The position numbers and the translations under genes were made by a program. This document shows positions 1 through 64,000 of a stretch of DNA of 64,000 bases, one piece after another. The notes under the pieces were generated by a model. The model made no database searches. It worked only from the letters and a program-made list of their open reading frames with translations, and was not told the DNA's origin. Numbering within the stretch: position 1 is the first letter of the stretch; the number at the start of each line of letters is the position of its first letter. Location of the stretch: positions 766 to 64,765 of the forward strand of contig DASWHW010000056.1 in NCBI GenBank assembly GCA_036397975.1, written 5' to 3'. Origin of the DNA: Bacteroidota bacterium. Lineage in GTDB: Bacteria > Bacteroidota > Ignavibacteria > UBA10030 > UBA6906.

Positions 1-1956
1 CGAGCCGCTGGGAAGAACAAACAACAGATTTTGGGTTGTAGAGCCGGCATAGTCAACTGCCAGATCGAAAACTATTGGTGTTCCGCAGACAAATCCTGGG
101 TCTGTGTTTACTTCAAATGGAATGAGGTTAGTGGAGGAACCACTTACGGCTATATTTGGGTATGACGACACTGGCTGGGCAATGACAACCCCCGGTGTGC
201 TGGAACTTAAAGCAGTAGTAATTGATGTCGCAGTTGCCGCTCCTGTGTTCCTTAGAGTAATTGAAAGATCATTGCACTCATTGAAATCAATGGTCCCGTT
301 TCCGTTTCCCCCGCTTATCGCAGATGAGAGGTAGCTGATACTTGCCTGGGGTGTGGGATCGGTAAACTGGAATGACGCGACCCTGGTCTGCCAGGGTGCG
401 GCTCCAGTGGTCTGAATGTATTCATCCGTATACCAAAAGGTCTGGTCGTCGGTGGGGTCGACGCTCATGCTTGTATAATCTCCCCATCGATTTGCTGTGC
501 CAGTTTGAGAGCCCGTTCCAGCAATGATTGTTTGTTCCGCAAGTGTCATTGTTCCAAGGGGATCTGTGGCGAGTCTGCCAGTGTATCGAATCGAAGGGAA
601 AACGCTTGAGCTTGAGACTGAATATCCGAGGGCTATACTTCCCTGACCGTTCATAGCAACGCTGCCGACCCACCGGTGGTTGGCGTCGGGGGCAAATGTT
701 CCTTGTTGGTGCATTGACCACGCGCCTGTTGTTTTGCGCAACTCATACCATCTGATTCCAGCATGGTCGCTGCTGTTCTCATCAACAGTATGATTTGTCA
801 AAAGAGTTTGGTGAGTTCCGAAGTTACGGTATTGCAGGCGATTCATCATGAGGTCGGCGAGAGCATCAAGCCGGACCACCGTTGAAGGCTGCGGAATGCA
901 GTTTCTGCTTCCATTACACATGTTTGCATCGAAGGAGGCTGTTGTGACGACCGTTGGTCCAGTGAAAGTAGAACTTCCCAATGACGCCCAGTTCACTGCC
1001 AGCTCAAACACCTCCATTCTATCTGATCCTCCATATACAGCTCCGTCTTCAGCGCCTGCAAAGTAGTTAGGTGCGCCCAACGGAGGAGGAGGACCGTCAA
1101 GATTGCAGGGCAAGATATGACCCTGAGACGTCGGAAGTTGAAAGACGATTCCTTGAGCAAGGCCACCGATAAGCATTTGATCCCGTTCAAGTGCAATTGC
1201 AGCCGGTCCGGCAAACGCCAGACTTCCAGAAGTGAATGTATTAATTGACATGTAGTAACCATCCGGCCACACCCCCAGCTTCGGGTAATCCGGCATATCT
1301 GGAAACTGGAATGCATAGCGATGCCACGCGCCAAGTGGATCATTGGTTTGCGAAACAGCGATCAGTTCGTAGAATGGTCCGTTGGGAAATGTGGGAAGGG
1401 CGAACTGGCTTGTAATCCAGCGATCTGCCAACGCATCGTACAATACAATCGGGTCTCCGTCGTTAGTTCCTGTCCAAGGACCATTGAACCCTTGCCACAA
1501 AGTGCTGTTGTCGGCTGGTCCATAGAGAATGTTTCCTGATTTCCCGTAGATCACAAATGAACTATTCACCATCTGAATATAATGGTTCGGTCCAACGTCT
1601 CCATCAGGATCGGGAGGATACACACCTTGTCGATTGCCAACCCCCTCGAAATTTACCAGGGGAACACTCATGGAGATTGACCCGCCGACTCTTTGTACCA
1701 CCGGGTCTGTTTCCGCCTGCTGATCCAACACGCCAGCATCCGGCCTTATCCGCATGAAGTCAAATTTGTTCGGGATCTCTTTTTCATTTCCATCCTTGGA
1801 TCGGTCCAACGGGGGAATCATCGGCATTTCACGCAGTCTCGGTGATGTATCGTTGTGTAAAGATTGAAATATCTCGGTTGGTTGATAGACTGTCTGCTGA
1901 GAATAGGAAAGAGGAACGATAAGGGAGAGACACACAATGGAGAAGAGATTCTTCAT
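1..1956 (-). CDS. Large secreted protein of an uncharacterised family, followed by an Ig/CARDB-like domain; runs off the left edge (partial)
   Basis: Manual translation from ATG at 1956 (GGAGGA RBS at 1965-1970) is open to position 1: MKNLFSIVCLSLIVPLSYSQQ... signal peptide; motifs PPDPDGDVGPNHYIQMVN, DGDPIVLYDALADRW, DYPKLGVWPDGYY; later SGGNGNGTIDFNECNDLSITLRNTG. Absent from the ORF track, probably because it has no stop codon in the window. Confidence 0.9.
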   Translation of the reverse strand, partial: MKNLFSIVCLSLIVPLSYSQQTVYQPTEIFQSLHNDTSPRLREMPMIPPLDRSKDGNEKEIPNKFDFMRIRPDAGVLDQQAETDPVVQRVGGSISMSVPLVNFEGVGNRQGVYPPDPDGDVGPNHYIQMVNSSFVIYGKSGNILYGPADNSTLWQGFNGPWTGTNDGDPIVLYDALADRWITSQFALPTFPNGPFYELIAVSQTNDPLGAWHRYAFQFPDMPDYPKLGVWPDGYYMSINTFTSGSLAFAGPAAIALERDQMLIGGLAQGIVFQLPTSQGHILPCNLDGPPPPLGAPNYFAGAEDGAVYGGSDRMEVFELAVNWASLGSSTFTGPTVVTTASFDANMCNGSRNCIPQPSTVVRLDALADLMMNRLQYRNFGTHQTLLTNHTVDENSSDHAGIRWYELRKTTGAWSMHQQGTFAPDANHRWVGSVAMNGQGSIALGYSVSSSSVFPSIRYTGRLATDPLGTMTLAEQTIIAGTGSQTGTANRWGDYTSMSVDPTDDQTFWYTDEYIQTTGAAPWQTRVASFQFTDPTPQASISYLSSAISGGNGNGTIDFNECNDLSITLRNTGAATATSITTALSSSTPGVVIAQPVSSYPNIAVSGSSTNLIPFEVNTDPGFVCGTPIVFDLAVDYAGSTTQNLLFVLPSGS

Positions 1957-2048
1957 GACATTGATCCTCCGAGTTGTTGATGGCACAGTTTACCAACCAA
2001 TACTTCGGGCACAACATCAATCGGTCGCTGCTGACCGGCCAGTATTGA

Positions 2049-2067
2049 GAAAATGATAATCATGATT
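2049..2067. promoter_or_regulatory. Fur-family box-like site
   Basis: GAAAATGATAATCATGATT matches GATAATGATAATCATTATC at 16/19 positions, about 95 bp upstream of the minus-strand secreted protein gene. Confidence 0.5.
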
Positions 2068-2143
2068 CTAAACAATTGCAATGCGAAACCCGAGGGGTTC
2101 ATACAAACGGAAGGAAACATGAACCGGAGAGGTGGTGCCAGTG

Positions 2144-2217
2144 TGCGCCCGAAGGGATTCGAACCCCTAACCCCCAGCTTCGTAGGCTGGTGCTCTATCC
2201 AGTTGAGCTACGGGCGC
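2144..2217 (-). tRNA. tRNA-Arg(ACG)
   Basis: Reverse complement GCGCCCGTAGCTCAACTGGATAGAGC...CCAGC-CT-ACG-AA-GCTGG...GGTTCGAATCC...GGGCGCA. Confidence 0.95.
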
Positions 2218-2233
2218 AAAAGGACAACTGAAG

Positions 2234-2308
2234 TGGTAGCCTTAACGGGAATCGAACCCGTATTTGAGCCTTGAGAGGGCTCCGTCCTAACCGTTAGACG
2301 ATAAGGCC
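2234..2308 (-). tRNA. tRNA-Glu(CTC), CCA encoded
   Basis: Reverse complement GGCCTTATCGTCTAACGGTTAGGAC...GAGCC-CT-CTC-AA-GGCTC...GGTTCGATTCCC...GGCTACCA. Confidence 0.95.
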
Positions 2309-2316
2309 GGGTTGCA

Positions 2317-2385
2317 ATTTGGGATTTCGAATTGTTGAATGCGGATTGTGCAGCAATCCGAAATCCTCAATCCCACATCCGCAAT
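2317..2385. repeat. 7-nt-period inverted repeat element in the tRNA spacer
   Basis: Left arm ATTTGGG ATTTCGA ATTGTTG AATGCGG ATTG; right arm CAATCCG AAATCCT CAATCCC ACATCCG CAAT. Confidence 0.7.
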
Positions 2386-2392
2386 GCATTTG

Positions 2393-2463
2393 CTGCCCCG
2401 CAAGGATTCGAACCTCGATAGGCAGATCCAGAATCTGCAGTCTTGCCATTAGACGACGGGGCA
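2393..2463 (-). tRNA. tRNA-Gln(CTG)
   Basis: Reverse complement TGCCCCGTCGTCTAATGGCAAGAC...GCAGA-TT-CTG-GA-TCTGC...GGTTCGAATCC...GGGGCAG. Confidence 0.95.
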
Positions 2464-2484
2464 AAATTCACATTTTGGGGCACT

Positions 2485-2546
2485 AATTTAGGCATTTGCG
2501 TTTCGAAAGTCAACGTCTTGACTTTGCATGCCAAATCAGATAGTTT
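2485..2546. promoter_or_regulatory. Back-to-back divergent sigma70-type promoters (tRNA operon / OmpA-family gene)
   Basis: Minus strand TTGACT(2513-2508)-17 bp-TAAATT(2490-2485); plus strand TTGACT(2518-2523)-17 bp-TAGTTT(2541-2546). Confidence 0.7.
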
Positions 2547-2595
2547 CACCGCAACGTGCATTGATTCATTGAAAATGCATGTCATGGTTTTTGCG

Positions 2596-4143
2596 ATGAG
2601 GTTTTTTCCAATGAGAAATATCATTGCTGTTGGTTTCTTTGTTCTCTTGACGGTGATGAGCTCGAGTCGGACTTGCGCACAAAACAAAGACGGCCGATGG
2701 GCGATCGGTATCAGCAGCGGGATCAATGCATGGATCAACGATTTCAACAAGCATCCCCTTGCCTTCGGACTCGAGGGGTCTGTACGATATGGATTTACTC
2801 CCTCGTACTCCCTTGGCTTCGTATCAGGTTTCGAAGTTCTCAAGGGAAATCAAGACCCGGCATACCCGGGTTTTTATGAGTATCTGCGTCTGGAATCTGT
2901 GCCTGTTTCTCTGGTCTCTTATTTTAATCTCACGCCCGGCCAACGAGTTTCTACGACCCTTTATGCGGGCGTCGGTGCTCTTTTCTTTCTGAGAAAATAT
3001 TACACCGGTGAAATCGTCCCCGACGGTAAATCCGATGTCTCACTTGTTGTTCCTTTTGGCTTGTCTGTCGAGTATTCGGCAAACGATAATGTCGGTGTCT
3101 TCGGTTCACTAAGCTATCAGATTACGAACGACGAAACCGATCTCTTCCAATTCCAATCGCCGGATGCGTTCCTTTCCTTGAAGCTTGGCGTCAACCTCTA
3201 TTTCGGTAACAGTGATTCCGATGATGATGATGGAGATGGATTGTCCAACAACGAAGAGAGGTCTCTTGGAACAAATCCACGTCTGGCTGATACAGACGGT
3301 GATCGGTTGAGCGATGGCGATGAGGTAAACCGATATGGAGCAAACCCTCTCATTTCCGATACAGATGGTGATGGACTATCGGATGGGGACGAGGTCGTCG
3401 TCTATAGAACAGATCCGCTCAAGGTCGATACCGACAATGATGGGCTGTCCGATGGAGATGAAATCATGCGGTACAATACCGACCCGCTCAAAGCGGATAC
3501 CGACGGCGATGGGTTGAAGGATGGCGAAGAGGTGAAGCTCAACACCAACCCATGGAACAAAGATTCCGACAACGACGGATTAACGGATTGGGATGAAGCG
3601 AATCTCTACAAGACGAATCCCAACAAAGCAGATTCCGATGACGATGGCTTGAGCGATTTTGACGAACTGAAGAAATATCTGACCAACCCCCTCAAAGCTG
3701 ATAGTGATGGGGGAGGCGTCATTGATGGCGTGGAAGTGGCCCGTGGCACGAACCCGCTGCTCGGATTTGATGATTTGGGGAAGGATTCAATCATCCTTGA
3801 ACGGGGACGATCGGTTGTCCTTGATGGAGTAAATTTTTTGGTCGGAAGCGCAACGCTCACTTCAGAGTCGGAAAGAATCCTTCAGAATGCGCTAAAGGCG
3901 CTCAACACAAATCCATCGCTTAATGTCGAGATTGTCGGGCATACGGACAATACCGGTGGTGTTGAAATCAACCGTCAGATATCATTCCGTCGGGCTGAAT
4001 CGGTGCGGGCTTGGCTTGCACGAAACGGGATATCACCGAAGCGACTGACAGTGAGTGGGAAAGGAGCAGAATCTCCTATTGCCTCGAACACTACTCCTGA
4101 AGGACGGGCGCGGAACAGGAGAATCGAGTTTAGGGTCCGCTAG
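2596..4143 (+). CDS. OmpA-family outer membrane protein: N-terminal beta-barrel, TSP3-like Ca-binding repeats, C-terminal OmpA/MotB peptidoglycan-binding domain
   Basis: Signal peptide, barrel-like alternating strands, DxDxDG repeats, C-terminal IVGHTDNTG...LSFRRAESV...GRARNRRIEF. Start moved from 2443 (overlaps tRNA-Gln); 2611 is an alternative start. Confidence 0.9.
   Translation: MRFFPMRNIIAVGFFVLLTVMSSSRTCAQNKDGRWAIGISSGINAWINDFNKHPLAFGLEGSVRYGFTPSYSLGFVSGFEVLKGNQDPAYPGFYEYLRLESVPVSLVSYFNLTPGQRVSTTLYAGVGALFFLRKYYTGEIVPDGKSDVSLVVPFGLSVEYSANDNVGVFGSLSYQITNDETDLFQFQSPDAFLSLKLGVNLYFGNSDSDDDDGDGLSNNEERSLGTNPRLADTDGDRLSDGDEVNRYGANPLISDTDGDGLSDGDEVVVYRTDPLKVDTDNDGLSDGDEIMRYNTDPLKADTDGDGLKDGEEVKLNTNPWNKDSDNDGLTDWDEANLYKTNPNKADSDDDGLSDFDELKKYLTNPLKADSDGGGVIDGVEVARGTNPLLGFDDLGKDSIILERGRSVVLDGVNFLVGSATLTSESERILQNALKALNTNPSLNVEIVGHTDNTGGVEINRQISFRRAESVRAWLARNGISPKRLTVSGKGAESPIASNTTPEGRARNRRIEFRVR
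3220..3774 (+). repeat. Eight ~22-23 aa DxDxDGLxDxxE...TxP repeats (bacterial thrombospondin type 3-like)
   Basis: DDGDGLSNNEE, DTDGDRLSDGDE, DTDGDGLSDGDE, DTDNDGLSDGDE, DTDGDGLKDGEE, DSDNDGLTDWDE, DSDDDGLSDFDE, DSDGGGVIDGVE. Confidence 0.9.
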
Positions 4144-6100
4144 GTTCGTAATTCCCCTGTTGCTTGATTAGCTTTTTCCTCGCTTCGATGATTGACCCCT
4201 CATTTGGAAAACAGGAACGAAGTTCTTCTAAAAGTGTTTTCGCTGCCTCTCTTTCTTCACCCATTATCGATAGCTCAACAAGTCGTTCACAAATGCTAGA
4301 GAGATTGTAGGTTATCCCTCCGGCAATGTTCCTCCGAAGCGCCATCGTCACTGATCGAAGTTCGCCTTCGCGATAATTTAGTCCATTCTTTATTAGTGCT
4401 TGGACATAATATGCCTCGGGGTGGTCGCGACGAGAGATCTCCTTTTCGATGGCATCTCCTGCCTCGGGATATTGCTTCATGGAGACCAGGGCAAGGGACT
4501 CGATGAGAGATGATTTTGGGTAGTCCGGTGACAGTCTTTGGAGTTTTTGAATAGTCATCACAGCCTCCTCAGCACGACCAGCCTGAAGGAGCGCCACGCT
4601 AAGATTCTCGAGTGCCTTCAAATTTCCTGGATATGACTGCACGGAGGCATTGAACTCTGCGATCGCGTCGTTTCCATTTCCTTGTGTTTTTGCCAGCACC
4701 CCACGAATCAAATGGTTGTCGCTGTTGATTTTCTTGAGTTCCAATCTCCCAACGAAAAACACAGCGATTCCCCATACCACGAGAGGAAGAACGGCAGTGA
4801 ACTTCGGAATCCTCAAAATTGCTTTTTCAGGAGAACTACTCAAAAAGAGTGGAGAAACGATCAGTCCCATGCTCAGCCAAAACAACGCACCAATGGGAGC
4901 TTGACGAAGCGACACGTTCGCCAGGTTGTCAATCAGGACTCCCGCCACCCCGCAGAGAAGCCCAATAATGGGAATGTTCCGCTTTCCCTCGGATTTCGAT
5001 TTTCTCCAAATGTCGATTCCTCCTATTATGACAACCCCGACCGCCGTGAAGTACAGTGCAAGGCCAATCAAACCGAGTTCCACTCCTACTTCGAGGAATT
5101 CATTGTGTGCATGAGGGACGATATCCTCACTCTTTACTATCCAATAATCTGCAGGTCGGAATTCGCGCATTGCTTCCTCGTAACTTCCTACTCCATATCC
5201 CACAAGAGGCGAGGAGGCAATCGCATCAACCCCGGCATTCCAGAACACGACTCTTCGCGCAAGTGTCGAACCTTTATCCAAATCCAGGAGCGACGCAAAT
5301 CGTTGAGAGACTTGAGGAAAAAAGAAGAATGATACAATCGTGGCACAGACGAGGACAAATGCGATTCCGAATCGATGTGTGCGTTCGATCGCTCGCGAGA
5401 GGAACAAGAAGAGGAGTGTTGAGATGGCGACCGCGATAATACTGCCTCGCGATTGAGTCGCAAGAAGCAGAAGCAGAAGGAGACAAAGGAATATGAAGAG
5501 CAAAACGCGAACAAAGCGATTGCTCTCAAGAAAGAGATAACTTAATAGCAAGGGGAGAAACCCAACAATAAACCCGCTCAGATAAATCGGATTGCCGAGC
5601 GTTGACCCGATTCTTCTACCCTCCCCGAGGTAGAAATCGAGAAGACTGCTATTCGGGACAAAGTATTGCACAATCGCAAACACGCTCACGACCGCTCCGA
5701 CGACAATGAGAGCCTTGACCAACCGAAGGAAATCCTGTTCGTTGCGGAATAAATGCGTACCTGCAAAGTAGCAAATCGCATATCCAAACCAGAGGTTGAT
5801 CGTCTCCCCTCCGTTTGCTGTCCGGGGATGCACAACCATACTAATCACAGCTGCGCAGAGAAAAAGCATGACAGCGATGTCAGCCGGGGATTTGAAGAAC
5901 ACCAGTTCCCCGTTGATCAGGGCGAAAGCAAGATAGATGCTGAGGAGAAGACCCGCGAGAATAAAAAAAAGTGGGGTTTTCGCGATACCGCTGTCATATG
6001 AGTTGATGACCAGTACCCAGGTCGGGACTAAGAGCATCAAGTAGAGAACCCATTGAAGTATTCTTCGTTGTCGGTTTTCGTGGAGGTTCAACAAAGACAT
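4130..6100 (-). CDS. O-antigen ligase / Wzy_C-family membrane protein with C-terminal TPR
   Basis: About 12 TM segments; RIGSTLGNPIYLSGF, TQSRG, STLARRVVFW, HAHNEFLE motifs; TPR-like helices at the C-terminus; start taken at ATG 6100. Confidence 0.85.
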   Translation of the reverse strand: MSLLNLHENRQRRILQWVLYLMLLVPTWVLVINSYDSGIAKTPLFFILAGLLLSIYLAFALINGELVFFKSPADIAVMLFLCAAVISMVVHPRTANGGETINLWFGYAICYFAGTHLFRNEQDFLRLVKALIVVGAVVSVFAIVQYFVPNSSLLDFYLGEGRRIGSTLGNPIYLSGFIVGFLPLLLSYLFLESNRFVRVLLFIFLCLLLLLLLATQSRGSIIAVAISTLLFLFLSRAIERTHRFGIAFVLVCATIVSFFFFPQVSQRFASLLDLDKGSTLARRVVFWNAGVDAIASSPLVGYGVGSYEEAMREFRPADYWIVKSEDIVPHAHNEFLEVGVELGLIGLALYFTAVGVVIIGGIDIWRKSKSEGKRNIPIIGLLCGVAGVLIDNLANVSLRQAPIGALFWLSMGLIVSPLFLSSSPEKAILRIPKFTAVLPLVVWGIAVFFVGRLELKKINSDNHLIRGVLAKTQGNGNDAIAEFNASVQSYPGNLKALENLSVALLQAGRAEEAVMTIQKLQRLSPDYPKSSLIESLALVSMKQYPEAGDAIEKEISRRDHPEAYYVQALIKNGLNYREGELRSVTMALRRNIAGGITYNLSSICERLVELSIMGEEREAAKTLLEELRSCFPNEGSIIEARKKLIKQQGNYEPSGP

Positions 6101-6206
6101 GAATGAAATTGAATGACATGCAGTGCGGGGAAGTGAACTCTGGTAAAATCTCACTCATTTCTTGAAGAAAGTCAATCCGACAAGGTCTCATCCATGGTTC
6201 GTTTCG

Positions 6207-6235
6207 TTGACTTTCAAACACCCATTGCGTACCTT
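6207..6235 (+). promoter_or_regulatory. Promoter of the psd-pssA-purSQ-tat operon
   Basis: TTGACT-17 bp-TACCTT, 32 bp before the psd start. Confidence 0.6.
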
Positions 6236-6267
6236 TTACCGCATTTTTTACAAGGAATCCCCTAATT

Positions 6268-6918
6268 TTGATAACAAAGTATGGATATGATCTCGTCGGA
6301 GTTATTTCTCTGCTTGTTTTGGTCGGCTCTGCATTATCATGGTATTTCATCGAGTTGAAGATCCTCAAGTTCAGCCTGATCGGTATCCTCGTCCTCTTCC
6401 TCATATTTACTCTAAATTTTTTTCGCGATCCCGAGCGCCGTCCCCCTTCCGGCGATGACCTGGTTCTCTCCCCGGCGGATGGTGAGGTTGTCGTCATTAT
6501 GGAATTGAGCAGCGAAGAATATGTCCAGGGCGACGCAGTGCAGGTAAGCATTTTCATGTCGCCGCTGAATGTGCATGTAAACCGTTATCCGATCACCGGA
6601 AGAGTGTCGTATTACAAATATTTCCCGGGGGAGTTCCTTGTCGCTTTCGACGATAAGTCTTCGCTTCGAAACGAACGAACCCACATCGGGGTGGAGAATG
6701 GAAGAACGAAGGTTCTTTTCAAGCAAATTGCCGGATTTGTTGCTCGCCGAATTATTGCCAATGTCCAGGTTGGTGATTCCTCAGTGGCCGGGGAGCGATT
6801 TGGCATGATTCGGTTTGGATCACGCGTGGACATGATAATGCCAAGAAGTGTGGCGGTACAGGTGAAACTCGGTGACAAAACGGTTGCTGGAGAAACCGTG
6901 ATCGCGAAAGCGCTCTAA
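6268..6918 (+). CDS. psd: Phosphatidylserine decarboxylase (archaeal/Psd-A type)
   Basis: FFRDPER, SPADG, IFMSPLNVHVNR, RFGSRVD self-cleavage motif; TTG start. Confidence 0.93.
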   Translation: MITKYGYDLVGVISLLVLVGSALSWYFIELKILKFSLIGILVLFLIFTLNFFRDPERRPPSGDDLVLSPADGEVVVIMELSSEEYVQGDAVQVSIFMSPLNVHVNRYPITGRVSYYKYFPGEFLVAFDDKSSLRNERTHIGVENGRTKVLFKQIAGFVARRIIANVQVGDSSVAGERFGMIRFGSRVDMIMPRSVAVQVKLGDKTVAGETVIAKAL

Positions 6919-6949
6919 GAAGCAACGTCCTGCATAATTTGGCTGCCTC

Positions 6950-7717
6950 ATGAAAGTTACCCGAGCCGTTGTTCCGAGCCTGTTCACTGTTTTGAACATG
7001 TTCTGCGGATTTATGTCGATTATCAACTCTAGCAATGGATCGTTCCATGCGGCAGCGTGGTTTATTGTTCTTGCAGCCGGGTTTGACGCCCTCGACGGAG
7101 TGATGGCCCGGTTGACAAAGTCGACATCAGACTTCGGAGTTGAAATCGATTCACTCTCTGATGTTGTTTCTTTTGGTGCTGCTCCTTCATTTCTTGTGTA
7201 CACGCTTTCCCTGTACCAACTGGAAGGGGCGGGAATTTTTCTGAGTTCTCTGCTGATGATCTTCGGGGGTCTTCGCCTAGCCCGCTTCAACGTTAACCTT
7301 GTCGGGCATAACAAAGAGTTTTTCGTTGGGCTTCCCATCCCCGTGAGTGCGATAACGGTCGTTCTTTTTGTGTTGAGCTATTACTCTCCATCATCGGGGC
7401 TGAACGAAGAAGCCGCAGCGTGGCTTCCCTGGATGACCGTGATTCTTGCGCTCCTGATGGTCAGCAAGATCAAGTACGAGACCCTTCCCCGGCTTTCAAA
7501 AAGAGCTGTGCACGAAAACCCCGTGCGATTCCTGCTGGCGTCAACAGCAGTCCTGATGATTGCGGTAACCCATGGTGATGCGGCCTTTCCTCTTGCAGTG
7601 TTGTTTATTATCCAAGGTATTGTCCGCTCGATGGTCCATGGGATGAAACAAGCTTTCGGCCTAGGGCCGAAAAACGGCGGCGATGATTCTTCGAGTACGA
7701 GCCGGGTAGACGTCTAA
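6950..7717 (+). CDS. pssA: CDP-diacylglycerol--serine O-phosphatidyltransferase
   Basis: CDP-alcohol motif DALDGVMARLTKSTSDFGVEIDSLSDVVSFG; adjacent to psd. Confidence 0.93.
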   Translation: MKVTRAVVPSLFTVLNMFCGFMSIINSSNGSFHAAAWFIVLAAGFDALDGVMARLTKSTSDFGVEIDSLSDVVSFGAAPSFLVYTLSLYQLEGAGIFLSSLLMIFGGLRLARFNVNLVGHNKEFFVGLPIPVSAITVVLFVLSYYSPSSGLNEEAAAWLPWMTVILALLMVSKIKYETLPRLSKRAVHENPVRFLLASTAVLMIAVTHGDAAFPLAVLFIIQGIVRSMVHGMKQAFGLGPKNGGDDSSSTSRVDV

Positions 7718-7729
7718 AGAGAGAATGAT

Positions 7730-7981
7730 ATGTTTATTTCAAAGATTCGAGTAACGCTTCGGAAGTCGATTCTTGACCCGCAGGGAAAGGCGGTTGAGCA
7801 TGCGATCACGTCGATGGGTTTTAACGACGTAGAGGATGTGCGCATGGGGAAGTACATTGAATTGAAAGTGAACGGAAAAACGGAGGAAGAAGTCAGAAAG
7901 ACGACGGAAGAAGTATGCGGACGCCTTCTTGCAAATCCGGTGATGGAGGACTATCACTTTGAAATTGACAAGTGTCCATGA
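7730..7981 (+). CDS. purS: Phosphoribosylformylglycinamidine synthase subunit PurS
   Basis: [28 protein letters not shown]. Confidence 0.95.
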
Positions 7982-8724
7982 GTGCGAAAGTAAAATTCGG
8001 TGTGGTCGTTTTCCCCGGGTCTAATTGTGATCATGACGCGTACTATGCAACCCATACCATCCTTGGTCAGGAATCGGTTTTTCTTTGGCACAAAGATACT
8101 GACCTGCAAGGCGTGCATGCGATTATTCTTCCGGGCGGATTTTCCTATGGTGATTATCTCCGGTGTGGTGCGATAGCTCGGTTTTCACCGATCATGAAAG
8201 AAGTGGTAGAATTTGCACGGGCCGGCGGCGTCGTCGTTGGAATATGCAACGGTTTTCAAGTGTTATTGGAGGCAGGCCTTCTCCCGGGGGTTCTTCTCCG
8301 CAACGCATCTCTCAGATTCGTTTGTAAAACGATCAACATGCGAGTGGAAAATAATAAGACCCCCTTCACGAGCCGGTGCCAAAAGGGTGACAGACTGAGA
8401 ATTCCAGTCGCGCATGGCGAAGGGAACTATTTTACTGATGCGGCAACACTGGCGTCCCTTGAAAAGAATGACCGAATTCTTTTTCGGTACTGCTCCGAAG
8501 AAGGTGAGATAACGGAACAGGCAAACCCAAACGGCTCTCTCTCCAACATCGCGGGTATTATGAATGAAGAGGGTAATGTGATGGGGTTGATGCCTCATCC
8601 AGAGCGTGTTGTCGATCCGCTGTTGAGAAATACCGACGGACGGAGAATTCTCAATTCGATAGTAGACTATTGCATGTCCAAAGCAGGACATGAACTCTCA
8701 TTAACAGAATTGGATAGGAGGTAG
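7978..8724 (+). CDS. purQ: Phosphoribosylformylglycinamidine synthase subunit PurQ
   Basis: [31 protein letters not shown]. Confidence 0.96.
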
Positions 8725-8726
8725 CC

Positions 8727-8921
8727 ATGGGAAACCTCGGCTGGACAGAAATTTTGCTCATTGCGATGGTGCTCTTGCTCTTTTTCGGCGCAAAGAAAAT
8801 TCCGGACATCGCACAAGGATTGGGAAAGGGGATAAGAGAATTCAAAAAAGCCACTCGTGAAATTGAAGATGAAACGGATTCGACACCTCCCAAAGTGAAA
8901 GAAAAAAGTAAAGAATCGTAG
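8727..8921 (+). CDS. tatA: Twin-arginine translocase TatA/TatE subunit
   Basis: TM helix then [22 protein letters not shown] amphipathic helix. Confidence 0.9.
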
Positions 8922-8930
8922 GGACACGAC

Positions 8931-9131
8931 ATGCTAGAGAACATTGGCGGGACTGAGATTCTTGTGATTCTCTTTGTGGTCTTCATCTTCTTCGGTCCGA
9001 AGAAGATGCCTGAGATCGGTCGTTCCATCGGGAAGGGTGTCCGTGAATTCCGAGAGGCGATGCGCAGTATTCAATCAGATATTCAAAGTGCTGCTAGCCT
9101 CGACGATGAGAAGAAGGGAAAGCTGAAGTAA
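8931..9131 (+). CDS. Second TatA/TatB-family subunit
   Basis: EILVILFVVFIFFGPKKMPEIGRSIGKGVREFR. Confidence 0.88.
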   Translation: MLENIGGTEILVILFVVFIFFGPKKMPEIGRSIGKGVREFREAMRSIQSDIQSAASLDDEKKGKLK

Positions 9132-9215
9132 GCGTCCTCTCTTGGGTTTCCCTTCCGGGTAAGCGTTTTCCCTGAACAACCTGCTGCAATCAAACCACTT
9201 GAATCAAAATCATTC

Positions 9216-10655
9216 ATGCAAACTGAATTGACATTCGAAAAAACTCGAGAGAGTATCCTCTCCGGGGTGACAACATGCGAGCGGGTTGTGGACGGTTATC
9301 TCCAAAAGATTGATTCCGCCAAACGTCTAAACGCGTTTCTCTCTGTCTTCCACGATGAGGCGCGCGACCAAGCGTGTCGGGTGGACAGGAAGATTGCCTC
9401 GGGAACAGCCGGGAAACTTGCGGGGATGGTCATCGGCATTAAAGATGTCCTCTGCATGAAGGGGAAGAAGGTCACCTGCGGCTCGCGCATCCTGGAAAAT
9501 TTCGAATCTTTGTACACCGCGACCGCAGTCGAGGCGCTGCTCCGAGAAGATGCAATTCTTGTTGGCAAAACCAATATGGATGAGTTTGCGATGGGCTCAT
9601 CGACGGAAAATTCTGCCTACGGTCCGGTGCTCAATCCTATTGATGAGACTCGCGTCCCGGGAGGTTCGAGTGGTGGATCATGCGTTGCCGTTGCTGCAGG
9701 TCTTTCTCACGCTGCGCTTGGAACCGATACCGGCGGTTCCATTCGTCAGCCCGCGTCCTTCTGTGGAGTCGTGGGGCTGAAGCCAACATATGGTCGTGTG
9801 TCTCGATACGGACTTGTTGCGCTCTCATCTTCCTTTGATCAGATCGGTCCGTTTGCCCACACAGTACGTGATGCTGCCACGGTCCTCGGCGTTATCGCCG
9901 GACACGACGAACGTGATTCTACATCGGCTGAAGTACCGGTGCCCGATTATGCCCGGTCGCTTTCGAAAGATGTGAAGGGAATGAAGATCGGCATTCCCGC
10001 TGAGGCGTTTGCAGACGGATTGAACGACGAGGTCCGATCAAATGTGGAGAAAGCGGTGGACGTGTTGCGAAATGCCGGTGCGTCGATTCATGATATTCAC
10101 CTACCGCACTCGCAGTACAATATCTCAACCTACTATATTCTCATGACAGCGGAGGCATCGTCGAACCTTGCCCGCTATGATGGTGCGAGATATGGCTTTC
10201 GTGAAAACGAGGCTCATGATCTGGCATCGATGTATACGAAATCCAGGAGCGAAGGCCTTGGCGCAGAAACTAAACGACGAATTATGCTCGGGACATATGT
10301 TCTTTCAGCAGGATACTACGATGCGTATTACAAGAAGGCGCAACGGGTTCGCAGGCTCATCCAGCATGATTTCTTGCAGGCGTTCAGAAAGGTCGACTGT
10401 ATCCTGATGCCAACATCTCCCACGACCGCGTTTTCCTTCGGGGAAAAAGCTGACGACCCACTGCAAATGTACTTGTCCGACATTTACACGGTCTCCGCGA
10501 ATCTTGCTGGCATTCCCGGTATCAGTGTCCCGTTCGGTGCCGACAGCAAGGGTTTGCCTGTCGGCGTGCAACTACTTGGAAAACAATTTGACGAACCCAC
10601 AGTTCTTCGTGTCGCTGATTTCCTTGAGTCACACGTACGGGGAGACCATTCCTAA
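9216..10655 (+). CDS. gatA: Asp-tRNA(Asn)/Glu-tRNA(Gln) amidotransferase subunit A
   Basis: GKTNMDEFAMGSST, PGGSSGGS, DTGGSIRQPA, ETKRRIMLGTYVLS. Confidence 0.96.
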   Translation: MQTELTFEKTRESILSGVTTCERVVDGYLQKIDSAKRLNAFLSVFHDEARDQACRVDRKIASGTAGKLAGMVIGIKDVLCMKGKKVTCGSRILENFESLYTATAVEALLREDAILVGKTNMDEFAMGSSTENSAYGPVLNPIDETRVPGGSSGGSCVAVAAGLSHAALGTDTGGSIRQPASFCGVVGLKPTYGRVSRYGLVALSSSFDQIGPFAHTVRDAATVLGVIAGHDERDSTSAEVPVPDYARSLSKDVKGMKIGIPAEAFADGLNDEVRSNVEKAVDVLRNAGASIHDIHLPHSQYNISTYYILMTAEASSNLARYDGARYGFRENEAHDLASMYTKSRSEGLGAETKRRIMLGTYVLSAGYYDAYYKKAQRVRRLIQHDFLQAFRKVDCILMPTSPTTAFSFGEKADDPLQMYLSDIYTVSANLAGIPGISVPFGADSKGLPVGVQLLGKQFDEPTVLRVADFLESHVRGDHS

Positions 10656-10692
10656 TTCACGGCATACGTTCATAATAACATAATGAGCTCCA

Positions 10693-11718
10693 ATGAGCAT
10701 TCTTGTCAATAGAAAAACACGTCTCGTCGTCCAGGGTATTACAGGGGGCGAAGGAACATTTCACACCTCACAAATGATCGAGTACGGTACCAACGTTGTT
10801 GCCGGAGTTACACCGGGAAAGGGTGGAACGAATTACAAAGGGAATGACAAGGATCCGTTTCAGAAAGAGGTTCCTGTCTTCAACACTGTCGCGGAAGCCG
10901 TCGGTTCAGCGAAAGCCAACACCTCGGTGATTTTTGTTCCCGCAGCTTTTGCCGCCGACGCAATTCTTGAAGCAGCACAAGCCGGCATTCGAGTGATTGT
11001 ATGTATCACCGAAGGAATACCGGCAAGTGATATGGCAAGAGCATATGAGTTTGTTAAGAAAAACGGCGTGGTTCTCATAGGACCAAATTGTCCGGGAATC
11101 ATTACTCCTGGTGAATGCAAAATCGGGATCATGCCCGGTTTCATCCACAAGAAAGGTCGGATTGGCGTCGTCTCGCGCAGTGGCACGCTCACCTACGAAG
11201 CAGTCTGGCAGTTGACGGAGCGCGGACTCGGTCAATCGACCTGTATCGGGATTGGTGGAGATCCAATTATCGGTACGCAATTCATCGATGCGATCAGACT
11301 TTTCAACGAGGATAGCGGTACGAATGGTATTGTCATGATTGGAGAAATTGGGGGAACGGCGGAGGAAGAGGCGGCAAGTTATATCAAAAAGAATGTAAAG
11401 AAACCGGTGGTTGGCTTTATCGCCGGCCGCACCGCTCCTCCCGGACGACGGATGGGACATGCAGGAGCGATCATTGCAGGAGGAAAAGGGACCGCAGGTG
11501 AAAAAATGGCAGCCATGCGGAAGGCAGGTATTCATGTGGTGGAGAGCCCTGCACTGATTGGCGAGGTGATGGAGCGCGTATTGGGGCAGAGGAACGGAGG
11601 CCATTTGCGCACCGCTGTCAAAAAGAAGACCTCCGCCAAGAAACAAGTCGTAACCCGGAAGCCGGTGAAGAAGAAAAAGAGAAAGCCGAAGGTGCGCGCG
11701 AAAAGAAAATCAAAGTAA
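10693..11718 (+). CDS. sucD: Succinyl-CoA ligase alpha subunit with a Lys/Arg-rich C-terminal extension
   Basis: [29 protein letters not shown] phospho-His motif. Confidence 0.96.
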
Positions 11719-11733
11719 CACAGGGTATTCATT

Positions 11734-12774
11734 GTGAGGAACAAAATTCTCGCTTCCAGAATCCACGTTCTTGCCTCCGTCGTCGTGTTCACAATGTGGG
11801 TTTGGGGAGCGGATAATTTCTCCACTTCCTTAAACGGTGATCCACGCTCTACACTAGGGGCTATTCTCCATGGAACAGCTCATAGACCTTTTGTAGAACG
11901 AATGCTGGTCCCAATACTGACTCGAGGTGTTTACGCACTTGCGGACGAAGAAAGGTGGAATGACCTGAGCAGATTCCTCCTAAAGATTCCCAAGATTCAA
12001 GAGGAAACAACACGCCTTGGCTGGGAAACTCAGTACCTCCCTGAATACATCATTGCTCTCGGACTCGCGCTGGGATCTCTTATTGGCTTTGCATTCGTTT
12101 TCGAAAGGTTCTATTCCTCACTCTATGAAACATATGATGTTGTTACCAACGCTCTCCCCACATTAGCAGTTCTTTGTCTCCCCCCTTTTTTTGATGTCGG
12201 GACACACTATATTTATGACTTTCCATCATTGCTCCTGTTTACGATGGGATTGCTGCTGATGCAGAAAAGGAAATGGACTCTCTTCTACCCTGTTTTTATC
12301 ATAGGATGCCTGAATAAGGAAACGATGGTAATCCTCTTGGTGGGGTTTGTGTTACTCTTCTATCAGCGAATGAGTAGACGGAAGATGCTCCTTCATGTCG
12401 CCGCGCAACTTGGGATATTTGCAATAGTAAAGGGGCTTGCAATGTACCAGTATGGTGCGAATCCAGGATCTTCGTTGGAGTTCCATTTGTACAGAAACAT
12501 TCATTTTCTCCTTCTTCCATATAATGTTGTGACGCTGATAGTTGGTGCGGTAATCATCGGACTGACGGTCTACGACATTAAAGAAAAACATATTCTCCTC
12601 CGAAAAATGGCATGGTTGATCGTTCCCTTTGCAGCACTCATGGTTGTGTTTGGACTTGTAAATGAAGTCCGCGCGCTTTATGAGCTATTCCCTATCTATT
12701 TTCTGCTGATTGCGCATACGGTTCTGTTTTCTTTTCTTAAGCTCCCGTTTAAGCTCAAACTGGCGACGGAGTAA
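11734..12774 (+). CDS. Polytopic membrane protein of unknown function (possibly GT-C-like)
   Basis: 346-aa ORF with about 9 hydrophobic segments filling the sucD-ndk gap; GTG start. Confidence 0.75.
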   Translation: MRNKILASRIHVLASVVVFTMWVWGADNFSTSLNGDPRSTLGAILHGTAHRPFVERMLVPILTRGVYALADEERWNDLSRFLLKIPKIQEETTRLGWETQYLPEYIIALGLALGSLIGFAFVFERFYSSLYETYDVVTNALPTLAVLCLPPFFDVGTHYIYDFPSLLLFTMGLLLMQKRKWTLFYPVFIIGCLNKETMVILLVGFVLLFYQRMSRRKMLLHVAAQLGIFAIVKGLAMYQYGANPGSSLEFHLYRNIHFLLLPYNVVTLIVGAVIIGLTVYDIKEKHILLRKMAWLIVPFAALMVVFGLVNEVRALYELFPIYFLLIAHTVLFSFLKLPFKLKLATE

Positions 12775-12826
12775 TGATGACTATTGTCTTAACAAAATTC
12801 CCTTTTGAAAGGAGTTTAACTATCCA

Positions 12827-13246
12827 ATGGCAGTTGAACGCACGCTTGCAATTCTGAAACCCGATTGCGTTAAAAAGAATGTTTGTGGTGAAGTTATCGC
12901 CCGTATTGAAAAGGCCGGCTTCAAGATTCTCGGCATGAAAATGACACGGCTGACCAAAGAGACTGCCGGTGGTTTCTACACCGTCCATCGAGAGCGTCCG
13001 TTTTTCGCGGAGTTGGTGAATTTCATGACTTCCGGGAAATGTGTACCCATTGCATTGGAGAAAGAGAATGCGGTCGCAGATTTTCGTACGCTGATTGGAG
13101 CAACAGATCCAAAGGACGCCGCTCCCGACACCATCCGAAAGGATTTTGCATCGAGCAAGGGAGAGAACATTGTCCATGGATCTGACTCGGCGGAGAACGG
13201 GAGGATCGAAATCGCGTACTTTTTTCCCGAGCAGGACATTCTTTAG
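12827..13246 (+). CDS. ndk: Nucleoside diphosphate kinase
   Basis: [18 protein letters not shown]. Confidence 0.96.
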
Positions 13247-13276
13247 ATGTTTGGCGGCCAGAATCTAATACATGAC

Positions 13277-13315
13277 GAGGAGTGGCGCACGTTGGCTCTC
13301 CTCTCTTTTTTTTTT
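13277..13315 (+). terminator. Intrinsic terminator after ndk
   Basis: GAGGAG...CTCCTC stem followed by a T10 run. Confidence 0.6.
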
Positions 13316-13326
13316 GCAGGCATACC

Positions 13327-13866
13327 ATGGCACTTCAAAAATGGAAAAAGTTGTCAGAGAAAGTCATCTTCGATAATTCCTGGTGGGAATACAGAAAAGA
13401 TACGTTTCAGTTACCACATGGGAAGGACGGTGTGTATCACTACGTGCATACCAACGGTGCATCTTTGATTATCCCGATCTTGGAAGATGGCAAGGTCATC
13501 GTTGTGAAACAGTATCGCTACCTTTGCGATAGAGAAAGCGTTGAATTTCCGTGTGGTGGTGTTAAGAACGGCGCCTCGTACGAAGAAACGGCGTGGCATG
13601 AACTGGCAGAGGAGACGGGGTACTCTGCGAAGACATTGCACCAGATCGGAGAATTCAATCCTTACAATGGCGTGACTGACGAGATATGCAAGGTCTATGT
13701 TGCACAGGATCTTCAATTCATCGGTGGTGTTCCTGATGAAACTGAACAGTTTGAGGTTCTCCCATTGTCTCGGAAGGAAATTGACGATCAGATCAGAAGC
13801 GGGTCCATCTGGGACGGGATGATGATGGCTGCGTGGCAGATCGCGAGACTCAAGTCGTATGTATAG
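13327..13866 (+). CDS. NUDIX hydrolase (ADP-ribose pyrophosphatase-like)
   Basis: EFPCGGV...ETAWHELAEETG Nudix box, KQYRY. Confidence 0.9.
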   Translation: MALQKWKKLSEKVIFDNSWWEYRKDTFQLPHGKDGVYHYVHTNGASLIIPILEDGKVIVVKQYRYLCDRESVEFPCGGVKNGASYEETAWHELAEETGYSAKTLHQIGEFNPYNGVTDEICKVYVAQDLQFIGGVPDETEQFEVLPLSRKEIDDQIRSGSIWDGMMMAAWQIARLKSYV

Positions 13867-15073
13867 AATCCTCTTTCTTGTTCTTCTTTCCTGCTGTGGA
13901 ATCACAAAGTCGTTTTCACTTCAGTCAGTGAAACTTGGCTCTGATGTTCTTGTGGAAGAACGCCTGGACATTCTCCGCGATAAGAGAGTAGGGTTAATCA
14001 CCAATCAAACCGGACGATTGAGCGACGGAACATATCTAATCGACACATTGCTCTCGCTCGGTATTAATGTCGTGGCGTTGTTCGGGCCTGAGCATGGGAT
14101 TCGCGGAGAAGGAGCGGCGGGAGAAAAAATCTCAGATGGTCGGGACTCGAAGACGGGAGTGGTGGTCTATTCGCTCTATGGCGCGACCAAGAAACCCACA
14201 CCTCAGATGCTTGCAGAGATCGATGTGCTCGTGTATGACATTCAGGACGTGGGCGCTCGTTTTTACACATACATTAGTACATTAGGCCTTGCAATGGAAG
14301 CAGCCGCCGAGCGTGGAATCCCTTTCGTCGTTCTGGACAGGCCTAACCCACTTGGTGGCGAGAAAATTGACGGTCCGGTCCTGAGCGATTCTCTTCGATC
14401 GTTCGTCGGCATGTATCCGATACCTGTTGTGTACGGACTTACGTGTGGCGAACTGGCGCGAATGATCAACGGAGAGCTGTGGCTCAAGGATAGAATCTCA
14501 GCACTTCTCATCGTTGTTCCCATGAGAGGCTGGACGAGACGAATGCTATGGAAGGATACGGGTTTGGGATGGATTCCACCATCTCCCAACATTCCGTTCC
14601 CGGAAACTGCTCTTGTTTATCCGGCGACGTGTTTCTTTGAGGCAACGAATGTTTCGGAAGGGAGAGGGACCTCCCGTCCGTTTCAAACCATCGGTGCGCC
14701 GTTCATAGAGGGACAAACTCTAGCATGGCAGCTTGAAAAAAGTTTAGATCCCGCCACGAAAGTTACACCGACGGAATTTACTCCGACGAGTTCGAAGCAT
14801 AGCAAAGTACATTGCCGGGGTGTTTTCTTCGAAGTGAGCGATTTTGTCGCCTTTCGACCTGTAGCTGCTGGAATTCACTTCATCCAGACCATTCGCTTAC
14901 TCGCTCCCAAGGATTATGTTATCAGAAAAAAGGGACTTGAGCGCTTGATTGGGTCATCGGAGGTAGTGCAAATGATTCTAGAAAATGAAAAGCCATCCGT
15001 CATAATGGATTCTTGGTTATCTCAACTCCAGGAGTATCGTCGGTCGGCTTCTCGTTATCACCTCTATCCGTAA
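13859..15073 (+). CDS. Exo-beta-N-acetylmuramidase NamZ family (DUF1343)
   Basis: GLITNQTG, FGPEHGIRG, DIQDVGARFYTY, LDRPNPLGG, SEGRGT; signal peptide. Confidence 0.9.
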   Translation: MYRILFLVLLSCCGITKSFSLQSVKLGSDVLVEERLDILRDKRVGLITNQTGRLSDGTYLIDTLLSLGINVVALFGPEHGIRGEGAAGEKISDGRDSKTGVVVYSLYGATKKPTPQMLAEIDVLVYDIQDVGARFYTYISTLGLAMEAAAERGIPFVVLDRPNPLGGEKIDGPVLSDSLRSFVGMYPIPVVYGLTCGELARMINGELWLKDRISALLIVVPMRGWTRRMLWKDTGLGWIPPSPNIPFPETALVYPATCFFEATNVSEGRGTSRPFQTIGAPFIEGQTLAWQLEKSLDPATKVTPTEFTPTSSKHSKVHCRGVFFEVSDFVAFRPVAAGIHFIQTIRLLAPKDYVIRKKGLERLIGSSEVVQMILENEKPSVIMDSWLSQLQEYRRSASRYHLYP

Positions 15074-15124
15074 GATCATCCCTTAATAAGGTCAAGTAAA
15101 TTTCTATAGATATCCCTCACTTTC

Positions 15125-15155
15125 TTGACTTTTCCTGAGCAATTGAGTAGATTTG
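15125..15155 (+). promoter_or_regulatory. Promoter of the GAF-GGDEF gene
   Basis: TTGACT-17 bp-TAGATTTG (TAnnTTTG-type). Confidence 0.6.
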
Positions 15156-15220
15156 AAACGTTTATTGATTGCCTTACTCTAAGTACATGGCAAGAAAAGA
15201 CCGATGGTGGCAGCCACTCG

Positions 15221-17125
15221 ATGGTACAATTTTTCACAAAAGCAGCTCGCGATCCCGGACGTACCATCCTGATTCTCGTTTGTATTGCACTCACCATCGG
15301 CTTTTTTTATTGGTCAGCAATCGGCAAGGTCATCAGTGCCCTGATCATTCTCTTTGCGGTCGGCGTTCTGGTCTGGCGTGAAAGGAAAAATCTGCAGCGG
15401 CACACACTGTTTTCGAAAGCGGAAATGTATTCACATCCCCCCGAAGGCAATATGAAAAAACTGCTCTTTGATGATTACCAATCACCATCTGGTGGCAAGT
15501 ATATCGTAAAAGAGGTACAAGAGAGCGAGGTTACAGTCCCGTCGACGAAATCGGTGCAATCAGTGCCGGCGGTTCGTCTAGAAGATATTGCTGAGTTCAG
15601 TATATCTGATTTTTTTGATCTCGACTCGGATGTTTTTCAGGATGAAGTTGAGCCAAAAAATGAATTCAATTTCCTCATGCGAAAAGTGCTCCACGCGCTC
15701 AAGGATATGGTATTCGCCCATGCCGCAATGTTCTTTTGGGTGAACAAGGAAAAAGGGGAGATTGTGTTGGAGTCGCGTGCGACAGAAAGTTCAAATGTTG
15801 TTTCGGGCAAACGTTTTCCTATCGAAAACGATGTCGTCAGTCAGGTGGCTCTGAGTGGTAAGCCGGTCTATCTCGGGCGTATTGATCCCTCATCGGAGAA
15901 GGATCTCTTGGTCTACTATGAATCACCCGAGTATGTGAAATCGGTGGTTGGAGTTCCCGTTTTCTACGGAAGCGGCAAAGAGGAAGTTTCTCCCGTCGGC
16001 GTTATTGTTGCAGACAGCAAGGCGGAGGATGCTTTTGGATTCGAGACGGTAAGCATTCTGGGAAATTTCACGAAGCTTGTCTCTGCTCTCATCCAGAGTT
16101 ACACGAAAAAGTATGATCTTCTCCTTGATTCCGAGCTGCTCTCTTCTGTAAGAAGAATGTCCGATCGGATCAAGTCGGACCCTCATGAAGCGACGGTGTT
16201 GCAGTCCTTGATTGATGAGGCAAACCGCCTTCTCAATTGGGACACTTGCACGGTGACGATGTACAGTGATGAATTTCAGGGGTGGACCGTTCAGCGGGTC
16301 ATTCAGAAGACTGATGACCCCTGTGTTGCGTCGGGTCATCCGGTGAGTTTTGATTCATGTGTGGTTGGTGAGACGATCAGGACGAACACGGTGAAGGTCA
16401 TTGCAAACCTTCAGGAAGAACGGACCTGTCGATATTCGCCAGAGGAGCCTCCGGTGAACGGAGGGTCATTCCTTTGTGTTCCCATTAGCTCGATTAATCG
16501 CTGCTACGGAGCCGTAGCACTTGAAAGTCAGAACCCGGGAAATTTTTCGGGGACAGAAGTTGAGACGTTGTTCCGCCTCGTGGAAAGTGCCTCAGCCTTG
16601 CTCGAGGTTATTTACATGAATGACATAGTGAAGGATTATGTCATTGTTGATCGGCTCACCGGTTCTTTCACGAAGAAGAACTTCTTGAAGAAAGTAGAAG
16701 AAGAAGTTCAGCGAGCGGAGGATTTCGGCACTGACCTTGCCCTTGTTTCTCTTGCAGTGGACAATGTTGAAGAACATATCCATCGATATGGGAAAGAAGG
16801 ATTTGATTCTATCCTTCATCAGATTGCGAAAGTTGTCCGGGCAAATATCCGTCCCTATGATATTATTGGCAGGCAGGAATCCCATTGCCTGGGCGTCCTT
16901 TTTGTGAACACCCCCGCGGGAGATGCCTATGTATGGGCGGAAAAAGTGAGAAAAATGATCGCCTCTCACGTGATCGAAGTAGCCGGGAGAAGCTTCTCGG
17001 TTACGGTGAGTGTCGGCGTGTGTGGTCTCATAGATGGAATGAGGAAAGATGACCTTCTGGAAGGCACGGCACAGGTGTTGCACACAGCAATCGAAAACGG
17101 CGGGAATCTCGTCCGGGTATATTAA
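15221..17125 (+). CDS. Membrane-anchored GAF-GAF-GGDEF(degenerate) protein
   Basis: Two N-terminal TM helices, two GAF-like domains (KSVVGVPV, SFLCVPI), C-terminal DRLTG...RPYDIIGRQESHCL...VTVSVGV. Confidence 0.85.
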   Translation: MVQFFTKAARDPGRTILILVCIALTIGFFYWSAIGKVISALIILFAVGVLVWRERKNLQRHTLFSKAEMYSHPPEGNMKKLLFDDYQSPSGGKYIVKEVQESEVTVPSTKSVQSVPAVRLEDIAEFSISDFFDLDSDVFQDEVEPKNEFNFLMRKVLHALKDMVFAHAAMFFWVNKEKGEIVLESRATESSNVVSGKRFPIENDVVSQVALSGKPVYLGRIDPSSEKDLLVYYESPEYVKSVVGVPVFYGSGKEEVSPVGVIVADSKAEDAFGFETVSILGNFTKLVSALIQSYTKKYDLLLDSELLSSVRRMSDRIKSDPHEATVLQSLIDEANRLLNWDTCTVTMYSDEFQGWTVQRVIQKTDDPCVASGHPVSFDSCVVGETIRTNTVKVIANLQEERTCRYSPEEPPVNGGSFLCVPISSINRCYGAVALESQNPGNFSGTEVETLFRLVESASALLEVIYMNDIVKDYVIVDRLTGSFTKKNFLKKVEEEVQRAEDFGTDLALVSLAVDNVEEHIHRYGKEGFDSILHQIAKVVRANIRPYDIIGRQESHCLGVLFVNTPAGDAYVWAEKVRKMIASHVIEVAGRSFSVTVSVGVCGLIDGMRKDDLLEGTAQVLHTAIENGGNLVRVY

Positions 17126-17153
17126 TATTCATTCATTAACGGATTTATAGATC

Positions 17154-17348
17154 ATGGCAAAGCAGCAATCGTTTCAGGACAAAGCAACCAAAGCAGCGTC
17201 GATGAAGGGTTCGAAGTGCGAGAAGTGCGGAACTGTTTACCAACCGCTTCTGCTGGTTACCTCTGAACAGTCAAAGTCGACGAGCTGGAAATTTAACGAG
17301 CGCAGGGTGTTGGTCTGCAAGTGCAATGAGAAGCAGGTGTACGCCTGA
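17154..17348 (+). CDS. Small basic Cys4 (Zn-ribbon-like) protein, candidate bL38/DUF4295-like ribosomal protein
   Basis: MAKQQSFQDK...CEKC...WKFNERRVLVCKC; followed by a terminator. Confidence 0.75.
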   Translation: MAKQQSFQDKATKAASMKGSKCEKCGTVYQPLLLVTSEQSKSTSWKFNERRVLVCKCNEKQVYA

Positions 17349-17410
17349 CAAAGGTGAACTTTGTTTCGCTTCGTTCGTATAAGCACGTGGTATGCCACGA
17401 AAAATTATTG

Positions 17411-17438
17411 GAGGAGCTTGATCGAAGCTCCTCTTTTT
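17411..17438 (+). terminator. Intrinsic terminator
   Basis: GAGGAGCTT-GATCG-AAGCTCCTC followed by TTTTT. Confidence 0.85.
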
Positions 17439-17460
17439 GTAGGACAATTCGCACTTCCTG

Positions 17461-17736
17461 ATGAAAAAACCGAGCATGGAGTTTGAGGCGTATTTGGGAC
17501 AGAATGGAGAAGTGGCTGTCCCGAAAACGGTGTTGGAGCAACTCAAGGGGAAAAATCGCCGGGTTCGCGTGCGAATCACTGATGCTGAACTCTCTGATCG
17601 ACTTCGAACCAAGGGAGTGGAGGAAGAAGAGATCGATCGAATTGCCTCGCTGCAGATGGAGTCCCGTTCACAGGTGATCGCATTTCTTCTCTCTGAAGGG
17701 CAGCTTCGTGGTGTGCGAAAGAGGAATCGTCGTTGA
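17461..17736 (+). CDS. AbrB/MazE-like swapped-hairpin protein (antitoxin-like)
   Basis: MEFEAYLGQNGEVAVPKTVLEQL...RVRVRI N-terminus, acidic helical C-terminus; overlaps the next gene by 4 bp. Confidence 0.6.
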   Translation: MKKPSMEFEAYLGQNGEVAVPKTVLEQLKGKNRRVRVRITDAELSDRLRTKGVEEEEIDRIASLQMESRSQVIAFLLSEGQLRGVRKRNRR

Positions 17737-18170
17737 TCGTGCCGAAGCTTGTGATTCATACAGATGTCCTGAGAGATCATCTGTATGGAAGTCGATCACC
17801 ATCGATCTTGCGAATTGCGCAATCAAAATTTTTCTGTTACACAACGGTGTTTCAGGCGATTGATTTGTTTGCGGAAGCCACAACAGCGATTGAACGCGAG
17901 GCAATGCAAAACTCGATGGCGACACTGAAACTGTTGGGCATGAACGCCAAGAACGCATGGGAATACGGAAGGCTTCTGAAAGCCAATGAGCAACGGCGGG
18001 AATTATATGTTATGGCGGCCGGCCTTTGCATTGAATCGCGATTGCCCTTGTTGACAAATCAAGGAGGTGTGTTCAAAGGAATGAAGAATCTTCAACTTGT
18101 TCCTGCTTCCCTGATTGCGAGAGAAGAATCCGCAAAGAAAATTTTGAATGTAGCACGAAGGAAAAAATGA
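17733..18170 (+). CDS. PIN-domain (VapC-like) protein with a degenerate active site
   Basis: LVIHTDVLRDHL, TTVFQAIDLF, YVMAAGLCIESRLPLLTN pattern of the PIN fold; TTG start. Confidence 0.75.
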   Translation: MIVPKLVIHTDVLRDHLYGSRSPSILRIAQSKFFCYTTVFQAIDLFAEATTAIEREAMQNSMATLKLLGMNAKNAWEYGRLLKANEQRRELYVMAAGLCIESRLPLLTNQGGVFKGMKNLQLVPASLIAREESAKKILNVARRKK

Positions 18171-18436
18171 TACTCGGCAAAGTGGTCGGTACGGTGTGGG
18201 CAACGCGGAAGGACGAAGAGCTTGTGGGAATGAGTTTCCAAATAGTGAAGCACTTGGACCTCAACTACAAACTGAAGGATACGTTTGTCGTTGCGGTCGA
18301 TACTGTCCAGGCGGGCGTCGGTGACGTGGTACTGATGTGTACCGGTAGTTCTGCGAGGCAAACGACGCTCACAAAAAACAAGCCGGTGGATGCCGTCATC
18401 ATGGCTGTTGTTGACAAGATCGATATAGCGGACTGA
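18167..18436 (+). CDS. EutN/CcmL microcompartment vertex protein (BMC-P), GSSAR type
   Basis: MILGKVVGTVWATRK, AVDTVQAGVGDVVL, GSSAR, PVDAVIMAVVD. Confidence 0.93.
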   Translation: MILGKVVGTVWATRKDEELVGMSFQIVKHLDLNYKLKDTFVVAVDTVQAGVGDVVLMCTGSSARQTTLTKNKPVDAVIMAVVDKIDIAD

Positions 18437-18705
18437 TGTTCCTTGCAAGGGTTATAGGGACTGTCTGGGCGACTCGAAAAAACGAGTTTTTGCAGTCGCT
18501 CAAGATGCAGTTTATTCAACCGATGAATGCCAATCGAGAAAAAGTTGGCGATCCATTGGTTGCGATAGACACGGTTGGCGCAGGGGTTGGAGAGACGGTC
18601 ATGTACATTACTGCCCGCGAGGCTGTGATTCCTTTGCCGGTGGAAATGGCACCGGTCGATGCCAGCATTGTCGGCATCGTGGAGAAAATTGATTTGGAAG
18701 AGTAG
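18436..18705 (+). CDS. Second EutN/CcmL vertex protein (BMC-P), AREA variant
   Basis: MFLARVIGTVWATRK, AIDTVGAGVGE, TAREA, PVDASIVGIVE. Confidence 0.93.
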   Translation: MFLARVIGTVWATRKNEFLQSLKMQFIQPMNANREKVGDPLVAIDTVGAGVGETVMYITAREAVIPLPVEMAPVDASIVGIVEKIDLEE

Positions 18706-18777
18706 TGACGACCGCGCCCAGGATGGAACCGCGCGATGTCGTTCGCAGTTAATACAGAACGCTAGATGGAGTAAAGA

Positions 18778-19632
18778 GTGAAAAGTACCAAGCAATATAC
18801 AAGCCGTGAGAGCCAGTCTCTTGATACCTACCTTCAGGAAATCGGGAAGGTAGACCTTCTCAAGCCGGAGGAGGAGATTGATCTGGCGAAACGGATTAAG
18901 AAGGGAGACCAGCTTGCGCTGGAAAAGCTCACGAAGGCGAACCTTCGTTTTGTGGTGAGCGTGGCGAAACAATACCAGAACCAGGGTCTCTCGCTGGGCG
19001 ATCTCATCAACGAGGGGAACCTGGGTCTGATCAAGGCCGCGAAGCGTTTTGATGAGACACGCGGCTTCAAGTTTATTTCATACGCGGTGTGGTGGATCCG
19101 GCAGTCAATCTTGCAAGCGCTCGCGGAACAGTCCCGCATTGTGCGTCTTCCTCTCAACCGCGTCGGTGCTCTGAACAAAATCGGCAAGGCCTTCAGCTCG
19201 CTAGAACAGGAGTTTGAACGTGAGCCAAGTGCAAGCGAACTTGCGGAAGAGCTCGACATGTCATTGTATGACATCAACCTTGCACTCAAGAATTCTGGAC
19301 GCCATATTTCCATGGATGCGCCGTTCGTGCAGGGCGAAGAGAGTCGTCTTCTTGATGTCATCCAGGACGAGCGTCAACCATCTCCTGATTCGGAGTTGAT
19401 GAAGGAATCACTAAGTGGAGACGTCGAACGGGCTCTGGCAACGCTGACAGAGCGTGAGGCCGAAGTAGTTCGCCTTTATTTCGGTCTGGGGCGTGAGCAC
19501 TCACTCACACTTGAGGAGATTGGAGAAAGCTTCCGGCTCACACGTGAGCGTGTACGTCAGATCAAAGAAAAGGCGGTCCGTCGCTTGCGCCATGCGTCAC
19601 GCAGCAAACAATTGCGAGCGTATCTTGGCTGA
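18778..19632 (+). CDS. sigA: Primary RNA polymerase sigma factor, short Bacteroidota/Chlorobi type lacking region 1.1
   Basis: [52 protein letters not shown]; GTG start. Confidence 0.9.
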
Positions 19633-19656
19633 GAAAGCCAAAGTGAAGAAGGGCAG

Positions 19657-19679
19657 AGCCTCCTTGATCGGAGGCTTTG
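19657..19679 (+). terminator. Hairpin after sigA (weak terminator)
   Basis: AGCCTCC-TTGATC-GGAGGCT with a short T tract. Confidence 0.45.
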
Positions 19680-19704
19680 CTGTTCAAGAGATGACGGGTG
19701 GTCG

Positions 19705-20340
19705 ATGATTCACATTCCCCGGAATGGAATATCGTACGTGTGGCTTGCCCCGGTTTTTGCTGTGTTTCTTGCGGGATGCTTTCCCTCCTCGCCCCGGTTT
19801 CGTTCGGACAATACGGAGCGACTCCGGCAGCAGCAGGAGGAAGATGAGACACGCTACGCGGCGAAAATCAGGGAGGAAGTAAGCAGGGAGGACGATCGTA
19901 AGGTCGATGTGAAGGCTGCCACAAGAAAACTCAGAACTAATGACGGAGGGGCGTTACCGCCACCTGGCGTCAACCGCGATAACTTTCTTCTTGAAGTCGT
20001 TTCATACCTCGGTGTTCCGTACGTTTATGGCGGGTCTTCAGACAAGGGAATGGACTGCTCGGGGTTCTCATCGACCGTCTATGCGCATGCGGTTGGGAAA
20101 GAACTCCCGCGTACGACCACACAACAATACGAGGTCGGAAGAGGTGTTCGGAAGAATGACCTGCGGTTTGGCGATCTTGTCTTCTTCAACACGACGGGGC
20201 GAAACCCATCCCATGTCGGAGTTTATATTGAAGATGATCTCTTCGCTCACGCCAGTGTTTCCTCCGGCGTGACATTGTCATCTCTGGAGAGCACATATTA
20301 CAAGAAACGGTACGTCGGCGCCCGACGTGTTCTTGAATAA
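19705..20340 (+). CDS. NlpC/P60 (C40) peptidoglycan endopeptidase lipoprotein
   Basis: Lipobox FLAGC; YLGVPYVYGG, MDCSGF, SHVGVY, FAHAS. Confidence 0.93.
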   Translation: MIHIPRNGISYVWLAPVFAVFLAGCFPSSPRFRSDNTERLRQQQEEDETRYAAKIREEVSREDDRKVDVKAATRKLRTNDGGALPPPGVNRDNFLLEVVSYLGVPYVYGGSSDKGMDCSGFSSTVYAHAVGKELPRTTTQQYEVGRGVRKNDLRFGDLVFFNTTGRNPSHVGVYIEDDLFAHASVSSGVTLSSLESTYYKKRYVGARRVLE

Positions 20341-20351
20341 GGAATAGCACT

Positions 20352-20936
20352 GTGTCCGTTTTACCAATCTATACATACGGAATGCCTGTTCTTCGAAAGA
20401 AGGCGAAAAGGATCACCGCAGTTGATGATCGGGTGCGCGTCTTCGTCGAAGACATGTTCGAAACGATGCACAACGCGGGGGGGATTGGTCTGGCTGCAAA
20501 CCAGGTTGGATCGTTGGAACGGGTTATTGTGATCGACATTTCAGAAATGGAAGAGTTGCAAAACTTGCCACCGGAGACTCCCGGAAAGAAACCGCTTGTG
20601 TTGATCAATCCGGAAGTTGTTCAGAAAGAAGGCAATTGGATTATGGAGGAGGGTTGCCTGAGCATACCCGAAATTCGGGACGATGTGGAACGGGCGGAAC
20701 ACATAACAGTAAATTTCAAGGACATTGAATGGAATGATTGTCAATTGACGTCAAGTGATTTGCTCGGTAGGGTCATTCTTCACGAGATTGATCATCTCGA
20801 TGGCATCCTCTTTACTGATCATATTTCCAAAATAAAGCAGAAGCTGCTTCGGGGACGATTGAATAACATTCGGAAGGGAGAATGTGATGTCCCGTATCCC
20901 ATCGTAACACCGCTTGTCGAAGAAAAGAAGATTTGA
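20352..20936 (+). CDS. def: Peptide deformylase
   Basis: GIGLAANQVG, EGCLS, HEIDHLDG. Confidence 0.97.
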   Translation: MSVLPIYTYGMPVLRKKAKRITAVDDRVRVFVEDMFETMHNAGGIGLAANQVGSLERVIVIDISEMEELQNLPPETPGKKPLVLINPEVVQKEGNWIMEEGCLSIPEIRDDVERAEHITVNFKDIEWNDCQLTSSDLLGRVILHEIDHLDGILFTDHISKIKQKLLRGRLNNIRKGECDVPYPIVTPLVEEKKI

Positions 20937-20937
20937 T

Positions 20938-21888
20938 GTGTCAACAGAAACGGGAGCCGGAGGACTAAAAATTGTATTCATGGGAACTCCGGAATTTGCG
21001 GTTCCGAGTCTTGAGATTCTCCTGAACAACAACTACGTGGTCGCCGCAGTTGTCACTGCCCCGGAGAAACCTCGTGGTCGCGGCCAGAAACCTTCTCCCA
21101 CCCCCATCGGTGTAATTGCCCGAAAGAACAACCTCACCCTACTTGCTCCTCAGTCTCTTCGTGAGAAAAAGCTTATAGAAACATTGAGCGCGTACCGACC
21201 AGATCTTATCGTCGTAGTCGCGTTTCGCATTCTCCCACCTGAAGTGTTTACGATACCCCGATTGGGTTCGTTCAACCTCCATGCATCGCTACTTCCGAAA
21301 TACCGGGGTGCAGCTCCCATCAACTACGCTATCATGAACGGTGAAAAAGAAACAGGTGTGACGACGTTTCTTCTACAGGAGAAGGTCGATACCGGAAATA
21401 TCTTGCTCCAGGCTCGTGTTCCAATCACAGAACAGGACAATGCAGGCACGATGCACGACAAGCTTGCGGAGGTAGGGGCAGAAATCGTTCTTCATACAGT
21501 CCAACTAATCGAACAAGGGAAGGCAAAACCACATTTGCAGGATGACAACATTGCAACTCCCGCTCCGAAGATATTCAAAGAAGACTGTCGGATTCAATGG
21601 AACCAGCCCGCACGCAGGGTGAGAGATTTTATTCGGGGTCTAGCTCCTTATCCTGGGGCGTTTACGAGACACAGGGGGAAGGTGTTGAAGATTTACAAGA
21701 CTGCTCTAGTCGATGACGCATCAGGAAGAAAACCCGGTACACTTATCGCTTCAGCAAACTCGCTTAACATTACCACTTCGGATTCGGCTCTTGCCATTCT
21801 TGAGCTTCAAGTGGAGGGAAGAAAGACATTGGAAGTAGAGGAATTCCTTCGGGGATACAGGATTGAATCGGGCGAGACATTCGAATAG
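20938..21888 (+). CDS. fmt: Methionyl-tRNA formyltransferase
   Basis: IVFMGTPEFA, NLHASLLPKYRGAAPI; GTG start chosen just after def. Confidence 0.96.
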   Translation: MSTETGAGGLKIVFMGTPEFAVPSLEILLNNNYVVAAVVTAPEKPRGRGQKPSPTPIGVIARKNNLTLLAPQSLREKKLIETLSAYRPDLIVVVAFRILPPEVFTIPRLGSFNLHASLLPKYRGAAPINYAIMNGEKETGVTTFLLQEKVDTGNILLQARVPITEQDNAGTMHDKLAEVGAEIVLHTVQLIEQGKAKPHLQDDNIATPAPKIFKEDCRIQWNQPARRVRDFIRGLAPYPGAFTRHRGKVLKIYKTALVDDASGRKPGTLIASANSLNITTSDSALAILELQVEGRKTLEVEEFLRGYRIESGETFE

Positions 21889-21928
21889 TTCCAGAATGAG
21901 CCCTACGAGATTTCTCAACCACTCCCGG

Positions 21929-22639
21929 ATGAACAGAATCGCTACATTGACGGCTAGTTCCGTCATATTAGTCCTATTGAGCGTCGGTTGTGGATCAACA
22001 CGCGAGCCTCTGGTTGTCACTGAGGCAAAGATCAATGCCCTGAGGGCTTTCGATGCACTGCTCCCGCTTGAACCTGACAGCATTGTTGAACTGTATAGAC
22101 TGAGTACTCCGGCGACATTTCATACGAGGTACCGTCATGAACTCGAGATGGCGGGTCGCTTTATTGACTCAATGAACGCTCTCCTTCCCGACTATGCCAG
22201 GATCGATACACTCGCGATTGACCACGAGTTCGAGAGTTTCGGGGAGGCAGGATGTACCGGCCGGACTATCTACCTTTCCAGCAGTTACTTTCTGATTTAC
22301 AACGATTCTGCTGTAATTTGTTCCATTCTTACGCATGAAACCGGGCATGTTCTGTTTCGCTATCTCCCGACAGCAACGCAAATCGCTCTGAACAAGATAT
22401 GGAAGAAACTGAGGGACGCTTCGTTGCTCTATCTCTTTCGGGATGGCGAGTATTCTGGTAATGCGAAGTTCGGTGGGCATCCGTATGAGAGTCCCGCTGA
22501 GCTTTTTGCTTCGGCTTTCAATCTTTTCCGAAACCAGAGGATAGAGGTTGCCTCCCGGCTTCGATATGTCGATCCGATTCATCTTCCTGATATCGAACGC
22601 CTTCGAGAAATCGTCGAGATTGCCGTTAAGGGTTCTTAA
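21929..22639 (+). CDS. Lipoprotein with a HExxH zinc-metallopeptidase motif
   Basis: Lipobox-like LLSVGC; ILTHETGHVLF; downstream ESPAELFASAF. Confidence 0.7.
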   Translation: MNRIATLTASSVILVLLSVGCGSTREPLVVTEAKINALRAFDALLPLEPDSIVELYRLSTPATFHTRYRHELEMAGRFIDSMNALLPDYARIDTLAIDHEFESFGEAGCTGRTIYLSSSYFLIYNDSAVICSILTHETGHVLFRYLPTATQIALNKIWKKLRDASLLYLFRDGEYSGNAKFGGHPYESPAELFASAFNLFRNQRIEVASRLRYVDPIHLPDIERLREIVEIAVKGS

Positions 22640-22682
22640 CCCGACGTTTTCGTTCCCTTCCATCACGCCTCTTTTTCCAGCC

Positions 22683-22738
22683 TTTACAATTTCATAATAT
22701 TTCCTTCACACTCCCTTAACCTTCGGACACTATCTTTG
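22683..22738 (+). promoter_or_regulatory. Pho-box-like direct-repeat array plus TAnnTTTG element upstream of the TonB receptor
   Basis: TTTACA(22683) ATAATA(22694) TTCACA(22705) TTAACC(22716) at exact 11-bp period; TATCTTTG at 22731. Confidence 0.65.
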
Positions 22739-22815
22739 GGGGAAAACCAATCTATGCTTTCCATCTTCTGCCAGATCATCTCAACAATCAAACTCACATG
22801 CTAGGGTCAGTATTC

Positions 22816-25551
22816 ATGAAAAACATTGCCAAAGTCGTCGGAATTGTCCTCGTGGCGATTTACTCTGCATACGGAGGCACACCAGGGTCAATTACAGGAA
22901 TAATTTATGATCAAAAGTCGGGTGATCAACTTATCGGCGTAAACGTCCTGGTCGAAGGAACCTCATTTGGGGGAACGACAGACCTCAATGGCAGATATTT
23001 GATTTCAAATCTTGGGGCTGGCGAATATACTTTACGAGTTTCCTACGTGGGCTATGCGACGAAAACTATCACCGGCGTGAAGGTCACGGCTGACGAGACC
23101 TTTAAACTGAATATTGAGATTTCCGAAGAGATGATTCAGGGTGAGGAGGTTGTCGTCACCGTCGAGCGAGTGCTTGATAGTGAAGCCGGTCTTCTTGCCG
23201 ATCGGAAGAACGCTGCAACGGTGCGCGATGGGATTAGTGCTGAGATCATTCGCCTTTCTCCAGCTTCAACCTCGGGCGATGCGGTGAAGCGTGTCACCGG
23301 TGTGGTAATCGTCGACGATAAATATGTTCAGGTGCGGGGAGCAACCGATAGGTACAATAGCACCTCGCTGAATGGGGTCTCCATGACCAGCACGGACACG
23401 GATGTCGACAAGAAGAGCTTTTCCTTCGATCTCGTTCCGTCTTCACTTATTGAAAACACTTTCGTTATTAAGAGCGCCACTCCTGATCTTCCGGGCGACT
23501 TCAGTGGAGGGTTGGTTCAGATAAACACGCTCGATATACCTCAGGATGAATTCCTCAATCTCGGGTTTTCTCCCTCCTATAACTCTCTGTCGAGCACCAA
23601 AGGTATAAGACTTCCGCAATCTGGCGGTACCGACTGGCTTGGTTTCGATAACGGGAACAGGTCATTCCCTTCTGGAGATCTTCCTCTTGCCCTGGCGGCC
23701 GAAAGACTTCCAAACAATTATGCTTCAAACAACAGGCGCGCGCCCATTGACGGATCGTATCAACTCTCGTACGGGAACCGCTTCTTGCTTGGGGAAAACC
23801 AACTCGGATTGATCGCCGCTCTCTCATACAAGGGTGCTTTCAAGAACGCAAGATTCGATGAGAGTCCGACCTTTGTCCAGGGAGGGATGCCGCAATATGT
23901 TTTTGCCGGCAGCAAAAGCTCCTTCGATGTGTTGTGGGGAGGGATAATTGATTTGCATTACCAATTCGATCGGCTACACAAAATAGGATTCAACAACAGC
24001 TACAATCAATCCGCGACCAATTCACTCGTGGAATCGCAGGGAACGAATATTGCAGGCAGCGCGGCCCAACGCAGGTCGATTGAGTGGGATCAGCGATCTC
24101 TCTATCTATCGCAGCTGAACGGCGACCATGTCCTCGGTGGATTAGGGAACATGAATATCCAGTGGAAGGCGTTCGTTTCTTCCTCAAAGGCTGACCAGCC
24201 GGACAGAAAACAGGTTGAATACACGCAGACCTCACAAGGTCTGTTTCGTCTCGCCGAGAACTACCGGACGTGGTCGAACCTCAGTGAAAAATCGAGAGGA
24301 TTCCGGCTTGATGGAAGCTACTCGCTCGGTGACGCGAAGCTAAAAATCGGTGGAGCATCAGAATTTCGCGAGAGAACGTTTGGAATTCAGGCGTATTCTA
24401 CACTATTGCCGACCGTACAGACCAGGCCGGGAGTTTCGAATCCAAATTATGCCGCGCTTGTGGTTCTTCCGATGGACAGCTTGTTCAGCCCTGAAAATTA
24501 CGGACAAAATAAGCTCAGCCTGGTGTCATCATCATTCTACAATGGGCAATATAATGGAACACATCGAATGAACGCGTACTTCGCGATGGTCGATGTTCCG
24601 TTCACGGTTTTGAACAATGACTTCAGGGTTGCCGGAGGCGCACGTCTCGAGAATTCAGAGCACAACGTTCGGTCGACGGACGCTGCAACGAGCAGCAACG
24701 CGTTTGCGAATCTTCATACAAACGATATTCTCCCATCGCTGAACTTTACTTGGTTGGCTCTTCCATCGACCAATCTTCGGTTATCGGCGTATCAGTCTGT
24801 GAATCGGCCTGAGTTCCGAGAACTTGCTCCTGTAGCATATCTCGATTTTAACCGGGACAGAAACGTTTCCGGTAATGCAGCGTTGCAACGGGCATACATC
24901 CATAATTATGATGCACGCGTTGAAGTATTCCCGGGAGTCGGAGAAGTTGTCGCGGCAAGTTACTTCTACAAGACGATCAGTAATGCAATTGAAGAGGCGC
25001 TCCGCCCCAACCCGGATCGCTATGTCCAGACCTGGTTTAATTCAGCGAATGGAAAAAACTCAGGGTTTGAATTAGAACTGCGAAAGTCTCTGGCTTTCGT
25101 TACACCGGAACTATCACGCCTCATCGTTGGAGTGAACTATACACGGGTCAATTCGGAAGTGGAATATACAGATGCACGAACCGATCCTCAGGGCAACGCA
25201 ATTATTGACACAAGAAATCGCCCGATGCAAGGACAAGCGCCCTGGACAGTCAACGGCTCGCTACAGTTCACCGAACCATTTATAGGAGCGACAATCCAAT
25301 TACTTTATAACACCTCCGGGCGCCGGTTGGCGTCCGTTGGTGATGATCGCGATCAGGACGTTTACGAGGAACCTCGGGATGTAATAGATCTTGCAATTTC
25401 CAGTCGGCTCTTCGACTTATTGAATGTCAAGTTTACCATTCGCGACCTGCAGGGAAAAGATCTTATCTACACCAGTGGAGGCGAAAAGGTCTTCTTTTCT
25501 CGTCAAGAACGGGGAACATCGTATGGTCTTGGTGTTTCGCTTAGTCTCTAA
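22816..25551 (+). CDS. TonB-dependent receptor with N-terminal carboxypeptidase-regulatory-like domain
   Basis: VSYVGY, plug AVKRVTGV...VRGATDRYN, NRPEFRELAP, C-terminal barrel strand YGLGVSLSL. Confidence 0.93.
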   Translation: MKNIAKVVGIVLVAIYSAYGGTPGSITGIIYDQKSGDQLIGVNVLVEGTSFGGTTDLNGRYLISNLGAGEYTLRVSYVGYATKTITGVKVTADETFKLNIEISEEMIQGEEVVVTVERVLDSEAGLLADRKNAATVRDGISAEIIRLSPASTSGDAVKRVTGVVIVDDKYVQVRGATDRYNSTSLNGVSMTSTDTDVDKKSFSFDLVPSSLIENTFVIKSATPDLPGDFSGGLVQINTLDIPQDEFLNLGFSPSYNSLSSTKGIRLPQSGGTDWLGFDNGNRSFPSGDLPLALAAERLPNNYASNNRRAPIDGSYQLSYGNRFLLGENQLGLIAALSYKGAFKNARFDESPTFVQGGMPQYVFAGSKSSFDVLWGGIIDLHYQFDRLHKIGFNNSYNQSATNSLVESQGTNIAGSAAQRRSIEWDQRSLYLSQLNGDHVLGGLGNMNIQWKAFVSSSKADQPDRKQVEYTQTSQGLFRLAENYRTWSNLSEKSRGFRLDGSYSLGDAKLKIGGASEFRERTFGIQAYSTLLPTVQTRPGVSNPNYAALVVLPMDSLFSPENYGQNKLSLVSSSFYNGQYNGTHRMNAYFAMVDVPFTVLNNDFRVAGGARLENSEHNVRSTDAATSSNAFANLHTNDILPSLNFTWLALPSTNLRLSAYQSVNRPEFRELAPVAYLDFNRDRNVSGNAALQRAYIHNYDARVEVFPGVGEVVAASYFYKTISNAIEEALRPNPDRYVQTWFNSANGKNSGFELELRKSLAFVTPELSRLIVGVNYTRVNSEVEYTDARTDPQGNAIIDTRNRPMQGQAPWTVNGSLQFTEPFIGATIQLLYNTSGRRLASVGDDRDQDVYEEPRDVIDLAISSRLFDLLNVKFTIRDLQGKDLIYTSGGEKVFFSRQERGTSYGLGVSLSL

Positions 25552-25593
25552 AGAGCTTTCATTCATCCACTATTCATAAGGAGTCTACCTTTC

Positions 25594-27276
25594 ATGAACA
25601 AACTGCACATCGGTTTTATCCTCTTCACAGTGTTGACGTTTTCAAATGTCGTCTTTGCTCAGCCAACCCAAATTCTCGGAACTCCAACCCCAGGAAGGAA
25701 TACAATTTCGCATCAGGCCTTTAATCGCACACTCAGCGCTGATACGGTGTACCGTCTTATTAACACATATGAGATTGATTCTACCTATTCTCTTACCATC
25801 CCTGCCGGAACCGTCATCCTTGGTGATACGGGTTCAGCATTTATTGTTCGTCGCGGTGCTCAGGTATTTGCGACGGGAACAGCCATTGACCCAATAGTGT
25901 TCACGAGTGTCCAAAATCCGGGATTCCGGGCGCCGGGAGATTGGGGCGGCGTAGTATTGCTCGGTCGCGCTCCGCTAAATAAAGTTGAACCAGCCGTTGA
26001 AGGGAACAACATTGATGCGTCTCTGAGCTATGGTGGATCTGTGGCCAACGACAATAGCGGTATACTCCGTTATGTTCGGATTGAGTTTGGTGGATTTCGT
26101 TATCAATTAAATAACGAAATTAACGGCCTTACTTGCGGAGGAGTTGGATCCGGAACGGAGATTGACCATGTCCAGGTTTCTTACTCTTTTGATGATTCCT
26201 TTGAATTCTTTGGAGGAACGGTGAGCCCAACACACCTGGTTGCATTCGGAGGGACGGACGATGATTTCGACACTGATTTTGGTTTCAAAGGAAAGCTACA
26301 GTTTCTCTTTGGTCTCAAGGATCCAAATTATTGGGATCCCACGGGAGAGAGCAATGGTTTCGAGTCGGACAATGATGGTTCTTCAACATCCACGGATATT
26401 CCATGGACTGAAGCAATAGTTTCCAATGTAACACTCATCGGTCCGGAGCGCACGAACGCTAATGTTCCACCCCCAATCGGCAATTCGTTCCAATATAGTG
26501 CGGTAATGCGCCGATCGACGCGACAGAAACTTTATAACTCAGTTATCATGGGCTATCCGTGGGGATTAAGCCTTCGGGATGTAAATACGATTGCAGCGGC
26601 AAATTCCGACACACTCCAATGGCGCAATGTTAGTATCCAAGCGACAACAACTCCACCAGGTGGAACCGCTGGGTTTGCACACGACATCAGTCGATGGTCA
26701 GGAGTGCAAACATGGTTTGATAACCCTGCATACAACAACATCGGGTCGGCGATCAGACTGCCTAACATCATTGGTTTGACAGACATGAGTGATTTGAATA
26801 ATCCTAATCCGGTGCCCGCAACGGGATCTGAACTCATCGGCTCTGCAAGTTTTGCAAACTCATATCTCTCGGGTTTCACAACCGTAACCTATCGGGGGGC
26901 ATTTGATCCTTCTCTGCCGATGTCCCAGCAATGGACAGCGGGTTGGACGAACTTTGATCCCCAGAATACGGGGTACACAACTGATGTGAAAGAGGTTGGT
27001 GGAATACTTCCCTTGATGTTCGTTTTGGAGCAGAACTACCCAAACCCATTCAATCCTTTAACAGTGATCAATTTTAGCGTGCCGAGCAGCGGTAATGCTG
27101 TATTAAAAGTATATGACATCCTTGGGCGCGAAATCACCACCCTCGTCGAAGGAGATCTCACGGCTGGTAACTATCAGGCTGAGTTCAACGCATCGAAACT
27201 GTCGTCGGGTACTTACTTCTATTCTCTGTCGACCAACGGTTCGACTCAGATAAAAAAGATGATGCTGATGAAGTAG
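25594..27276 (+). CDS. T9SS-secreted (CTD-bearing) protein, probable beta-helix, phosphate-locus associated
   Basis: Signal peptide; PGDWGGVVLLGRAP, NSGILRYVRIEFGG, DDSFEFFGG, DDDFDTD; C-terminal LEQNYPNPFNP...YDILGREI...SGTYFY...KKMMLMK. Confidence 0.9.
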   Translation: MNKLHIGFILFTVLTFSNVVFAQPTQILGTPTPGRNTISHQAFNRTLSADTVYRLINTYEIDSTYSLTIPAGTVILGDTGSAFIVRRGAQVFATGTAIDPIVFTSVQNPGFRAPGDWGGVVLLGRAPLNKVEPAVEGNNIDASLSYGGSVANDNSGILRYVRIEFGGFRYQLNNEINGLTCGGVGSGTEIDHVQVSYSFDDSFEFFGGTVSPTHLVAFGGTDDDFDTDFGFKGKLQFLFGLKDPNYWDPTGESNGFESDNDGSSTSTDIPWTEAIVSNVTLIGPERTNANVPPPIGNSFQYSAVMRRSTRQKLYNSVIMGYPWGLSLRDVNTIAAANSDTLQWRNVSIQATTTPPGGTAGFAHDISRWSGVQTWFDNPAYNNIGSAIRLPNIIGLTDMSDLNNPNPVPATGSELIGSASFANSYLSGFTTVTYRGAFDPSLPMSQQWTAGWTNFDPQNTGYTTDVKEVGGILPLMFVLEQNYPNPFNPLTVINFSVPSSGNAVLKVYDILGREITTLVEGDLTAGNYQAEFNASKLSSGTYFYSLSTNGSTQIKKMMLMK

Positions 27277-27307
27277 TAATCCTTCCTCCCTCTTTAAAGG
27301 AAGGATA

Positions 27308-27354
27308 GAGGCCCCCAGCAGCGCTGACCCCTGCATGAGGGGCCTCGCTTTTTT
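27308..27354 (+). terminator. Intrinsic terminator
   Basis: GAGGCCCC...GGGGCCTC stem then GCTTTTTT. Confidence 0.7.
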
Positions 27355-27377
27355 AGAAGAGCGACGATAGCAGTGAT

Positions 27378-27433
27378 TTTACAATTTGTTAACATTGGGG
27401 TAACACTCAGGAAACGTTAATTGTGCATATTTA
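27378..27433 (+). promoter_or_regulatory. Pho-box-like direct-repeat array upstream of porin-pstSCAB-phoU
   Basis: TTTACA(27378) TTAACA(27389) GTAACA(27400) GAAACG(27411) at exact 11-bp period; CATATTTA at 27426. Confidence 0.75.
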
Positions 27434-27439
27434 GAGCGC

Positions 27440-28756
27440 TTGGGTCAGAAACAAGCCTCGTTTTTTTTCCTCATTGCAGACACCTCTTGGGTCAGAAAGG
27501 ATCTCTTCACGAGACAAGCAATATTTTTCATCATTGGAGTGCTCCAATTGTTCGCGATTGGACAACCATCTGTCGCCGGTGATGATCAAATAAAGACGAA
27601 TCAGGAATCGAGCCTTAAGTTCAGTGGATATTTTCAGCCGCAGTTTCGTGTTCGCAGAGATGATAGCCTTGCCGCAACTGAAGCCGGTCAGTTCTCTGGC
27701 GGTGTATTCGCAAGGAATGCGAACAACGAATTTGACATACGTCGTGGACGAGTGAAAGCGACGTACACAAAAGGACTTACACAAGCGGTCATCCAACTTG
27801 ATGCAACTCCCGGGAGTGTCATACCAGTTGACATTTATGGTGTAATCGTGGAACCATGGCTTCGATCGTTCGGACTTCAAGTTGGGTTGTTCAACCGTCC
27901 ATTTGGATATGAAGTTGAGCTTTCTTCAGGAAAGCGAGAATCTCCGGAGCGTACTCGAGCCACACAGACGCTATTTCCGGGAGAGCGCGATATCGGTGCT
28001 AAACTTTTCTATAAAGCCCCTGACAACGGGCTGCTTTCCCTTGAGATCGAACTTGGTGTCATGAATGGGACGGGACGATCGACTGAAGATTATGATAGTT
28101 TCAAAGACATTATTACTCAGGCATCTATTTCTATACCGCTGGACGATGAGAAAACGAATTTGGGAATTGGGGCATCTGGGTATTTCGGGAAAGTGGCAAG
28201 CGGAACACAAACGGTGTTTAATCCTTCGAGCGATGGATTTCTTGAGATGACCTCAGCGGATAATCTCGGCAAGGGTCTTAAGAGAACATATTATGGAGGC
28301 AATGTGCAGTTTTCGACTGAACTTCCATCGTTGGGAACGCTCTCTATTCGCGGAGAAGTAGTCGCTGGTAAGCAGCCCGGAACCAGTAGCTCCACGGTTA
28401 GCCCATCGCGTCAGCCTTCGGGTGATCTCTATCAGAGAAATCTCCTGGGTTGGTATGTGAACCTTGTTCAAAATCTCGGATCACAAAACCAAATCGTTGT
28501 CAAGTACGATGTCTATGATCCTAACACGGACGCAGGAGCTGCCGATTTTATCGCTTCCAGCAACCTCACTCCGGCAGACGTCAAATTCAGCACACTCGGT
28601 TTCGGCTTCATCCATCATTGGGATAGCCAGGTGAAGTTCGTGTTCTACTATGAAGTTATTCAAAACGAAGAACTTAGTTCAGCGTCAAGTATCACCAGGT
28701 ACACAAGCAATCTCAAAGACGATATCTTTACCCTGCGTATGCAGGTCGCTTTCTAA
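27440..28756 (+). CDS. Phosphate-selective porin (OprO/OprP-like)
   Basis: FSGYFQPQF, FDIRRGRVK, GLFNRPFGYE, RDIGA, C-terminal LRMQVAF; directly upstream of pstS; TTG start uncertain. Confidence 0.8.
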   Translation: MGQKQASFFFLIADTSWVRKDLFTRQAIFFIIGVLQLFAIGQPSVAGDDQIKTNQESSLKFSGYFQPQFRVRRDDSLAATEAGQFSGGVFARNANNEFDIRRGRVKATYTKGLTQAVIQLDATPGSVIPVDIYGVIVEPWLRSFGLQVGLFNRPFGYEVELSSGKRESPERTRATQTLFPGERDIGAKLFYKAPDNGLLSLEIELGVMNGTGRSTEDYDSFKDIITQASISIPLDDEKTNLGIGASGYFGKVASGTQTVFNPSSDGFLEMTSADNLGKGLKRTYYGGNVQFSTELPSLGTLSIRGEVVAGKQPGTSSSTVSPSRQPSGDLYQRNLLGWYVNLVQNLGSQNQIVVKYDVYDPNTDAGAADFIASSNLTPADVKFSTLGFGFIHHWDSQVKFVFYYEVIQNEELSSASSITRYTSNLKDDIFTLRMQVAF

Positions 28757-28783
28757 TCTCTACAAACACTCAAAGGAGAACCA

Positions 28784-29617
28784 ATGAAACATCTCTTTAT
28801 TTTGCCTCTCGTGGCTGCGCTTATGAACGGTCCTATGAACGCACAGGAAAGAATTACGATCAAAGGTTCCGACACGATGGTCATTCTCGCACAGCGATGG
28901 GCAGAAAAATTCATGGCCGAGAACCCGGACGTTGTTTTGCAGGTAACAGGCGGCGGATCGGGGACCGGTATCGCAGCCCTGATTAACGGAACGACTGAGA
29001 TTTGTAATTCATCCAGAAAAATTAAGGATAGCGAGCGCGCGAAGCTGACTGAGAAATACGGCTCCCGTGGAATTGAAATCAAATGTGCCCTCGATGGTAT
29101 TGCCGTCTATGTTCATATATCAAATCCGGTAAAGGAACTCACCCTCGATCAGGTGAAGAAGATGTTCACTGGAAAAATCACCAACTGGAAAGAAGTGGGT
29201 GGGCCTGATGCAAAGATCATCTTGTACAGTAGGGAGAATAACTCAGGGACATACGTGTATTTCAAAGAAGAAGTCCTGAGTGATGAAGACTTCGCGTCAT
29301 CCGCATTAAGCCTTCCGGGAACTGGTGCAGTAGTGAATGCTGTGGCGAAGGATAAGTTTGGCATTGGCTTCGGTGGGGCGGCTTATGCGGAGGGTGTGCG
29401 TGACGTCGCAGTGAAAAAAGACACGAAATCACCCGCCCTAACGCCGGACTTGAAATCAATTAAGTCGGGCGACTATCCCATTAGTCGGTTTCTTTACATG
29501 TATGTTATCAAGAAGCCGGCAGGCGCGATCAAAAAATACATTGACTGGACGTTAAGCAAAGAAGGTCAGAAGATTGTTGCAGAGGTTGGGTATTTTCCAA
29601 TCAGATCGATTGAATGA
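28784..29617 (+). CDS. pstS: Phosphate ABC transporter substrate-binding protein
   Basis: IKGSDT, GGGSGTG, SRENNSGT, YPISRFLY. Confidence 0.93.
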   Translation: MKHLFILPLVAALMNGPMNAQERITIKGSDTMVILAQRWAEKFMAENPDVVLQVTGGGSGTGIAALINGTTEICNSSRKIKDSERAKLTEKYGSRGIEIKCALDGIAVYVHISNPVKELTLDQVKKMFTGKITNWKEVGGPDAKIILYSRENNSGTYVYFKEEVLSDEDFASSALSLPGTGAVVNAVAKDKFGIGFGGAAYAEGVRDVAVKKDTKSPALTPDLKSIKSGDYPISRFLYMYVIKKPAGAIKKYIDWTLSKEGQKIVAEVGYFPIRSIE

Positions 29618-30786
29618 CCTCCCGAAAGGAAAAAGAGACAGCTTCGCACCATGGCGTTGGGGTTTCATCAAGAGAGAAGCACTCGCCAATCACTAAACGT
29701 TCAAACGGGAAGTCAACTGGCGGAACTAACAGGAATGACTCGGTAGGTTTGCAGAAAAAATTCAGGCCCGGCGACTTTGTAGCAGAAAAAATTATCAAGG
29801 CAACAGCATTCGTTTCCCTGGCGTTTATCGCACTGATTACCATTTTCGTATTTCGTGAAGCATTGCCGGTGTTCTTCATGCCGGAACAACCGGCAGGAGT
29901 GTTGGATGTACGCGTGCAGGAAGAGGAGACATATGGAGAAGAGTTTCTTGGAGAAGCGAGCCGAGACCTCGCCGCGGAAGAAACAAAGAAAGCAAAGGAA
30001 TCACCGGAAGAATCGCACGATCTCAGCCTTTCAAATTTACTGTCACTCACCTGGCAGCCTGTTTCATCCAGCCCAAAATACGGGATCATTCCCCTGGTTA
30101 TTGGTTCCTTGAAGGTGACGTTGGTCGCGATGGCAATTGCCATTCCCATTGCAATCCTTGCAGCTCTTTTCATCTCTTCCTTTGCGCCTCGCTGGGCGAA
30201 AGAAATTCTCAAGCCGTCAATTGAGATTCTGGCGGGCTTTCCTTCAGTGGTCATCGGGTTCTTTGCACTTGTCCAGCTCGCATCAATTCTTCAGAGCACG
30301 TTAGGATATCCATACCGGTTAAATGCACTTGTGGGCGGCGCCGCGATGGCACTGGCAGTAATCCCGATTATTTTCACCGTAACGGAAGATGCGCTTGCTG
30401 CTATTCCAAAGCACATGACCGAGTCAAGTCTTGCGCTTGGCGCAACGCAATGGCAAACGGCGCTCTTTGTGACGCTGCCCGCCGCAACACCCGGAGTGTT
30501 CGCAGCAATTCTCCTCGGGTTCGGTCGGGCGTTCGGAGAAACGATGATTGTCCTGATGGCAACGGGAAACGCGCCGATCGTTTCAGCCATCATCGCCGAT
30601 CCGGTGAGAACGTTATCGGCTACGATAGGAGCCGAAATGGCTGAAGTGGTAGTTGGCGATCCGCATTATCACGTCCTCTTTCTCTTGGGAGCCATCTTAT
30701 TTCTGTTTACCTTCTTGCTGAATGCTATTGCTGAAGGTTATGTGCGTGCCCGACTCCTCAAAAAATTTACCGGAGAAGGTGCATGA
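29614..30786 (+). CDS. pstC: Phosphate ABC transporter permease
   Basis: EILAGFPSVVIG, GRAFGETMIV, VRTLSATIGAEM. Confidence 0.93.
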   Translation: MTSRKEKETASHHGVGVSSREKHSPITKRSNGKSTGGTNRNDSVGLQKKFRPGDFVAEKIIKATAFVSLAFIALITIFVFREALPVFFMPEQPAGVLDVRVQEEETYGEEFLGEASRDLAAEETKKAKESPEESHDLSLSNLLSLTWQPVSSSPKYGIIPLVIGSLKVTLVAMAIAIPIAILAALFISSFAPRWAKEILKPSIEILAGFPSVVIGFFALVQLASILQSTLGYPYRLNALVGGAAMALAVIPIIFTVTEDALAAIPKHMTESSLALGATQWQTALFVTLPAATPGVFAAILLGFGRAFGETMIVLMATGNAPIVSAIIADPVRTLSATIGAEMAEVVVGDPHYHVLFLLGAILFLFTFLLNAIAEGYVRARLLKKFTGEGA

Positions 30787-31691
30787 AACCCCTGCGGTTT
30801 ACTCTGGGGAAAATGGTCGTTCCCATTTCTGCGTTCGCTTCCTTTGGCGTTATCCTCATAGTCATTATTGTTATGGGGACGATTCTTGCTGGAGGGTGGA
30901 GCACGTTGTCGTGGGAATTTCTCACCGCAACTCCCTCGGAGGGAATGACTAAGGGGGGAATTTTTCCCTCGATTGTCGGCACTGTGTTGTTGGTCTTGAC
31001 CATGTCGATCGCCGGTGTACCCATCGGGACGATCACTGCATTGTATCTCAGTGAATATTCCACGAAAGGATCGTATCTCTCACGTGGGATTCGTTTTGCC
31101 GTCAACACTCTGGCGGGCGTTCCCGCAATTGTGTTTGGTTTGTTCGGACTTGGTTTTTTCGTTCAATTCGTCGGTGGGGGACTGGATTCGATCTTTGCGG
31201 ATGGCATTCAAGTGAAATGGTCGCAGCCGAATATTCTCTGGGCCAGTCTCACGATGGCGATTCTTACTTTGCCAGTTGTCATCGTCTCTGTCGAAGAAGC
31301 CATCAAAGCCGTTCCGCAAGAGTTGCGTGCTGCGAGTCTGGCGCTTGGGGCAACGCAATGGCAGACCATATGGAAAGTTGTTCTCCCAAATTCTCTCACA
31401 GGAATTCTCACAGGAGCGATTCTCGCGGTCAGCCGGGGGGCGGGGGAGGTCGCTCCGATTCTTTTCACCGGTGCGGCATACTTTCTTCCGGAGCTACCCA
31501 GTGGACTCTCCGATCAGTTTATGGAACTGGGATACCATATTTATATCATGTCGACACAATCGACAAATGTCGAGGCGACCGAGGGCATTCAGTACGCAAC
31601 GACACTGGTGTTGCTGCTTCTGACGTTCGTTTTGAACTTCAGCGCCATCTTCGTTCGGTCCCGTCTCCGAAGTCGTGTAACGAGAGCTTAA
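30783..31691 (+). CDS. pstA: Phosphate ABC transporter permease
   Basis: [32 protein letters not shown]. Confidence 0.93.
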
Positions 31692-32467
31692 TGATGACAC
31701 TTACCGTAAAAATGACTACAAAGGTAGCGACGCATGGTCTTAATCTTTTCTACGGTGAAAAACAGGCCCTTCATTCCATTTCGCTTGACATACCCGCGCA
31801 CAGGGTCACCGCGTTCATTGGACCTTCTGGATGCGGCAAATCGACCTTTTTACGATCATTGAATAGGATGAATGATTTGATCCAAAACGTTCGTACGGAG
31901 GGACAGGTATTGCTGGACGGAATGAATATCTACGCGGACGATATCGATGTTGTCGAGCTCAGGAAACGGGTTGGCATGATTTTTCAAAAATCCAACCCAT
32001 TTCCGAAATCCATTTATGAAAATGTCGCATATGGACCGAAGATCAATGGCATGCAGAACCGTGCCGCTCTCGACGAAATCGTTGAGACCAGTCTGCGTCG
32101 TGCAGCACTTTGGGATGAAGTGAAAGATGAGTTGAAAAAGAGCGCCCTTTCTCTCTCTGGAGGCCAGCAGCAAAGGCTCTGTATTGCACGCGCTCTCGCC
32201 GTTAATCCCGATGTCCTCTTAATGGATGAGCCAGCCAGTGCTTTGGATCCGATTGCGACGGGAAAAATCGAAGAGCTTATCTTTGAACTGAAGGACAAGT
32301 ACACTATTGTAATTGTCACACACAATATGCAGCAAGCTGCCCGAGTTAGCGATTTAACTGCGTTTTTCTATTTGGGGGAATTGATCGAGTTTGGGAAAAC
32401 GAAATCGTTGTTTACGACGCCTGAGAAAAAGCAAACAGAAGACTATATCACAGGGAGATTCGGTTAA
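31691..32467 (+). CDS. pstB: Phosphate ABC transporter ATPase
   Basis: [40 protein letters not shown]; start at 31691 or 31712. Confidence 0.96.
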
Positions 32468-32469
32468 CT

Positions 32470-33141
32470 ATGCAACGCCATTTTGAACAAGAAATAGAAA
32501 AGCTCAAGACCCTCCTCATCAAGATGTCTAGCCTTGCGGAGGATGCAATTGCAAAGTCGATCCGGGCAATGCTTGAAAAGCAACCAAGCATCGCGCAACA
32601 AGTCGTTGACCAGGATACTGCGATCAATTTAATGGAAGTAGAAATTGACCAGGCGGTTGTCGACCTCCTTGCCCTGCAGCAACCAGTTGCAACGGATCTC
32701 AGGTTTATTCTCGCCGCGTCGAAGATCAATAATGATCTTGAGCGCATTGGTGACCATGCCGTCAACATCGCTGAATCGGCGAGAAAGTTTTCCGAAATAT
32801 CAACGATTGAACCGGTGGTGGATATTCCTCAAATGTCTCAGATTACCAAAGCAATGCTTCGCGATTCAATCGACGGATTCATCCACTCGAACACTGCTCT
32901 GTGTCTTGCAGTATTGAAGAACGATGACCTGATTGACGAACTCAACAAGAAGGTTGTGAACGAACTTGTCGAAGCGATTCGCAAAAATCCCAAGATGGTC
33001 GAAGAGGCATTGGAGATCATTCGCGTGAGTCGCAATCTTGAGCGCGTTGCCGATCTGGCAACGAACATTGCGGAAGAAGTCATTTTCATTCGCGAAGCAC
33101 GGGTTGTCAAACATCATCTCGAAGACCCGAAGAAAAAGTAA
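32470..33141 (+). CDS. phoU: Phosphate signalling complex protein PhoU
   Basis: QQPVATDLR, DLERIGDHAVNIAE, NLERVADLATNIAE. Confidence 0.96.
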   Translation: MQRHFEQEIEKLKTLLIKMSSLAEDAIAKSIRAMLEKQPSIAQQVVDQDTAINLMEVEIDQAVVDLLALQQPVATDLRFILAASKINNDLERIGDHAVNIAESARKFSEISTIEPVVDIPQMSQITKAMLRDSIDGFIHSNTALCLAVLKNDDLIDELNKKVVNELVEAIRKNPKMVEEALEIIRVSRNLERVADLATNIAEEVIFIREARVVKHHLEDPKKK

Positions 33142-33243
33142 CACATCGCGACTGCATTCAGTCGTTGCATACCAACCTCAAAAAGACTATCTTCTCAACA
33201 ATCCAGGCGTTTCACGCCGTTTCACGGCCAGTCGAACCTCCTA

Positions 33244-33732
33244 TTGCTATCCGATCACATAGAGTTTGTTCTTTGGGCAACAAGAAGCGTCCATCTCTTT
33301 GCGGTGGTCGTGTGGTTCGGAGGTTTGATGTACCAGGCGGCAGTAACACTGCCCGTCACACAAGAAGGTGACGGAACAATTTCTCCGGTATTGAGGAACA
33401 TTCTTCGCCGGTTCCTTCCCTTCATATGGATGAGCGTGTGGACGATTTTGGTGACCGGCATCGGACTTCTTCTGTTCGATCCACGATATGTTTTTTTTCG
33501 ATTTGAATCGGAATGGTCAGTGCTTCTGGCGATCAAGCAAATTCTGTTTCTGTCGATGATTTTCTTTTCCTATGGATACTCTCGCATGTTCAAGCGTCTG
33601 GATGCAGCATTAGACGGAGAATCTGATCACCCGGATGATGCAAGGATGCTCTTTCTCCGCATGAATCAATTCGGGCGCATCAATGTTGGACTCGCTATCC
33701 TCGTGATGCTTGTTGCTGCTGGAATTCGATAA
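33244..33732 (+). CDS. Small membrane protein (CopD/DUF4149-like)
   Basis: VHLFAVVVWFGGLMY N-terminal helix, four TM segments. Confidence 0.7.
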   Translation: MLSDHIEFVLWATRSVHLFAVVVWFGGLMYQAAVTLPVTQEGDGTISPVLRNILRRFLPFIWMSVWTILVTGIGLLLFDPRYVFFRFESEWSVLLAIKQILFLSMIFFSYGYSRMFKRLDAALDGESDHPDDARMLFLRMNQFGRINVGLAILVMLVAAGIR

Positions 33733-33741
33733 AGGAGTCTC

Positions 33742-34524
33742 GTGGGTAAAGTAATTGCAATTGCTAATCAAAAGGGTGGGGTTGGGAAAACGACTACCGC
33801 TGTTAATCTCGCGGCATGTATTGCGGCGGCGGAGAAAAAGACTCTCCTCGTCGACACTGATCCACAGGCAAACGCGACGAGCGGCGTTGGCGTAGACAAA
33901 ACACACGAGGGACGCAGCACGTACGAAATGCTGCTCGGAGAAGTCGGTGCCCGCCAGGCAATTCATCAGACAGCAATGCCATTTCTCGAAGTTCTTCCTT
34001 CCCACATCAACCTGGTGGGTGCAGAAGTTGAACTTGTGCAGTTGGATGAACGGGAGACCCGCATGAAATCCGCACTTGCGGAAATTCGTGAGGAGTACGA
34101 GTTCATCATCATCGATTGCCCGCCTTCCCTCGGTCTCCTGACACTGAATGCTCTCGCTGCCGCGGACTCAGTGTTGATTCCGGTGCAATGCGAGTATTAT
34201 GCGCTCGAGGGATTGGGTCAGCTCCTGAACACGATCAATATGGTCAAACGCCAGTTAAATGAGTCGCTTGACATCGAAGGGGTGCTGTTGACAATGTATG
34301 ACAGCCGTCTGCGCCTTTCGAACCAGATTATTGATGAAGTGAAAAAGTATTTCGGGGAGAAGGTGATGAAATGTGTTGTCACGCGAAACGTTCGCTTGAG
34401 TGAAGCCCCGAGCTTTGGCAAACCCATTATTTTGTACGACGCAACTTCCTCAGGGACGAGGAACTACATGGAGCTTGCACAGGAAGTACTGGTGAACAAC
34501 CACCATCAGGTGATCACGGTATAA
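33742..34524 (+). CDS. parA: Chromosome partitioning ATPase ParA/Soj
   Basis: [34 protein letters not shown]. Confidence 0.95.
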
Positions 34525-34550
34525 CATTGTTCACAAATCAGGGAAGAACT

Positions 34551-35465
34551 ATGTCAAAAGGAAAACAAGTTCTTGGCAGGGGATTGGCGTCATTGATACC
34601 CCGGCCAATACAACCAATCCAGGCGCCCTCCCCCACGCGTCAGGATGACGGAGTAACAGACCAAATCATTGCCGGCATCGACATCAACAAGATACATATG
34701 AACCCCTACCAGCCGCGGGCCGATTTCGATCCCGTTGCCCTTGATGAGCTCCGGCGCTCAATTCAGGAGAAAGGTATCATCCAGCCGATTACCGTTGGTC
34801 GCACAGAGGATGGGTATCAACTGATTTCCGGCGAGCGCCGCGTGCGGGCCGCGCGCGAAGCAGGACTCGCACAAATTCCCGCCTACATTATTCGCATTGC
34901 ATCGAATGAAGAGATGCTGGAGCTTGCCCTGATCGAAAACCTCCAGCGCGAGCACCTCAACCCGATTGAGATAGCGATTTCCTACAAGCGACTCCTTGAG
35001 GAATGCAGCCTCACCCAGGAACAGGTCTCGGACCGCATTGGCAAAGATCGTTCTACCGTGACGAACTCCCTGAGGTTGTTGCGTCTCCCGGAGGCAATTC
35101 AGATGTCGCTCCGCAAGGGTGAGCTGAGTGCAGGGCACGCACGCGCGCTCTTGAGTATTGAGGACAGCAAAGTACAGAATCAGATTTTTGCAAAGGTTCG
35201 TGAGAAGGGAATTTCCGTCCGTGAGGTAGAGCGACTTGCGCGTGAATCGGGGAAAGGGAAGAAAAAAGCTCTCCGTCTGCAGGCTTCCCTAGGGTACCAC
35301 GATAGCGCAATGAGCGCCATTGAAGAAAGGCTCCGCCAACGGCTCGGAACAAAAGTCCAACTGAAGCAAATGACCGACGGAAAGGGTGAGATCATCGTCG
35401 AGTATTATTCGGGCGACGACCTTGAACGAATTCTCGATCTTCTCACCGCGGACGTTGTTCATTAA
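34551..35465 (+). CDS. parB: Chromosome partitioning protein ParB/Spo0J
   Basis: [39 protein letters not shown]. Confidence 0.95.
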
Positions 35466-35478
35466 CGCGGTCGAGCCT

Positions 35479-35865
35479 ATGACACGCACTATTGTTACCA
35501 CGAAGAACGCGCCTTCCGCGATTGGACCGTACAGCCAGGGAGTGATCGCAGGGAACCTCGTTTTTACAGCCGGCCAAATTGCTCTGAACCCCTCAACCGG
35601 CGAACCTGTCGGGAAAGACATCAAAGAGCAGACGAAACAAGTTCTGGAGAACCTGAAGGCAATTCTCGAAGCGGCTGGATCGAACCTCAGCAACGTCATC
35701 AAGACGACAGTTTACCTGAAGGACATGAATGAGTTTGCTGCAATGAATGAAGTGTACGCCGAATTTTTTTCGGCGAACCCGCCGGTACGTTCCACCGTCG
35801 AGGTCGCCCGCCTTCCTAAAGACGTGCGTGTTGAAATCGAAGCAGTTGGTGTGGTTGCCACGTGA
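35479..35865 (+). CDS. ridA: RidA/YjgF enamine-imine deaminase
   Basis: [33 protein letters not shown]. Confidence 0.9.
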
Positions 35866-36434
35866 ATTTGGCCTCGACAGTGGTCAGGATTTCTGGATTT
35901 CTTCTCTTCTCTCTACTGTCGCAAACCGTCCTCTTCGCTCAATCGTCAGCCGATTCTCTTTTCGAACAGAAGAGCAGCGCTCCGTCTCCGGACAGCACGT
36001 CCATAACGCCGGCAACGAAATCGACAGCCGTTGCACTCATCCTCTCTGCCGTCTTACCGGGAGCTGGTCAGGCGTATACAGAATCGTACTGGAAGGTTCC
36101 AGTGTTTCTTGGCCTGGGGACTTACTTCGTCGCGCAATGGATCAGTAACAACAATCGAGCGAAGGACTATCGCCTTCTATACGAACAGAGTGTCACCGCA
36201 GAAAATCCCGGCGGAAACTCGACATATCTGTCCGCTCGCGATTTTTACAAGCGAGAGCGGGATACATTCACGTGGTATTTCTTTATCATGTACCTTGCCA
36301 ACCTTGCGGATGCCTACGTTGACGCGGCTCTGTACGATTTTAATGTGAGCGAGGATTTGACGATCCGAGTTATTCCCGAAGGAAGCTTTCTTCCAACGGC
36401 AAGCGCTGCACTGAGGCTTCAAATTCGTTTCTAA
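35862..36434 (+). CDS. Conserved exported/membrane protein (DUF5683-like)
   Basis: Signal peptide; [29 protein letters not shown]. Confidence 0.75.
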
Positions 36435-36479
36435 CTCATCCACTTCTCGTAAGTGGCATTCACTAGCAACCACCCTCTT

Positions 36480-37124
36480 ATGCTCAATTACATATGGCTT
36501 GCGTTGATTGTCATTGGAATCGGCGTGGCACTTGGCCACGACCTGACGCATGACCCGGGACCCGGTGCGTCTGAACGATATCCAGCACTCAACAAAGTTA
36601 CAAATGAAGGAATCATAGGCTCCGCAAAAACGGCGGTGACTCTTGCGATCGGCCTCATTGGCATTATGGCGTTGTGGCTGGGGGTGATGAAGGTCGCAGA
36701 GCAGGCTGGTCTCATAGCGCTTCTTGCGAAGGCGCTTCGTCCGATTACCACGCGCCTGTTTCCTGATGTTCCCGCCGATCATCCGGCGATGGGGGCGATG
36801 ATTATGAACATCTCCGCAAACATGCTTGGACTTTCAAACGCTGCGACGCCGTTCGGCTTGAAAGCGATGGAAGAATTGAATACACTCAACAAGAAAGCAG
36901 GGACCGCAACGAATGCGATGTGCACCTTTCTCGTGATCAATACGAGTAATGTGCAGCTTATTCCGGCAACAGTCATTGCTATCAGAGCTGCTTCCGGTTC
37001 TACGAACCCGACAGAGATCATCGGTCCCGTCATTCTTGCTACTGCATTTTCAACAATTGTCGGAGTGATTGTCGTAAAGGCTCTTGCCAAGCTTCCTGTG
37101 TATAAGAAACAGTTGGAGGCATGA
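36480..37124 (+). CDS. spmA: Nucleoside-recognition (Gate) membrane protein, SpmA family
   Basis: MLNYIW, WLGVMKVAE, ANMLGLSNAATPFGLKAM, INTSNVQL. Confidence 0.88.
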   Translation: MLNYIWLALIVIGIGVALGHDLTHDPGPGASERYPALNKVTNEGIIGSAKTAVTLAIGLIGIMALWLGVMKVAEQAGLIALLAKALRPITTRLFPDVPADHPAMGAMIMNISANMLGLSNAATPFGLKAMEELNTLNKKAGTATNAMCTFLVINTSNVQLIPATVIAIRAASGSTNPTEIIGPVILATAFSTIVGVIVVKALAKLPVYKKQLEA

Positions 37125-37666
37125 TGGACACAATCATTACTCTCATTGAAGTCGTTTCCGTCGTTGCCATTCCGGGGCTTGTCCTGTTTGTGGTTGTCTA
37201 CGGGGCGGTGAAGAATGTGAAGATCTATGAAGCATTTGTGGAAGGTGCGAAAGAGGGATTCAACGTTGGTGTTAGGATCATTCCATACCTCGTTGCGATG
37301 TTGGTCGCAATTGGCATTTTCCGTGCCGGCGGTGCAATGGAATTGCTTGGTATCGCTATTTCGCCCATTACGTCATTGATCGGGATGCCGGCGGAAACTC
37401 TTCCGATGGCGTTGATGCGTCCTCTTTCGGGAAGCGGTGCCTTGGGCGTGATGTCGGAAATAATCAAAGTTCATGGCGCGGACTCTCTTATTGGTCGCAT
37501 GGTATCGGTGATGATGGGAAGCGGTGAGACGACGTTCTATGTCATCGCCGTCTATTTCGGGTCTGTCTCAATAAGCAAAACACGACATGCGGTCCCGGCT
37601 GGACTTGTTGCAGATTTCGCCAGCGTCGTGGTGTCGGTGTGGCTTGTGAATGCGATCTTCGGATGA
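37121..37666 (+). CDS. spmB: SpmB family membrane protein
   Basis: FVEGAKEGF, MRPLSGSGA, ETTFYVIAVYFG. Confidence 0.88.
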   Translation: MMDTIITLIEVVSVVAIPGLVLFVVVYGAVKNVKIYEAFVEGAKEGFNVGVRIIPYLVAMLVAIGIFRAGGAMELLGIAISPITSLIGMPAETLPMALMRPLSGSGALGVMSEIIKVHGADSLIGRMVSVMMGSGETTFYVIAVYFGSVSISKTRHAVPAGLVADFASVVVSVWLVNAIFG

Positions 37667-37683
37667 TGCCCGAGGGTTTTGCC

Positions 37684-37714
37684 TTGATTTTCAGATGAGT
37701 GATTTCTATATTTG
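37684..37714 (+). promoter_or_regulatory. Promoter in front of the structured RNA
   Basis: TTGATT-17 bp-TATATTTG. Confidence 0.7.
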
Positions 37715-37717
37715 CGC

Positions 37718-37893
37718 GTGTTGCTTAGGAACAACCATTTGTTCTATGCAATCTTTCCCGAACAACCCGCAGGCTTATTCTTCATTGGTCCAATTGCGTA
37801 GAAACATGGGGCAACCAAATAAGGATTCCGGCCTCTCGCAATCCTCACGACCTGCTGAAAGCCATCGGTGCAATCAGAACGTAGCAACGGCGC
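37718..37893 (+). ncRNA. Candidate structured ncRNA (6S-RNA-like rod) or cis-regulatory leader
   Basis: Eight nested complementary segments found by eye: GTTGCT/AGCAAC, GTTCT/AGAAC, TGCA/TGCA, CCGA/TCGG, GCAGG/CCTGC, CTTAT/ATAAG, TTGGT/ACCAA, CCA/TGG; begins right after a promoter; ~175 nt. Confidence 0.55.
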
Positions 37894-37909
37894 ACTCTTT
37901 TCCCAAATT

Positions 37910-38821
37910 ATGAATATTTTCAACAGGCTTGTTGTTGCGTTTGTCCCGGCAGTCCCAAAACAAATCGTTCGTCGATTCGCGAATCGATATATCGCTGGAG
38001 AAACTCTGGATGAAGCTGTTGGCGTGGTACGCCAGTTGAACGAGCAGGGGATGATGGCAACCCTTGATGTTCTTGGTGAAGATATTACGACCCGCGAAGA
38101 AGCGACGGCGGCTGTGGTTGAATCGGAAGATGTCCTGCGTCGCATTGCATCGGAAAAACTCGACGCGAATCTATCCGTCAAGCTGTCTTCCATCGGACTC
38201 AAGCTGGACAAAAGTTTCTGTCTTGACAACACAAGAAAAATCGTTCAAACTGCCCGCTCGCTGAATAATTTCGTGCGTATAGACATGGAGGACTCTACCT
38301 GCACGACGGACACGATCGACATTTACACCAAACTGAGCAAGGAAATGAAGAATGTCGGGATTGTTCTGCAGGCGTATATGAAGAGGAGCGCGGCGGATAC
38401 GGCCAAATTTGTTCCAACAAAGTCTAACGTTCGCTTGTGTAAGGGGATTTACAATGAGTCGCCCGAAATTGCTTTCAAGGAATATGACGAAATAAACAAG
38501 AACTACGTTTCGTTATTGCGGACAATGCTCGAAGGGAAATGTTACGTGGGAATCGCCACCCACGATACGCCACTTGTCGAATCGGCGTTCCAAATCATTC
38601 GTGAAATGAATTTGCAGCACAATGAATATGAATTCCAAATGCTGCTTGGCGTACGGAAGGATCTTCGCGATTCCATTGTACGGGCCGGTCACCGCATGCG
38701 TATCTACGTACCATTTGGAAAAGATTGGTATGGCTACTCCATTCGACGTTTCAGAGAAAACCCACAGGTTGCAGGCCAGGTATTCAGAAGCATTGTTTTT
38801 CCCTGGAATTCACATTCATAA
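37910..38821 (+). CDS. Monofunctional proline dehydrogenase
   Basis: RRFANRYIAGET, FVRIDMED, VRLCKGIY, IATHD, EFQMLLG, YVPFG...YSIRR. Confidence 0.93.
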   Translation: MNIFNRLVVAFVPAVPKQIVRRFANRYIAGETLDEAVGVVRQLNEQGMMATLDVLGEDITTREEATAAVVESEDVLRRIASEKLDANLSVKLSSIGLKLDKSFCLDNTRKIVQTARSLNNFVRIDMEDSTCTTDTIDIYTKLSKEMKNVGIVLQAYMKRSAADTAKFVPTKSNVRLCKGIYNESPEIAFKEYDEINKNYVSLLRTMLEGKCYVGIATHDTPLVESAFQIIREMNLQHNEYEFQMLLGVRKDLRDSIVRAGHRMRIYVPFGKDWYGYSIRRFRENPQVAGQVFRSIVFPWNSHS

Positions 38822-38867
38822 TTGAGTAGCCTCACCTTCGTACTCATTCACCAACACAGGAGCCAGC

Positions 38868-40856
38868 ATGGCTGATTCATCGAAAGAATTCAAACCATTC
38901 ATTCCGGCGTTGCAAGTGATACCGGAGTTCTCGCCGAAAGCAATTGTGTTGGGGGCGTTGTTCGGGATTATTTTCGGTGCGGCGACCGTCTACCTTGCCT
39001 TGCGGGCAGGGCTGACCGTCTCGGCATCGATTCCCATCGCTGTTCTTGCGATCGCAGTGTTTAAGCGTTTTGGCAAGGCGACCATTCTTGAGAACAACAT
39101 CGTCCAGACAATTGGCTCGGCGGGCGAATCTGTTGCGGCGGGGGTCGTCTTTACAATTCCTGCACTGATATTCCTCACGGGAGGTGAAGCGTTCTTCAAC
39201 TACTTCAACATTTTCACCCTTGCACTCGTCGGCGGTATTCTTGGCGTGTTGTTTATGGTGCCGCTGAGACGATCCCTGATTGTAAAAGAGCATGGGCTTC
39301 TTCCATATCCTGAAGGGACTGCATGTGCCGAGGTCCTGGTGGCGGGAGAAAAGGGGGGATCGATGGCGGGAAAAGTGTTTGCCGGCCTCGGCATTGCTTT
39401 TGCCTACAAGACCCTTATGAGTGTCGTGGGTCTCTGGAAAGATGTTCCGGCATACGTCACCTCTCGATCCTCGGTCTATCCGAATGCAACGGTAAATGGC
39501 GAGATTACTCCCGAGTATCTTGGTGTGGGATATATTATTGGACCGAAAATCGCCGGCACCATCGTCGCGGGTGGCGTGCTTTCCTGGTTGATGCTCATTC
39601 CGATGATTACCTTCTTCGGCGATGGATTGCAGATGGCACTAAAACCCGGATGGGCAGGCAAGCTGATTTCTGAAATGTCTCCCGGAGAAATCTATCGCGG
39701 CTATGTTCGCTACATTGGAGCAGGTGCGGTTGCCGCTGCGGGACTCATTACTCTTATCCGTACTCTTCCCACAATAGTTTCAGCATTCAAGGAAAGCTTC
39801 TCCAGTCTGAAGGATCTCAAATCCGGAAAGGCGCAATCACGCACGGAACGTGATATTCCGATTACATACGTAATCGTCGGGTCCTTGATCCTTGTCCTTA
39901 TCATTGCTCTTCTTCCGCAACTTCCCGGAACCTTCCCCGGAACACTCATCATGGGGATACTGGTAGTTGTCTTTGGATTCTTCTTCGTAACGGTGAGTTC
40001 TCGGATTGTTGGCATTATCGGTTCTTCATCAAACCCCATTAGTGGAATGACAATCGCGACGTTGATGGCAACTTGCCTGATCTTCGTCTCGCTCGGATGG
40101 ACAAGCGACATTTATCAATCGCTGGCGTTGGCTGTTGGCGGCATCGTGTGCATTGCAGCGGCAAATGCCGGAGCAACGAGCCAAGACCTGAAAACAGGGT
40201 ACATTGTCGGCGCCACGCCGATATACCAGCAGATTGGTCTTCTCATCGGGGTCGTCGTTTCAACGTTCGTTATCGGGTGGACTCTGCAGACGCTTGATCA
40301 TTCAATGCAGTTTGAAGGAGTTGAACATGCTATCGGCACAGCGCGATATGCGGCGCCGCAAGCAACATTGATGGCAACGATCATCAAAGGTCTTCTTGCG
40401 CAAGATCTCCCCTGGGCGCTTGTCTTCATCGGGATGTTTATCTCTGTGGTTATTGAACTCTGCGGTATTCGCTCGTTGTCCTTTGCGGTCGGTGCCTACC
40501 TGCCTCTTGCAACCACGGCCCCGATTTTTGTTGGTGGGTTAATGAAGGCACTCGTGGATAAAATTTCCGGCACCAAAGAAGAATCGGAAATCAGTTCTGG
40601 CATGCTTTATAGCACGGGACTTGTTGCCGGCGGATCGCTTACCGGTATCCTTATAGCGTTGTTGAGTAGTATTGGTGTGATGGCAATGGTCAATGGAGAA
40701 TCGCATGAAATCTCCCTTATCCAGAGCATCCTTGACTCTGTTGGCGTTCACGGCTGGGAGCATCTTGGTGCGGCTGCCGACTTGATCGGGCTCGTGATGT
40801 TTGGCCTCCTCTGTTTGATGCTTGTCCGGTCAGGTTTGAAAAAGGTCGAAGGGTAA
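38868..40856 (+). CDS. OPT-family oligopeptide transporter (copy 1)
   Basis: SASIPIAV, LENNIVQT, PYPEGTACAE, NPISGMTIAT, SQDLKTG, APQATLM. Confidence 0.93.
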   Translation: MADSSKEFKPFIPALQVIPEFSPKAIVLGALFGIIFGAATVYLALRAGLTVSASIPIAVLAIAVFKRFGKATILENNIVQTIGSAGESVAAGVVFTIPALIFLTGGEAFFNYFNIFTLALVGGILGVLFMVPLRRSLIVKEHGLLPYPEGTACAEVLVAGEKGGSMAGKVFAGLGIAFAYKTLMSVVGLWKDVPAYVTSRSSVYPNATVNGEITPEYLGVGYIIGPKIAGTIVAGGVLSWLMLIPMITFFGDGLQMALKPGWAGKLISEMSPGEIYRGYVRYIGAGAVAAAGLITLIRTLPTIVSAFKESFSSLKDLKSGKAQSRTERDIPITYVIVGSLILVLIIALLPQLPGTFPGTLIMGILVVVFGFFFVTVSSRIVGIIGSSSNPISGMTIATLMATCLIFVSLGWTSDIYQSLALAVGGIVCIAAANAGATSQDLKTGYIVGATPIYQQIGLLIGVVVSTFVIGWTLQTLDHSMQFEGVEHAIGTARYAAPQATLMATIIKGLLAQDLPWALVFIGMFISVVIELCGIRSLSFAVGAYLPLATTAPIFVGGLMKALVDKISGTKEESEISSGMLYSTGLVAGGSLTGILIALLSSIGVMAMVNGESHEISLIQSILDSVGVHGWEHLGAAADLIGLVMFGLLCLMLVRSGLKKVEG

Positions 40857-40874
40857 CGTACCGCAGTAATCGAC

Positions 40875-40908
40875 AAGGGGCGCGCTGCTTCGCAGCGGCG
40901 CCCTTTTT
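40875..40908 (+). terminator. Intrinsic terminator after OPT copy 1
   Basis: GGGCGC-GCTGC-TTC-GCAGC-GGCGCCC followed by TTTTT. Confidence 0.8.
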
Positions 40909-40960
40909 GTTGAGACCACGCGATGAATTTTATGCTATGAATTTTATGATTGAGCAGCAT

Positions 40961-43138
40961 ATGCCGACTCAATATCGCATCATTCCTCTCGTTCTTCTCC
41001 TGCTTGGCGCTTTCTCCCCATCCCCGGCGCAGGAGAACAAGTGGAATCTTGAGGAGATCTTTTCTTCAACAACCTTCAGCCAGAAATCTCTCTCTGGTGT
41101 GGAGTGGGTTGATGGGGGAAAGAAGATCTCCTATCTGGATACGGTTTCGACCTTCCGATCAATCTACACGCTTGACTTTTCCGATGGTGAGCGAGAGCTC
41201 GTTCTTGATGGCCGACTTCTGAAGGCCAACGATAGCACTGAGGTATTCCGGATTGGAGCCTATGTTTGGTCACCCGATGAACACTCGATTCTTGTGACCG
41301 GGACCCTTCCCGCACGAAGGACAAAGACCGGGGGAAATTTTGGCCTGTTCGATATCGAGGCGAAAACATTTCGACTCCTCACAAACACAGATGAACCACA
41401 ATCCATCATCCAATTTTCTCCGGATGGGAATTCTATTGGATTCGTCCGTTCCAATAATATTTTCGTAGTGGACGTCGAGTCAGGAATTGAAAAGCAATTG
41501 ACCGTTGACGGTTCCGATGAAACCCTGAATGGCAATTTCGATTGGGTGTATGAGGAGGAGTTTAAGGTCATTACCGGATGGGAGTGGTCTCCCGATGGTA
41601 AACGAATTGCCTTTTGGCACCTTGATGTTTCCAATGAGCCGGAGTTCCCCATCGTTCGGTATCCAAGGGACAGCGCTCATGCCGACCTCCGCATGATGAA
41701 GTATCCCAAGCCCGGGGACCCTGTCGCGGAAGTACGGATTGGTGTCGTGAATGTTGCGGACGGCGACGTGCGATGGATTGACCTCGGCCCCACAAAGGAT
41801 GTTTATGTCCCTCGTATTCAATGGACACGCAATCCCGAAGTCTTGTCCGTTCAAAAAATTAACCGGATGCAGGATACGCTACAACTTCTTCTTGCGGATA
41901 TCGAGACCGGCTCCGTGACTCAAGTGTTGGAGGAAACTTCTGATGGTTGGATCTTCGTTCACAACAACCTCAGGTTTCTTGAGAGGACAGAGCAGTTCAT
42001 CTGGACATCCAATCGTGACGGGTACAATCATGTGTATCTCTATAACCTCGACGGCACCCTGGTGAAACAGCTGACGAAGGGTGAGTGGGAAGTGACCGAG
42101 ATTCTTGAGGTCAACGAACGAAGGCGGCTTGTCTATTTTGTAGGAACAAAAAACTCACCGCTCGAACGGCATCTCTACTCAGTCAGGCTGGATGGCTCCC
42201 GGACCACGACGATTACGAAAGAGCCGGGGACTCACGATATCTCTCTGTCACCCGATTTTTTGGTGTACCTTGACGCCTTCTCCAGCACAACGCGCCCTTC
42301 CCAATCAGCTATCTACACCAACGATGGCACGCGCGTTGCGACCCTCGTGGAGAATACTCGAGATGTGTTGAGAGGCTACGCCATCAGCGAACAGCAGTTT
42401 TTCTCTTTCACCACGTTGGACAACGTTGCTCTTAATGGCTGGATGATCAAGCCGCATGACTTCGATCCGAAAAAGAAATATCCCGTATTGATGTTTGTCT
42501 ACGGAGGCCCCGGTTCGCAGACGGTGAAAAACATGTGGGGGAGCACTTCGTTTTACTGGTATCAATTACTCGCGCAGAATGGATATTTTATCGTGAGCAT
42601 CGATAACCGCGGCACGGGGGCAAGGGGGAGAGACTTCATGCAGACAACGCTCAAGCAACTCGGCGTGTGGGAGACGCATGATCAGATTGAAGGGGCGAGA
42701 TATCTTGCGTCGCTTCCGTATATCGACAGCACGCGGATTGGGATATGGGGATGGAGTTATGGTGGATACATGACCTGTATGGCGATGACCCTCGGCGCGG
42801 AGTATTTCAAGGTTGGCGTTGCGGGGGCTCCGGTAACACACTGGAGATACTACGATGCGATCTATACTGAACGTTACATGAAAAGTCTTGAGAGCAACCC
42901 GAACGGCTATGAAGAATCTTCTCCCATAACGCACGCGAGTGAACTAAAAGGGAATCTCTTGATTGTGCATGGCACGGAGGACGATAACGTACACTGGCAG
43001 AACACGATTGCTTTTGTGGACGAACTTATCCGCCAGCGAAAACAGGTGAGCACCATGTTTTACCCTGGCAAGACGCACAGCGTGCGCGGGCTACACCTGT
43101 ACACTTTGATTACGGATTTTCTTCTAAAGCATCTCTGA
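40961..43138 (+). CDS. S9B dipeptidyl-peptidase IV family, exported
   Basis: Signal peptide; DWVYEEE, VYGGPGSQ, GIWGWSYGG, HGTEDDNVH. Confidence 0.95.
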   Translation: MPTQYRIIPLVLLLLGAFSPSPAQENKWNLEEIFSSTTFSQKSLSGVEWVDGGKKISYLDTVSTFRSIYTLDFSDGERELVLDGRLLKANDSTEVFRIGAYVWSPDEHSILVTGTLPARRTKTGGNFGLFDIEAKTFRLLTNTDEPQSIIQFSPDGNSIGFVRSNNIFVVDVESGIEKQLTVDGSDETLNGNFDWVYEEEFKVITGWEWSPDGKRIAFWHLDVSNEPEFPIVRYPRDSAHADLRMMKYPKPGDPVAEVRIGVVNVADGDVRWIDLGPTKDVYVPRIQWTRNPEVLSVQKINRMQDTLQLLLADIETGSVTQVLEETSDGWIFVHNNLRFLERTEQFIWTSNRDGYNHVYLYNLDGTLVKQLTKGEWEVTEILEVNERRRLVYFVGTKNSPLERHLYSVRLDGSRTTTITKEPGTHDISLSPDFLVYLDAFSSTTRPSQSAIYTNDGTRVATLVENTRDVLRGYAISEQQFFSFTTLDNVALNGWMIKPHDFDPKKKYPVLMFVYGGPGSQTVKNMWGSTSFYWYQLLAQNGYFIVSIDNRGTGARGRDFMQTTLKQLGVWETHDQIEGARYLASLPYIDSTRIGIWGWSYGGYMTCMAMTLGAEYFKVGVAGAPVTHWRYYDAIYTERYMKSLESNPNGYEESSPITHASELKGNLLIVHGTEDDNVHWQNTIAFVDELIRQRKQVSTMFYPGKTHSVRGLHLYTLITDFLLKHL

Positions 43139-43285
43139 CGACGATGGCAAAAGCGGCGATGATTCATTGAAATCCCATCAAGGTTCCGAATAGCCACTCC
43201 CCCTTTTGTCCTGTGGATAATTCCCTGATTTTTCCTACCTTTTTGCAATCAATTCCCTTCATACCCCACAAATCAGAAGTCGACG

Positions 43286-45412
43286 ATGCATAATGCTTCG
43301 AGCGAGGCGGTGAAGCCATTCACGCCATACATTCTTCCTGAGAAATCGGTTCTTGAGTTGAGCCTCCGTGGTATTGTGCTTGGAGCGATTCTCGGAATTG
43401 TCTTTGGGGCCGCTTCGGTCTACCTGGGTCTTCGTGTTGGACTGACAACCTCGGCATCGATTCCTATCGCAGTCATGGCAATAACGATTCTGAAGAAGAT
43501 GCATGGCAATACGGTGTTGGAAAACAACATCGTGCAGACCGTTGGCTCGGCCGGAGAATCGATTGCGGCGGCGGTGGTGTTTACCGTGCCGGCGCTGATC
43601 TTTCTCGGATTCCCGCTGCAAATGTCCATCACGCTGCTGATCGCTCTCACCGGCGGGGTTCTCGGCGTGTTGATGATGATCCCGCTCCGGCGATATCTAA
43701 TCGTTAAGGAACACGATACGCTCCGATTTCCCGAAGGCACCGCGTGCGCAGAAATCATTAAAGCGGGAGAAGTCGGCGGCACATCCGCAACAAAGATCTT
43801 TCGCGGCATCTATCTCGGCGCCGTATGGAAAGCATTTCCGACGCTCTTCGGATTCTGGCAGCCGAGTGTTGAGAAGCATATTCCATTCTATCGCGGCTCT
43901 TCGTGGGCGATGGATGCGGCTCCTGAGCTCATGGGAGTAGGATATATTATCGGTTGGCAGACATCGTTGATAATGGTCGGCGGCGGTTTAATGGCGTCAT
44001 TCATCATCTCGCCGATCATCGCCTTCATCGGTCAAGCAGTGACAACACCCATCTATCCAGGCCCGATTCCGATCGGCGACATGACAACGAGCGACATATG
44101 GCGATACTATATTCGCTATATGGGGGCCGGCGCAGTGGCAACCGGCGGCATTATCGGTCTGCTGCGGGCCTCACCTGCTATTCTCGATTCGCTTCGCTCG
44201 TCAATACGCCAGCTAACACTTGAGCGTGGGGAAAACGGAGGAGGATCTGCGATTCTTCGTACGGAGCATGACACGCCAATTACTGTGGTGGGTATTGGGT
44301 CACTCCTGATTGCAGTGTTTATCTGGCTTGTTCCCGTTTTCCAGATGAATCTCCTTGGGGCAATTCTTATTGTTCTTTTTGGATTTCTGTTTTCTGTTGT
44401 CTCTGCTCGGATCACCGGGATCGTGGGTTCTTCCTCCAGCCCTCTTTCCGGGATGACGATTGCCGTATTGATCGGTACGTGCTTGATTTTCCTTGCGGTC
44501 GGGTGGAGCGGTCAGTCGTATACGTATCTGGCGTTGATCGTTGGTGCTGTGGTGTGTATTGCCATTAGTAATGCCGGGACAACTGCGCAGGATCTCAAGA
44601 CCGGACACTTGCTTGGAGCGACGCCTCGCTCGCAGCAGCTTGCATTACTGATCGGCGTCGTAACCTCAGCGTCGATCGTTGGCATCACAATGCTCTTGTT
44701 GAATGAAAGCATTGCACGTGAAGTTTCATTAACACAACCGTTCACGGTTCAGGCAGAGATGACTGATCGGGCAGAGTCCATTGTTGGCAAGGATGGGAAC
44801 AACTACCTCTTTGTGAAAGTGGTTGACGTCGAAGGAATTGCGCCCGGGAATTACCTTGTTGATCCATCGACGATGATGGCGAAGTATCAACGCATCGATG
44901 GAATCGGAACGCAGGATCTCCCGGCTCCACAATCAAACCTGATGGCCGTTCTGATCAGCGGTTTGCTTGAGCAGAAACTTCCATGGGGACTCATCATCAT
45001 CGGTGCGTGCATTGCGCTGTTCATGGAATTGATCGGAATGCATTCATTGACCTTCTCGGTCGGTTTCTATCTACCGCTGTCATCAACATTTCCGATTTTT
45101 GTCGGCGGCATCATTCGAAAGATCGCGGACAAGCGGTACAAACGGAAACCCGATGCGGCTGATGAAAGCGAAGGAACGCTGCTTTCCTCGGGCTTGATCG
45201 CCGGTGGTGCCCTGCTCGGCGTCCTGGGGGCGTTCCTGAATTTCATCCCCGGCTTCGTCGATGATGAGACAGGTCTTCCTCTTCCCATCGCGTTCGGTTA
45301 TAGATTTCTTCCGTTCCTCTGGAACAATGACGTCCTGCCAATCTTGATGTTCGCCGTCCTTGGGTATATCTTGTTTAGGGGATCGGCCGATGCAAAGAAG
45401 GCAAAAGCGTAG
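43286..45412 (+). CDS. OPT-family oligopeptide transporter (copy 2)
   Basis: SASIPIAV, LENNIVQT, FPEGTACAE, SPLSGMTIA, AQDLKTG, APQSNLM. Confidence 0.93.
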   Translation: MHNASSEAVKPFTPYILPEKSVLELSLRGIVLGAILGIVFGAASVYLGLRVGLTTSASIPIAVMAITILKKMHGNTVLENNIVQTVGSAGESIAAAVVFTVPALIFLGFPLQMSITLLIALTGGVLGVLMMIPLRRYLIVKEHDTLRFPEGTACAEIIKAGEVGGTSATKIFRGIYLGAVWKAFPTLFGFWQPSVEKHIPFYRGSSWAMDAAPELMGVGYIIGWQTSLIMVGGGLMASFIISPIIAFIGQAVTTPIYPGPIPIGDMTTSDIWRYYIRYMGAGAVATGGIIGLLRASPAILDSLRSSIRQLTLERGENGGGSAILRTEHDTPITVVGIGSLLIAVFIWLVPVFQMNLLGAILIVLFGFLFSVVSARITGIVGSSSSPLSGMTIAVLIGTCLIFLAVGWSGQSYTYLALIVGAVVCIAISNAGTTAQDLKTGHLLGATPRSQQLALLIGVVTSASIVGITMLLLNESIAREVSLTQPFTVQAEMTDRAESIVGKDGNNYLFVKVVDVEGIAPGNYLVDPSTMMAKYQRIDGIGTQDLPAPQSNLMAVLISGLLEQKLPWGLIIIGACIALFMELIGMHSLTFSVGFYLPLSSTFPIFVGGIIRKIADKRYKRKPDAADESEGTLLSSGLIAGGALLGVLGAFLNFIPGFVDDETGLPLPIAFGYRFLPFLWNNDVLPILMFAVLGYILFRGSADAKKAKA

Positions 45413-45418
45413 ATTCCG

Positions 45419-45754
45419 ATGGAAGAGCTGATGAAAAGAAGGCCGGTCGGGCTCTATGCCTTTGAAGAACGACACGACATTGAAAATGGAATCCGATTAG
45501 TGATCCCACGCTTCAGGGACAGTCTTTTTGGGAAATGTTTTTCACGCATTGCTGTCCAGAAAGAGGATAAGTTGAATCTGGATGAATTCGGTTCCTTCGT
45601 CTACCGGTCCTGCGATGGTGGCACTACCATCAACGAAATAGCTGTAAGTCTTCGAACAAGATTCGGCGATTCGATAGAACCGCTGGAAGGACGATTGACT
45701 CTGTTTATTCAGGAATTATTTAAGAGAAACCTCATTACCTTTGTGAAGGAATGA
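45419..45754 (+). CDS. PqqD/RRE-family protein
   Basis: LNLDEFGSFVYRSCDGGTTINEIAVSLRTRFG...FIQELFKRNLI winged-helix pattern. Confidence 0.8.
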   Translation: MEELMKRRPVGLYAFEERHDIENGIRLVIPRFRDSLFGKCFSRIAVQKEDKLNLDEFGSFVYRSCDGGTTINEIAVSLRTRFGDSIEPLEGRLTLFIQELFKRNLITFVKE

Positions 45755-46146
45755 AGAAGCACCAATATGCAAAACACTTTACTGTTGAAGAAGCACGCAA
45801 GGAACTGACCATGGTGCACGCCCTCGCGAGCAAGATGGCGGAACTCAAGAAGATTCTGGACAGCAGGGGGTGGGATGTTCGTCGACACCAATACTTTGGT
45901 GGCATGGGGCCGAACGGTGACGGGAGTTTTCCGGCGGAGATGGAAACCCTCGTCGAGATTCTCATGCAACTGGAAAGCAAAGGTATCGTCGTGAAGGGGA
46001 TGGAGGATGGTCTGATCGATTTTCCCCATCTCCGGAAGGGCGGAGAGGAAGTGTTTCTTTGCTGGAAGGTGGGAGAAAACGACATCAACTTCTGGCACCA
46101 TTTGAATGACGGATTTGCGGGAAGAAAGAAGATCGAGGAACTGTAG
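45751..46146 (+). CDS. DUF2203-family protein
   Basis: FTVEEA...[15 protein letters not shown]...[12 protein letters not shown]...GFAGRK. Confidence 0.85.
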
Positions 46147-48209
46147 TGCGAACATCGGAAGAACAGGCCGAGAAATTTTCACTAGTGTCGGATTACAAGC
46201 CGAGCGGAGACCAGCCGCAGGCTATCCGTGAACTGACCGAGGGATTGAAGCGGGGAGACATGCATCAAACGCTCCTCGGCGTGACAGGGAGTGGGAAGAC
46301 CTTTACCATCTCGAACGTCATTGCCAGTATCAATAAGCCGGTGCTGGTGATGTCGCACAACAAAACGCTTGCAGCGCAGCTTTATGCGGAGTTCAAGTCG
46401 TTCTTTCCGAAGGACCGCGTAGAATTCTTCATCAGCTATTACGACTATTACCAGCCGGAAGCATACGTTCCCTCCACCGACACCTACATTCAAAAGGATG
46501 CTTCAATCAACGAAGAGATTGATCGCCTCCGGTTGCGGACAACCAGCTCCCTCATCAGCGGCGAGAAAAACGTTATCGTCGTTGCATCGGTCAGTTGCAT
46601 CTACGGTATTGGCGCTCCGGATGAATGGGCAAGCCAGATCGTCGTGGTGCGGAAGGGAGAGAAGATTGAGCGGAATGACCTTCTCCGCAAGCTTCTCAAT
46701 ATTTTCTACGTTCGCAACGATTTCGAATTCGAACGAGGCACCATGCGTGTGCGCGGTGATGTGGTGGAAGTCATCCCTGGATACGAGAACGAAGAAGCCA
46801 TACGAATGGAGTTCTTCGGAGACGAAGTGGAAAAGATTTCATATATCAATAAGCTTGATGGCCATGTGTTGGGCGAGACCGACTATGAGGTGATTTATCC
46901 CGCAAAGCAATTCGTGACTTCAAGGGAAACCCTGGAAAGAGCATACAAGGGAATTGAAGAAGAATTGGAGGCACGTTTGCAGGAGTTGCGGGGTCAGAAT
47001 AAGCTCGTGGAAGCCCAACGGCTGGAACAGCGAACCCGATTTGATCTCGAGATGATGCGGGAGGTCGGCTATTGCTCAGGAATCGAAAACTATTCTCGCC
47101 ACATCGCGGGTCGTGCTCCCGGGTCTCGTCCCCATTGTTTACTCGATTACTTTCCTGAAGACTTTCTCCTGGTGATTGACGAGTCCCATGTGTCAGTCCC
47201 TCAGATCGGTGGCATGTACCACGGAGATCGATCACGAAAACTGACCCTCGTTGAGCACGGGTTCCGGCTTCCGTCGGCGTTGGACAACCGTCCGCTAACG
47301 TTTGAAGAATGGGAATCGATGGTAAAACAGATTATCTATGTGAGCGCAACACCTTCAGACTATGAGCTGCAGAAATCGAAAGGCGTGGTGGTTGAGCAGG
47401 TTATCCGTCCCACGGGGCTGATCGATCCGGAGGTGGAAGTCCGGCCGGTGAAAAATCAAATTGATGATTTGATTGCAGAGATCCGCACACGAACTGCAAA
47501 GAAAGAGCGTGTCCTGGTCACTACTCTCACCAAGAGAATGGCAGAAGATCTTACTGAGTACCTGACGGAAATCAATATCAAAGTCCGCTACATTCATTCC
47601 GAAGTCGACGCGTTGCAACGGGTCGAGACATTGCGCGACCTTCGCCTTGGAGATTTTGATGTGCTGGTAGGCGTCAATTTGCTGCGCGAAGGACTCGACC
47701 TTCCCGAGGTCTCCCTGGTAGCCATTCTCGATGCAGATAAGGAGGGATTCCTTCGCTCAGAACGTTCCCTGATTCAAACCGCAGGGCGGACCGCACGTAA
47801 TCTCAACGGTCGGGTAATCATGTATGCGGATACCATGACAGGCTCAATGCAGCGGATGATTGACGAAACCACTCGACGACGCACAAAGCAACTTGAATAC
47901 AACGCCGAGCATGGCATTTCTCCGCGAACCGTTTACAAAACTGTGGATGAAGTGATGGCATCCACCGCCGTTGCCGATGTCAAAGCCTCGCGGGATGCGC
48001 GCAGGGAAAGGGGCAAAATGCCTCTGGTTGCGGAATCGGTTGTCCGGTACCTCACCGCAGATCAGCGCAACGACCTCGTCGATGAGCTTCGCAAGGAAAT
48101 GATACGGGCGTCAAAGGATCTGGAGTTCGAGCGAGCCGCCCAGCTTCGCGATGAAATGAAAAAGCTTGAAGCGATGGAAACAAGAAAGGTCAGTCGCAAA
48201 AAATCCTGA
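46146..48209 (+). CDS. uvrB: Excinuclease ABC subunit B
   Basis: [41 protein letters not shown]-terminal UVR domain. Confidence 0.98.
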
Positions 48210-48216
48210 GAGCAAC

Positions 48217-48915
48217 ATGTTCTCGCTTCATCAATCCCTCCTTCAACCGCTCGTTGAATTTGTTTTTCCTCCCCTTTGTGTATCCTGCCAACAATTGCGG
48301 TCCGACTCCTCTTCAAGGATTTGCAGCGAATGCTGGAGATCAATCAAGCCTCTTCAACTTGATGACATGTTATATCGAGAAACCCGGAACAAGCTGATCG
48401 CCACAGGTATGATTGACGAGATGGTGGCAACGTTCGAATTTGATGAGACCGGGCCACTACCCACCATTATTCATCAACTCAAATATGGGGGAATGTCAAC
48501 GCTTGGGGTTGAATTGGGACGATGTCTGGGGAAGCGTCTGCTAGATTCTCTCGACGATCCTTCTTCATGTTTGCTCGTGCCCGTTCCGCTCCATACAGTG
48601 AAATTGCGTGAACGTGGATATAATCAGAGTGCGTTCCTGTGTAAAGGAATTGCTGAAACCACCGACATCCCCATTGCCGCGTCTTTGAAACGAACACGGT
48701 ACACCCGCTCCCAGACAAAACTCTCTCGCGAGGAACGACAGGAGAATGTTGCTGGCGCATTTGAGGTTCGGAAGGATGTTCTCTTCGAACATAAGACGCT
48801 CATTCTTATCGACGATGTAATCACCACCGGGGCGACTACTGTCGAGTGCGCACGTGCTCTTCGGAATTACGGAGCAGAAAAGATTCTTGCAACGGCTATC
48901 GCTCTTGCTCCGTAG
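48217..48915 (+). CDS. comF: ComF family amidophosphoribosyltransferase-like protein
   Basis: CVSC...CSEC Zn ribbon, RGYNQS, LIDDVITTGAT. Confidence 0.92.
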   Translation: MFSLHQSLLQPLVEFVFPPLCVSCQQLRSDSSSRICSECWRSIKPLQLDDMLYRETRNKLIATGMIDEMVATFEFDETGPLPTIIHQLKYGGMSTLGVELGRCLGKRLLDSLDDPSSCLLVPVPLHTVKLRERGYNQSAFLCKGIAETTDIPIAASLKRTRYTRSQTKLSREERQENVAGAFEVRKDVLFEHKTLILIDDVITTGATTVECARALRNYGAEKILATAIALAP

Positions 48916-48935
48916 GCCTGCAGTCTGCCGTTTTC

Positions 48936-48964
48936 TTGACATTCAAGGCCTTTCTTGGTACATT
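48936..48964 (+). promoter_or_regulatory. gap-pgk promoter
   Basis: TTGACA-17 bp-TACATT with extended -10 TG. Confidence 0.7.
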
Positions 48965-49037
48965 TTTCGAGGTTTTTAAGGCATTTTCTTCAATTACATC
49001 GACTTTTTCTCACCTTTGAGATCTCATTAGGAGGTAG

Positions 49038-50033
<996 letters not shown>

Positions 50034-50043
50034 AAGGTTCATT

Positions 50044-50077
50044 CGGCTGCCCCTTCTTTTGAGGGCGCCGTTTTTTT
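50044..50077 (+). terminator. Attenuating hairpin between gap and pgk
   Basis: CGGC-T-GCCC...GGGC-GCCG followed by T7. Confidence 0.6.
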
Positions 50078-50088
50078 ATCCAGTCGCT

Positions 50089-51285
50089 ATGAATGTACTT
50101 ACAATTGACTCCGTTGCATTAAAGGGCAAACGCGTTCTTGTCCGAGTGGACTTCAACGTTCCGATGACAACCGAACTGAAGGTTGCGGATGACACCCGGC
50201 TTCTTGAGTCAATCCCGACAATTAACAAGATCCTTAGGGATGGAGGTATGGCGATACTGATGAGTCATCTCGGCCGTCCAAAAGGAAAACCGAATCCGGA
50301 GTTTTCCCTCAAACCGGTGGCAGAGCGGCTGGAGCAACTGCTCAAAACGCCTGTCAAGTTCTCACCGGATTGCGTTGGATCGGAAACATATCAGATGGTG
50401 CAGGATCTTCAACCGGGCGAATGCCTTCTGCTTGAGAATCTTCGTTTCTACGAAGATGAGGAAGAAAACGCTTCGAGTTTTGCAAATGAGCTTGCGACGT
50501 ATGGAGACCTCTACGTGAATGACGCGTTCGGGTCAGCGCATCGGGCACACGCCTCCACCGAGGGGGTAACGCAGTTTATTAAGCCATGCGTTGCCGGTTA
50601 CCTGATGGAAAAGGAAATTAATTTTCTTAGCAAAGCTGTCACGAATCCCCCCCGACCGTATATCGCCATTGTGGGAGGAGCAAAGATTTCAGGTAAAATC
50701 GATGTGATACAAAACCTTCTCCCAATTGTCGATGTATTGATTATTGGGGGAGGGATGGCGTTCACATTTTTTGCGGCGCAAGACATGGAGATTGGAGATT
50801 CGCTGGTGGAAGTGGAAAAGGTCCCTCTTGCAAGAAAGATCCTCAACGAAGCAAGGACAAAGAAACGCCGTCTGATACTGCCTCATGACTGCGTCATCGC
50901 GAAGAAGTTTGAGAATGATGCCACACGAAAGACTGTTCCTGTCTCACAGATTCCGCAAGGTTGGCGTGGACTGGACATTGGTCCGGATTCCTTGAAGATC
51001 ATGGGAATGGAAATAAAGAAGGCCAAAACGATCGTATGGAACGGCCCAATGGGTGTTTTTGAAATGCCCAACTTCGCCCATGGTACCTTCGAAATCGCCA
51101 GAATGCTGGCTGCGGCGACGAAGACGGGGGCGACCACAATAGTCGGTGGCGGAGATTCTGCCGCCGCAATTGCACTCGCCGGTTTGGAACAACAAGTATC
51201 GCACGTATCAACCGGTGGTGGTGCTTCGCTTGAGTTCCTCGAAGGCAAGAAACTGCCCGGTGTAGAGGCACTGGACAAGGCATGA
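50089..51285 (+). CDS. pgk: Phosphoglycerate kinase
   Basis: RVDFNVP, SHLGRP, LLENLRF, WNGPMGVFE, STGGGASLE. Confidence 0.98.
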   Translation: MNVLTIDSVALKGKRVLVRVDFNVPMTTELKVADDTRLLESIPTINKILRDGGMAILMSHLGRPKGKPNPEFSLKPVAERLEQLLKTPVKFSPDCVGSETYQMVQDLQPGECLLLENLRFYEDEEENASSFANELATYGDLYVNDAFGSAHRAHASTEGVTQFIKPCVAGYLMEKEINFLSKAVTNPPRPYIAIVGGAKISGKIDVIQNLLPIVDVLIIGGGMAFTFFAAQDMEIGDSLVEVEKVPLARKILNEARTKKRRLILPHDCVIAKKFENDATRKTVPVSQIPQGWRGLDIGPDSLKIMGMEIKKAKTIVWNGPMGVFEMPNFAHGTFEIARMLAAATKTGATTIVGGGDSAAAIALAGLEQQVSHVSTGGGASLEFLEGKKLPGVEALDKA

Positions 51286-51347
51286 AACGAATTAAGTGAG
51301 AGGAAGGTTGTATTTGGTGATGCTTGAAATTTCGCAGGGGATTGTTC

Positions 51348-52280
51348 ATGGCGTTTTATGATACATCGTCCGGTGGATACTACCGGCCGCCTTCATTTGG
51401 GGGATTCAGCTTTTTTCCCCCGGTCATCAAGTGGCTGTTAATAACTAACGGCGCCATGTGGCTCCTGACGGCGATTGTCCTCCGTCCATTTAGCATTGGC
51501 GGCACATCGCTTGTGTCCTATCTCTTGGGACTATTTGCCCTGTGGCCTGTCGATCTCGGTTTTTCCTCCCTGACTTCTTTTTGGCCGTGGCAGTTGGTGA
51601 CGTACACATTTCTCCATGCTGACTTTTGGCATGTGTTTTTTAACATGCTCATGCTCTGGATGTTCGGGATGGAGATCGAAAATCTCTGGGGTTCAAAAAA
51701 GTTTCTGGTTTTCTACTTACTCTCCGGCATTGCTGGTGGACTTGCGAATCTTCTGATCGCAGGGATTATGGGAAGTGCTTTTCCTACGATTGGAGCTTCC
51801 GGCTCCGTCTTCGGGGTACTCGTCGCCTTCGGGATGCTCTTCCCGAATCGACCGGTGTACCTTTATTTCCTTCTTCCAGTCCCTGCGAAGTGGCTCATCG
51901 CAGGCATGGTTGGGATCAATCTCTTCTACGGAGTTTTCGGCGGCGGAGGTAATGTTGCATACTTCGCCCACCTGGGAGGTGCGGCGTTTGGTTTCCTGTA
52001 TATGCTCGGCGAAATGAATTATATTCCGACCAAGACCTGGTGGACAAATATCCGGGAGGCCTTCAGTGGTCCGCCGCAACGAACCAAATCCTTCCGAGGA
52101 GATAAGGTGCAGGAGGGAAAGTTTTACGACATTCGATCCGGTCGACCAATAGAGAAAGAGCAGGAAGTCACACAGGAAGTTATTGACGCAATTCTTGACA
52201 AGATCAGCACGGGAGGGTATCAAAACCTCTCCGCAGAGGAAAAACGAATTCTCAACGAGGCAAGTAGAAAGATACACTGA
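51348..52280 (+). CDS. Rhomboid intramembrane serine protease with C-terminal soluble domain
   Basis: WQLVTYTFLH, HVFFNM, GASGSVFG, AHLGG. Confidence 0.93.
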   Translation: MAFYDTSSGGYYRPPSFGGFSFFPPVIKWLLITNGAMWLLTAIVLRPFSIGGTSLVSYLLGLFALWPVDLGFSSLTSFWPWQLVTYTFLHADFWHVFFNMLMLWMFGMEIENLWGSKKFLVFYLLSGIAGGLANLLIAGIMGSAFPTIGASGSVFGVLVAFGMLFPNRPVYLYFLLPVPAKWLIAGMVGINLFYGVFGGGGNVAYFAHLGGAAFGFLYMLGEMNYIPTKTWWTNIREAFSGPPQRTKSFRGDKVQEGKFYDIRSGRPIEKEQEVTQEVIDAILDKISTGGYQNLSAEEKRILNEASRKIH

Positions 52281-53405
52281 ATGATGGAATTACCAGTTCT
52301 CAACACGAACGGAGCAACTCTCCCGCACCAGACGTACAAAGTTGGTGTTCGGCGTCAGACGCGGCAAGTTGTTATTGGATCGATCAAAGTCGGCGGAGGC
52401 GCACCCATTTCCGTCCAAACGATGACGAAGACCAAAACGAGTGATGTTGCAGGCACGGTGAAGCAAATTGTCCAGGCCGCGGATGCTGGATGCGACATCG
52501 TACGTGTTACGGTGAACGACAAAGAAGCTGCCGATGCAATGAAGTCGATTGTGCAGCAATCGCCGATTCCCATCGTTGCGGATATTCACTTCAACCACAT
52601 CTTTGCCCTGAAGTCGATAGAAGCGGGAGTTGCAAAGGTTCGTCTCAACCCAGGCAACATCGGCAACCAGCATAGAATTCACCAGGTTTTGGGCGCGGCG
52701 CGTGACAAAGGAATCCCCATTCGCATCGGTGTCAACTCCGGTTCTCTGGAAGAAGACATTCTTGACAAGCACGGTTATCCTACGGCCGAGGCGCTGTACG
52801 AAAGCGCAATGAGGCATGTCGGCATTTGCGAGGATTTTGGTTTTCGAGATGTGATCATATCGGTGAAATCGACTGACGTGAAGCTGATGATCGAAGCGTA
52901 TCGGTTGGTCGCCGAGCGAACGGATATTCCTCTTCATCTCGGGGTAACGGAAGCAGGCACTGCCAGGATCGGCACAATCAAGTCGGCAGTGGGTATTGGC
53001 ACATTGCTCGCCGAGGGTATTGGCGATACGATTCGTGTTTCTCTCACCGATGAACCGGTGAAGGAAGTGGAAGTAGGGAAGGAAATCCTCCGATCCCTGG
53101 GGCTCGCTTCAAGAAATATCGAGTTAATCGCATGTCCTACTTGCGGTCGGCTGGAAGTAGATCTTTTCGCGATCATGGCAGAACTGGAAAAAAGGCTGGA
53201 GGGGATCAAGAAACCGGTGAAGATTGCGGTCCTTGGTTGCGTGGTCAATGGGCCGGGGGAAGCAAGCGAAGCAGATATCGGGATTGCGGCGGGCAAAGGA
53301 GTTGGAATTCTCTACCGGAAGGGGGAGGTCGTTCGCAGAATCAAAGAAGAAGAGATTGTCGACGCGATCGTTGAAGAGGTTCACAAATTCCAACCGGAAG
53401 AATAA
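52281..53405 (+). CDS. ispG: (E)-4-hydroxy-3-methylbut-2-enyl-diphosphate synthase
   Basis: VQTMTKT, ADIHF, PLHLGVTEAG, GDTIRVSL, CPTCGR, GCVVNGPGE. Confidence 0.97.
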   Translation: MMELPVLNTNGATLPHQTYKVGVRRQTRQVVIGSIKVGGGAPISVQTMTKTKTSDVAGTVKQIVQAADAGCDIVRVTVNDKEAADAMKSIVQQSPIPIVADIHFNHIFALKSIEAGVAKVRLNPGNIGNQHRIHQVLGAARDKGIPIRIGVNSGSLEEDILDKHGYPTAEALYESAMRHVGICEDFGFRDVIISVKSTDVKLMIEAYRLVAERTDIPLHLGVTEAGTARIGTIKSAVGIGTLLAEGIGDTIRVSLTDEPVKEVEVGKEILRSLGLASRNIELIACPTCGRLEVDLFAIMAELEKRLEGIKKPVKIAVLGCVVNGPGEASEADIGIAAGKGVGILYRKGEVVRRIKEEEIVDAIVEEVHKFQPEE

Positions 53406-53498
53406 GTCCCTGCATTCCCTCCCGCGATCGAACGGGATCCGTTCTTGAGTGTTTCATCCATCAACACTCCTCACAGAGACCAAACTATTTAGCAATAC

Positions 53499-54296
53499 GT
53501 GTCAAACACACTTAACATTCTTTTTGTTGGCGACATCGTGGGAACTCCCGGGCTGGAAGTTGCCACGACGATGGTCCCAAACTATGTAAAAAAATACAGC
53601 GTCGATCTTCTAGTCATCAACGGAGAAAACACAACAGAGGGAAAGGGGATCTCCGAAGAGCACGCAAAGAAATTGTTTGAACTCGGTGCTCACGTCATTA
53701 CCACGGGGAATCACGTGTGGGATCGGTGGGACAGCCGCAAGGTTCTTGGAGGAGATCGGAGAATTCTCCGCCCGCTGAACTATCCACGCGAGAACGGCGG
53801 CAATGGTTTCATTGTGATCGACTTGGGAGAAAAGGGAAAAGCCGGCGTGCTCAACATCCAGGGGCGGGTGTACATGCAAGCAATCGATGACCCATTCCGG
53901 AGCGCCGACTGGGCCATTTCCAAAATGGCAGAGCAAACGAAGATCGTTCTTGTGGATTTCCATGCGGATGCAAGCGCTGAAAAGATGGCGATGGGTTGGT
54001 ACCTCGACGGGAAAGTCACAGCGATTCTCGGCACGCACACACACACTCCCACGGCCGATGGACGTATTCTCCCCCGCGGCACGGCATTTCAATCAGATGT
54101 GGGGATGACCGGGCCATACGACTCGGTGCTAGGCATGAAAAAAGAAGCTGCCATTAAGCGCCTGATGATGCAAACCCCGCACAAGTATGAGGTCGCCTCG
54201 CATGATGTACGCTTGTGCGGCGTCTATGTGCAAGCTGATGTTGAGACGGGGAAAGCCGTGAAGATGGAAAGCATTATTTTTCCGGCATTCGGCTGA
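53499..54296 (+). CDS. YmdB/TIGR00282 metallophosphoesterase
   Basis: GDIVG, NGEN, TGNH, DFHADASAEK, GTHTH, DVGMTG. Confidence 0.93.
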   Translation: MSNTLNILFVGDIVGTPGLEVATTMVPNYVKKYSVDLLVINGENTTEGKGISEEHAKKLFELGAHVITTGNHVWDRWDSRKVLGGDRRILRPLNYPRENGGNGFIVIDLGEKGKAGVLNIQGRVYMQAIDDPFRSADWAISKMAEQTKIVLVDFHADASAEKMAMGWYLDGKVTAILGTHTHTPTADGRILPRGTAFQSDVGMTGPYDSVLGMKKEAAIKRLMMQTPHKYEVASHDVRLCGVYVQADVETGKAVKMESIIFPAFG

Positions 54297-54301
54297 GCGC
54301 G

Positions 54302-55189
54302 ATGGGTGCTGCGATCATCGACGGACGGAAGATTGCCAGAGACATTCGTGCAGAAGTCAAAGCCGCGACAGAGATTCTTCGAACAAACCGCAACATCACT
54401 CCCGGTTTAGCATTCATTATCGTTGGCGACAATCCTGCCTCGCAGGTGTACGTGCGGGCAAAGGAGAAAGCCTGTACCGAAATGGGTTTTCACTCAGTCA
54501 CCGAACGTCTCCCGGCAACAACTACCGAAACTGAGCTTCTTGTGCTGATCAAACGATTTAACGCCGATGCGACTCTCCATGGCATTCTTGTGCAGCTTCC
54601 GCTTCCATCCCATATTAGCGAACACACCGTGATTGAAGCGATTGACTATCGAAAGGATGTCGATGGTTTTCATCCGGTGAATGTAGGACGTCTCGTTATC
54701 GGGCAACCATCGCTGCGTCCGTGCACGCCAGCCGGCGTGCAGGAGCTTCTGACGAGAAGCGGAAACGATCCTGCAGGAAAACACGTGGTTGTTCTCGGCA
54801 GAAGTAATATTGTCGGAAAGCCTCTGGCCAATATCCTCCTGCAAAAACAATCGGGTGCAAATGCCGTAGTGACAATTGCGCATACGGGCGCGAAAGATTT
54901 TGCCGCTTTCACGACAAAGGCGGACATCGTGGTTGCGGCAATCGGTAGGCCAGAAATGCTCACTGGCGCCATGCTGAGGAAGGGGTGCGTTGTTATCGAT
55001 GTGGGGATCAACCGGATTCCGGATCAGTCTACGGCCTCCGGTTATCGCCTCGTCGGCGATGTGCATTTTCAGTCAGCGGAGAAGATCGCCTCTGCCATTA
55101 CACCTGTTCCGGGGGGTGTTGGTCCGATGACTATCGCTTTGCTCATGCGTAATACTCTGCTCGCTGCAGAGGGGACTTTGTACGGATAA
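54302..55189 (+). CDS. folD: Bifunctional methylene-THF dehydrogenase/cyclohydrolase
   Basis: KDVDGFHP, PCTP, GRSNIVGKP, PVPGGVGPMT. Confidence 0.97.
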   Translation: MGAAIIDGRKIARDIRAEVKAATEILRTNRNITPGLAFIIVGDNPASQVYVRAKEKACTEMGFHSVTERLPATTTETELLVLIKRFNADATLHGILVQLPLPSHISEHTVIEAIDYRKDVDGFHPVNVGRLVIGQPSLRPCTPAGVQELLTRSGNDPAGKHVVVLGRSNIVGKPLANILLQKQSGANAVVTIAHTGAKDFAAFTTKADIVVAAIGRPEMLTGAMLRKGCVVIDVGINRIPDQSTASGYRLVGDVHFQSAEKIASAITPVPGGVGPMTIALLMRNTLLAAEGTLYG

Positions 55190-55193
55190 CGTC

Positions 55194-56162
55194 TTGAGAT
55201 TTTTCGCATCGGTCGTTCTCCTCTCGGTTCTCCTTCCCTCGTGCGCTCGCCATGATGATGGCGGCCCTCTTTTTCCCGTGATCGTCGAAAAGAAAGGGGG
55301 GTACATCAATCGTGGTGGCGATGTCGTTATCAAGCCAAAGTTTGATATACCCGGCAGCTTTGTTGACAGCATCGCCGTGGTGAAAATCCTCGGCCTCTAC
55401 GCATACATCAATCGGTCAGGTGGATATGTTGTTGATCCTAAGTTTGAATTCGGAGAAGACTTCGCCGAAGGACTTGCCTACGTGCGTGTGAACGGCAAGG
55501 GTGGATTTATTGATCGCAACGGAAAGATCGTGATTGAGCCGGAGTATAATTTCGGGGACAGGTTTTCTGAAGGCCTTGCCCGTGTCATGGTGAACGGGAA
55601 ATATGGCTACGTGGACAAAAGGGGTGAGTATCAAATAAATCCATCATTTGATGTAGCGGATGATTTTGTTGAAGGTCGTGCCCGGGTGCGTGTAGGAAAG
55701 CAATGGGGTTTTGTAGGGCGTCATGGAAAGTTCGTGGTGGAACCGATCTTTGAAGACGCCCGCAACTTCTCAGAGGGGTTGGCTGCAGTGAAGACGAAAA
55801 AATTATGGGGATGCATTGATACCCTGGGCCAGGTTATAATCCGTCCGCGATTTCACGACGCGAAGACCTTCAGCGAAGGTCTCCTCGCTGTCCAAGAGGA
55901 TTCGCTCTGGGGTTTTGTTGGGAACACCGGAACGATGGTCATTCTGTTTCGATACCGCGATGCGCTGCCATTTTCAGAAGGCCTGGCGGCGGTGAAGTCC
56001 GCTGCAGGATGGGGGTTCGTGACGAGGGGTGGAGAGGAAGTAATTCCGCTGCAATTCGATAAGAGCTGGTCTTTCAAAGATAGTCTTGCGGCAGTGTTTA
56101 TCGAGGGGGAGTGGGGATATGTCGACCATTCGGGCGCATATGTCTGGGAGCCATCCCATTGA
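55194..56162 (+). CDS. WG-repeat (KWG) beta-repeat lipoprotein
   Basis: Lipobox LLPSC; repeated FSEGLAxV...KWG(F/Y)ID units. Confidence 0.9.
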   Translation: MRFFASVVLLSVLLPSCARHDDGGPLFPVIVEKKGGYINRGGDVVIKPKFDIPGSFVDSIAVVKILGLYAYINRSGGYVVDPKFEFGEDFAEGLAYVRVNGKGGFIDRNGKIVIEPEYNFGDRFSEGLARVMVNGKYGYVDKRGEYQINPSFDVADDFVEGRARVRVGKQWGFVGRHGKFVVEPIFEDARNFSEGLAAVKTKKLWGCIDTLGQVIIRPRFHDAKTFSEGLLAVQEDSLWGFVGNTGTMVILFRYRDALPFSEGLAAVKSAAGWGFVTRGGEEVIPLQFDKSWSFKDSLAAVFIEGEWGYVDHSGAYVWEPSH

Positions 56163-56686
56163 CGACGACTATCGGATTTATTATTGCAGGTATTGCGCTT
56201 CTCGTGTATGGCCGTAAACTCTTCTGGCTCGTAGTCGGGGCGTCCGGTTTCCTTGTTGGAGTCACAGTTAGTACCCGATTGTTCCATGATCAACCGGAGT
56301 CGGCTCTGATTGTTATCGGTTTGGCGGTTGGCGCACTCGGGGCCATACTTGCAATCCTCGTGCAAAAAATTGCAATCGGTCTTGCGGGGTTTCTTGTGGG
56401 AGGGTATGGGGCGTACCGGTTGCTGGAGTTCCTCTCGTTGTCCTCCGACTCCCAAATGATGCTCTGGCTCCCGCTTCTTGTTGGCGGCGTGCTCGGCCTG
56501 GCAATTGCTCTTTTCATGTTCGAATGGGCATTGGTGGTTCTATCGTCCATGATGGGTTCGGCACTCATCGTGTACGCGACGCAACCTGAGGGGCAGGGTG
56601 CTTCGGTCGTTTTCATTGTTCTCTTCATTCTGGGGTTGGTGATCCAATCAAAGCTGATCGCCAGAAAGAAAGCAGAGAAGGAGTAA
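56159..56686 (+). CDS. Polytopic membrane protein (DUF4203-like)
   Basis: YGRKLFW, Gly-rich TM helices; TTG start overlapping the previous stop. Confidence 0.75.
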   Translation: MTTTIGFIIAGIALLVYGRKLFWLVVGASGFLVGVTVSTRLFHDQPESALIVIGLAVGALGAILAILVQKIAIGLAGFLVGGYGAYRLLEFLSLSSDSQMMLWLPLLVGGVLGLAIALFMFEWALVVLSSMMGSALIVYATQPEGQGASVVFIVLFILGLVIQSKLIARKKAEKE

Positions 56687-56751
56687 AGGCCGTCATTTTT
56701 CTCTTCCCCGCTTTCTGCGTATATTGAAACAACGATAACTCATCTGGATGA

Positions 56752-58320
56752 ATGTTGGTTCGGTCAATCCTTTCGTATTTCCGCAAATTATTTCGCCCGT
56801 CTGATCATGTTCCGGCAAGGGATTCCGCTCACGATTCACCGCAAAAGAAAACAGAAACACACGTAGGGGAGCGCACAGGCCATCCTCAGAGCCGTCGTCC
56901 GAGACGGCCCCGGAAAAGTCATCGCACTGATCGGTCTTCAGATACCTCGAAGCAAGCCCGACCAACATCGCGGAAGTATCCCCCGGCTGATGAAGTGGCC
57001 TCGCTGGAAACGCCCTGGGATATTGCAGAATATCAGGTTCCTATTGTCGAAGGAAAGACGCGTTTCCACGATTTTGATCTCCCCCTACCGGTCATGCATG
57101 CGATCGCCGATCTCGGCTTCCAATACTGCACTCCCATTCAGGCGGAGATTCTTCCGAGTGTTCTTCAGGGCAAGGACGCGAAAGGAAAAGCGCAAACAGG
57201 GACGGGCAAGACGGCGGCATTTCTCATTGGGATTCTGACGCACCTTGTCCGTCATCCAATTGAAGGGCACAGAAAGAACGGTACTCCACGTGCGTTGGTC
57301 ATCGCGCCCACCCGCGAACTTGCGATCCAGATTGAACAAGAGTCCGTCATCCTTGCGAAGTACCTTCGCTGCAAATCTGTTGCCGTCTACGGAGGGATGG
57401 ATTATCAGAAGCAGAGACGAAAGCTTTCAGAACGGGTCGTTGATATCGTGATTGCGACGCCCGGACGATTGATCGATTTCAAGAATAAAAGGGATATCGA
57501 TCTTCGTGAAGTGGAAATCCTGGTGATCGATGAAGCGGACAGAATGCTCGACATGGGATTTATTCCCGATACACGAAAGATCGTGCTCAGTACACCCCAC
57601 AAAGACAAACGGCAGACGATGTTCTTTAGCGCGACGTTTAACCCTGACGTTCATCGTCTTGCCTTGAGCTGGACACGAGATGCGGTCACTGTCGAGATCG
57701 ATCCCGAACAAGTTGCTGTCGACACGGTGGAGCAGGTTATTTATATCACGACATCCGACGAGAAATTTACGCTGCTCTACAATCTGATGAATCAGCAGAA
57801 CCTTTCTCGCGTGATCGTGTTTGGCAATCGACGAGATGAGACCCGGGAACTTCAGCGTGAGTTGAGTTCGCGAGGCATCAACTGCGGACTCCTTTCGGGT
57901 GAAGTCAGTCAGCACGAGAGATTGCGCACGCTTGAGAGTCTGCGGGACGGCACGCTTCGGGTGCTCGTTGCGACAGACGTGGCGGCGCGCGGCCTGCATA
58001 TCAGCGGTGTCAGCCACGTAATTAACTACAACCTGCCACTGGATCCGGAGGACTATGTCCACCGAATTGGGAGGACCGGTCGTGCAGGTGAGCTGGGGAT
58101 ATCGGTAAGCTTCGCATGCGAGGATGATGGAACGCAGATTCCGTTGATCGAGGAATTCATCGGGAGAAAGCTGCCGTGTGTGTACCCGGACGAAACGCTC
58201 CTCCAGCAGGTTCCGCCACCCAGTGTAGAGCCTTCTGTGCCAAAGTTCGAAGAAGAAAAAGACCGACGCAATCGGCGTCGTCCTCCGCGAAGACGAAATC
58301 GCGGACCGCGAAACAACTAG
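56752..58320 (+). CDS. rhlB: DEAD-box RNA helicase, RhlB-like
   Basis: EGKTRFHDF, CTPIQ, AQTGTGKT, PTRELA, DEAD, SAT, HRIGRTGR. Confidence 0.85.
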   Translation: MLVRSILSYFRKLFRPSDHVPARDSAHDSPQKKTETHVGERTGHPQSRRPRRPRKSHRTDRSSDTSKQARPTSRKYPPADEVASLETPWDIAEYQVPIVEGKTRFHDFDLPLPVMHAIADLGFQYCTPIQAEILPSVLQGKDAKGKAQTGTGKTAAFLIGILTHLVRHPIEGHRKNGTPRALVIAPTRELAIQIEQESVILAKYLRCKSVAVYGGMDYQKQRRKLSERVVDIVIATPGRLIDFKNKRDIDLREVEILVIDEADRMLDMGFIPDTRKIVLSTPHKDKRQTMFFSATFNPDVHRLALSWTRDAVTVEIDPEQVAVDTVEQVIYITTSDEKFTLLYNLMNQQNLSRVIVFGNRRDETRELQRELSSRGINCGLLSGEVSQHERLRTLESLRDGTLRVLVATDVAARGLHISGVSHVINYNLPLDPEDYVHRIGRTGRAGELGISVSFACEDDGTQIPLIEEFIGRKLPCVYPDETLLQQVPPPSVEPSVPKFEEEKDRRNRRRPPRRRNRGPRNN

Positions 58321-58400
58321 CAATAAACTGGCCGGTGCTCACTGAGTCCATCCCGCCAACCCACAATCGAACAACTTATCATTTCGAAAAGGACACCATC

Positions 58401-61400
58401 ATGAGGATGATCCCCTTTCTAGTATTGACGTTTCTGTTCATGTCAATGCCCTTGAACGCCCAGCGATCTTCAGAGGATAATTTAAAATCGTCCCTCAACA
58501 CAAGTATGTTGAGTGGCTTGGAGTTCAGGTCAATCGGGCCTGCGTTGACCTCAGGACGAATCGCTGATATTGCAGTCGACCCGAATGATCATGCACGATT
58601 TTTTGTTGCAGTGGCTTCTGGAGGAATATGGCGAACGCTGAATTCGGGGATCACCTGGGAGCCAGTGTTTGATGGAGAAGCTTCATACTCGGTCGGGTGC
58701 ATCACGATGGATCCCAGCAATCCGTACGTAATTTGGGTTGGATCCGGGGAGAACAACAGCCAACGGAGCGTTTCGTACGGTGATGGAGTGTACAAATCCG
58801 AAGACGGAGGATCCACCTGGAAGAATATGGGATTAAAGACCTCGGAGCATATTGGAAAGATCATAGTTGATCCGAGGAATTCAGCCGTGGTCTACGTTGC
58901 AGCGCAGGGTCCGTTATGGGCTTCCGGTGGCGAACGTGGTCTCTATAAGACAACGGATGGCGGCGCGACATGGAAAGCAGTCCTGACGGTGAGCAAGCAT
59001 ACCGGTGTCACTGATATCGTTATGGATCCCCGGAACCCCGATGTTCTCTATGCTGCATCGTATCAGCGAGAGCGACGCGTGTGGACGTTGATCGATGGAG
59101 GCCCCGAGTGTGCGATTTATAAGTCCTCGAACGCAGGAACGACCTGGACAAAACTCGAACACGGATTACCCAGCGGGGATGTCGGTAGAATCGGACTTGC
59201 AATCTCACCGGTGAATCCGGATATCCTCTTCGCAACAATAGAACTCCCGAACAGGAAGGGGGGCTTCTATCGTTCGAGTGACCGGGGCGCATCATGGGAA
59301 AAGCGAAGTGGTTACATCAACAATAGTCCCCAATACTACACCGAGCTTGTACCCGATCCGGCGGACATCGATCGTGTCTATGCGATGGACACATACCTGA
59401 AAGTCACTGACGACGGCGGAAAAACGTTTCGTAATCTCGGTGAGAAGAACAAACACGTTGACAACCATGCGATGTGGGTGAATCCAAACAACCCTAAGCA
59501 CTATCGGGTCGGATGTGATGGCGGGCTGTACGAGAGTTTTGATGCTGGATATTTCTGGTTCTTTTTCAGCAATCTGCCGATCACACAATTCTATCGAGTA
59601 TCTGTCGATAACGCGACGCCGTTCTATAATGTCTATGGAGGTACGCAGGATAACTTTACACTTGGTGGTCCTTCAAGGACGCGCAGCGCAAGCGGCATTA
59701 CCAATGCCGATTGGTTTGTTACTGTTGGTGGCGATGGGTTCGGGACTCAAGTCGATCCGGAGGACCCGAACATCGTGTATTCTCAGTCGCAATATGGAAA
59801 CCTTGCCCGTTTTGATAAACGCAATGGCGAGGTCATGGGAATCAAGCCCGTGGAAGGAAAGGGAGAGAAGCCATATCGTTGGAACTGGGATTCACCGCTC
59901 CTCATCAGTCCGCATAAGGCATCACGACTCTACTTTGCGGGAAATATTCTCTTTCGGAGTGAAGATCGAGGCAATACATGGACGGCGATCAGCGGGGACC
60001 TGACCAGGCAGATTGATCGCAACAGCCTTGAGGTAATGGATATAGTGTGGGGAATAGATGCCGTTGCGAAAAATGCGTCAACGTCGCTGTACGGAACGTG
60101 CATTGCGGTTTCGGAATCGCCAGTGAAAGAAGGAACACTCTACGTTGGCACCGATGATGGCGTGATTCAACGGACAACAGACAACGGCGCAACTTGGAAG
60201 AGAATGGAAAAATTCCCCGGCGTTCCGGCAATGACGTATGTGAGCGACATTGTTGCCTCGCAGCACGACGCATCCGTGGTCTATGCGGCGTTCGATAACC
60301 ATAAGAGCGGAGATTTCACACCGTATCTTCTGAAAAGTGTTGACGGAGGCGAATCCTGGTCATCGATTGCGTCAACGTTGCCGAAGAACGGTCCGGTCTA
60401 TTGCATTGTGGAAGATCACGAGCAACCGCAGCTCCTTTTCTGCGGGACCGAGTACGGCGTCTTTTGCTCTATCGATGGAGGGAACAACTGGGTACAAATG
60501 AAGGGAGGCCTTCCGACTATTGCTGTGAAAGAAATCGCAATGCAACAAAGGGAAAACGATCTCGTTCTTGGTACATTTGGCCGCGGGTTCTACATTCTTG
60601 ATAATTATTCTCCTCTGAGAAATCTCACCAAAGAGGTACTGAATGCCGAAGCAGCTCTCCTTCCAATAAGAGAAGCTCTTGTCTATCACCCGTCTCAACC
60701 ATATGGCTTGAAGGGTAAAGGATTTCAAGGAGCGTCTTTCTTCACATCAGACAATCCTCCGCATGGAGCAGTGCTGACATATTATCTCAAGGAATCCTAC
60801 AAATCCCTGAAGGACAAGCGAAAAGATTCCGAGAAGGAGGCAGAGAAACGCGGCGACAAAGTGAAGTACCCGACCTATGGCGAGCTGAAGGCGGAGGACG
60901 AAGAGGATCAGCCATCGATCATCCTGACAATTGCAGACGAGAAGGGAAATGTAGTCCGGCGCATAAGCGGACCTTCCTCCAAAGGAATTCATCGCGTGAA
61001 TTGGGATATGCGCTATCCTTCGTCGTCTCCTATCGAGTTGACACCTTCGGAACCAGATATCTTTGCAACAGGCGATGGGGGACCGCTTACAATGCCGGGA
61101 AAATACACGGCGCGGCTCTCTAAGATTATCAACGGCGTGGAAACTCATTTGGGAACCTCACAGTCGTTTTCGACTGTTGTCCTTGGACCATCCACACTTG
61201 GGGCGGGCGATCGGGAAAAACTGGTGTCGTTCCAGCGGAAGGTTGCTGACTTGCAGCGTGCCGTTCTTGGTTCGCAGCGCGTGGTGGATGATGTGAAAAC
61301 ACGATTGACCTCCATGAAACGGGCCCTTCAGTCAACTGCGGGTGCCACCGGCACTCTTCAATCGAGAATCGATACCCTTGGAGAAAAGTTGAACAACATC

Positions 61401-61688
61401 TTCGTTGCACTGCGGGGAGACAGAACGTTATCGTCGCGGTTTGAAAACTCACCGCCAGCCATTAGTGACCGGGTAAACAACATCGTTGACGATCAGTGGC
61501 AATCGACCTCGGCGCCAACCCAGACGCAGATCGCATCGTATGAGGTTGCGTCGGATGAGTTCGAAGTACAATTATCGAATCTCAAAACACTTGTCGATGA
61601 TGACTTGAAGACAATTGAAAACGAACTGGATCGTCTCGGTGCACCCTGGACTCCCGGTAGAATTCCGGAGTGGAAGAAGAAATATTAA
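58401..61688 (+). CDS. Exported BNR/Asp-box (VPS10-like) glycosyl-hydrolase-family protein
   Basis: Signal peptide; FRSIGPALTSGRI; repeated SxDGGxTW Asp-boxes; GTFGRGFYILD. Confidence 0.9.
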   Translation: MRMIPFLVLTFLFMSMPLNAQRSSEDNLKSSLNTSMLSGLEFRSIGPALTSGRIADIAVDPNDHARFFVAVASGGIWRTLNSGITWEPVFDGEASYSVGCITMDPSNPYVIWVGSGENNSQRSVSYGDGVYKSEDGGSTWKNMGLKTSEHIGKIIVDPRNSAVVYVAAQGPLWASGGERGLYKTTDGGATWKAVLTVSKHTGVTDIVMDPRNPDVLYAASYQRERRVWTLIDGGPECAIYKSSNAGTTWTKLEHGLPSGDVGRIGLAISPVNPDILFATIELPNRKGGFYRSSDRGASWEKRSGYINNSPQYYTELVPDPADIDRVYAMDTYLKVTDDGGKTFRNLGEKNKHVDNHAMWVNPNNPKHYRVGCDGGLYESFDAGYFWFFFSNLPITQFYRVSVDNATPFYNVYGGTQDNFTLGGPSRTRSASGITNADWFVTVGGDGFGTQVDPEDPNIVYSQSQYGNLARFDKRNGEVMGIKPVEGKGEKPYRWNWDSPLLISPHKASRLYFAGNILFRSEDRGNTWTAISGDLTRQIDRNSLEVMDIVWGIDAVAKNASTSLYGTCIAVSESPVKEGTLYVGTDDGVIQRTTDNGATWKRMEKFPGVPAMTYVSDIVASQHDASVVYAAFDNHKSGDFTPYLLKSVDGGESWSSIASTLPKNGPVYCIVEDHEQPQLLFCGTEYGVFCSIDGGNNWVQMKGGLPTIAVKEIAMQQRENDLVLGTFGRGFYILDNYSPLRNLTKEVLNAEAALLPIREALVYHPSQPYGLKGKGFQGASFFTSDNPPHGAVLTYYLKESYKSLKDKRKDSEKEAEKRGDKVKYPTYGELKAEDEEDQPSIILTIADEKGNVVRRISGPSSKGIHRVNWDMRYPSSSPIELTPSEPDIFATGDGGPLTMPGKYTARLSKIINGVETHLGTSQSFSTVVLGPSTLGAGDREKLVSFQRKVADLQRAVLGSQRVVDDVKTRLTSMKRALQSTAGATGTLQSRIDTLGEKLNNIFVALRGDRTLSSRFENSPPAISDRVNNIVDDQWQSTSAPTQTQIASYEVASDEFEVQLSNLKTLVDDDLKTIENELDRLGAPWTPGRIPEWKKKY

Positions 61689-61721
61689 CGACGCTTGGGT
61701 TGGGCAATTTGGGAGAGTACT

Positions 61722-62306
61722 ATGCCATTGAAAAAAGTATGTGTGTATGCGGCCTCAAGCAAGCAAATACACCCGGAGTATCTTGAGGACGCGCGGGAAG
61801 CGGGCGAAGAACTTGCAAAGGCTTCCATTGAGATCGTTTATGGCGGAGGAGCCGTTGGTTTGATGGGTGCTATCGCCGATGGCGCCCTCTCCCGGAAGGG
61901 AAGAGTGACGGGGATTATTCCGCGATTCATGATGGATCTTGAATGGGGACATCCCGACATTTCCGAAATGGTGGTTGTCGAGGACATGCATCAACGCAAA
62001 GCCAGGATGATTGAGGAATCCGATGCCGTCCTTGCGCTCCCCGGTGGTTGTGGAACTCTCGAAGAATTGTTCGAGGCGATCACAATGAAGCGGCTTGGAC
62101 TCTATTTCAAACCGATCATTCTCTTGAATACACGGGGAGCGTACGATCGTGTTGTCGATGTGCTTGAACATTGTGTGGAGGAGAGGTTTATGGATGATCG
62201 CCACCGGGGAATGTGGCGGGTTGCGTCCACACCCGCCGAAATCATTCCGGCAATTCACCAATCACCGCTCTGGCCGGAGAATGCCAGGAGCTTCGCAACG
62301 TTTTGA
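61722..62306 (+). CDS. LOG family protein (TIGR00730)
   Basis: VYGGGAVGLMG, MHQRKARM, PGGCGTLEEL. Confidence 0.93.
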   Translation: MPLKKVCVYAASSKQIHPEYLEDAREAGEELAKASIEIVYGGGAVGLMGAIADGALSRKGRVTGIIPRFMMDLEWGHPDISEMVVVEDMHQRKARMIEESDAVLALPGGCGTLEELFEAITMKRLGLYFKPIILLNTRGAYDRVVDVLEHCVEERFMDDRHRGMWRVASTPAEIIPAIHQSPLWPENARSFATF

Positions 62307-62308
62307 TC

Positions 62309-63349
62309 ATGACTAAGAACATCGAACAGAAATGCGGCCAGATGTTGATGACAGGTTTTCGCGGAACGAGACTTACTCGTGGCCACCCCATTATCCGTCA
62401 GATCAAGCAGTACGACATCGGTTCGATTATCCTGTTCGATATAGACGTTGCCAACAATTCCCCTCTCATGAATGTCGAAAGCCCCCAACAGCTCCACCAA
62501 TTGACCGACGAGTTGCGAGCAGCAGCTCCAACGCCCTTGTTGATTGCGATTGACCAGGAAGGTGGGAAAGTCAACCGGTTGAAAGAAGAGCGTGGCTTTC
62601 CACCGTCAATTTCAGCCCAAACGTTGGGAATGAGGAACAATCCTGACTCAACGAAAGACGCTGCACGAAGAACGGCAGAGACACTCAAGAACGCCGGCAT
62701 TTCACTAAATATAGCTCCTTGCGTCGATCTGAATATCAATCCCGATAATCCGATCATTGGAAAGAAGGAGAGAAGTTTTTCGGCCGATCCGGCAGTCGTT
62801 ATAGCGCATGCACGCGAGGTGATAAGGGCGCACCATGAGATGGGTGTTCTCTGTACACTCAAGCATTTTCCCGGCCACGGCAGCTCCACCGCCGACACAC
62901 ATTTGGAATTTGTAGATGTAACGAACACGTGGCGCGAAGAGGAGCTGATACCATACCGGACGTTGATCGGTGAGGGTATTGTCGATTCGGTAATGACATC
63001 CCACGTTTTCCATGCAACCTTCGACAAGAAATATCCCGCAACGCTTTCGCGCAAGATCATTCACGGAATACTCAGAGAGCAACTTGGCTTTGATGGCGTT
63101 GTTATTTCGGATGACATGCAGATGAAGGCAATCGCCGACCGGTATGGTCTGGAGACTGCAGTTCAACTTGCCATCGATGCGGGGATCGATATCCTTGCCT
63201 TCGGCAATAATATGGCGAACGACCCGGACATTGTCCGGAAGGTCATAACAATAATGACCGGACTCCTCTCGAAAGGGCAGATTGACGAAAGTCGAATCGA
63301 TGAATCAATACGCCGGATTCGCCATCTAAAAGAGAAATTATCGGCATGA
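62309..63349 (+). CDS. nagZ: GH3 beta-N-acetylhexosaminidase
   Basis: AIDQEGG, LNIAPCVD, KHFPGHG...DTH, SDDMQM. Confidence 0.9.
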   Translation: MTKNIEQKCGQMLMTGFRGTRLTRGHPIIRQIKQYDIGSIILFDIDVANNSPLMNVESPQQLHQLTDELRAAAPTPLLIAIDQEGGKVNRLKEERGFPPSISAQTLGMRNNPDSTKDAARRTAETLKNAGISLNIAPCVDLNINPDNPIIGKKERSFSADPAVVIAHAREVIRAHHEMGVLCTLKHFPGHGSSTADTHLEFVDVTNTWREEELIPYRTLIGEGIVDSVMTSHVFHATFDKKYPATLSRKIIHGILREQLGFDGVVISDDMQMKAIADRYGLETAVQLAIDAGIDILAFGNNMANDPDIVRKVITIMTGLLSKGQIDESRIDESIRRIRHLKEKLSA

Positions 63350-63927
63350 AGCGGAAGGGTGATCAGGAGGAAGAACAACGGGCGAGTGGTTTCTCGATGA
63401 AATGGATTGCTCTTGGAATATTAGTCCTCATTGGCGGAGGTGCATTGATGGTTCTCCTGCGTTCTGATAATCAAAAAGGGAGTTCTGCTTCGACGGACAC
63501 TCAGAGAGAAACGTACGGATTCAGGAAGGACGGAGAGCTTCGGTTTGAATCTTCTTCCGGAAAACATCTTGCCACCATCGCAATTGAAATCGCCGAGGAT
63601 GAAGCCGCGATTACCATAGGCCTCATGAACAGGCGTGTCGTTCCCGAGCTTCACGGAATGCTCTTCATTTTCCCAGATGAAGAACTCCGCTCCTTCTGGA
63701 TGCGCAACACCTACGCATCACTTGATATTATCTTCGTCAATAGCAATCTTGAGATAGTTGCATTACATCCCTACACTCAGCCATTGTCGGATACTTCGTA
63801 TCCATCGACGAGACCGGCGCAATATGTTGTTGAGGTTGCTGCAGGTTTCGCGGAGAAGCATGGTGTTCAGGCGGGCGATGGAATTGTGTGGACTCGGAAT
63901 CAAGTGAATAGAAACAGGCGTCTTTGA
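63346..63927 (+). CDS. DUF192-family protein with N-terminal TM anchor
   Basis: GLMNR, GMLFIF...FWMRNT...LDIIF, YVVEVAAG. Confidence 0.9.
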   Translation: MKRKGDQEEEQRASGFSMKWIALGILVLIGGGALMVLLRSDNQKGSSASTDTQRETYGFRKDGELRFESSSGKHLATIAIEIAEDEAAITIGLMNRRVVPELHGMLFIFPDEELRSFWMRNTYASLDIIFVNSNLEIVALHPYTQPLSDTSYPSTRPAQYVVEVAAGFAEKHGVQAGDGIVWTRNQVNRNRRL

Positions 63928-64000
63928 TATTTCCGAGGGAATGGTTCGCGCTAGTAGTTCAGCAGCAGCCAAAATTGTCGCAAATTCCACTTGCCTCTCG

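What the first reader, a model, noticed from the sequence alone, without database searches (positions are those of the whole stretch)
17461..18705. Toxin-antitoxin-like pair translationally coupled to two microcompartment vertex genes
Seen: four genes joined by overlapping stop/start codons (17733-17736, 18167-18170, 18436), starting just after a strong terminator (17411-17438): AbrB-like gene, PIN domain, EutN-1, EutN-2, then sigA. The PIN protein has lost most of the acidic catalytic residues known for VapC: the beta1 Asp is His (IHTDVL), the D-x-L-I-A-A Asp is Leu (LYVMAA), and the last D/N is Gln (TNQ). Inference: this is probably not a working toxin but an RNA-binding or scaffold module co-expressed with BMC pentamers. 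I do not recognise this combination; it could be a regulatory or cargo module of a dispersed microcompartment system.
Basis: partly seen in the sequence, partly recalled or inferred. Interest (0 to 1): 0.8.

Follow-up and report, generated by a model that had tools for sequence, protein, structure and literature searches.

The report
VapBC-like pair and microcompartment pentamers before sigA
A vertically inherited toxin-antitoxin-like gene pair with a degenerate nuclease site sits just upstream of the main sigma-factor gene in Ignavibacteria, and two very highly conserved microcompartment vertex genes were inserted between them once and later lost at least seven times, so the pair belongs with the sigma gene rather than with the microcompartment.

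Summary
The four tightly packed genes are real. ORF1 (17461-17736) has an AbrB/MazE-type N-terminal domain. ORF2 (17733-18170) has a VapC-type PIN fold. Two genuine BMC-P (EutN) genes and a primary-type sigma-70 gene follow.

The window's PIN copy keeps only D11 and D44. The positions of the canonical Asp/Asp/Asp are H9, Y92 and Q110. It still evolves under purifying selection (dN/dS about 0.1).

The order ORF1-ORF2-[EutN-EutN]-sigma holds in 80 species-level Ignavibacteria-type genomes. ORF1-ORF2 is present in all of them. The EutN pair is present in 55 of 76 scorable loci.

More distant outgroup contigs carry ORF1-like/PIN directly before the orthologous sigma, with no EutN. One of these PINs has the full canonical tetrad. 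An outgroup-rooted tree implies one EutN insertion and at least seven losses.

So the VapBC-derived pair is a fixed, ancient part of the sigma operon, not a microcompartment module. The EutN pair matches the known FRAG1 dispersed microcompartment type of Ignavibacteria (Sutter 2021). It is conserved almost as tightly as sigma.

The parts
17154..17348 (+). s65: a 64-aa CxxC...CxC zinc-ribbon protein. It is the conserved upstream neighbour of the pair.
   Evidence: Present upstream in nearly all loci, median 64% identity. It is 48-52% identical in outgroup contigs L089 and L090, where it again precedes ORF1-like/PIN. It has no significant Pfam or NCBIfam hit.
17410..17444 (+). Intrinsic-terminator-like hairpin (10-bp stem, GATC-centred loop) followed by a T-run, 17-27 nt before the ORF1 start.
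   Evidence: Terminator scan. A similar hairpin plus T-run follows s65 in L005, L009, L010 and L017, with a different stem sequence. There is no Rfam match.
17461..17736 (+). ORF1, a VapB-like protein: an AbrB/MazE-type swapped-hairpin N-terminal half, a conserved three-helix segment (VxEEEIxRIAxLQxExRxQVxxFLxSEG) and a disordered basic tail.
   Evidence: Profile hit to 2glw at E 4e-5 and to AbrB/SpoVT at about 0.3. PF04014 is hit in 12 of 77 members. AF2 pLDDT is 70.8, with helices at 42-50, 55-65 and 69-78. It is present in every locus. The 4-nt overlap with ORF2 is seen in about 65 of 75 loci. dN/dS is 0.10-0.19.
17733..18170 (+). ORF2, a VapC-type PIN-fold protein with a degenerate active site (H9, T10, D11, T37, T38, D44, Y92, T108, Q110, V113).
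   Evidence: AF2 pLDDT 94.4. All Foldseek top 50 hits are VapC/PIN. PF01850 is hit in 17 of 31 relatives but not by this copy. dN/dS is 0.10-0.17.
18167..18436 (+). EutN-1: a BMC-P (pentameric vertex) shell protein of 89 aa.
   Evidence: PF03319 at 2.6e-28. Full-length match to the Haliangium ochraceum shell pentamer 5v74 at E 1.5e-21. Median identity across loci is 85%. dN/dS is 0.004-0.018.
18436..18705 (+). EutN-2: a second BMC-P paralog of 89 aa, 40% identical to EutN-1.
   Evidence: PF03319 at 9.6e-26. Match to 5v74 at E 4.7e-11. 40% identity to EutN-1. Median identity across loci is 75%. dN/dS is 0.008-0.042.
18778..19632 (+). Primary-type sigma-70 factor of 284 aa, with regions 1.2, 2, 3 and 4 and no region 1.1.
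   Evidence: Pfam regions found. The best NCBIfam hits are RpoD models, below their full-length cut-offs. Median identity is 89%. dN/dS is 0.001-0.005. It is 80% identical in outgroups L090 and L091. It directly follows ORF2 (3-90 nt gap) wherever EutN is absent.

Best explanation
ORF1-ORF2 is a VapBC-derived pair: an AbrB-type DNA-binding protein plus a PIN-fold protein. It is not a mobile toxin-antitoxin cassette. It is a fixed, vertically inherited component of the operon that ends in the primary sigma-factor gene, in Ignavibacteria and in more distant relatives.

The ancestral PIN had a canonical acidic site. Within Ignavibacteria the site degenerated, and the window's lineage keeps only D11 and D44. 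Here the PIN protein most likely works without Mg-dependent RNA cleavage. By analogy with VapBC and FitAB complexes, I infer that an ORF1 dimer binds DNA through its swapped-hairpin domain, that ORF2 dimers bound to ORF1's conserved C-terminal helices act as a non-catalytic co-regulator, and that the complex tunes transcription of its own operon, and therefore of the genes downstream of it.

The two EutN genes are BMC-P vertex proteins of the known FRAG1 dispersed microcompartment type. They were inserted once between the PIN gene and sigA in the Ignavibacteria ancestor. Since then they have been kept under very strong constraint or lost entirely. They are probably co-transcribed with the pair and with sigA, but the pair does not depend on them.

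Shown: the gene identities, folds, residue states, synteny, gain/loss pattern and selection. Inferred: complex formation, DNA binding, autoregulation, co-transcription and loss of nuclease activity.
For: - Folds and families.
- Synteny in 80 genomes, with ORF1-ORF2 always present and a conserved 4-nt overlap.
- The EutN pair is present in 55 loci and absent in 21.
- Outgroups L090 and L091 carry ORF1-like/PIN then the orthologous sigma (80% identity) with no EutN, and L090's PIN has D9/E44/D92/D110.
- The rooted tree gives 1 gain plus 7 losses.
- Where EutN is absent, the ORF2-sigma gap is as small as 3 nt. In many genomes the EutN2-sigma gap is 14-17 nt. Both leave no room for a separate promoter.
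- Purifying selection acts on the degenerate copies.
- Core invariants are kept without EutN.
- No member of the family has all four canonical acidic residues, and position 110 is Arg in 47 of 79.
- FRAG1 is described as a shell-only dispersed type most prominent in Ignavibacteria.
Against: - There is no transcript evidence. The only RNA run found held just a relative's sigma gene.
- The hairpin plus T-run lies only about 20 nt before ORF1, so where the window's unit is transcribed from is unclear.
- No operator was identified.
- ORF1's AbrB assignment rests on remote homology (E 4e-5), and its monomer model is only moderately confident (pLDDT 70.8).
- T10, D11, T37/T38 and E44 around the old active site remain nearly invariant. 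A modified catalytic or ligand-binding pocket therefore cannot be excluded.
- Deep synteny alone could keep these genes adjacent without any shared function.
Confidence: 0.6

Rival explanations
1. The degenerate PIN/AbrB pair is a dedicated regulatory, scaffold or cargo module of the dispersed (FRAG1) microcompartment, co-expressed with and acting on the BMC-P pentamers.
For: Tight packing or overlap of ORF2 with EutN-1 is seen in the window and about 12 other loci, and gaps are mostly under 65 nt elsewhere. The order is conserved in 55 genomes. The His-for-Asp change at position 9 is commoner in EutN+ loci (32 H, 20 D) than in EutN- loci (3 H, 17 D). ORF2 has a C-terminal amphipathic helix. 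FRAG1 has no known cargo or encapsulation peptides.
Against: The pair persists with intact core residues in all 21 EutN-less loci. It also occurs in outgroups that never had EutN at this site. The EutN pair was lost at least 7 times without loss of the pair. The C-terminal helix is absent in several EutN+ genomes and present in EutN- ones. The H/D split largely follows the two major clades. ORF1/ORF2 evolve about 10 times faster than the EutN genes, which is not what tight co-complex partners would show.
Confidence: 0.12
2. It is a working type II VapBC toxin-antitoxin system with a non-canonical active site (for example D11, D/E44, T37/T38, H9). It happens to be fixed at this locus, and it arrests growth by cleaving a specific RNA when ORF1 is degraded.
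For: It has classical antitoxin-then-toxin order with a 4-nt overlap. It has an AbrB-type antitoxin domain and a VapC fold. D11, E44 and T37/T38 are nearly invariant. Some family members keep the D9-E44-D92 triad (L001, L055, L058, L061), and outgroup L090 has the full tetrad.
Against: The window's copy has His and Tyr at the positions whose substitution gives the non-toxic Shigella VapC mutants (D7A, D7N, D98N) listed. An Arg occupies the fourth acidic position in most of the family. Strict vertical inheritance at one locus across a class is unlike typical VapBC modules. There is no match to any defence-system model.
Confidence: 0.15
3. The neighbours are unrelated in function and adjacent only by descent. 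The block GGDEF-s65-(deoB)-ORF1-ORF2-(EutN x2)-sigma-NlpC-def-fmt is simply frozen synteny. The pair serves neither sigA nor the microcompartment.
For: The whole 10-gene block, including clearly unrelated housekeeping genes (NlpC/P60, def, fmt, NamZ, NDK), is collinear in all genomes. deoB and EutN come and go independently within it (42, 14, 13 and 6 loci for the four presence/absence combinations).
Against: The ORF1-PIN-sigma adjacency survives in outgroups where the PIN is only about 30% identical. Gaps to sigma are as small as 3-17 nt, which implies a shared transcript. There is a parallel in Firmicutes, where a PIN-like protein heads the major sigma operon.
Confidence: 0.13

Closest known systems
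VapBC type II toxin-antitoxin systems with AbrB-type antitoxins (for example Rickettsia felis VapBC2, PDB 3zvk; Shigella/Salmonella VapBC; Neisseria FitAB)
   Same: The gene order is small AbrB-domain protein then PIN protein, with overlapping stop and start codons. The PIN has a VapC-type fold (TM about 0.7 to 3zvk, 6sd6 and 6ifc). The nearest outgroup sequences share the DTD...E...RDxLIAG...TxN/D pattern.
   Different: It is inherited vertically at one chromosomal site across a whole class and beyond, inside the sigma-factor operon. The catalytic Asp residues are replaced in most members (H9, Y92 and Q110 in the window). ORF1 has an unusually well conserved, structured C-terminal segment. 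There is no sign of mobility and no defence-system match.
FRAG1 fragmented bacterial microcompartment loci (Sutter et al. 2021, PMC8217296)
   Same: Shell-only BMC-P genes lie far from any BMC-H or enzyme gene. [quoted passage not shown] FRAG1 green-clade pentamers sit next to the HO/SPU3 pentamers in the catalog's tree, and EutN-1's best solved match is the HO pentamer.
   Different: The catalog does not mention the PIN, AbrB or sigma neighbours. New here are the fixed position of the pair between a VapBC-like pair and sigA, its single origin with repeated loss, and its sigma-like sequence constraint.
Firmicutes major sigma (MMS) operon yqxD(P23)-dnaG-sigA, whose first gene is the PIN-like DUF188 protein (Matelska et al. 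2017, PMC5499597)
   Same: A PIN-superfamily protein is encoded at the head of the operon that carries the principal sigma factor.
   Different: YqxD belongs to the NYN/DUF188 group and has five conserved acidic residues. It has no AbrB-type partner, and dnaG lies between it and sigA. The two arrangements are not homologous.
Catalytically inactive PIN domains (for example yeast Utp23, and the predicted inactive members of VapC-like clusters in Matelska et al. 2017)
   Same: The PIN fold is retained and under selection while acidic active-site residues are lost. An RNA-binding or structural role has been proposed for such proteins.
   Different: Those are eukaryotic ribosome-biogenesis factors or uncharacterised proteins. 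None is described as paired with an AbrB protein in a sigma operon or next to BMC genes.
Type I HO-BMC satellite locus with two BMC-P genes
   Same: It is a satellite locus holding a pair of BMC-P paralogs away from the main shell locus.
   Different: The HO satellite carries an aldolase. Here the neighbours are a VapBC-like pair and sigA, and no enzyme is consistently linked, since deoB presence is independent of EutN.

Membership tests
PIN domain (PF01850), VapC-like | PIN/VapC alpha/beta/alpha fold | tested here: met
   The AF2 model has pLDDT 94.4. All of the Foldseek PDB top 50 are VapC/PIN structures, best E 8.7e-6, TM 0.69-0.78.
PIN domain (PF01850), VapC-like | Sequence match to the family HMM above its gathering score | tested here: not met
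   The window's ORF2 has no Pfam or NCBIfam hit. Orthologs do pass: P0058 37.3, P0044 30.5 and P0059 29.4 bits against 23.6, and 17 of 31 match at E <= 0.1.
PIN domain (PF01850), VapC-like | Three strictly conserved acidic residues (beta1 Asp, helix Glu, third Asp) plus a fourth, less conserved acidic residue | tested here: not met
   The window has H9, D44, Y92, Q110 and V113. Across the family, position 9 is D in 38 and H in 37, E44 is kept in 75 of 79, position 92 is D in only 21 of 79, and position 110 is R in 47 of 79. No member has all four. Outgroup relatives are canonical.
Type II VapBC toxin-antitoxin system | A small antitoxin gene with a DNA-binding domain immediately upstream of, and translationally coupled to, the PIN gene | tested here: met
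   There is a 4-nt overlap in the window and in about 65 of 75 loci. The ORF1 profile hits AbrB-like 2glw at E 4e-5, and PF04014 is hit in 12 of 77 members.
Type II VapBC toxin-antitoxin system | The PIN protein is toxic (RNase) and is neutralised by the antitoxin | not testable with these tools
   This needs expression and RNase assays. The residue pattern argues against canonical activity in this lineage.
BMC-P / EutN_CcmL (PF03319) vertex proteins | A full-length PF03319 domain of about 85-100 aa, related to solved shell pentamers | tested here: met
   PF03319 at 98.8 and 90.6 bits against a cut-off of 25. Full-length alignments to 5v74, 4i7a and CcmL structures.
FRAG1 fragmented BMC (Sutter 2021) | Shell genes dispersed, with no BMC-H or signature enzyme at the locus; taxon Ignavibacteria or relatives | tested here: met
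   No BMC-H was found by tblastn in the 64-kb window or in any of 84 loci. All loci come from Ignavibacteria-type MAGs.
FRAG1 fragmented BMC (Sutter 2021) | A genome-wide inventory of a BMC-P triplet (green/grey/orange clades) plus two BMC-H, one with a long C-terminal extension | not testable with these tools
Colour-clade HMMs were not usable here.
Primary (group 1) sigma-70 factor, Bacteroidota-type short form | Regions 1.2, 2, 3 and 4 present; best matches to RpoD; extreme conservation | tested here: met
   The four Pfam regions are present. RpoD models are the top NCBIfam hits but fall below their full-length cut-offs because region 1.1 and the spacer are missing. Median identity is 89% and dN/dS is 0.001-0.005. 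That it is the only primary sigma of the genome was not tested.

The most novel reading that the evidence does not exclude
The VapBC-derived pair is a dedicated governor of the principal sigma-factor operon in Ignavibacteria and related lineages. It would be an autoregulatory DNA- or RNA-binding complex, originally an RNase, that sets sigA dosage. The FRAG1 vertex-protein pair was captured into this housekeeping operon so that pentamer supply is tied to sigA expression. This would imply that FRAG1 compartments are constitutive organelles rather than substrate-induced ones. A stronger version is that the degenerate PIN protein also interacts physically with the pentamers.
Probability: 0.2. Interest if true: 0.7.

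Novelty: new variant of a known kind. Interest (0 to 1): 0.5.

Why it matters
FRAG-type microcompartments have no known cargo, substrate or regulation. Two of their vertex genes sit in the principal sigma-factor operon, arose once, are as constrained as sigma itself (dN/dS 0.004-0.04), and yet were discarded at least seven times. This gives a concrete handle on the problem: it predicts constitutive expression, and it provides natural presence/absence contrasts among close relatives.

Separately, a toxin-antitoxin-derived pair fixed in front of rpoD across a class and beyond is a clear case of TA domestication, with a visible path from a canonical to a degenerate active site. It parallels the unexplained PIN-like YqxD gene at the head of the Firmicutes sigA operon.

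It also corrects a tempting guilt-by-association inference. The pair's constant partner is sigA, not the shell genes.

Tried and rejected
Whether EutN-less genomes lack BMCs altogether also remains untested.
2. Direct Pfam, NCBIfam and PADLOC scans of the window's ORF1 and ORF2 gave nothing. Family profiles and folds were needed.
3. Transcript evidence: only DNA metagenomes hold the stretch. The single RNA run held only a relative's sigma gene.
4. Encapsulation-peptide idea for ORF2's C-terminal 'S-x-x-E-I-L' helix: rejected, because the helix does not track EutN presence. It also occurs in outgroup PINs that are not next to EutN (P0236).
5. deoB (phosphopentomutase) as a functional clue linking FRAG1 to sugar-phosphate BMCs: deoB and EutN presence at the locus are independent (42, 14, 13 and 6 loci; odds ratio about 1.4), so this is not supported.
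6. The H9-versus-D9 correlation with EutN presence mostly reflects the two major clades, so it was not treated as evidence.
7. A weak EutM-like tblastn hit at 63832-63915 is antisense to a real plus-strand ORF and is spurious.
8. Fold search of the ORF1 model found no significant match. Weak profile similarity of its C-terminal segment to eIF1/SUI1 (E 0.05) and RecX (E 0.001) was judged spurious.
9. Rfam search of 17100-18900 found no known RNA element.
10. Assigning EutN-1 and EutN-2 to Sutter's colour clades from the supplementary tree was not possible without sequences or HMMs.
Full report
**Observation.**
- ORF1 is 17461-17736 (91 aa).
- ORF2 is 17733-18170 (145 aa, TTG start inside TTGA).
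- EutN-1 is 18167-18436 (ATGA overlap).
- EutN-2 is 18436-18705 (TGATG, 1-nt overlap).
- After 72 nt comes a 284-aa sigma-70 gene (18778-19632).

A 10-bp hairpin plus T-run lies at 17410-17434, just after a 64-aa zinc-ribbon ORF (17154-17348). Both EutN genes are strong PF03319 hits. The sigma has regions 1.2, 2, 3 and 4, and RpoD models are its best NCBIfam matches. The window's ORF1 and ORF2 match nothing in Pfam, NCBIfam or PADLOC.

**Identity of ORF2.** It has 78 homologs at 37-83% identity. An AlphaFold model built from their alignment is confident (pLDDT 94.4). All 50 best PDB matches are VapC/PIN proteins (3zvk_B E 8.7e-6, TM about 0.7). Seventeen of 31 homologs hit PF01850, and several are above the gathering score. 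A family profile finds Shigella, Salmonella and Rickettsia VapC at E about 0.1. The family is small: 28 clusters at E <= 1e-30 among 1.84 billion representatives.

**Active site.** Three lines of evidence place the window's residues: Pfam profile coordinates, the model's secondary structure and the HMM alignment to VapC.
- H9 sits at the beta1 Asp.
- D44 sits at the helix Glu.
- Y92 sits at VapC D98.
- Q110 sits at the T-x-D Asp.
- V113 sits at Shigella E119.

Across 79 orthologs the counts are as follows.
- Position 9 is D in 38 and H in 37.
- D11 is kept in 71, and E44 in 75.
- Position 92 is D in only 21.
- Position 110 is R in 47.
- No member has all four canonical acidic residues.

The nearest outgroup VapC-like proteins are canonical (D/E-T-D, E, RDxLIAG, TxN/D), so the site degenerated within this family. 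The degenerate copies are not decaying. Among the window and three close relatives, dN/dS is 0.10-0.17 for ORF2 and 0.10-0.19 for ORF1.

**Identity of ORF1.** A 77-sequence alignment shows three parts: an N-terminal G-x-I-x-VP...K-V-x-VRL segment, a highly conserved V-T-E-E-E-I-E-R-I-A-x-L-Q-L-E-x-R-E-x-V-x-x-F-L-x-S-E-G segment, and a basic tail. Its profile hits the AbrB-like pseudo-dimer 2glw at E 4e-5 and AbrB/SpoVT proteins at about 0.3. Twelve of 77 members hit PF04014. The monomer model is only moderate (pLDDT 70.8, three C-terminal helices) and has no significant fold match.

**Neighbourhood survey.** A scan of one genome per species returned 80 loci, all from Ignavibacteria-type MAGs, including an Ignavibacterium album MAG. 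A tblastn and ORF analysis shows one collinear block everywhere: GAF-GGDEF, s65, [deoB], ORF1, ORF2, [EutN, EutN], sigma, NlpC/P60, def, fmt.
- ORF1-ORF2 is present in every locus. Five tblastn misses were divergent copies found by ORF scanning.
- The 4-nt ORF1/ORF2 overlap is seen in about 65 of 75 loci.
- The EutN pair is present in 55 loci, absent in 21 and unscorable in 3.
- The gene between s65 and ORF1 in 59 of 79 loci is phosphopentomutase (487-514 bits against a cut-off of 256). The window's clade lacks it.
- Where EutN is absent, ORF2 is 3-90 nt from sigma. EutN-2 is often only 14-17 nt from sigma.

**Polarity.** Four outgroup relatives with PINs about 30% identical were examined.
- L090 carries s65 (48% identical), an ORF1-like gene (HMM E 1e-14), a PIN with the full D9/E44/D92/D110 tetrad, and then, after 16 nt, the orthologous sigma (80% identical). 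It has no EutN.
- L091 has ORF1-like, PIN and sigma.
- L089 has s65, ORF1-like and PIN.
- L087 has the pair in an unrelated context.

Rooting a sigma+ORF2 tree with L090 and L091 places every EutN-less ingroup clade inside EutN-bearing clades. Fitch parsimony gives 8 changes, that is one gain and seven losses. ORF2's core invariant residues (R27, C35, Y36, T37, T38, V39, F46, K66, G69, C99, E101, T108) are 100% retained in EutN-less lineages. The pair's linkage to sigma is therefore older than, and independent of, the EutN insertion.

**The EutN pair.** Both genes align full-length to solved shell pentamers, with the Haliangium ochraceum BMC-P 5v74 as the best match. They are 40% identical to each other. 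They are conserved far above their neighbours.

| Gene | Median identity to the window |
|---|---|
| sigma | 89% |
| EutN-1 | 85% |
| EutN-2 | 75% |
| fmt | 60% |
| def | 54% |
| ORF2 | 46% |
| ORF1 | 42% |

dN/dS is 0.004-0.042 for the EutN genes. No BMC-H is present in the window or in any locus. This matches the FRAG1 type of Sutter et al. 2021: shell-only loci at up to six genomic sites, most prominent in Ignavibacteria, with a BMC-P triplet, two BMC-H and no known encapsulation peptides. The paper and its supplements do not mention PIN, toxin-antitoxin or sigma neighbours. No paper in the library links PIN domains with BMC-P.

**Mechanism (inferred).** VapBC and FitAB complexes bind their own promoters through the antitoxin's DNA-binding domain, with the PIN protein acting as co-repressor (established knowledge of the family). 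Substitutions at the first and third Asp give the non-toxic Shigella VapC forms used for crystallography (entries listed). The window's protein carries His and Tyr at those positions. I therefore think the pair now acts as a non-catalytic regulatory complex of the operon that ends in sigA, and that the EutN genes are passengers in that operon. A parallel exists in Firmicutes, where the PIN-like DUF188 protein YqxD/P23 heads the yqxD-dnaG-sigA operon. Predicted inactive PINs are also known.

**Caveats.**
- I found no transcript data for the unit.
- The hairpin so close to ORF1 leaves the window's promoter unresolved.
- Residues around the old active site (T10, D11, T37, T38, E44) stay conserved, so a modified activity cannot be excluded.

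**Verdict.** The PIN is a degenerate VapC. The proposed role as a microcompartment module is not supported, because the pair is a domesticated VapBC in the sigma operon. The EutN pair belongs to the known FRAG1 type but has a previously undescribed fixed position, a single origin and sigma-like constraint. I rate this a new variant of known kinds, of moderate interest.

Noticed in passing
window 17154-17348 (+); L089:222-419; L090:408-602: A 64-65-aa CxxC...CxC zinc-ribbon protein (N-terminus MAKQQSFxDKAxKA) precedes the VapBC-like pair. It is better conserved than the pair itself: median identity is 64%, and it is 48-52% identical in outgroups where the PIN is about 30%. It has no family assignment. 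It may be a third component of the cassette.
   Followed up: partly
L001:4440-5702 and equivalent in 59 of 79 loci; absent from window 17349-17460: Phosphopentomutase (deoB) lies between s65 and ORF1 in most genomes, and its stop overlaps the ORF1 start in some (L001, L003). It is missing in the window's clade and looks fragmented in L006 and L007. Its presence is independent of EutN presence.
   Followed up: partly
window 17355-17385 and 17410-17444: A motif AACTTT-N14-CGTAT(A/T) occurs just after the s65 stop in 8 of 70 loci, about ten-fold over background. It lies upstream of the hairpin plus T-run. If it is a promoter, the 'terminator' would sit in the 5' leader of ORF1 or deoB, like an attenuator. 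There is no Rfam match.
   Followed up: partly
window 18167-18705: The two BMC-P paralogs are conserved almost like the primary sigma factor (85% and 75% median identity; dN/dS 0.004-0.042). This contradicts the other first-stage note, which calls them 'divergent'. Even so, the pair was deleted cleanly at least seven times.
   Followed up: yes
window 17620-17700 (ORF1 residues 53-80): The most conserved part of ORF1 (VxEEEIxRIAxLQxExRxQVxxFLxSEG) gives weak hits to eIF1/SUI1 (E about 0.05) and to the RecX three-helix repeat (E 0.001). These are probably spurious, but the segment is far better conserved than a typical antitoxin C-terminus.
   Followed up: partly
L076 (CALRIY020000028.1): A contig filed under a 'Synechococcus sp. 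UW140' MAG carries the Ignavibacteria-type ORF1-ORF2-sigma-NlpC-def-fmt block. This is most likely binning contamination.
   Followed up: no
window 15125-17125 (+): A 666-aa protein with an N-terminal transmembrane region, GAF and GGDEF domains (a putative diguanylate cyclase) lies directly upstream. It is part of the same collinear block in all genomes.
   Followed up: no
L006:9038-9890 and L051:9034-9886: The sigma gene appears split into two overlapping tblastn pieces in two long-read-derived MAGs. These are probably assembly frameshifts rather than real pseudogenes.
   Followed up: no

What the first reader, a model, noticed from the sequence alone, without database searches (positions are those of the whole stretch)
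18167..18705. Orphan pair of divergent BMC pentamer genes with no hexamer shell or cargo enzyme in 64 kb
Seen: two EutN/CcmL proteins of different subtype (pore motif GSSAR versus TAREA), and no Pfam00936 hexamer, aldehyde dehydrogenase, PduL or other signature enzyme anywhere in the window. Established: pentamers normally cap BMC vertices and sit with shell loci, though satellite loci exist. Inference: either a satellite of a dispersed microcompartment of unknown function, or a shell-independent role such as hetero-pentamers.
Basis: partly seen in the sequence, partly recalled or inferred. Interest (0 to 1): 0.7.

Follow-up and report, generated by a model that had tools for sequence, protein, structure and literature searches.

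The report
Scattered microcompartment vertex gene pair
Two real genes for the five-sided corner pieces of a bacterial protein organelle sit alone beside the main sigma factor gene, which matches the "fragmented" (FRAG1) microcompartment layout catalogued for Ignavibacteria in 2021, so this is a new example of a known puzzle and not a new system.

Summary
Positions 18167-18436 and 18436-18705 encode two 89-aa EutN/CcmL (PF03319) proteins that are 40% identical. One has the canonical GSSAR pore loop and the other has TAREA. No BMC-H/T domain, aldehyde dehydrogenase, PduL, aldolase or PduS occurs in the 64 kb.

The pair is not an oddity of this genome. Exactly this pair, with no hexamer gene within 10 kb, occurs in 80 species-level genomes of Ignavibacteria, Melioribacteraceae, Kryptonia, Rhodothermales, Calditrichaceae and Chlorobi relatives. 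It usually lies just upstream of an RpoD-type sigma gene, and in 54 of 80 loci just downstream of deoB, which this window lacks.

That taxon range and layout match FRAG1, the shell-gene-only fragmented microcompartment type of Sutter et al. 2021. FRAG1 has a BMC-P triplet, two BMC-H genes and sometimes PduS/T, all scattered.

In metagenomic loci that carry a hexamer gene plus three pentamer genes, the pentamers fall into three loop classes: GSSAR, x[RK]EA and EGNxAR. P1 groups with the first class and P2 with the second. A third pentamer gene and the hexamer genes are therefore expected elsewhere in this genome.

Function remains unknown, and a sugar-phosphate (SPU-like) role is only a hint.

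The parts
18167..18436 (+). P1: an 89-aa BMC-P (EutN/CcmL, PF03319) vertex protein of canonical type with pore loop GSSARQ. It is probably the 'green'-clade member of the FRAG1 triplet.
   Evidence: Pfam E 2.6e-28. The best solved relative is the BMC-P of the intact Haliangium ochraceum shell, 5V74 (E 1.5e-21, 45/87 identical). Orthologues in 80 loci are 66-93% identical, with GSSARQ nearly invariant. Median dN/dS is 0.14. P1 groups with type-A (GSSAR) triplet members and the PDB BMC-Ps (support 83.7/93).
18436..18705 (+). P2: an 89-aa BMC-P paralogue of a divergent type with pore loop T-A-R-E-A (conserved core T-[AS]-x-E-[AS]-x-I-P). It is a member of the x[RK]EA triplet clade.
   Evidence: Pfam E 9.6e-26. 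The AlphaFold2 model has pLDDT 85.4, and the Foldseek top hits are EutN, GrpN and CcmL with TM 0.80-0.85. The 78 orthologues form one clade (100/99). Together with all 30 type-B pentamers of hexamer-containing loci, P2 orthologues form one split (92.3/100). P2 is up to 51/89 identical to those type-B pentamers. Median dN/dS is 0.18.
18778..19632 (+). A 284-aa RpoD-type sigma-70 factor (regions 1.2, 2, 3 and 4, no region 1.1), 72 nt downstream of P2. It is the conserved neighbour of the pair and is probably co-transcribed with it.
   Evidence: Pfam regions 1.2-4. The best NCBIfam hits are RpoD models, all below their cut-offs. The gene is 71-90% identical and lies directly after P2 in the great majority of the 80 loci; in Rhodothermales it lies 5-9 kb away. 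No terminator-like site is predicted between P2 and this gene, and the spacer does not fold better than shuffled sequence (z = -0.28).
17461..18170 (+). Two small overlapping ORFs (91 aa; then 145 aa from TTG or 107 aa from ATG) inserted between the zinc-ribbon gene and P1. They look like a toxin-antitoxin pair. The second ORF overlaps the P1 start. This is a variable insert, not part of the conserved core.
   Evidence: ORFs. No Pfam or NCBIfam family matches. The pair is present in about half of the related loci and absent in the rest. Public gene calls differ on the start of the second ORF, giving 107 or 145 aa.
17154..17348 (+). A 64-aa zinc-ribbon-like protein (CxxC...CxC) with no known family. 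It is a conserved upstream neighbour in the Ignavibacteria-type and Kryptonia loci only.
   Evidence: An iterated profile search finds it upstream of P1 in 48 of the 80 genome loci and in the window. It is absent from Melioribacteraceae, Rhodothermales, Calditrichaceae and Chlorobi-type loci. No Pfam or NCBIfam hit passes its cut-off.
17410..17434 (+). A terminator-like hairpin (10-bp stem followed by a T run) after the zinc-ribbon gene. It probably marks the 5' limit of the transcription unit that holds P1 and P2.
   Evidence: scan_promoters_terminators. This is a consensus match only. No RNA data cover the site.
15125..17125 (+). A GAF-GAF-GGDEF protein, a conserved upstream neighbour. This is context only.
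   Evidence: Pfam. It is syntenic in most loci. A GAF-GGDEF gene is also the upstream gene in the Kryptonia and Chlorobi-type loci.

Best explanation
P1 and P2 are two of the three vertex-protein (BMC-P) paralogues of a FRAG1-type fragmented bacterial microcompartment. In this type the shell genes are scattered around the chromosome rather than clustered with cargo enzymes.

P1 is the canonical pentamer (GSSAR pore loop, 52% identical to the pentamer that caps the solved Haliangium shell). It most likely closes the twelve vertices of a shell tiled by BMC-H hexamers encoded elsewhere in the genome. P2 belongs to a second, ancient pentamer clade (x[RK]EA loop, with an invariant Glu where P1 has Ser). 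In other bacteria this clade always travels with a canonical pentamer and a third pentamer of EGNxAR type inside complete metabolosome loci. Its specific job is unknown even there; it could be an alternative vertex with a different pore, or an assembly or cargo contact.

Shown here:
- family, fold and clade membership of both proteins;
- strong purifying selection;
- a pair conserved across several FCB phyla;
- no hexamer gene nearby in any of 90 loci.

Inferred:
- that this genome holds the third pentamer and the BMC-H genes;
- that a shell is actually built;
- that the pair is co-transcribed with the RpoD-type sigma gene;
- that the cargo chemistry is sugar-phosphate or aldehyde like SPU microcompartments. 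This rests on deoB lying directly upstream in 54 of 80 relatives, though not in this window.
For: - Family and fold: both genes are PF03319. The P2 model is a BMC-P fold.
- Conservation: 80 genome loci carry the same adjacent pair, with exactly two BMC-P and no BMC-H within +/-10 kb.
- Taxa: the organisms are Ignavibacteria, Kryptonia, mislabelled 'Bacteroidetes', Chlorobi relatives and Rhodothermales. This is the taxon list the catalogue gives for FRAG1. The catalogue describes FRAG1 as 'shell protein only', with a BMC-P triplet, two BMC-H (one with a long C-terminal tail), and PduS/T in 24 of 57 loci (PMC8217296, Supplementary Data 2).
- Catalogue entries: its tree files list Ignavibacteria FRAG1 satellite entries, namely BMC-P of 90 and 98 aa ('viridian3_mixed-spu'), a 229-aa BMC-H, and a PduT-like BMC-T in Melioribacter. 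P1 orthologues are 89-99 aa long.
- Triplet clades: in about 30 metagenomic loci with a BMC-H gene and three BMC-P genes, the pentamers have loops GSSAR, x[RK]EA and EGNxAR. P2 orthologues plus all 30 x[RK]EA members form one split (92.3/100). P1 plus the GSSAR members and the PDB pentamers form another (83.7/93).
- A complete locus with all three types: L125 (its type-C pentamer's closest named relatives are Candidatus Marinimicrobia proteins) is a complete SPU-type locus with RpiB, DeoC, BMC-H, AldDh and BMC-T, and it carries all three pentamer types.
- deoB: above the equivalog cut-off in four loci tested, and by similarity directly upstream of P1 in 54 of 80 loci.
- Shell contact: both proteins keep the A49-G50-x-G52-(D/E)53 loop. 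The matching stretch contacts the hexamer in the GRM2 shell.
Against: - I also failed to find them for any Ignavibacteria relative by other routes.
- No hexamer gene lies within 10 kb of the pair in any of 90 loci.
- The catalogue itself reports that FRAG genomes yield no encapsulation-peptide hits and often no enzymes. A working organelle is therefore unproven for the whole type.
- Tight linkage to a housekeeping-type sigma gene would mean constitutive expression, which is unlike typical inducible metabolosomes.
- deoB, the only functional hint, is absent from this window.
- No transcript evidence was found.
Confidence: 0.72

Rival explanations
1. Shell-independent role. P1 and P2 have been recruited away from microcompartments and act on their own as small pentameric (or mixed) beta-barrel rings. 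They would be expressed with the primary sigma factor and deoB as part of core physiology.
For: No hexamer gene lies within 10 kb in 90 loci. The gene order deoB / zinc-ribbon - P1 - P2 - RpoD-type sigma is conserved across several phyla, with no terminator before the sigma gene. [quoted passage not shown]
Against: P1 is a textbook vertex protein, 52% identical to the pentamer in the solved HO shell. P2's closest relatives outside this lineage sit inside complete hexamer-containing loci. Both keep the hexamer-contact loop. The catalogue reports BMC-H genes in FRAG1 genomes of the same taxa. The BMC Caller authors state that PF03319 proteins function exclusively in microcompartments (PMC9052549).
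Confidence: 0.12
2. Satellite of a different, consolidated microcompartment locus in the same genome, for example MIC4. The catalogue finds MIC4 in Ignavibacteria and in Melioribacter alongside FRAG1. Under this reading P1 and P2 supply extra vertices to that organelle rather than to a separate FRAG1 shell.
For: The catalogue lists MIC4 main loci in Ignavibacteria and Melioribacter roseus (MROS_0101-0104), marked '2loci_inTaxon'. MIC-type loci can have satellite BMC-P triplets (Supplementary Data 2 text).
Against: MIC4 has its own BMC-P (fadedGreen1). The P1-P2 pair is far more widespread (80 species-level genomes) than MIC4 (15 loci). The catalogue assigns the scattered Ignavibacteria shell genes to FRAG1. 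This could not be tested in this genome.
Confidence: 0.1
3. Decaying remnant of a lost microcompartment, with the two genes no longer functional.
For: Only that the usual neighbours are missing from the window.
Against: Both genes are intact and translationally coupled. They are 66-93% and 42-81% identical across phylum-level distances. Median dN/dS values are 0.14 and 0.18, and loop and core residues are nearly invariant.
Confidence: 0.02

Closest known systems
FRAG1 fragmented BMC type (Sutter, Melnicki, Schulz, Woyke, Kerfeld 2021, Nat Commun 12:3809, Supplementary Data 2)
   Same: It consists of shell-protein genes only, scattered over several genomic sites. It is most prominent in Ignavibacteria and also occurs in Kryptonia, 'Bacteroidetes', Chlorobi and Rhodothermaeota. 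It carries BMC-P paralogues from different major clades. Its function is unknown.
   Different: Nothing tested differs. The paper does not describe the conserved position of two of the pentamer genes between deoB and the RpoD-type sigma gene. The remaining FRAG1 parts (third BMC-P, two BMC-H, PduS/T) were not seen for this genome.
BMC-P of the Haliangium ochraceum shell (Hoch_5814, PDB 5V74)
   Same: It is the best solved relative of both proteins. P1 aligns over 87 residues without gaps at 52% identity and has the same GSSARQT pore loop. The HO type also has a BMC-P triplet split between main and satellite loci.
   Different: HO has a main locus with BMC-H, BMC-T and an aldehyde dehydrogenase. 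P2 is only 34% identical to this protein and has a different pore loop.
BMC-P triplets of consolidated metabolosome loci, for example the SPU-type locus L125 (RpiB + DeoC + AldDh + BMC-H + BMC-T + three BMC-P)
   Same: One pentamer is of P1 type (GSSAR) and one is of P2 type (x[RK]EA). P2 orthologues form one clade with the latter (92.3/100). The deoB linkage in relatives fits the sugar-phosphate chemistry of SPU loci.
   Different: In those loci all three pentamer genes lie next to hexamer genes and enzymes. Here only two are present, and they sit among housekeeping genes.
CsoS4A/CsoS4B, CcmL, EutN (characterised vertex proteins)
   Same: They share the Pfam family and fold. CsoS4A and CsoS4B are also an obligate adjacent pair of pentamer paralogues.
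   Different: P1 and P2 score far below the NCBIfam equivalog cut-offs for CcmL (74.7 and 57.7 against 125), EutN (43 and 41 against 118) and CsoS4. No carboxysome or ethanolamine-utilisation genes are present.

Membership tests
BMC-P / EutN_CcmL (PF03319) | Full-length match to the family profile above the gathering score | tested here: met
   P1 scores 98.8 bits and P2 90.6 bits against a cut-off of 25, covering profile positions 1-83 and 1-82 of 83.
BMC-P / EutN_CcmL (PF03319) | Five-stranded beta-barrel fold with a short helix after strand 5 that lines the pore | tested here: met
   P1 is 52% identical to 5V74 BMC-P. The P2 AF2 model (pLDDT 85.4) has strands at 2-12, 23-30, 41-45, 54-59 and 76-82 and a helix at 60-64. 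Foldseek gives TM 0.80-0.85 to EutN, GrpN and CcmL.
BMC-P / EutN_CcmL (PF03319) | Assembles as a pentamer and caps shell vertices | not testable with these tools
   This needs biochemistry or a multimer model. Only indirect evidence is available: the hexamer-contact loop A49-G50-x-G52-(D/E)53 is invariant or nearly so in both proteins.
FRAG1 fragmented BMC type | Shell genes stand away from any BMC-H/BMC-P 'main locus' and from cargo enzymes | tested here: met
   There is no PF00936, AldDh, PTAC/PduL, aldolase or PduS in 64 kb. The same holds for +/-10 kb in 90 related loci.
FRAG1 fragmented BMC type | Taxonomic range: Ignavibacteria above all, plus Kryptonia, Bacteroidetes, Chlorobi and Rhodothermaeota | tested here: met
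   The record titles of the 80 loci name exactly these groups, plus Calditrichaceae. The window's nearest relatives (P1 89-93% identical) are MAGs labelled Ignavibacteriae, Bacteroidota or Chitinophagales.
FRAG1 fragmented BMC type | BMC-P triplet, with one member from each of three major clades (green, grey, orange) | tested here: inconclusive
   Two members from two different clades are present: P1 with the canonical GSSAR clade and P2 with the x[RK]EA clade. The third (expected EGNxAR type) is not in the window, and the genome could not be searched. The catalogue's colour names could not be assigned because its BMC-P tree file is truncated.
FRAG1 fragmented BMC type | Two BMC-H genes elsewhere in the genome, one with a long C-terminal extension | not testable with these tools
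Indirect routes returned only Myxococcota-type or multi-domain proteins and consolidated loci of other phyla.
CcmL / EutN / CsoS4 equivalogs (NCBIfam) | Score above the equivalog cut-off | tested here: not met
   Against NF053795 (cut-off 125), P1 scores 74.7 and P2 57.7. Against NF011992 (cut-off 118), they score 43.2 and 40.9. Against TIGR02703 (cut-off 120), they score 34.1 and 23.3.

The most novel reading that the evidence does not exclude
The unit deoB - P1 - P2 - primary sigma factor is an ancient, vertically inherited operon of the Ignavibacteria / Melioribacter / Calditrichota / Rhodothermales lineages. In these bacteria the two pentamers would be made constitutively with the housekeeping sigma factor. 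Two possibilities follow. FRAG1 may be a permanently present, housekeeping microcompartment for (deoxy)ribose-phosphate or aldehyde chemistry, unlike the inducible metabolosomes known so far. Alternatively, the two pentamers may work without any shell.
Probability: 0.12. Interest if true: 0.7.

Novelty: new member of a known kind. Interest (0 to 1): 0.27.

Why it matters
FRAG microcompartments are among the least understood entries of the BMC catalogue. They have no cargo, no encapsulation peptides and no known function, yet they are common in environmental Ignavibacteria and relatives. This locus adds nothing categorically new.

The comparative picture gathered here does give testable handles:
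- The two adjacent pentamers belong to two distinct triplet clades that can be recognised by their pore loops (GSSAR against x[RK]EA). This predicts a third pentamer of EGNxAR type.
- The pair is tied to the RpoD-type sigma gene in the great majority of relatives.
- The pair is tied to phosphopentomutase (deoB) in two thirds of relatives. This points to SPU-like sugar-phosphate chemistry and to constitutive expression.

If a cultured carrier of this locus (Melioribacter roseus is catalogued with FRAG1) were examined, these clues could turn an unexplained catalogue class into an experiment.

Tried and rejected
1. Whole-genome search for PF00936 and PF03319, and laying the genome into the Python box.

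2. Finding Ignavibacteria BMC-H through the protein collection.
The 120 listed were at least 82% identical, and every named member in the four large clusters was Myxococcota or 'Deltaproteobacteria'.
- A padded query meant to catch the 229-aa tailed BMC-H returned only multi-domain BMC proteins.

3. A metagenome scan with a BMC-H profile returned consolidated loci of other phyla. The one locus from a sample that also holds this species (L126, JGI Ga0214472) is a 69% GC BMC locus (DeoC-type aldolase, BMC-H, BMC-P and aldehyde-dehydrogenase-like ORFs by eye) from another organism.

4. A search with a type-C pentamer to find the third FRAG1 pentamer returned Marinimicrobia, Calditrichia, 'FCB group' and Phycisphaerae names, but no Ignavibacteria among the 120 listed.

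5. Expression. The only RNA run holding any of the region covers part of the conserved sigma gene of a relative and nothing of P1/P2.

6. Promoters. No sigma-70 consensus was found. The Bacteroidetes-type TAnnTTTG motif is not enriched, and its only nearby copy lies inside P1.

7. A weak BMC-like hit at the window's end (63766-63999, minus strand) is a spurious frame opposite a DUF192 gene.

8. Assigning the catalogue's colour clades failed. The stored BMC-P tree file is truncated and holds no sequences.

9. The paper on the HO shell structure is not held under the PMC id I tried.
Full report
**What is there**

Two 89-codon ORFs lie head to tail on the + strand at 18167-18436 (P1) and 18436-18705 (P2).
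- The P1 start overlaps the stop of the upstream ORF (ATGA).
- The P2 start overlaps the P1 stop (TGATG).
- A 72-nt spacer leads to a 284-aa sigma-70 gene at 18778-19632.
- Both proteins match Pfam PF03319 (EutN_CcmL) over the whole profile, with E 2.6e-28 and 9.6e-26.
- They share 36 of 89 residues.

**The rest of the window**

I scanned essentially every ORF of at least 120 aa against Pfam (precomputed hits for 8-28 kb). The window holds housekeeping, transport and envelope genes:
- psd/pssA-like genes, purQ-like, tatA, an amidase, sucD, ndk, a NUDIX gene and namZ;
- a GAF-GGDEF protein, NlpC/P60, def and fmt;
- a TonB-dependent receptor, pstSCAB-phoU and parAB;
- proline dehydrogenase, OPT transporters, DPP-IV and uvrB;
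- gap, pgk, ispG, folD, a DEAD-box helicase and a GH3 enzyme.

There is no PF00936 domain, PF00171 aldehyde dehydrogenase, PduL/PTAC, class II or DeoC aldolase, or PduS.

I also built a BMC-H profile from 172 BMC-H sequences plus four typed seed sequences. Run without filters on all six-frame ORFs of at least 40 aa, it gave no hit better than E = 2.2. That hit is a spurious reverse frame of a DUF192 gene. A BMC-P profile finds only P1 and P2.

**The genome as a whole could not be searched**

**The pair is widely conserved**

A scan of one genome per species found at least 380 relatives of P1. The best 80 loci (P1 66-93% identical) come from MAGs labelled Ignavibacteria/Ignavibacteriae, Melioribacteraceae, Candidatus Kryptonia, Rhodothermales, Calditrichaceae and Chlorobi-type. 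Many are labelled only 'Bacteroidota' or 'Chitinophagales'.
- The exact P1 protein occurs in soil, sediment and groundwater metagenomes. One is a 59.9-kb ENA contig that is co-linear with the window.
- Every locus carries exactly the adjacent pair, with no third BMC-P and no BMC-H within +/-10 kb. This covers 1.3 Mb in all.
- The RpoD-type sigma gene follows P2 directly in the great majority of the 80 loci (71-90% identical). In Rhodothermales it lies 5-9 kb away.

The upstream gene varies:
- A GAF-GGDEF gene and a 64-aa zinc-ribbon gene precede the pair in the Ignavibacteria-type and Kryptonia loci.
- deoB lies on the same strand less than 1.5 kb upstream of P1 in 54 of the 80 loci. In four of these loci (Melioribacteraceae/Ignavibacteriae, Calditrichaceae and Rhodothermales) it scores above the NCBIfam phosphopentomutase equivalog cut-offs. 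The 54 include the window's closest relatives, L001-L010.
- The window and a few relatives have no deoB. Here the zinc-ribbon gene is followed by a hairpin terminator (17410-17434) and then a two-ORF, toxin-antitoxin-like insert that runs into P1.

**Both genes are under constraint**
- GSSARQ is nearly invariant in P1 orthologues.
- P2 orthologues keep T-[AS]-x-E-[AS]-x-I-P. The Arg of 'TAREA' varies, while Thr59, Glu62 and Ala63 do not.
- Median dN/dS is 0.14 for P1 and 0.18 for P2.
- In a tree, the 78 P2 orthologues form one clade (100/99) on a long branch. P1 orthologues sit with the solved pentamers. The duplication therefore predates the split of these phyla.
- The AlphaFold2 model of P2 (pLDDT 85.4) is a BMC-P barrel with the short pore helix. 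Foldseek gives TM 0.80-0.85 to EutN, GrpN and CcmL.
- P1 is 52% identical to the pentamer of the solved Haliangium shell, 5V74.
- Both keep A49-G50-x-G52-(D/E)53. In the GRM2 shell, the matching stretch of the pentamer (G49, D54) contacts the hexamer (PMC6971018).
- Neither reaches the NCBIfam equivalog cut-offs for CcmL, EutN or CsoS4.

**What is known**

The BMC catalogue (Sutter et al. 2021, PMC8217296) defines 'FRAG' types whose shell genes lie in up to six places, mostly away from enzymes and without encapsulation-peptide hits. It describes FRAG1 (57 loci) as follows:
- a 'shell protein only locus type';
[quoted passage not shown] - a PduS/T pair in 24 loci.

Its tree files list Ignavibacteria FRAG1 satellite entries:
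- BMC-P of 90 and 98 aa ('viridian3_mixed-spu');
- a 229-aa BMC-H;
- a PduT-like BMC-T of Melioribacter.

The taxon range is the one I found independently. P1 orthologue lengths (89-99 aa) fit the listed 'green' entries. I reached this reading from the paper before opening the earlier notes of this scan. Those notes report the same conclusion for orthologous loci in other genomes. They are not independent evidence.

**A test of the triplet idea run here**

A metagenome scan with a BMC-H profile gave 80 loci. About 30 of them carry a BMC-H gene plus three BMC-P genes.
- Their pentamers fall into three loop classes: A (GSSAR), B (x[RK]EA, for example VRGKEASF or VTGREAAM) and C (EGNxAR or EGRAAG).
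- In an IQ-TREE analysis, the 16 sampled P2 orthologues and all 30 class-B proteins form one split (SH-aLRT 92.3, UFBoot 100).
- P1 orthologues, class A and the three PDB pentamers form another split (83.7/93).
- P2 is up to 51/89 identical to class-B pentamers, and P1 up to 51/88 identical to class-A pentamers.
- One such locus, L125, is a complete SPU-type metabolosome. It holds a SorC-type regulator, RpiB + DeoC, BMC-H, a class-A pentamer, an aldehyde dehydrogenase, BMC-T, and class-B and class-C pentamers. Its class-C pentamer's closest named relatives are Candidatus Marinimicrobia proteins.

The 'divergent subtype' P2 is therefore a regular member of a known pentamer clade. In other bacteria that clade is encoded inside full microcompartment loci. 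The window holds two of the three triplet members, and the third (class C) is predicted to lie elsewhere.

**How it most likely works**

P1 most likely caps the vertices of a shell tiled by BMC-H hexamers encoded elsewhere. P2 would be a second vertex form with a different pore (a ring of five Glu62 in place of Ser), or an assembly or cargo contact. That role is unknown even in model systems, where one pentamer suffices to close the HO shell.

The absence of a terminator-like site or stable fold between P2 and the sigma gene suggests read-through into the sigma gene, and thus steady expression. This is inference, because no RNA data cover the pair.

Three observations point to (deoxy)ribose-phosphate to aldehyde chemistry:
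- the deoB linkage in relatives;
- the 'mixed-spu' label of the catalogued FRAG1 pentamer;
- the SPU locus that carries the same triplet.

This is only a hint, and this window lacks deoB.

**Rivals**
- Shell-independent role (0.12). It fits the lack of nearby hexamer genes and the housekeeping neighbourhood. It runs against the canonical nature of P1, the company that P2's clade keeps elsewhere, and the BMC-H genes catalogued for FRAG1 genomes.
- Satellite of another locus such as MIC4 (0.10). This cannot be excluded without the genome.
- Decay (0.02). This is contradicted by the conservation.

**Verdict**

This is another instance of an already catalogued but functionally unsolved type. Interest is modest. 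The value lies in the loop-motif key to the triplet clades and in the conserved deoB and sigma-gene linkage. Earlier follow-ups in this scan have already noted the deoB and sigma-gene linkage.

Noticed in passing
window 17349-18166, compared with L001-L010: The window's closest relatives carry deoB (phosphopentomutase) between the zinc-ribbon gene and P1. The window and loci L012, L019, L020, L026, L027 and L038 lack it, leaving only 822-923 nt between the two genes. This looks like loss or relocation of deoB in this sub-lineage.
   Followed up: partly
window 17461-18170: Two overlapping small ORFs (91 aa; then 145 aa from TTG or 107 aa from ATG) match no Pfam or NCBIfam family. They are present in roughly half of the related loci and run into the P1 start (ATGA overlap). 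They look like a toxin-antitoxin insert. Public gene calls disagree on the start of the second ORF.
   Followed up: partly
window 17154-17348: A 64-aa protein with CxxC...CxC (consensus MAKQQSFADKA...KCPKCG...RVQVCKCNEKEIYA) is conserved upstream of the pentamer pair in 48 of 80 loci (Ignavibacteria-type and Kryptonia). It has no family assignment and is absent from Melioribacteraceae, Rhodothermales and Calditrichaceae loci.
   Followed up: partly
L125 1-12273 (metagenome contig Ga0307988_1000018; nearest named relatives of its pentamer are Candidatus Marinimicrobia): A complete SPU-type microcompartment locus (SorC-type regulator, RpiB+DeoC, BMC-H, AldDh, BMC-T). Its three pentamer genes show the loop motifs GSSAR, SREAA and EGNGAR, which makes it a handy reference for the three triplet clades.
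   Followed up: partly
L126 (JGI Ga0214472_10013550): A 69% GC BMC locus with DeoC-type aldolase, BMC-H, BMC-P and aldehyde-dehydrogenase-like ORFs (judged by eye from the translations) occurs in one of the metagenomes that also holds this window's species. It belongs to a different organism and is not evidence for this genome.
   Followed up: yes
window 33742-35465: A chromosomal parA/parB pair lies 15 kb downstream. ParA-type ATPases position carboxysomes in other bacteria, but nothing links this pair to the pentamer genes.
   Followed up: no
window 11734-12774, 21863-22639, 27440-28756 and 1-1986 (minus strand): Four sizeable ORFs (346, 258, 438 and more than 661 aa) have no Pfam family at E of 0.001 or better.
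   Followed up: no

Follow-up and report, generated by a model that had tools for sequence, protein, structure and literature searches.

A phosphate-starvation gene cluster of a Bacteroidota bacterium encodes an ElpS-family beta-helix protein with a T9SS sorting domain next to a TonB-dependent receptor

The closest described relatives of the gene pair studied here come from Caulobacter, Flavobacterium, and Bacteroides. In Caulobacter crescentus, ElpS is a surface-exposed protein that is induced by phosphate starvation and released into the medium in a T2SS-dependent manner, and its gene precedes that of a TonB-dependent receptor (CC0171, reported to be constitutively expressed) beside the gsp genes. 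Purified ElpS has no phosphatase activity and an elpS deletion leaves the activity unchanged, but overexpression of ElpS raises alkaline phosphatase activity in the supernatant (Le Blastier et al. 2010, PMC2996285). In Flavobacterium johnsoniae, the receptor Fjoh_0545 and the surface lipoprotein Fjoh_0546 (FII) belong to the PUSIV phoBR cluster, adjoin oprP-phoR-phoB, and are induced 8–10 log2-fold by phosphate depletion only, while the Flavobacterium homologues are tightly repressed under iron limitation; together with its relatives FI (Fjoh_3856/3857) and FIII, FII ranks with the most abundant proteins in the exoproteome of Flavobacterium starved of phosphate (PMC8115612). FI and FII were modelled on polygalacturonase by Lidbury et al. 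2020 (PMC8115612), and these authors as well as Price & Arkin describe Fjoh_0546 as related to ElpS with weak similarity to pectate lyases and polygalacturonases. In Bacteroides thetaiotaomicron, BT4056 has been proposed to be the lid of the receptor BT4055, with a proximity that is kept in 621 genera including Proteobacteria and with few confident contacts between the two proteins in AlphaFold-Multimer; that study places BT4056 in the pectin-lyase superfamily by InterPro and cites the F. johnsoniae and Caulobacter data instead of a phosphate link of its own (Price & Arkin 2023, bioRxiv 10.1101/2023.03.17.533168). The underlying concept of a TonB-dependent transporter capped by a surface ligand-binding partner is shared with SusC/SusD-like systems and with the PusCD complexes, which are induced by phosphate starvation (PMC8115612; bioRxiv 10.64898/2026.09.03.749221). 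As late as September 2026, the function of these loci was still called hard to predict (bioRxiv 10.64898/2026.09.03.749221).

In a 64-kb stretch of DNA from a Bacteroidota bacterium (the window), two transcription units on the same strand between 22.7 and 33.1 kb form a real phosphate-starvation gene cluster (Table 1). One comprises the genes of a TonB-dependent receptor and a secreted protein and ends in a terminator, whereas the other starts with an OprO/P-like porin followed by pstSCAB-phoU. This division follows from the hairpin and T-run downstream of the receptor–partner operon, the inner stem of which (27328–27342) is also listed by a terminator scan. A sequence-only reading had described the receptor and a secreted protein with a T9SS C-terminal domain directly upstream of porin-pstSCAB-phoU and had seen no SusD-like lipoprotein; the genes indeed lie in this arrangement, and the one directly after the receptor encodes a beta-helix protein with no SusD-like gene at the locus. 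Compared to Caulobacter, the gene order is reversed in that the partner gene follows the receptor, and no T2SS gene is present at the locus, where the porin-pstSCAB-phoU operon comes next instead. All five pst and phoU products exceed their NCBIfam cut-offs. PstC carries an N-terminal extension of approximately 140 amino acids, and inspection of start codons placed the ATG of pstB across the stop codon of pstA, so that a longer pstB reading frame from 31217 was discarded as an artefact of the ORF listing.

Table 1. Positions of genes, domains, and regulatory elements in the window.
Feature	Position	Strand	Basis or details
Pho-box-like array 1, TTTACA/ATAATA/TTCACA/TTAACC	22683..22726	+	four 11-bp-phased hexamers; repeat family D1
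TonB-dependent receptor, non-SusC type, 911 aa	22816..25551	+	Pfam domains
ElpS-family beta-helix surface partner, 560 aa	25594..27276	+	PF28492, AF2, BLASTP
Conserved acidic ladder in beta-helix	26116..26373	+	E175, D200, D201, E204, D222, D223, D226, E257, D259
T9SS type-A C-terminal sorting domain, residues 482-557	27037..27264	+	PF18962, TIGR04183
Intrinsic-terminator-like hairpin GAGGCCCC...GGGGCCTC and T-run	27308..27354	+	sequence reading
Pho-box-like array 2, ATAGCA/TTTACA/TTAACA/GTAACA/GAAACG	27367..27421	+	five phased units
Divergent OprO/OprP-type porin	27440..28756	+	homologue Pfam matches, AF2 model
pstS, phosphate-binding protein	28784..29617	+	TIGR02136 255 bits vs cut-off 207
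pstC permease	29614..30786	+	TIGR02138 224 bits, residues 141-378
pstA permease	30783..31691	+	TIGR00974 254 bits
pstB ATPase	31691..32467	+	TIGR00972 416 bits, residues 171-416 of longer ORF
phoU	32470..33141	+	TIGR02135 195 bits

Both units are preceded by Pho-box-like arrays that have TTTACAATTT in common (repeat family D1), one ca. 90 nt upstream of the receptor start (ATG 22816, alternatively ATG 22798) and the other upstream of the porin-pst operon. A scan of either strand of the 64 kb with criteria set a priori (four TT[ATC]ACA hexamers, i.e., the Bacillus subtilis PhoP box, phased at 11 bp; up to 4 mismatches) returned exactly two sites (22683 and 27367/27378, both on the forward strand), while chance predicts a mean of 0–0.02 sites (100 shuffles). 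The repeat array that had been noticed upstream of both operons is therefore borne out, and at each of four related loci an array of this kind, located upstream of the receptor or of the TonB-motor operon, ranked first or second by score.

The porin at the head of the pst operon is a divergent member of its kind. It reaches no Pfam threshold itself, yet 20 of 30 homologues at 42–48% identity match PF07396 (Porin_O_P), and its AF2 model (pLDDT 74) reaches its highest query TM-score, 0.58, with Pseudomonas aeruginosa OprO (4rjw); a comparison of the porin family profile with solved structures by sequence found none. The start codon is uncertain and could be TTG 27440 or, following the database gene call, a GTG 33 codons later. 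P. aeruginosa OprP and OprO are selective for phosphate and polyphosphate, and the window porin, which shows many invariant Arg and Lys residues and heads a pst operon under a Pho-type array, may be anion-selective as well.

The receptor contains CarbopepD_reg_2, Plug, and TonB_dep_Rec_b-barrel domains and has TIGR01782 (TonB-Xanth-Caul) as its top NCBIfam match, with 194 bits and thus under the cut-off. The SusC model fails on this protein, covering the N-terminal domain only (57 bits versus a cut-off of 368), so that the locus differs from SusC/SusD systems in both its receptor and the lack of a SusD/TPR-type partner, for which a beta-helix protein predicted to be delivered by the T9SS stands in; BT4055/BT4056 likewise combine a non-SusC receptor with a beta-helix surface partner. 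The secreted protein (P0002) consists of a Sec signal peptide (MNKLHIGFILFTVLTFSNVVFA/QP) without a lipobox cysteine, a beta-helix core, a linker, and the T9SS C-terminal domain, and both PF28492 (Beta_helix_4) and PF18962 are assigned to an identical protein in the database. Its AF2 model (pLDDT 86) is a right-handed beta-helix for which Foldseek returns weak matches (TM <= 0.22) to pectate lyase 3zsc, PL6 lyase 5gkd, RbmB, and AlgG, and a Pfam search gave no match to lyase or hydrolase families. The acidic and glycine-containing motifs that had caught attention earlier are all found in this core (DDSFEFFGG, residues 200–208; DDDFDTD, 222–228; NGFESDND, 254–261), spaced by 22–32 residues, and in the model they fall inside consecutive strands or immediately precede them; by this spacing and these strand positions, the carboxylates appear to stack as a ladder on successive rungs. 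Across 50 sequences that span Proteobacteria, Bacteroidota, and further phyla, ten ladder carboxylates (those of Table 1 and E136 upstream of them) are at least 92% conserved, eight of them invariant, and W117, Q236, R306, and N315 are similarly conserved (92–100%); no conserved basic cluster accompanies the ten carboxylates in this survey.

A BLASTP search linked the secreted protein to a 512-aa lipoprotein of Caulobacter sp. BE264 (36% identity over 275 residues, E 5e-37) of ca. 50 kDa with an LAGC lipobox at residues 17–20, the gene of which is followed by those of a TonB-dependent receptor, GspD, and GspE. This lipoprotein is the ElpS orthologue of that species, and its size, lipobox, and gene order match the published ElpS/CC0170-CC0171-T2SS arrangement (PMC2996285). 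The secreted protein is a true homologue of Caulobacter ElpS, to which the sequence-only reading had noted a resemblance. The beta-helix core is homologous with all acidic-ladder residues kept, the adjacent receptor is homologous to the CC0171-like one of Caulobacter (E 1e-35), and the link to phosphate starvation is experimental for ElpS while it is made by the Pho-box arrays for the window locus. Kinship to Fjoh_0546 is indicated by the published work and by Bacteroidota homologues at 39–43% identity, and PF28492 unites the window protein with BT4056 and Fjoh_0546/FII in a family of at least 3,848 clusters (50% identity) at E <= 1e-30.

At the loci surveyed, the receptor is the most constant companion, adjoining the partner gene on the same strand at 69 of 80 related loci and in all four close relatives. 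The receptors next to the partner in the 80 loci, including the CC0171-like one of Caulobacter, are homologous to the window receptor, and the similarity rankings of receptor and partner parallel each other from locus to locus. The order of homologue, receptor, and gspN/D/E/F/G recurs in Sphingomonas and Indioceanicola, whereas Fjoh_0545/0546 show the receptor-then-partner order of the FCB-group loci that we surveyed and, like the window pair, lie beside an OprP-type porin, with Pho regulators nearby. Apart from the receptor, the neighbours that recur most often are PhoB/PhoR-like genes, as exemplified by phoBR-pstS-...-homologue-receptor-TonB motor in Alteromonas and receptor-partner-pstS-phoU in a Melioribacter MAG. 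Core Pho genes lie within ca. 7 kb at 20 of the 80 loci, a quarter of them, and pst adjoins the pair in none of the four closest relatives. Together with the arrays at both operons and the published induction of homologues, these Pho genes support the earlier proposal that the pair belongs to a phosphate-scavenging system.

On balance, we lean towards reading the receptor and the beta-helix protein as a pair for outer-membrane uptake under Pho control, of the same kind as ElpS/CC0171 (BT4056/BT4055 and Fjoh_0546/0545 in the other organisms). Under phosphate limitation, a PhoB/PhoP-type regulator would bind both arrays and switch on both operons. The beta-helix protein would cross the inner membrane via Sec and the outer one through the T9SS, lose its C-terminal domain, and remain attached by its C-terminus to the cell surface (part of it may be shed), where it could dock on the receptor as a lid. 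The ladder of around ten carboxylates may hold Ca2+ or Mg2+ and through these cations capture an anionic phosphorus compound. Given that no hydrolase is consistently co-encoded (none is recurrent across the 80 loci), the most economical guess would be a ubiquitous compound, for instance orthophosphate, pyrophosphate, polyphosphate, or a small phosphoester. TonB-dependent transport would bring it into the periplasm for phosphate uptake by PstS-PstCAB, and the OprO/P-like porin would offer a parallel route by diffusion. The lid idea itself finds weak support in the literature on BT4055–BT4056 contacts, ElpS release, the elpS deletion, and the reported constitutive expression of CC0171. It also speaks against the reading as a whole that so acidic a site would repel phosphate if cations did not bridge it, and that Pho genes are near only a quarter of the related loci.

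T9SS type-A cargo can be, and often is, released instead of anchored. It is possible, though rather doubtful, that the beta-helix protein is a shed enzyme or enzyme activator that makes extracellular phosphate available and plays no physical part at the receptor, which would only import the products. It might be an enzyme of the lyase, hydrolase, or phosphodiesterase type that attacks phosphorus-containing polymers (teichoic acids, phosphoglycans, DNA, or polyphosphate, for example), or it might activate a phosphatase, as proposed for ElpS. Strict conservation of around ten carboxylates and one Arg looks more like an active site than like a loose lid, and the fold is that of pectate lyases, PL6 lyases, AlgG, and phage tailspike depolymerases; ElpS release and the effect of its overexpression (PMC2996285) fit this idea just like the abundance of FI/FII/FIII in the exoproteome (PMC8115612). 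However, the phenotypes of purified ElpS and of the elpS deletion (PMC2996285), the weak Foldseek and missing Pfam matches to enzymes, and the tight same-strand adjacency to the receptor across phyla, as for lid-type partners, argue against it, and neither polymer-degrading nor product-processing enzymes recur in the neighbourhood.

The ten carboxylates without a basic cluster could also suggest that the ladder binds Ca2+, Fe3+, or another cation and that the pair imports metal and not phosphorus, which we regard as unlikely. TonB-dependent receptors classically carry metal chelates, and such a receptor might supply cofactors for starvation-induced phosphatases like PhoX (Ca/Fe) or PhoD, in keeping with the stimulation of alkaline phosphatase by ElpS that is not a phosphatase itself (PMC2996285); alternatively, the pair might strip cations from phosphate that is bound to minerals or complexed with metals, and the freed phosphate could enter via the adjoining porin and pst. 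But the Flavobacterium homologues respond to iron limitation with repression and are induced by phosphate depletion only (PMC8115612), phosphatase, siderophore, or metal-regulator genes are linked in none of 92 loci, and a Fur- or Zur-type context is absent. Very improbable is that the pair serves carbohydrate acquisition, with a pectate-lyase-like enzyme, a glycan receptor, and a coincidental proximity of pst. The Foldseek matches, the InterPro assignment of BT4056 (bioRxiv 10.1101/2023.03.17.533168), and the polygalacturonase-based models (PMC8115612) point that way, yet the likeness is at fold level only, the recurrent neighbours are Pho genes and not CAZymes, and the locus lacks SusD, glycoside hydrolases, and sugar transporters. 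Moreover, the only two phased Pho-type arrays of the window precede exactly these operons, and the induction of homologues is specific to phosphate depletion (PMC2996285, PMC8115612).

The sole unusual point of the cluster is that the partner of the proposed uptake pair carries a T9SS tag for the surface and not a lipid anchor. This tag had been proposed before and is confirmed, as the C-terminal domain scores above both cut-offs (PF18962, 42.7 versus 27 bits; TIGR04183, 45.2 versus 23 bits) and has Foldseek matches to those of the T9SS substrates 8glk_D and 8qb1_A. ElpS, by contrast, is a lipoprotein with an LAGC lipobox and a long Pro/Thr-rich N-terminal tether, the Flavobacterium partners are surface lipoproteins rather than T9SS cargo, and BT4056, the lid role of which is a prediction, is likewise a lipoprotein and bears a surface-export signal of the Bacteroidota type. 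Across the family, lipobox and T9SS C-terminal domain are alternatives, and their swap is clade-bound with approximately 5 switches on the tree compared to 38 with shuffled labels.

The receptor-partner pair in the window, a TonB-dependent receptor gene followed by the gene for the 560-aa secreted protein P0002 (the partner), is a member of a known family with an experimentally established response to phosphate, and its variant trait is predicted delivery by the T9SS in place of lipidation. In Caulobacter crescentus, phosphate starvation induces ElpS (CC0170), a ~50-kDa lipoprotein encoded beside the receptor CC0171; ElpS is exposed at the cell surface, is then released in a T2SS-dependent manner, and is itself no phosphatase (PMC2996285). 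The related lipoproteins FI, FII and FIII of Flavobacterium johnsoniae rank among the most strongly induced and most abundant exoproteins upon phosphate depletion only, and FII (Fjoh_0546) comes after the transporter Fjoh_0545 in a cluster that includes oprP, phoR and phoB (PMC8115612). In the account of Price & Arkin, BT4056 is a proposed lid of the receptor BT4055 and a homologue of ElpS and Fjoh_0546, and lid and receptor genes occur together in 621 genera (bioRxiv 10.1101/2023.03.17.533168). According to a preprint of September 2026 from the Flavobacterium field, these loci (Pus3 and Pus4) encode distinct lipoproteins at the surface, and predicting what they do is still difficult (bioRxiv 10.64898/2026.09.03.749221). 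Our literature search returned no report joining ElpS with the T9SS, no description of a T9SS-tagged member and no newer functional study of the ElpS family.

The beta-helix core of the partner matched no model in the Pfam and NCBIfam sets that we scanned, and its assignment to PF28492 (Beta_helix_4) comes from precomputed tables, which hold this match for P0004 (a database protein 100% identical to the partner) and for all close relatives; the Pfam set run with hmmscan was one without that model. As to family size, 7,998 of 8,000 scored candidates were significant, more than 594 relatives were found in species-representative genomes, and searching 1.84 billion representatives with a profile yielded at least 3,848 clusters at E <= 1e-30 (at looser thresholds, the C-terminal sorting domain swells the count). 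Homologues with 32-43% identity were also found by tblastn against plasmids and chromids, including those of Pseudoalteromonas, Alteromonas, Marinobacter, Indioceanicola, Sphingomonas, Hymenobacter and Parabacteroides. We take a 512-aa relative from Caulobacter sp. BE264 to be the ElpS orthologue because its N-terminus (...ALALAGCGS) has the LAGC lipobox at residues 17-20 as reported for ElpS, its size is ~50 kDa, and genes for a receptor, GspD and GspE come next. P0002 is 36% identical to this protein over 275 residues (BLASTP, E 5e-37), and this match together with the hallmarks of the orthologue makes the likeness to ElpS, which the sequence-only reading had put forward, one of homology. 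The order homologue-receptor-gspN-D-E-F-G in Indioceanicola and Sphingomonas is the one published for elpS-cc0171-T2SS (PMC2996285). Many members of the family are tandem beta-helix multimers of 2-6 copies and up to 2403 aa (P0245-P0393; P0014, P0007); long homologues mostly consist of such copies of one beta-helix, and the only fused domains found in those of up to 1356 aa were Big_2, pentapeptide and C-terminal sorting domains. In the ~950-aa forms of Melioribacter/Ignavibacteria and in proteobacterial lipoproteins of 900-1360 aa, the conserved domain lies at either end.

Two transcription units on the + strand make up a phosphorus island at 22.68-33.14 kb of the window (see table), which confirms as a whole what the sequence-only reading had observed: a receptor and a secreted protein directly upstream of porin-pstSCAB-phoU, sharing an upstream repeat array and lacking a SusD-like gene. 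No SusD-like ORF was found beside the receptor, and its match to TIGR04056 (57 bits against a cut-off of 368) is confined to the N-terminal domain, so that a SusC/SusD-like complex was rejected. The terminator behind the partner gene was called by reading the sequence; sigma-70 promoter and terminator scans gave counts no higher than in shuffles. The 258-aa ORF on the 5' side of the island had no Pfam or NCBIfam match. The DNA runs that contain the partner gene are soil and sediment metagenomes, and the gene was found in no RNA run.

Features of the phosphorus island and its flanks in the window
Feature	Coordinates	Strand	Remarks
Upstream housekeeping genes		+	sigA, NlpC/P60 gene, def, fmt, then 258-aa ORF
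258-aa ORF	21863-22639		Overlaps the end of fmt; directly 5' of the first Pho-box array
Repeat family D1, first copy	22683-22713		Pairs with the second copy
TonB-dependent receptor gene	22816-25551	+	CarbopepD_reg, Plug and barrel domains; not SusC-type
Partner gene (P0002, 560 aa)	25594-27276	+	Starts 42 nt past the receptor end
GC-rich hairpin + T-run	27308-27354	+	Closes unit 1
Repeat family D1, second copy	27378-27408		Pairs with the first copy
Porin-like gene (P0003)	27440-28756	+	First gene of unit 2
pstS, pstC, pstA, pstB, phoU		+	Unit 2, after the porin-like gene; Pst/PhoU genes above NCBIfam cut-offs
N-terminal extension of PstC	29614-30036		~140 residues, Lys/Glu/Ser-rich
CopD-like gene, parA, parB			3' of the phosphorus island

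Both copies of the repeat pair reported by the repeat finder are in 11-bp register and form hexamer arrays near TT[ATC]ACA. This hexamer is the PhoP box of Bacillus subtilis, and the Pho boxes of Escherichia coli share the 11-bp phase. An a-priori scan of both strands of the 64 kb for four TT[ATC]ACA hexamers phased by 11 bp, allowing up to 4 mismatches overall, returned exactly two sites (22683 and 27367/27378), both on the + strand and one before each operon, compared to a mean of 0-0.02 sites in 100 shuffles. Because the two arrays are unique in the window, we rejected a chance adjacency of the pair to pst. From their sequence, the arrays would be bound by a regulator of the PhoB/PhoP type; neither phoB nor phoR was found within the 64-kb window. 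A strict Pho-box scan of 91 loci gave few sites outside Bacteroidota, and since the box differs between phyla we ranked the best-scoring arrays in four related loci of ~20 kb each (L088-L091). The top array lies 130-175 nt 5' of the receptor gene in L088 and L089; in L090, the second-best array lies 121 nt 5' of the receptor and the best one precedes a DUF3450-exbB-exbD-tonB operon, and the top arrays of L091 are found within the divergent intergenic region between such an operon and the receptor.

For the gene neighbourhood we surveyed 80 genome loci that had been ranked by similarity to a Sphingomonas member and are therefore rich in Proteobacteria and Bacteroidota. A homologous receptor adjoins the partner on the same strand in 69 of them, the remainder being mostly short contigs, and lies directly 5' of the partner in all four closest relatives; the gene order is partner-receptor in Proteobacteria and receptor-partner in the FCB group and other lineages. 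Similarity rankings of receptor and partner run parallel across loci, as expected of a co-inherited pair. Core Pho genes (pstSCAB, phoU, phoB, phoR) occur within ~7 kb in 20/80 loci, where we would roughly estimate ~1-2% for a random gene. T2SS genes were found in 15/80 loci and a DUF3450-ExbB-ExbD-TonB motor in 7/80. Alteromonas loci are arranged as phoB-phoR-pstS-oxygenase-partner-receptor-TonB motor and a Melioribacter MAG as receptor-partner-pstS-phoU; among the four closest relatives, pst is next to the pair in none, the TonB motor adjoins in two, and ppk lies ~8 kb off in two. In an unsupervised clustering of the neighbours in 92 loci, PhoB/R-like genes ranked second in frequency, behind the receptor, and the only other recurrent companions were T2SS, TonB motor, pstS and 2OG-oxygenase genes; no phosphatase, nuclease or phytase was recurrent.

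Several details of these neighbourhoods stand on their own. A 2OG-Fe(II) oxygenase gene sits between pstS and the partner gene in six loci (L007:5057-5848 and five other Alteromonadales). A six-gene DUF3450-ExbB-ExbB-ExbD-TonB-TPR motor resembling Vibrio TonB2 lies beside the pair from Alteromonadales to the T9SS clade (L090 and L091; also L001, L007, L043, L046, L048 and L063) and in L090 and L091 has its own phased Pho-box-like array (L090:10729-10772, L091:5914-5957); no such motor was found in the 64-kb window. An endonuclease (DNA/RNA non-specific), a porin or a lamin-tail-domain (LTD) protein is encoded near the pair in some loci (L003:5244-6578 and 1-730, on a Hymenobacter plasmid; L088/L089:11355-13583). 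These links, like that to polyphosphate kinase, are suggestive but do not recur.

The anchor of the window partner follows the T9SS tag of the sequence-only reading rather than a lipid: its Sec signal peptide has no Cys and hence no lipobox, and residues 482-557 form a T9SS type-A sorting domain above both cut-offs (PF18962, 42.7 bits vs 27; TIGR04183, 45.2 bits vs 23), with Foldseek matching the Ig-like C-terminal sandwich of the model to C-terminal domains of T9SS substrates. Among 87 plasmid and genome loci (mostly Proteobacteria and Bacteroidota), 73 have a detectable lipobox, and a C-terminal sorting domain is absent from all of these 73; the window and L084 and L088-L091 have the sorting domain and no lipobox. 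On a FastTree phylogeny of 172 beta-helix cores, the lipobox/C-terminal-domain label changes 5 times, compared to 38 times on average (minimum 30) with shuffled labels, and the proteins closest to the window partner all carry the C-terminal domain. With this domain in place of a lipobox, the tether shifts to the C-terminus from the N-terminus, where lipobox members are lipidated, in many cases through a long Pro/Thr linker; judging by other cargo of type A, the partner is presumably attached by the T9SS to a surface glycolipid. Four proteins (P0055, P0100, P0267 and P0342) combine an apparent lipobox-like Cys in the signal peptide with a T9SS C-terminal domain and may be either artefacts of the regex match or genuine intermediates with two anchors.

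The AF2 model of P0002 (pLDDT 86) is a right-handed beta-helix followed by a disordered linker and the Ig-like C-terminal domain. The acidic residues E136, D153, E175, D200, D201, E204, D222, D223, D226, E257 and D259 of the partner are 92-100% conserved among 50 sequences from multiple phyla, as are W117, Q236, N278, R306, N315 and structural glycines. The motifs NE-x-NG (173-178), DD-x-F-E (200-204), DD-x-F-D (222-226) and F-E-x-D (256-259) are spaced by 22-32 residues, which is the rung spacing of the beta-helix, and in the model fall inside consecutive strands or immediately ahead of them; from this spacing and these positions, the acidic motifs should form a stacked carboxylate ladder. 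Ca2+-dependent beta-helix proteins are exemplified by pectate lyases, and by this analogy we infer that the partner may bind cations and capture an anionic ligand through cation bridges. We lean towards a lid, Pho-induced and tethered through the T9SS, that would use bound cations to capture an anionic phosphorus compound and hand it to the receptor. Metal import or metal stripping by the pair, which the ladder would also suit, we consider improbable.

Function as a shed enzyme or activator is rather unlikely; the T2SS-dependent release of ElpS would be in keeping with it. Foldseek hits of the P0002 model were fold-level only (tailspikes, pectate lyase, PL6 lyase and AlgG; TM <= 0.22, ~11% identity) and gave no functional lead. 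With these weak hits, no Pfam or NCBIfam match and no match of the P0002 sequence in the PDB, membership of the beta-helix enzymes (pectate or polysaccharide lyases, glycoside hydrolase 28) was rejected. The absence of such matches speaks against an enzyme and against a pair for carbohydrate acquisition, a reading that the lyase-like fold might evoke and that we regard as most improbable. Taken together, the homology, the Pho-type arrays and the T9SS tag support the interpretation of the sequence-only reading, a candidate phosphorus-scavenging system with a link to ElpS, and we retain the tethered lid as the preferred account of the partner.

A wider proposal, which we consider unlikely and offer tentatively, would see in the ElpS-type pair an ancient machine, shared across phyla, that draws on TonB to bring inorganic phosphorus through the outer membrane. 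Several Ca2+/Mg2+ ions would then sit on the ladder of about ten carboxylates and capture nanomolar ortho-, pyro- or polyphosphate, or else Ca/Fe-phosphate in mineral or colloidal form, and the partner would pass the compound to the receptor. Such hand-over would account for the company that the pair keeps: phoBR/pst, a TonB2-like motor in several lineages, and in no case a hydrolase. Anchors would be exchangeable between an N-terminal lipid, release through the T2SS and a T9SS tether at the C-terminus, which would show that only the location of the partner matters and not the orientation of its tether.

The ElpS/BT4056 pair is among the most widespread and most strongly induced phosphate-starvation responses in diderm bacteria. 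To this, the locus adds a regulatory tie, with one phased box type before both the pair and the pst operon, and a natural experiment in which the lipid anchor has given way to a presumed T9SS tether on the other terminus. The swap is an independent argument that the partner works outside the cell, and it is relevant to a question posed by Price & Arkin, namely how bacteria other than Bacteroidota display these proteins at their surface. Among the conserved residues, the carboxylate ladder, W117, R306 and Q236 are shortlisted as targets for mutation. As the substrate cannot be read from the locus, what it does is to sharpen an existing problem and not to open a new one.

The porin-like protein P0003, a candidate phosphate-selective porin of the OprO/OprP type, had no Pfam match itself, and Porin_O_P (PF07396) was matched by 20 of 30 homologues with 42-48% identity (best E 1e-6) in a sample enriched for flagged members. 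Its AF2 model (pLDDT 74) is a porin barrel with a best query TM-score of 0.58 to the OprO structure 4rjw; PDB searches with the single sequence and with a profile gave no meaningful match. A homologue of P0003 lies 5' of the receptor-partner pair in a Sphingobacteriales MAG (L076). The porin gene has no ATG start and would begin with TTG at 27440 or with a GTG 33 codons further on, as in the database gene call, which would leave a very short signal peptide. Near the start of this ORF, the 13-mer CTTGGGTCAGAAA occurs twice (27439-27451 and 27486-27498), 47 nt apart and in two frames. Further along the operon, the N-terminal extension of PstC is made up of a charged tail on the cytoplasmic side, a single transmembrane segment and a long loop of acidic character, and lies ahead of the residues that match the PstC model (141-378).
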